DNA from: Myxococcales bacterium
GTDB taxonomy: Bacteria; Myxococcota_A; UBA9042
DNA length: 17,444 nt
Reading direction: 5' to 3'
Assembly: GCA_037441385.1 (NCBI GenBank)
Contig: JBBISH010000125.1
Location: 1-17,444, forward strand
Position numbers and translations under genes: made by a program. Shown piece by piece: positions 1 to 17,444 of this stretch. How positions within the stretch are numbered: the stretch's first letter is position 1; each line of letters opens with the position of its first letter. The notes beneath the pieces were generated by a model, which ran no database searches, was not told the DNA's origin, and saw only the letters and a list, made by a program, of their open reading frames with translations.

Positions 1-1137
1 GATCCACACCGACTCGCCGTCCAGACCCGCCGAGACCGCCACGGTCCCGCCTGCGGGCGACGCGTCGATGGCGTTGTCCAGCAGGTTTTGTACCGCTTCG
101 CGGATGCGCACGGCGTCGATCGCCAGGTCGGGCAGGGTCCCCACCGTCAGCTGCAGCGTGATCCCATGCTCGTGGGCGTGCGGCTGCACTTGTTGGATAC
201 ACTCGTGCAACAGCGCGCCGACCGGCGTGGCGTGGCGAGTGGTGGCCTCGGTGCGGGTCAACGTCAACAGCCGCTGCGTGACCTGATCGATGCGTTGCAG
301 CGCGTCGCGGAGCAGTGGCAACAGGTCGGCGTTGTCGCGCAGCGGCGCGTCGGGAGTCTGCGCCAGGATGTCGACGCAATTCAGCGCCCCGTGCAGCGGG
401 TTGCGCACGCTGTGGGCCACGCCCGCCGAGATGGCGCCAATGCGCGCCAGCTTTTCGTTGTTGCGGGCCAGCAGCTCTTGGGCCTGACGCTCGCGCTCGG
501 TCGCCTGCTGGCGCGCGCGCAGCGTCCCGGTCAGGTAGACCACGCCCGCCAGCATCGCCCAATGGGCCAGCAGGTACAGCACACCTTGCGGCAGGGTCTC
601 GACCTCGTGGTGGGCCTCGCCCTCAAAGGCCAGGCGCAGCGGGTGGAATTCCAGCCAACCCAGCACGGGCCCAAGCACCAGCAGTCCGTGCGCCAGGCCG
701 CTGAGCAACGCCACGAACCCGGCACTCCGACGCGGCAGCAGGGTCGCGGCGATCGCGACGTGCAGGGCGAACAGGCTGTCGAACGGGTTGTCCACGCCGC
801 CGCCGTAATGGAGCTGGGCGGCCAACGTCAAGACGTCCAGGCTGATTTGCGCGAGCGCCACCTGGTCCAGCTGCCTCGGCGTCCACTGGGCGCCAAAGCG
901 CGCCAGCAGCCACTGCCACAGCCCGTTGGTGACCAAGCCAGTCAAACCGGCCACCGCCAACGGCCCTGGGGCCGCCGACCAGCCCAGCGCGACCACCGTC
1001 GTCGTCACCGCGCACGTCGCGACCGCCGCCAGCCAGCGCAGCCGCGTCAGCCAGCGCAGATCCGTCAAGCTGGCGTGGATCGGCGCCTCGTGCGGACGCG
1101 GAGTACGCTGGGTTTGCGCAAGGCTGATGTACGGCAC
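1..1137 (-). CDS. Membrane-bound sensor histidine kinase, RegB/PrrB-like N-terminal domain (C-terminus runs out of the window)
   Basis: Manual minus-strand translation is open from GTG at 1137 (AGAGG RBS just upstream, in-frame TAG immediately before) to position 1. It shows LRWLTRLRWLA, several hydrophobic TM segments, LHYGGGVDNPF (GGxxNPF, 781-801), H-box GAISAGVAHSVRNPL (His 412-414) and N-box EAVQNLLDNAIDAS. Absent from the ORF track because it has no stop in the window. Confidence 0.9.
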   Translation of the reverse strand, partial: MPYISLAQTQRTPRPHEAPIHASLTDLRWLTRLRWLAAVATCAVTTTVVALGWSAAPGPLAVAGLTGLVTNGLWQWLLARFGAQWTPRQLDQVALAQISLDVLTLAAQLHYGGGVDNPFDSLFALHVAIAATLLPRRSAGFVALLSGLAHGLLVLGPVLGWLEFHPLRLAFEGEAHHEVETLPQGVLYLLAHWAMLAGVVYLTGTLRARQQATERERQAQELLARNNEKLARIGAISAGVAHSVRNPLHGALNCVDILAQTPDAPLRDNADLLPLLRDALQRIDQVTQRLLTLTRTEATTRHATPVGALLHECIQQVQPHAHEHGITLQLTVGTLPDLAIDAVRIREAVQNLLDNAIDASPAGGTVAVSAGLDGESVWI

Positions 1138-1246
1138 CTAGACCTCTGCAGTGCCGCGACAAGGCGACGGCGCTAGGCTAGCATGGACCGGCCTCCGCCG
1201 GGCAGCGGCGGTCACGTCCCGTCGTCCAATCACTCAAGGAACCGCC

Positions 1247-2617
1247 ATGCGCATCTTGCTGGTCGACGACGAACGCATCAGCCGCGTCACCACCGGTCGC
1301 CAACTGGGCCAAGTGGGCTACCAGGTGCAGACGGCCGAGACGGCGGAGCAGGCCCTGCAGCTTTTTGTCGAGCAACCTTGCGACGTGGTCATCACGGACC
1401 TGCGGATGCCAGGCATGGACGGGCTGGAGCTGCTCGCCCAGTTGCGCCGCGAACGGCCCGAAACCGATGTGATCGTCATGACCGCGTACGGCTCCGTCGA
1501 GACGGCGGTGCGGGCGATGCGCGAAGGCGCGGCGGACTACCTGACCAAGCCGTTTCGTTTTGCCGAGCTGCACGAGCGCCTGAACAAGATCGCCGACATG
1601 CGCGGCATCCGGCGAGAACTGAAGAGCCTGCGCCTGCAAATGTTGGCCGGCGCCACTGACGGCGACATGGTCGGCCAGTCGCCCGCGATGCAACAGGTGC
1701 GCGAAAGGCTGCGGCTCTATGCGGACCACGACGCGCCGCTGCTCATCCAAGGCGAAACCGGCACCGGCAAAGAGGTGGTGTCGCGGGCGCTCCACGCGCT
1801 TGGGCCCCGCAATCGGCAGCCGTTCGTTGCGGTGGCCTGTGGCGCGGTACCCCACGAACTGGCCGAAAGTGAGCTGTTCGGTCACGAAAAAGGTTCGTTC
1901 ACGGGCGCCGTCAAGCAGCGGGCGGGCGTGTTCGAGCAGGCCCACGGCGGTACGCTCCTGCTCGACGACGTCGACGACCTCCCGCTCGACATCCAGGTCA
2001 AGCTGCTCCGCGCGCTGCAAGAGCAGGTCATTACGCGCGTGGGCGGCGATCATCCGTTCCGGGTCGACGTGCGGCTGATCGCGACGACCAAGGTGCCCTT
2101 GCGCAATGCCGTGGCGGCGGGGCGCTTTCGCGAAGATGTGTTCTATCGGCTGCGCGGCTTGGAGCTGCGGCTGCCGCCCCTGCGCGAGCGCGGCGACGAC
2201 GTCTTGCTGTTGGCCAAGGCCTTCCTTCGCCAGCAGAGCGAGGCCAAAGGTGCGCCGCTGTTGGTGTTGGCCCGCGCGACCGCCGATCTGCTGCGCGCCT
2301 ACCCGTGGCCGGGGAACGTTCGCGAGCTGCGGCGCGCCATGGAGTCGGCTGCTGTGCTCTGCCCGGGCGATACCGTCCTGCCCGAGCACTTGCCGGACGA
2401 GTTCCGCGACGGCGAGGCGGCCGCGGCGCAGCGCTTCAAGCTCAATCTGGCGGGCGCCGAGCAGTTGCCGTTTCAGGCGATGGTCCACGACTTTGAGGAC
2501 CGCCTCATCGACTGGGCCATGCAGCGTGCCGACGGCCAGCAGGGCAAGGCCGCCGAACTCCTGGGCCTGGCGCGCACTACGCTGCAGAGCAAGCTGGCGC
2601 GGCGCGAGGGTCGGTAG
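1247..2617 (+). CDS. Sigma-54-dependent response regulator (NtrC/AtoC family: REC - AAA+ - Fis-type HTH)
   Basis: MRILLVDDE...DLRMPGMDG...MTAYG...KPF receiver; Walker A GETGTGKE; ESELFGHEKGSFTGA; FREDVFYRL; WPGNVREL; HTH AAELLGLARTTLQSKL. ATG 1247 follows AAGGA and is preferred over the ORF-track start at 1151. Confidence 0.95.
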   Translation: MRILLVDDERISRVTTGRQLGQVGYQVQTAETAEQALQLFVEQPCDVVITDLRMPGMDGLELLAQLRRERPETDVIVMTAYGSVETAVRAMREGAADYLTKPFRFAELHERLNKIADMRGIRRELKSLRLQMLAGATDGDMVGQSPAMQQVRERLRLYADHDAPLLIQGETGTGKEVVSRALHALGPRNRQPFVAVACGAVPHELAESELFGHEKGSFTGAVKQRAGVFEQAHGGTLLLDDVDDLPLDIQVKLLRALQEQVITRVGGDHPFRVDVRLIATTKVPLRNAVAAGRFREDVFYRLRGLELRLPPLRERGDDVLLLAKAFLRQQSEAKGAPLLVLARATADLLRAYPWPGNVRELRRAMESAAVLCPGDTVLPEHLPDEFRDGEAAAAQRFKLNLAGAEQLPFQAMVHDFEDRLIDWAMQRADGQQGKAAELLGLARTTLQSKLARREGR

Positions 2618-2656
2618 CGACCAAGCTTGGCTCAAGCCGGGCCGTCGCGGCGCAAA

Positions 2657-4120
2657 TCAAAACTCCGCATGCACCCGCGCCCCCACCAGCTCGACCGGCC
2701 CGCGGTCCGCGTTGAACGCCGGGTGCACGATGTGCTGCAGGTCGAGCGACAGCCACAGCGACCGCAAAATCGCTGCGCTGTAGAACACTTCGTAGACCTG
2801 CTCGCTGGCCTGCCGCAGGTCGCCGTCGCCGATGAAGCCGTCGACGCCGCCCAAGCGCAGGTAGTTGGCGTGCGCCGCCGAGATCCAGCCAAAGGCCGCG
2901 CCGGCACCGGTCAGGTCGCCTGGGCGCCCCCACGCCGAGCCGCCGGCCAGAATGCCCAGAGACAGCGAGCGGTCGGTCGAGGTGTAGGCATAGACTTCGC
3001 TCTGGCCGTCCGAGATCATGCCGCGCAGAAAAACGCCCGTGTCGTCCGTCAGGTGCTGCTCCAGGTTCACGCCTACGCCGTACTTGTTGTTTGGCTTGCG
3101 CGCCCAGCAGAGGTCGGGAGCGGTGCTGTTCGCCGAGCCATAGTTGAACCCAGGGCATTGAGTGGCGTTTTTGTCGGGATTGCTCAGCAGGGCCTGCACC
3201 GCGTCGTCGAATCGGCCGGTGTTCAAGTGGTTGCGATAGGCGAGCAGGCGCACGGCACCGGCGCGGCCGGCCAGGGTGTGGTCGTGCTGCAGCTCGATTT
3301 GGTCGCCGTAGTAGGTGCCCAGGCGCAGATCCAAGTCCAACTGGTTGGGGTGGGTGGGCGGCGCCATGCGGCTGATGCGCAGCGCCCAATCGTCCCAGTA
3401 CAGCTCCGCGGCCCCGCCCCACGAGTAGCCGCGCGCGTCCGAGGTGAAGTCGTAGGCGGCGTGCGTCATGAAGGCCATGTTGAAGAACTGCCGCCGCAAA
3501 TCGCCGGCGAACGTGTTCTTGTCAAACAGGTCCAGCGTACTGAAGTTGCCGAGCGTGACGACCACCCGGCGTTTGCCCGTCTCGGCCGCCAGCTGCATGG
3601 GATCCGAGGTCTTCTGCAGCCGCTCGCCGCCCAGGTCGATGGTCTGACGCAAGAACGCGCGCGCCCGATACAGCTGCGGCACTTCGGCGCCGGTCTTTTG
3701 CAGCTCCCAGATCTGCACGGCGCCGCCCAAGCCGCGCAGCTGCGACAAGGGGCGCTCGGCGATCACCTCGGGCACCAGGTAGGCCTCGCCGCCGGGCCAG
3801 AGGCGCACCGCACCGAACAGCGTAAAGGTGCTCGCAAAGCTCCGCTCGGCCGTGGGCAACAGCGAGTTGATGCTGCCGCCGCGGTTGGTATAGGCCGCGC
3901 GAAAGCCCGGTTTCCACACCGAAGCGTAGGTGAACTGGCCGTACAAGTTCCAATTTTCATTGTGGATATCGTGCCACCCGCGTTCCGACATCCAGTTCAT
4001 CAGGTCAAACTGGTCGTCTGCACGGGGCGCCGCCAATCCGACTTGGGCCCAGGCGGGTGGCGCGACCAGCCCCAGCGCCAGGGTCAGAAGCCAGCACAGC
4101 CGCACCCGTGCATTGCCCAT
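2657..4120 (-). CDS. Outer-membrane carbohydrate porin (OprB family), MnoP-like (high-affinity Mn2+ porin) subtype
   Basis: Signal peptide ending AWA-Q; motifs ARAFLRQTIDLGGE, GNFSTLDLFDKN, QFFNMAF..AAYDFTSDARGYSWG, EQVYEVFYS, PAFNADRGPV; C-terminal Phe (HAEF) typical of beta-barrels. Start may be 4141, 4132 or 4120. Confidence 0.8.
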   Translation of the reverse strand: MGNARVRLCWLLTLALGLVAPPAWAQVGLAAPRADDQFDLMNWMSERGWHDIHNENWNLYGQFTYASVWKPGFRAAYTNRGGSINSLLPTAERSFASTFTLFGAVRLWPGGEAYLVPEVIAERPLSQLRGLGGAVQIWELQKTGAEVPQLYRARAFLRQTIDLGGERLQKTSDPMQLAAETGKRRVVVTLGNFSTLDLFDKNTFAGDLRRQFFNMAFMTHAAYDFTSDARGYSWGGAAELYWDDWALRISRMAPPTHPNQLDLDLRLGTYYGDQIELQHDHTLAGRAGAVRLLAYRNHLNTGRFDDAVQALLSNPDKNATQCPGFNYGSANSTAPDLCWARKPNNKYGVGVNLEQHLTDDTGVFLRGMISDGQSEVYAYTSTDRSLSLGILAGGSAWGRPGDLTGAGAAFGWISAAHANYLRLGGVDGFIGDGDLRQASEQVYEVFYSAAILRSLWLSLDLQHIVHPAFNADRGPVELVGARVHAEF

Positions 4121-4188
4121 GAACTTCCCCATTGCGCACACTCACCCCAGTTCCACGCCATCGGCAACGCCAATCGCAGCCCGATCCT

Positions 4189-4247
4189 GGGTACGAACAG
4201 GCCTCTGCGCCTGCGACCGGTCGCGGGCCTTGGGCCCGCTCGTACCC
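4189..4247 (-). other. Long inverted repeat / RNA stem upstream of the porin gene
   Basis: On the minus strand GGGTACGAGCGGGCC pairs with GGCCTGTTCGTACCC (15 bp, two G-U pairs) and encloses the perfect palindrome GCGACCGGTCGC (4213-4224). Confidence 0.55.
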
Positions 4248-4335
4248 GACCCATGGTTCTGCCGCGACCCTCGCACCCACGGAATTCCGCGGCGGTACCG
4301 GAAGCGGTCCGCTCCGGTGTCGGCAAGATGTGCAG

Positions 4336-5190
4336 CTACTGCCCCAACCCCGTCTTGACCTTGACGCCCTGCACAATCCACGCGCGGTACCGTTCGGCCA
4401 CGGCCGAGTCGCGGTCGGCCAGGTCGCGCAGCAGGCTCTCGCGCGCCTTGTCGGCGTTGCCGCCCGCCTGGCCCAAGGCGGTTTGCCACTCGGCTTGCGC
4501 GGCCTCTAGCTCTTGATCCAGCGACGCTTCGCTTTTCAGTTGGCCAAGCGGCACGCGCCGCCCCTGCAGCAGCAGGTCGCCGGGCTGCAGCCCCAACCCC
4601 TCGGCCACGCGGGCCTGCGTCCGGGTCCACTGGCGCACGTCCGCGTTGGCGGCCTCTCGCTCCAGCAGTCGCTCGTCGCGCGGGTCACCGTTGGCCAGCG
4701 CTGCCAAGCTCTGCGCAGTCACAGGCACCTTCACGCGCCCTTCGCTCAGCGGTGGCTCCAACCAGTCGCGATGATCCAAGGCGCCCAACCGATCCAACAG
4801 TTGTGGGTCGAACTCGGGTGGTGGCGCCAACAGCCGCACCAGCCGGGTCTGACCCACCAGCGAACTTGGCTGTTCGCTGCGGGCCAGCAGCCAACCCACC
4901 AGCTTGGTCGACGGTTCCGACGTGGGATCCCACGCCACCACCACCGGCAGCCGTCCGCGATCCTTGCCCTCGCTGGGCAGCAGCGGCACTCGCTGGCGCG
5001 CCTGCTCGGCCCACTCGGGATGGCCGGCGGCCAAATCGGCGCTGAGGGGAATCCAGTTGCTCAGCAGCCAGTTCGCGCACGCCGCCCCACCCGCCAGCAG
5101 GGCAAGACCCACGGCAAACCGCACCATGAACAGTACCGTAGCCGGTAGCTTGCTGGGCGTCGCGGTCGGTGCGGCGATGGGCTGCTCCAT
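4336..5190 (-). CDS. Membrane-anchored hypothetical protein, possibly a degenerate DsbA/thioredoxin fold without CxxC
   Basis: ATG directly abuts the upstream stop (5191/5190). One N-terminal hydrophobic segment. VVVAWDPTSEPS and AEGLGLQPGDLLLQGRRV...LDQEL echo DsbA-family IVEFSDFQCPFC and A..LGV.GTP.F.INGR...IDEEL. The CDS call is more certain than the fold. Confidence 0.65.
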   Translation of the reverse strand: MEQPIAAPTATPSKLPATVLFMVRFAVGLALLAGGAACANWLLSNWIPLSADLAAGHPEWAEQARQRVPLLPSEGKDRGRLPVVVAWDPTSEPSTKLVGWLLARSEQPSSLVGQTRLVRLLAPPPEFDPQLLDRLGALDHRDWLEPPLSEGRVKVPVTAQSLAALANGDPRDERLLEREAANADVRQWTRTQARVAEGLGLQPGDLLLQGRRVPLGQLKSEASLDQELEAAQAEWQTALGQAGGNADKARESLLRDLADRDSAVAERYRAWIVQGVKVKTGLGQ

Positions 5191-5916
5191 CTAGTCGCTC
5201 CCCAGGTGCGCGGGCACTTGCAGCCCCACCGCACCCAAGAACGGCGACAAGTCCGCCGGCACGGCCGCCTCGATCGCCAGGGGCTGCCCAGTCACGGGGT
5301 GCTGCAGCTCCAGGCGCCACGCGTGCAAGGCCATGCGCTGCAGGCCGGTGCGCGACATCAGGTCGCGATTGAATTTGCGATCACCCCACTCCATGTCGCC
5401 CACGATGGGGAAGCAGGCATGGTTGGCGTGCTGCCGCGCCTGCCGCCAGCGGCCGGTGTGCAGGGTCAACTCGACCAAAGTGCAGCGTTCGGTTGCACTT
5501 ACTTGCAGTGGCCGAATGCTGGTCTGCGCCGGGCTCCGCTCCCCGGCCGGCTCGCGCACCGGGTGATCGATGTGTAGCGGCGTCTCTAGCCGACCGCGCA
5601 AGACCGCCAGGTAGCGCTTTTGGCCTTGATCCAGCGCCGCCTGCCAGATCGCGGCTTGATCGGCGCTGCGCGCAGCCAACACCAAGCCGCTGGTGCCGCG
5701 GTCCAACCGATGCAACAGTGCGACTTTGTGACCCAACAACGCCTGCGCCGCCTGCACCAGCGTCCACTCGCGCGGCCCCGAAAATGCAGAGTTGTGCGCC
5801 AACAGCCCGGCCGGCTTGTCCAGCGCGACCGCGTGCTCGTCGCTCCAGCAGATCTGCACGGGCGCCACGTCGCCGGGGCCGCGCACGCGCAGGTTGCCAT
5901 ACTGGTCGCGATGCAT
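5191..5916 (-). CDS. RluA/TruC-family RNA pseudouridine synthase
   Basis: Motif I ALDKPAGLLAH; catalytic motif II HRLDRGTSGL; KRYLAVLRG; TGR..Q.R.H; PIVGD; ALHAWRLEL.HP.TG. Confidence 0.92.
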   Translation of the reverse strand: MHRDQYGNLRVRGPGDVAPVQICWSDEHAVALDKPAGLLAHNSAFSGPREWTLVQAAQALLGHKVALLHRLDRGTSGLVLAARSADQAAIWQAALDQGQKRYLAVLRGRLETPLHIDHPVREPAGERSPAQTSIRPLQVSATERCTLVELTLHTGRWRQARQHANHACFPIVGDMEWGDRKFNRDLMSRTGLQRMALHAWRLELQHPVTGQPLAIEAAVPADLSPFLGAVGLQVPAHLGSD

Positions 5917-5922
5917 GGGGAT

Positions 5923-8463
<2,541 letters not shown>

Positions 8464-10257
8464 CTACTGGAATAGAAGATGGTTTCGCGGCGAGACCTGC
8501 ATCTGCACGGCCGCCCAGCGAGCGCAAAAGTGTAACGGATTCGCGCGGAAAAAGCCACCCTTTGCTGGCGTGGAACCGCCTACATGTTCGGGCAAAACAT
8601 CGACATGTAGGGCTCTTTGGACCAGATGCACAGCTGGGTCCCCAAGGTGGTGCTGCTGCAGCACGAGCCGGGGCAGTCCTGGTTCTTCTTGCAGGGCATG
8701 TCGCAGTGGGTGATGAGCGACGGGTAGTACGGCGGCTTGGGGTTGGGATAGGTGATGCACTCGCCGCTGCCGTTCTTGCCGCATTTGTAGGGTTCGGCGT
8801 CAGTGCCCCAATACTCTGTAGTTCCGCAGCATTCGGCCTTGTAGGTATCGGTCAAGCAGTGCTTGGTGGCAAAGCTCATGTGGCAGCAGGTACTTGGGCA
8901 GTCGGCGCCGCTATTGCACGGCTTGGCGCAGAAGGGCACCAGGGTATCGGGGTAGACGATGCAGACCTCGCCCTCGGCGCAGTTCTTGCCGCCGCAGCAG
9001 TTGGGGATGTTGTCGTGGACGCAGCCCGTCTGGGTGCAGCTGTCCTTGGTGCAGGCAAAGCCGTCGTCGCAGAAGCTGGCGTCGCCTTTGTGCAAGCAGC
9101 CGCCGCTCAGCGGGTTGCACGAGTCAGCGGTGCACGCGATGCCGTCGTCGCAGGCGTTGGCGGCCCCACCGACGCAGCTGCCACCCTGGCAGAAGTCGCC
9201 GACCGTGCAGGCGTTGCCGTCGTTGCAGGCGCCCACGTGCGGGGCGTGTTGGCAGCCGGCGGTTTGGCTGCAGCTGTCGTCGGTGCAGGCGTTCTGATCG
9301 TCGCAGTTCAGGCTGACGCCGCCTGTGCACACGCCGGTTTTGCAGCTCTCGCCCTGGGTGCAGGCGGTGCCGTCGTCGCAGGCGCCGTTGCTCGCGACGT
9401 GCTGGCAACCGCCAGCGCTGCTGCACGAGTCCACCGTGCACGGGTTGCCGTCGCTGCAGCCGATCTGGCCGCCGTTCTTGCACGCGCCGCCGCTGCAGAA
9501 CTCGCCGCTGGTGCACACCAGGCCGTCGTCGCACGCTGCGCCGTCTTGGGGCGAGTGCACGCAACCGCTCAGCGGCGCACAGCTATCGCCGGTGCACGGA
9601 TTCTTGTCGTCGCAGTTGACTGGCTTGCCGGTGCACACGCCGGCCTGGCAAACGTCGCCCTGGGTGCAAGCAGTGCCGTCTTCGCACGCCATGCCCACCG
9701 GCATCGCCGTGGTTTGGCACATGCCGATGATGGCGTTGCAGCTGTCGAGCGTGCAGGCGTTGCCGTCGTCGCACAGCTTGGGCGGGCCGGCCTTGCAGAC
9801 CTCGCCCTGGCAAAAGTCGGGGCCGTTGCAGCCGTTGCCGTCGTCGCACGGGGCGCCGGACTGCTGCGTCGAGCTGCACTGGCCCGTGATCGGGTTGCAC
9901 AGGTCTACGGTGCAGGGCTTGCCGTCGGTGCAAATCTTGGCGGGGCCGGCCACGCAGCCCGCGGCGGTGCAGCTGTCCAGAGTGCATGCGCTGCCATCGG
10001 CGTCGCACGGCAGACCGCTTTGGACCAGGTGCGTGCAGCCGCCAAGCTGGGGTTTGCACGCGTCGAAGGTGCATGCGTTGCCGTCGTCGCAGGCCAGTTC
10101 GTCCGTCTGGCCGTTGCAGTCGTCGTCCTGGCCGTTGCAGGTCTCTGGCTTGGGGCCCACAACCTGGCATGGCGTCTTGCAGACCGGACCGGTAGGCGAG
10201 TCGATGCAGAGCAGTCCGGGAGGGCATACGCCGCCGTTGGCGCACGAGATCGGCTGG

Positions 10258-10630
10258 GTGTCGGGGACCGTGTCCGCGACCGTGTCCGGAACCGCGTCCG
10301 GCGCCGTGTCTGGGGCGATATCCGGAGCCGCATCTGGGGCTGTGTCCGGGGCCGTGTCCGGAACCGCGTCCGGATCCGTATCTGGAACTGTATCCGGAAC
10401 CGTATCCGGGGTCGTGTCTAGTATCGTGTCTGGATCAGGACTTACGTCGGGTCCCGGATCGGGTTCCGGTCCCGGATCCGGTCCAAGATCCAGCTCAGGC
10501 CCAGTGTCGAGGCCCGGCCCAGTGTCGAGGCCCGGCCCAGTGTCCGGACCCGGTTCAGTGTCCAGGCCGGGTCCAATGTCCGGACCCGGTCCAAGATCCA
10601 GGCCCGGCCCAAGATCCAGGCCCGGTCCCG
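10258..10630. repeat. In-frame 12-bp (PDTV/PDAA) and 18-bp (GPGLDT/L) imperfect tandem repeats encoding a Pro/Asp-rich linker
   Basis: CCAGTGTCGAGGCCCGGC occurs twice at 10501-10536; CCAAGATCCAGGCCCGG(C/T) twice at 10591-10626; PDx(V/A) units at ~10258-10435. Confidence 0.9.
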
Positions 10631-10759
10631 TGTCCACCGCATCGAATTGGAGGCCGTCCCACAGCGGCGGCAGATCCGGGCCGTCCCCATCGGGAAGCGC
10701 CTCGCCGTCTGGCCCGACCAATTGGTCCACGGGCTGCGTATCGGGCTGCAGCGGCACGT

Positions 10760-10977
10760 CCGGCTGGCCATCCGCGCCGGTCCCATCCGGGCCGGCCAGA
10801 ACATCGGGGGTCGCCACGTTGCCGGCATCGTAGGGCAAAGGGCCCACCGGGGTCAGGGTCGCGGTGCCGGCTGGCCATCCGCGCCGGTCCCATCCGGGCC
10901 GGCCAGAACATCGGGGGTCGCCACGTTGCCGGCATCGTAGGGCAAAGGGCCCACCGGGGTCAGGGTCGCGGTGCCGG
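10760..10977. repeat. Exact 107-bp tandem duplication bounded by CCGG microhomology
   Basis: 10760-10866 is identical to 10867-10973; CCGG occurs at 10760, 10867 and 10974; flanking bases differ. Confidence 0.97.
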
Positions 10978-11125
10978 TAAGGACGTCTGAGCAGGCCGCC
11001 AGCAGGGCGGCACAGCCGACCGCGGCAAGCAGCAATTTCAGACCTGGGTGACGAACTTGCTTTTGCTGCATGGCCATGTGCGCGGGCTGGGCGCCATGTC
11101 GGAAGAAATGTAAACCGACGCAAAC

Positions 11126-11154
11126 AGCCTAGCGATCTGGCGAGCGCGGCGCAA
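11126..11154 (-). promoter_or_regulatory. Putative sigma-70-type promoter of the Cys-rich lipoprotein gene
   Basis: TTGCGC-N17-TAGGCT on the minus strand, preceded by the AT-rich tract ATATTCATACAAAAATT (UP-element-like), about 50 nt before the ATG. Confidence 0.5.
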
Positions 11155-11192
11155 GCAAGGAATTTTTGTATGAATATCAGGGTATTCGCGGT

Positions 11193-12476
11193 TCAGACCG
11201 CGCGGATCATCGCGTCCAGGCGTTGCAGACCGGCGCGCATGGTCTCGGCCTCGGGGCCAAACGACAGGCGGACAAAGCTGCGCAGGCGGCTGGGGATGTG
11301 CGAGCGGCGCTTGCCCGGGTTGATGTCGAAGAATTCGCCCGGCACGACGATGACGTTGTGCTCCAGCGCGGCGCGGAAGAAGGCGTGGCCATCGGCGAGC
11401 TGCGGCGGCAGATTCTCCAGGCTGGCAAAGCAGTAGAAGGCCCCCTCGGGCGGCAGATCCACCTGCAGGCCCATCGCCCGGCAGCGGTCCAGCATCTCGT
11501 GACGTTTGCTGGCAAAAGCGGCTTGGATCGAGCGCGCTTCCTGGTCGGCTACGGCCGCGCTCAGCAAAGGCAGGGCCGCCTTCTGCAGGGGATGCGACGG
11601 GCCGCCATCCAGGAACGAACCCGCGGAAACTACCCGTTCGATCAAAGACTTGGGTCCTACGGTCCAGGCGAGGCGCCACCCTGGATAGCGCCAGTTCTTG
11701 GTCAGCCCGTCTACGACCACCACCGGATCGCGGTCCACGTCGTCGACATAGCGCGCGGCTGACAGAGCTGGTCCGTCGCTTTGGGCGGCCGCGTCGTACA
11801 GGTAGTGGCTATAGAACTCGTCAAAAATCAAAGCACAATGCAGGCTGCGCGCCGCATCGACCCAGGCCCGCAAGGCCCCGCCGCGGAGCGCCTGGCCGGT
11901 TGGATTGCACGGGTTCGACAGCAGCACCGCCGACAGACCCTTGCCCACGATCTCGGCTTTCAGACGCGCGGGTGACAACATGAAGTGCTCAGCGCGCTCC
12001 AATACGATCGGAATGGGCACGAAAGCGCGGAAGATCGTAAGCAGTTCTTCGTAGGCCGTGTAGTCGGGCAGCACATGGCCCAAGTGCACGTTGCCCAGGG
12101 TGGCGGCAACACGCGTCAGGGCCGAGCGACCGCCCGACGAAATCGCCACGTTTTCGGCGCTGTACTGGCTGGGCATGCCGCGGCGGTAGCGGGCGTTGTA
12201 CAGCTGGGCCACGGCGTCGCGCAGCTCCATCAAGCCGCCGACGGGCGCGTACTCGGCGCTCGCGTCGTCGCAGGGCACGCTCTGGATGCGATCGTAACCG
12301 CCGGGCAAGGGGCCGGTTTCGGGCGCGCCCTGGCCCAGGTTGGCCCAGTCGGGGTGGCCGTAGCGGAAGCCGCGCGCCTGGGCTTCGGCCATCACGTAGA
12401 TGACACCGGTGCGCGGAACAGGCCGAAACATAGGCAGAATGTCGTCGCTGGACGCGGGCGGAACCAAGTTGCTCAT
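11193..12476 (-). CDS. PLP-dependent aminotransferase, class I/II
   Basis: NLGQGAPE, YAPVGGLMELRDAVA, SNPCNPTG, IFDEFY, GLTKNWRYPGWR (PLP lysine), PEGAFY, VPGEFF, VRLSFG. ATG 12476 was chosen because the ORF-track start (12605) overlaps queG. Confidence 0.93.
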   Translation of the reverse strand: MSNLVPPASSDDILPMFRPVPRTGVIYVMAEAQARGFRYGHPDWANLGQGAPETGPLPGGYDRIQSVPCDDASAEYAPVGGLMELRDAVAQLYNARYRRGMPSQYSAENVAISSGGRSALTRVAATLGNVHLGHVLPDYTAYEELLTIFRAFVPIPIVLERAEHFMLSPARLKAEIVGKGLSAVLLSNPCNPTGQALRGGALRAWVDAARSLHCALIFDEFYSHYLYDAAAQSDGPALSAARYVDDVDRDPVVVVDGLTKNWRYPGWRLAWTVGPKSLIERVVSAGSFLDGGPSHPLQKAALPLLSAAVADQEARSIQAAFASKRHEMLDRCRAMGLQVDLPPEGAFYCFASLENLPPQLADGHAFFRAALEHNVIVVPGEFFDINPGKRRSHIPSRLRSFVRLSFGPEAETMRAGLQRLDAMIRAV

Positions 12477-12489
12477 CGCGATCTCGGGG

Positions 12490-13659
12490 TCACGTGTTGC
12501 GACCTGGGGTGGCATTCTGGTCGGAACCGCGCGGGGGCGCAAAACCTTTGGACTGCTCGCGGCCCTGCCGCACTGCGGCCACGTTGTCCAGCAGGCCCGC
12601 GGCACCGCGGCGCTTCAGCGAACTGCCTGCAAGTGCTGGTGTTTCGGGATCGCGGCACAGCGCCTCGACCAAGCCAAGCTGCGGCGCGAGCAGGCCGGGG
12701 CGCGGCTCGAAGGCCGCTTCGCCGCTGGGCGTGCTGAACCGATTGAAGGGACACACCTCTTGGCAGCGGTCGCAGCCAAACAGGTGATCGCCCAGCAAGG
12801 CTCTGTACTCGCCCGGGATCGCCCCTTCGACTTCGATGCTGGCGTGGCTGATGCAACGGCGCGCGTCCACGACCCGCTCGGCGACGATGGCGCCGGTCGG
12901 GCAGGCGTCGATGCAGGCGGTGCAGGTCCCGCAGTGATCGACCTCGGGCGCGTCGCAGTCCAACTCCAGGGTGGTGATCACCCCAGCCAGAAAAACATAG
13001 CTACCGCCATGGGGTTGCACGAGCAGGCTGTGTTTGCCGCGCCAGCCCAGACCGGCCCGCTCGGCCCAAGCGCGCTCCAGCAGCGGCCCGTGGTCCACAT
13101 AGCGGCGAAAGTCGCGAATCCCCTTGAACTTGCCTGGATCCTGGCCAGGCCCGCGAAAATCCTCGGCCAGCTCGGGCTGCAAGGCCTGCACCACGCTCTC
13201 TTCAAAGACTTTCAGGCGCTTTTCGACCAGATCGTGGTAGTCGTCGCCCCAGGCGTAGCGCGACACCCACGCCTGGTCCGGCCCCAGCGTCACCTCGCGG
13301 CTGGTCGGGCGATCGGTTTGGTAGTTCACGGTCAGCGCGATCACGCTGCGGGCGCCGGGCACCACCAACGCGGGATCGCAGCGCCGCTCGGGTTCTTCGG
13401 CCAGCCACACCATCGTTGCGTGCATGCCGGCGGCGAGCCAGGTCTGCAAGTGCTGCAGGTCCTGGTGCAGCACCACGGCCGGGGCAATGCCGACGGCCGA
13501 AAAGCCTGCCTTTCTAGCCAGTTCTTTGACAAGCGCCGTGCGCCGGGCCCGCGTCTGCTCCGGCGTCTCGCCCCAGGTCGGCAGGGCCTTGCAGCGCTCG
13601 CGCCGCCGCCGCTCCGACTTGGTCAGGACCAGGTACAGGTCGGGATCGTCGTCGACCAT
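12490..13659 (-). CDS. queG: tRNA epoxyqueuosine(34) reductase
   Basis: VSRYAWGDDYH, YVDHGPLLERAWAERAGLGWRGKH, HCGTCTACIDACPTGA, DARRCIS, FGCDRCQEVCPFN. Start overlaps the ABC-F stop (TGATG). Confidence 0.93.
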   Translation of the reverse strand: MVDDDPDLYLVLTKSERRRRERCKALPTWGETPEQTRARRTALVKELARKAGFSAVGIAPAVVLHQDLQHLQTWLAAGMHATMVWLAEEPERRCDPALVVPGARSVIALTVNYQTDRPTSREVTLGPDQAWVSRYAWGDDYHDLVEKRLKVFEESVVQALQPELAEDFRGPGQDPGKFKGIRDFRRYVDHGPLLERAWAERAGLGWRGKHSLLVQPHGGSYVFLAGVITTLELDCDAPEVDHCGTCTACIDACPTGAIVAERVVDARRCISHASIEVEGAIPGEYRALLGDHLFGCDRCQEVCPFNRFSTPSGEAAFEPRPGLLAPQLGLVEALCRDPETPALAGSSLKRRGAAGLLDNVAAVRQGREQSKGFAPPRGSDQNATPGRNT

Positions 13660-15236
13660 CAGTGTCCGTAGCGCTCGACGAATTCTTCGTAGCCGCCCTG
13701 GAAGTCCAAGATTTCGTTGTCACGGATTCGCCAGATGCGCGTGCAGGCTTCGCTGAGCACGTTGCGGTCGTGGGTGGCCAGGAACAGCGTGCCCTTGTAC
13801 TCGGCCAGACCTTCGGCCAGCGCCGAGCAGCCTTCCAGGTCCAAGTGGTTGGTCGGCTCGTCCAGCACCAAGACGTTGTACTTCAAGAACATGAGCTTGC
13901 AGAACAGCATGCGCACGCGCTCGCCGCCCGACAAGGTCGCGGTCTGCTTCAAGCCCTCTTCGCCGCGGAACAGCATCCGGCCCAGAAGTCCGCGCACGTC
14001 CTCTAGATCCGCGCCCGGTTTGAAGTCGTGCAGCCAGCGATCGATGGTCTTGCCCCCCTCGATGGCGTCTTCGTGCTCTTGCGGCAGGTAGCCCCAGTGC
14101 GTCTCGTGCCCGCGCTCCATCTTGCCCGTGCTCGCTTGGAGATCCCCAATCAACATGCGGAGCAGGGTGGTCTTGCCGGCGCCGTCCTTGCCGATGATGC
14201 CGATGCGCTCGCCGCGGTTGACGTGGGCGCGGAACTCGCCAAACACCGGCCCGGTGCCGTAGTCCTTGGTCAGGTGCTCGAATTCGACCACGTGCTTGCC
14301 CGACTCGCGGGCGATCTCAAAGCGGATGAACGGCCGGGCGATGTTGCTGCGTTTGATGTCCGACGGTTGCAGCTTCTCGATAAGCTTCTTGCGGCTCTGC
14401 ACCTGGGTGGCGCGGGTACCGGCCGAGAACTTGGCGATGAACTCCTTCAGATCGCTGATCTTCTTCTCGCGCTGCGCGTGCTGGGCGGCCTGGCGGTCGC
14501 GCATGGCGGCCTTGGTGCGCACCATCTCGTCGTAGTTGCCGGGGTAGGTGATGATCGTCTCGAAGTCGATGTCGGCGATGTGGGTGCAGACGTCGTTCAA
14601 GAAGGTCCGGTCGTGCGAGATGACGATGAGGACACCCTGATAATTCAGCAGGAATTCCTCAAGCCACTCGATCGACTCCAGGTCCAAGTGGTTGGTCGGT
14701 TCGTCCAGCAGCAGGCAGTCGGGGTGGCCGAACAGGGCCTGCGCCAGCAGCACCCGCAGCTTGTAACCGCCAGACAGCTCTGACATTTGCAGATGGTGCA
14801 TCTCGGCCGGGATGCCCAGGCCCTGCAGCAATTCCTCCGCCTCGGACTCGGCGACGTAGCCGTTCTCTTCGGCAATGATTCCTTCTAGTTCCGCCAAGCG
14901 CATGCCGGCTTCGTCGCCGTGGTCGTCGCCCTCGTAGATGCGCGCCTGCTCTTGCCGCGCCTCCCACAGCGCCACGTTGCCCATCATCACCGTGTCCAGC
15001 GCGGTGTGCTCGTTGAACAGGCTGTGATCCTGCTTCAAGAACGCGGTCTTCTTGGGTTTGGACACCGTGCCGCGGTCGGGCTCCAGCGTGCCGGCCAGGA
15101 TCTTCATGAACGTCGACTTGCCAGCACCGTTGGGGCCCGACAGGCCATAGCGATTGCCAGGGGCAAACGAGGTCGTTACGTCGATGAAAAGCTTCTTTCC
15201 ACCATAAGTTTTGGAGACATCGGCGACAGTCAGCAT
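13659..15236 (-). CDS. ybiT: ABC-F family ribosome-associated ATPase, YbiT-like
   Basis: Two ABC domains and no TM segments: GPNGAGKST, LSGGYKLRVLLAQALF, LLLDEPTNHLD, ISHDR; GKDGAGKTT, LSGGERVRM, LVLDEPTNHLD. GNRYGL, KLRVLLAQALF and YPGNYDE are YbiT-type. AAGGA RBS. Confidence 0.88.
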   Translation of the reverse strand: MLTVADVSKTYGGKKLFIDVTTSFAPGNRYGLSGPNGAGKSTFMKILAGTLEPDRGTVSKPKKTAFLKQDHSLFNEHTALDTVMMGNVALWEARQEQARIYEGDDHGDEAGMRLAELEGIIAEENGYVAESEAEELLQGLGIPAEMHHLQMSELSGGYKLRVLLAQALFGHPDCLLLDEPTNHLDLESIEWLEEFLLNYQGVLIVISHDRTFLNDVCTHIADIDFETIITYPGNYDEMVRTKAAMRDRQAAQHAQREKKISDLKEFIAKFSAGTRATQVQSRKKLIEKLQPSDIKRSNIARPFIRFEIARESGKHVVEFEHLTKDYGTGPVFGEFRAHVNRGERIGIIGKDGAGKTTLLRMLIGDLQASTGKMERGHETHWGYLPQEHEDAIEGGKTIDRWLHDFKPGADLEDVRGLLGRMLFRGEEGLKQTATLSGGERVRMLFCKLMFLKYNVLVLDEPTNHLDLEGCSALAEGLAEYKGTLFLATHDRNVLSEACTRIWRIRDNEILDFQGGYEEFVERYGH

Positions 15237-15333
15237 GGAGTCCTTGGCGTTCTTGGGTCTTTTTGCCCAAAACTCTTGATGAATCGGAAGTTTGGGGCTT
15301 TCGCGCGACCGCGGGCCGGTCGGCGGGGGCGGC

Positions 15334-15362
15334 AGTGTACCGGCAAATGGGCCAATGCGCTA
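15334..15362 (-). promoter_or_regulatory. Possible sigma-70-type promoter for the ABC-F/queG/aminotransferase genes
   Basis: TAGCGC-N17-TACACT on the minus strand, about 100 nt upstream of ATG 15236. Confidence 0.35.
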
Positions 15363-15947
15363 CGGGTTTTCGCCTGACCCCGCGGCCAGGAATCGGCGAA
15401 TGCTCCGCACGGCGCGCTGCACCGACTCGTCGCTGAGGCCCAAGATGGCGTCGTCGTCAAACTCGCCAAGCGGCAACCAGCGGCAGTCGTTGGCATCGTC
15501 GCCGGCACGCACCGCGATCTTGCGCGATCGGAACAGCAGGCGGACGTCCAGGTGCGCGTGCTCGGGCTGCTCCTTGCGCGCCGGAATCGTGTGGATGTCC
15601 AGATCCAACGGCATGGCCAGCAGCTCCAGGTCGGTCAGGCCAGTCTCCTCGGCGACTTCGCGGCGGGCCGCGCTCTCCAAGTCCGCGTCCGTGGGCTCAA
15701 AATGACCGCCCGGCTGCAGCCAGCGATGCAGTTTGCTGTGGTAGATGAGCAGCAGGCTGCCGCGATCGGGCGACAGGACGAAGGCGCTGGCCGTGAAGTG
15801 ACCCGGATCGAAGTGGTCGCGGTCCAGGGCGCGGCCGCCGCGGTCGAGCAGGGCAATCATCGCCCCCTGATGTGCCTGCTCGTCGCGGGTGCTGGGCGGG
15901 TGGTTCTGGAGCAGGCGGCGCAGGTCGGGGATGCGGGGATCGGTCAT
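15360..15947 (-). CDS. NUDIX hydrolase
   Basis: Nudix box PGGHFEPTDADLESAARREVAEETGL; subfamily motifs GHFTASAFV, H.KL.RWLQPGGH, DLDIHTIP...HAHLDVR. ATG 15947 is preferred because the ORF-track start 16034 lies inside the terminator. Confidence 0.9.
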   Translation of the reverse strand: MTDPRIPDLRRLLQNHPPSTRDEQAHQGAMIALLDRGGRALDRDHFDPGHFTASAFVLSPDRGSLLLIYHSKLHRWLQPGGHFEPTDADLESAARREVAEETGLTDLELLAMPLDLDIHTIPARKEQPEHAHLDVRLLFRSRKIAVRAGDDANDCRWLPLGEFDDDAILGLSDESVQRAVRSIRRFLAAGSGENP

Positions 15948-16025
15948 GGTGAGCTCGGTTGGGCGCGGCAGGCGCGGTGGCCTGGGTTCTACGGCGGACA
16001 CGACCGTGGAAGCAAGAAGGTGCCC

Positions 16026-16069
16026 AAAAAGCAACTCGGCGGCCGGACTTTCGTCGCGGCCGCCGGAGT
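16026..16069 (-). terminator. Rho-independent terminator
   Basis: Minus strand: ACTC-CGGCGGCCG-C-GAC-GAAA-GTC-CGGCCGCCG-AGT-TGCTTTTT, a GC-rich stem with GNRA tetraloop and U-tract. Confidence 0.8.
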
Positions 16070-16280
16070 GGTGGGCGAAGGTGGCAAGTGAGGAAGAGGC
16101 GCGTAGATCCAGCCGAAAACCAAGAAGAACTATGGTGTGTCGCGGCTCACTCCCTGACGGTGAGCTTTGGACCGGGTCGGCGGGCCGCTACCTCCTTGGG
16201 TGACACCGAGGCGAACTCGGCGCTGGGAAGGGAGGTTTGGAAAGGAGTTAGGATTCACACAGGGATTCCGTTCGCACCGA
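16026..16280 (-). ncRNA. Candidate sigma-54-dependent small RNA (~255 nt), unknown family
   Basis: Bounded by a consensus -24/-12 promoter and an intrinsic terminator. Contains several hairpins and no ATG-initiated ORF. Start inferred 12 nt after the -12 GC. Confidence 0.6.
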
Positions 16281-16290
16281 ACTGATAGAT

Positions 16291-16307
16291 AGCAAGGGCC
16301 GTGCCAA
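16291..16307 (-). promoter_or_regulatory. Sigma-54 (RpoN) -24/-12 promoter
   Basis: Minus strand TTGGCACGGCCCTTGCT matches YTGGCACG-N4-TTGCW, with GG (16305-16304) and GC (16293-16292) 10 nt apart, in intergenic DNA. Confidence 0.88.
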
Positions 16308-16401
16308 GTTCGATAACATGGCGAAATAATACAGTATATTGTTGTTCTGACGCGATCCACACCCTTGGCGAGGGCCGGCATGCCCAGGGAGGGATGTCGC
16401 T

Positions 16402-16488
16402 ACTGTCTCAAGTTGAGAAACTGCGTCGGTCCGCGTCAATTGACGCGGTGCGTCGAACTGCCCAGTAACTGTCTCAAGTTGAGAAACT
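16402..16488. promoter_or_regulatory. Pair of identical 21-bp palindromic sites (putative upstream activator sequences) flanking an 18-bp perfect palindrome
   Basis: ACTGTCTCAAGTTGAGAAACT at 16402-16422 and 16468-16488 (66-bp period; core TCTCAA-G-TTGAGA). CCGCGTCAATTGACGCGG at 16431-16448. Confidence 0.75.
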
Positions 16489-16550
16489 TCCACACCTGCG
16501 GCACCCGCGGCGCGAAATTTCAGGGATTGCGCAGCCCAGCCCCGCAGCCG

Positions 16551-17444
16551 TCAACGCAACATGGCCGGGTTCTGCGTCAGCGGCGAGCCGAATTTCGCGG
16601 CCGCGTACTGGTTGAACGAAGTGTGCACGTTGATTACCGGCACCTTGGTCGAGGTGATCAAGAAGTTGGTCGAACTCTTGAGCGATCCGCCCTCGAAGCC
16701 CCAGCCCACGCAGCCGTCTTGCGTCACGGTCACGGCGTACGGCGAGTAGGACTGCATCCCCGAGACGGTCTCGCTGCCATCCAAGAACCGGAAGCCAAAT
16801 GCGCGCTCCCAGGTGCCCGTGCCCGCGAACTTGTAGTGGACCATCTTGTTGCAGAGGCCGACGTAGACCTGTCGGCCCTCGCTGGATTGGGCCTGCAGCG
16901 CCTTGATCTGGTCCGCGGTGAGCACGGTCTGGAAGTTGGCCGCCAGCCACACCCAGCCCATGGCCGCGCTCTGCTTGGCAAAGGGCAGGTCGGCCTTGTA
17001 TTGGATGACCGTCCAGCCGCCGCCGTCCGTGTCCATGTCGCACGGCACGCTGACCAACTGGCTGGCGATGGCGAGCCAGTAGTTGCCACTCTTGGATGCG
17101 GGGTTCAGGTTCTTGATGGCCTTGCACGTGGGCGCGGGCGTGTCCTGGCTCCCGTACAAGGTGCAGATCGTGCCGTTGCCCAGGTAGCCTGGGTTGCATT
17201 TGCAGCTGTAGCTGCCGGTGGTGTTGCTGCAGGTAGCGTCCGTGGCGCAAGCCGCCAGGCCGACCGCGCACTCGTCCACGTCGGTGCAGGTCTTGCCGTC
17301 GCCCTGGAAACCGGCCTTGCAGGTGCATTGGACGCTGCCGGGCAGGTTGGTGCAGTCGGCGTTGGCACTGCAGCCCGCGGTCTTCAAGGCGCATTCGTCG
17401 ATGTCGGTGCAGGTCTTGCCGTTGCCCGTGTAGCCCGGCTTGCA
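16551..17444 (-). CDS. Calcium-binding EGF-repeat protein with C-terminal fibrinogen/COLFI-like domain (N-terminus outside the window)
   Basis: Frame is open to the window edge: [18 protein letters not shown]...[29 protein letters not shown]...[23 protein letters not shown], then [10 protein letters not shown]...SGNYW...[11 protein letters not shown]. Confidence 0.88.

Follow-up and report, generated by a model that had tools for sequence, protein, structure and literature searches.

Organization of the locus

The DNA analyzed here (the window) is a 17,444-nt stretch from the genome of a Myxococcales bacterium, hereafter G000. On its minus strand, an RNA gene is flanked by the gene of an EGF-repeat protein and a NUDIX gene. 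The first-pass annotation, made from the sequence alone, had read this region as a sigma-54 transcription unit composed of two identical palindromic sites, an AT-rich tract, a consensus sigma-54 promoter, about 255 nt with no convincing ORF and a strong terminator some 80 nt before the NUDIX ATG. All of these elements were recovered at the following positions of the window, along with a third palindrome that the first-pass annotation had missed, as it had the pseudoknot, the second copy on another contig and the candidate activator described further on:

16468-16488, minus strand: distal enhancer site, a 21-bp repeat containing a 17-bp palindrome of the TGTCTCA-N3-TGAGACA type (16470-16486, centre at about -198)
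16447-16432, strand not assigned: perfect 16-bp palindrome between the two enhancer sites, retained in the two closest relatives only
16402-16422, minus strand: proximal enhancer site, a 21-bp repeat identical to the distal one (palindrome 16404-16420, centre at about -132)
16346-16324, minus strand: AT-rich tract, likely a DNA-bending (IHF-type) site
16307-16291, minus strand: sigma-54 (-24/-12) promoter, consensus TTGGCACG-N4-TTGCT
16280-16026, minus strand: non-coding RNA of about 255 nt, its start inferred from the promoter and its end from the terminator U-run
16068-16026, minus strand: intrinsic terminator, a GC-rich hairpin with a bulge (16065-16037, -26.2 kcal/mol) followed by a U-rich tail
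15360-15947, minus strand: NUDIX gene, downstream neighbour of the RNA gene and outside the unit

The core pattern of the palindrome occurs twice in the window, against 0.01 matches expected, and none of 200 shuffled sequences reached two matches. The sigma-54 consensus was found once, and it was absent from all 200 shuffles. Based on the position of the -12 C at 16292, we placed the TSS near 16280, which gives an RNA of 255 nt. A spacer of 79 nt separates the end of the U-run (16026) from the NUDIX ATG (15947). The hairpin was missing from the output of a simple terminator scan, which found no terminator in the window, probably due to the bulge in the stem. A separate promoter candidate that had been suggested for NUDIX, TTGCTT-N18-TAGAAC, is present in the sequence; nevertheless, it was not listed by the promoter scan and stays unsupported.

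Two additional features of the window lie far from the RNA gene. A second gene for a sigma-54 activator (receiver, AAA+ and helix-turn-helix domains) is located at 1151-2617; it has no high-scoring palindrome and is probably unrelated to the RNA. At 10442-11077, a direct repeat of about 100 bases surrounds the start of the gene for a long Dictyostelium-repeat protein, with the same peptide stretch in two ORFs, possibly a tandem duplication or an assembly slip.

Distribution of the RNA

Rfam 15 gave no match over the RNA at E ≤10 in the window, nor at E ≤5 in seven homologous loci, in keeping with the first-pass annotation, which could not assign the RNA to a known family. No tmRNA, RNase P RNA or tRNA was found in the window; the tmRNA and RNase P RNA of the genome are located elsewhere. 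A literature search, with most subscription journals outside its coverage, returned no description of such an RNA and only Pxr-related work.

BLAST matched the stretch in 11 of 40 relatives. Using a pattern that combined the promoter and the RNA core, we identified 33 loci in 185,579 species genomes, 29 of which are clear homologues; the other four were excluded by eye as chance matches. The homologues are mostly in assemblies labelled as uncultured Myxococcales, Myxococcota or Deltaproteobacteria, with a few under other labels. Three records titled Enterobacteriaceae (L031, L045 and L049) carry typical copies and myxobacterial neighbours, and their titles are probably wrong. Metagenome contigs contained 15 pattern matches, and phage contigs none to one exact pattern of the RNA.

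With a covariance model built from 32 sequences, the RNA was detected in 35 of the 37 genomes of one uncultured Myxococcota family, including all 24 high-quality ones, as two copies in 26 genomes and one copy in nine, with lengths of 231-275 nt. The second copy of G000 (contig C85:25800-26036, minus strand) sits between a lipid-kinase-like gene and a ClpA/B-like gene and has its own sigma-54 promoter and two enhancer sites. The six genomes of genus g9 all have a single copy of the RNA together with the best-scoring 6S RNAs of the family. Outside the family, no full-length match was obtained, and short weak matches appeared in only 2 of 70 other genomes of the class and 2 of 139 genomes of a phylum sample; these outgroups are samples, and a covariance model with few pairs may miss remote relatives.

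The Pxr model (RF01812) had no matches in G000 at E ≤1. It also failed to match in 151 + 5 further genomes, positive control included, so its wider absence is uninformative. A primer-based pxr pattern gave a single chance match, inside a gene, among 401 genomes. Since the Pxr control never matched, cultured Myxococcus relatives are probably not among the genomes searched.

Fold of the RNA

The RNA of the window folds better than its shuffled versions (z -2.8; 2 of 200 shuffles as good). Constrained folding of the copies, leaving out those at contig ends (L129 and L118) here and in the conservation counts, led to a single architecture. In it, the closing stem P1 is followed by a G-poor strand of about 35 nt, the hairpin P3 and a long irregular stem, P4, which ends in a junction with P5 and a small hairpin. 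The remainder of the molecule consists of another pyrimidine-rich strand and the terminator. The main elements are the following:

16271-16275, minus strand: 5' strand of the closing stem P1, pairing with 16079-16075; all 5 pairs show two-sided changes, and 88% of cells pair
16260-16265, minus strand: 5' strand of the pseudoknot, whose partner, 16156-16151, lies in the P5 loop; paired in 100% of cells, with covariation in 4 of 6 pairs
16224-16259, minus strand: G-poor single strand with repeated UCC(U) motifs
16203-16223, minus strand: hairpin P3, variable in sequence
16145-16165, minus strand: hairpin P5 at the end of P4, with an invariant CA../GUG core and the pseudoknot loop; 97.7% of cells paired, outer pairs covary
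16080-16100, minus strand: second pyrimidine-rich single strand

P1 with at least 5 pairs and P4 with at least 12 bp were obtained in 58 of 60 constrained folds. The 6-bp pseudoknot can pair in all 60 full-length copies, in which it exists as five variants: UCCCUA/UAGGGA (37 copies), UCCCUG/CAGGGA (11), UUCCCA/UGGGAA (9), UCUCUA/UAGAGA (2) and UUCCUA/UAGGAA (1).

Covariation among homologues, which the first-pass annotation had proposed as a check, is present in the pseudoknot, the closing stem, the P5 hairpin and the terminator, where 7 of 8 hairpin pairs change on both sides. Across an alignment of 62 rows, 94.9% of cells are paired and 18 of 24 pairs change on both sides, a result matched by none of 500 shuffles and well above the 43-48% of slid controls; this alignment was fitted to a model that includes P1, P3, P5 and the terminator, and its counts are biased toward these elements, the pseudoknot being outside the model. 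A MAFFT alignment with no model fitting gave the same picture, with 90.7% of cells paired. These statistics ignore kinship among the copies, and the tested pairs exclude P4. On the MAFFT alignment, RNAalifold recovered P5 and the terminator and nothing else. Near-invariant bases in the RNA number only about 15.

Transcription and status as a separate gene

Nineteen RNA runs from 12 studies contain a small share of the window. Four metatranscriptomes, from four studies, were examined, and each has a contig with 95-97% identity that lies, wholly or with the exception of two bases, within 16074-16271; none reaches the promoter or NUDIX. In the smallest of these runs, the RNA contig is the only record that matches the stretch. 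Assembled from close relatives, these contigs offer a weak hint of a discrete transcript, of the kind that the first-pass annotation had suggested looking for in metatranscriptomes. The missing contig cover over the NUDIX and EGF genes was not counted as silence, since the selection of runs required part of the stretch to be present and the flanks diverge faster.

The initial proposal of a stand-alone non-coding RNA is supported by a promoter, enhancers, fold and terminator conserved throughout the family, by downstream genes that vary and are often convergent, by the lack of a conserved ORF and by RNA-library contigs confined to the RNA. The gene unit, the fold and the shared DNA site rest on comparison between genomes. 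We therefore regard the locus as almost certainly a real, uncatalogued stand-alone RNA gene, and we infer a regulatory role for its product.

Promoter, enhancer sites and candidate activator

Among the 59 copies with enough upstream DNA, the sigma-54 promoter is strict in 55 and has one-base variants of the -24 box in four. A palindrome with at most four mismatches lies upstream of 54 of these copies, as against 0.8% in shuffled sequences, and 33 copies have two sites. Within the genus, the two sites are spaced 66, 56 or 45-46 bp apart, that is, in steps of about one helical turn; in other genera, the spacing is 39-50 bp. A match to the IHF consensus with at most one mismatch was found between enhancer and promoter in 14 of 59 homologues (3.0 expected), and the tract of the window itself matches with two mismatches. 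G000 has an intact rpoN.

In a genome-wide search with a matrix of the palindrome, the best hit (C1:4892) was located just upstream of a gene for an NtrC-type activator, C1:5063-6568; it was followed by the sites of both RNA genes and by one on C18, and the distal enhancer site of the window ranked among the first three. Altogether, 22 hits were obtained in the genome, and a sigma-54 promoter is nearby only at the sites of the RNA genes. The C18 site (C18:50832) is a strong fifth palindrome in an AT-rich intergenic region; neither a sigma-54 promoter nor a predicted gene start is close to it.

The activator gene is an orphan, divergent from rlmN, on a contig other than those of the RNA genes. 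Its product has the receiver, AAA+ and helix-turn-helix architecture, with the Asp motif of the receiver, the Walker A motif and GAFTGA present. Orthologues exist in 21 of the 24 family genomes searched, and 19 of 22 orthologue loci have the palindrome upstream, where on visual inspection it often directly follows a -10-like box, whereas coding controls have 5-8 mismatches to it. The protein scores 362 bits with the LuxO model, whose cut-off is 800, and no named cultured orthologue was found among its best 120 homologues. Judged from these sites and domains, the product of C1:5063-6568 is probably the activator of both RNA genes. We infer that it also represses its own gene. Its predicted sigma-54 regulon in G000 would consist of the two RNA genes only, and a dedicated signalling switch appears to have the RNA as its main output.

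Among 372 genomes sampled from outside the family, 14 also have the palindrome and sigma-54 arrangement (reversed control, 0), mostly before protein genes, which indicates that related activators have other regulons. In another family, locus L148 (G179:C4, about 24650-25100, minus strand) has a similar palindrome and sigma-54 promoter followed by two tandem hairpins with long C-rich loops and a terminator; it matches neither the covariance model of the RNA nor Pxr and constitutes a separate candidate sRNA.

Comparison with known systems

The RNA genes display features of sRNA circuits driven by sigma-54 and an enhancer, namely, a conserved -24/-12 promoter, paired upstream enhancer sites and an intrinsic terminator. 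The features tested place the RNA outside Pxr, Qrr, CrcZ, CsrB and 6S; it is a new RNA family with a new fold within a known kind of circuit.

CrcZ and CrcY titrate Hfq-Crc by means of A-rich motifs. In the CbrB-CrcZ/CrcY system of Pseudomonas, sigma-54 and an NtrC-type activator drive two or three paralogous RNAs (PMC8657755), an arrangement similar to the paralogous RNAs described here, with their sigma-54 promoters and candidate NtrC-type activator. Unlike CrcZ and CrcY, the open strands of the present RNA are C/U-rich, and Hfq was not found in G000.

In the LuxO-Qrr system of Vibrio, an NtrC-type activator and sigma-54 drive several paralogous sRNA genes, and the activator represses its own gene (PMC2632942). 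The circuit predicted here has the same components, paralogous RNA genes under an NtrC-type activator and sigma-54, and a putative self-repression of the activator. Nevertheless, the Qrr RNAs depend on Hfq and have a conserved seed in common, while the present RNA has no conserved seed and its 91%-complete genome yielded no Hfq; it is also about 250 nt long and pseudoknotted, and no pairing to the leader of its activator was found in 21 genomes.

Pxr of Myxococcus (RF01812) has a sigma-54 promoter, an upstream enhancer, an NtrC-type activator and, in some species, paralogues; it is 108 nt long, folds into three stem-loops and is located directly downstream of pxrK-pxrR (PMC5684412, PMC5568312, PMC11928866). 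Both RNAs are myxobacterial and have a sigma-54 promoter with an upstream enhancer, an NtrC-type activator (a candidate in our case) and paralogues. In contrast to Pxr, the RNA of the window is 255 nt long, pseudoknotted and far from the candidate activator gene, which is on another contig.

LhrC1-5 of Listeria, like the UCCC sRNAs of the RsaE/RNAIII type, are multi-copy RNAs under two-component control whose redundant CU-rich motifs pair with Shine-Dalgarno regions without Hfq (PMC4132741). The present RNA resembles them in its repeated unpaired CU-rich motifs, its presence in more than one copy and its predicted two-component control, and LhrC is the best model for how it may act. LhrC is, however, a Gram-positive RNA of 111-114 nt with no sequence or fold relation to ours and no shared Rfam match, and it is not known to have a pseudoknot. 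MXnc1, a candidate sRNA of M. xanthus, is intergenic and, independently of Hfq, makes contact with many mRNAs close to the Shine-Dalgarno sequence (10.1101/2025.09.11.675593, a TRIC-seq preprint). The likeness is by description only: both are intergenic and myxobacterial, with Shine-Dalgarno contacts reported for MXnc1 and proposed for our RNA. Pxr and MXnc1 of M. xanthus offer a precedent for a pairing mode of action (10.1101/2025.09.11.675593).

Proposed mode of action

We propose that the RNA is the trans-acting, two-paralogue output of a two-component pathway and acts through pairing with Shine-Dalgarno sequences. A kinase would phosphorylate the NtrC-type activator, which would then bind the paired palindromes and open the sigma-54 promoters of both RNA genes, and which would repress its own gene through the single palindrome at its own promoter. 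The frame of the RNA, formed by the closing stem, the long stem, the pseudoknot and the terminator hairpin, would hold both G-poor strands open, and the UCC(U) motifs repeated in these strands would pair in trans with Shine-Dalgarno sequences (GGA/AGGA) of several mRNAs, reducing the translation of those mRNAs with no need for Hfq. We estimate the probability of the whole proposal at roughly 0.45; its last step, pairing in the manner of LhrC, likewise has slightly less than an even chance.

The composition of the RNA is consistent with the proposed pairing. The open strands contain 6-11% G and repeated UCC, and unpaired regions as a whole contain 9% G. UCCU is present in 36 of 40 representatives, compared with 19.9 in shuffles; the full anti-Shine-Dalgarno CCUCC is not enriched (17 of 40 versus 14.7), and no conserved seed longer than UCC(U) was found across the copies. 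Shine-Dalgarno sequences are in use in this genome (1558 of 4613 predicted genes at -18 to -4, versus 350 in a control window), and the tail of its 16S rRNA reads ACCUCCUUU, a run reproduced by several copies of the RNA. The linkers complement ribosome-binding windows better than shuffles do in 24-29 of 40 representatives; with control windows, the corresponding figure is 9-14 of 40. This bias is small (median ratio 1.04-1.14) and obtained from relatives that are not independent.

Other results do not favour pairing. In a genome-wide duplex scan of the linkers against 4544 start regions, predicted by a home-made gene caller, the energies of three of the four linkers were no better than those of shuffles or coding controls, and no convincing top target emerged. 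Pairing of the RNA with the leader of the activator itself was not detected in the 21 genomes compared (mean z +0.24; 7 of 21 below zero). A tertiary element is usually dispensable for base-pairing sRNAs; here, such an element is the most conserved part, which counts against the pairing reading. A broader version of the proposal, in which the pseudoknot-braced RNA with two strands resembling the 16S tail would be a broad Shine-Dalgarno sponge that needs no chaperone, or a switchable decoy under the control of the pseudoknot, and the sole sigma-54 output of one pathway, is improbable.

The strongest competitor, somewhat less probable than the pairing proposal, retains the gene and the circuit and makes the RNA a protein decoy like CrcZ/CrcY or GlmY, whose frame and UCC motifs would titrate an RNA-binding protein. 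A length of about 250 nt, two copies, a short repeated motif instead of a seed, an invariant tertiary core and the lack of specific predicted targets would all suit a decoy, and decoys driven by sigma-54 have precedents (CbrB-CrcZ, PMC8657755; GlmY, PMC7073468). The genome contains a RapZ-like gene and one RRM gene; nevertheless, the usual partners, CsrA, Hfq and ProQ, were not found in G000, an assembly 91% complete in which absence is not proven. Additionally, the AGGGA sequence of the loop is variable and buried within the pseudoknot, no partner gene consistently accompanies the RNA among 61 loci, and a decoy does not predict the small bias toward ribosome-binding windows. The specific case of a CsrA sponge of the CsrB/RsmZ type was rejected, given the 9% G of unpaired regions, a sole loop GGA that is variable and paired in the pseudoknot, and the failure to find CsrA.

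It is also conceivable, with a low probability, that the fold itself is the active part, that is, that the RNA is an uncatalogued ribozyme-like, ligand-binding or template-like molecule whose pseudoknot core would carry out chemistry or act as a switch. A perfect pseudoknot and invariant flanking bases in copies that otherwise share little would be expected of such a molecule. On the other hand, the near-invariant bases are too few to speak for it, there is no expression platform or constant downstream gene, and no Rfam ribozyme or riboswitch matched, even at E 10.

Coding potential and genomic context

A short mRNA or dual-function RNA, encoding either the GTG-16258 ORF or a small peptide that starts where the pseudoknot strand ends, is very unlikely. 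An ATG is present at this strand end in 37 of 60 copies, and the GTG-16258 ORF still spans 42 codons in the closest relative. Nevertheless, 20 of 60 copies have no start codon at that position, the window has a start directly followed by a stop, and the ORFs that begin there vary in length between 1 and 75 codons and use all three frames. Close relatives differ by 29 non-synonymous and 6 synonymous codon changes, and the GTG-16258 ORF, in which a conserved coding signature would have counted against the first-pass reading, is frameshifted in the second-closest relative.

The alternative entertained in the first-pass annotation, an attenuated leader for NUDIX or other downstream genes, is rejected as still less plausible than a coding role. 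In 61 loci, counted with the exclusion of L133 (no core motifs) and L103 (a duplicate), NUDIX directly follows on the same strand in ten and a ClpA/B-like gene follows in 20. NUDIX is, however, inverted in one locus and lies 600-700 nt away behind an opposite-strand ORF in five, and many other copies face convergent ORFs. The upstream genes vary as well, those identified including PPDK, a lipid kinase and an EGF protein. Since the downstream genes vary and are often convergent, the RNA is not a NUDIX leader; moreover, the terminator covaries, no conserved antiterminator was seen among the copies, and the RNA-library contigs stop short of NUDIX.

The least probable reading, a highly changed or replacement 6S RNA, drew on the Rfam 6S model, which matches 60 of 70 genomes in other families of the class versus 11 of 36 here, G000 not among them, and is refuted, as far as a replacement is concerned, by the genome's own divergent 6S RNA, found with a family-specific profile (C96:14023-14284, minus strand, E 5e-15); furthermore, 6S sequences do not match the profile of our RNA, both RNAs coexist in the same genomes, and the fold of ours is not an extended hairpin. 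The 6S RNA of G000, missed by Rfam, is about 260 nt long, and the zapA-ygfA spacer of this genome is only about 70 nt.

Implications

Very few regulatory RNAs have been characterized in this phylum, in which the usual RNA chaperones are missing according to our searches. To these we add a structured RNA family that is well supported and comes with a promoter, an enhancer and a probable activator. Its host range is narrow and uncultured, and the target scans gave nothing specific. The fold, a covarying long-range pseudoknot that frames two open strands, is amenable to in vitro probing. A pathway whose only predicted sigma-54 outputs are two RNAs, maintained family-wide, suggests a switch at the level of lifestyle, as with Qrr or Pxr. 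If the sponge reading were true, the RNA would be a global translation damper made of RNA in bacteria without Hfq, CsrA and ProQ.
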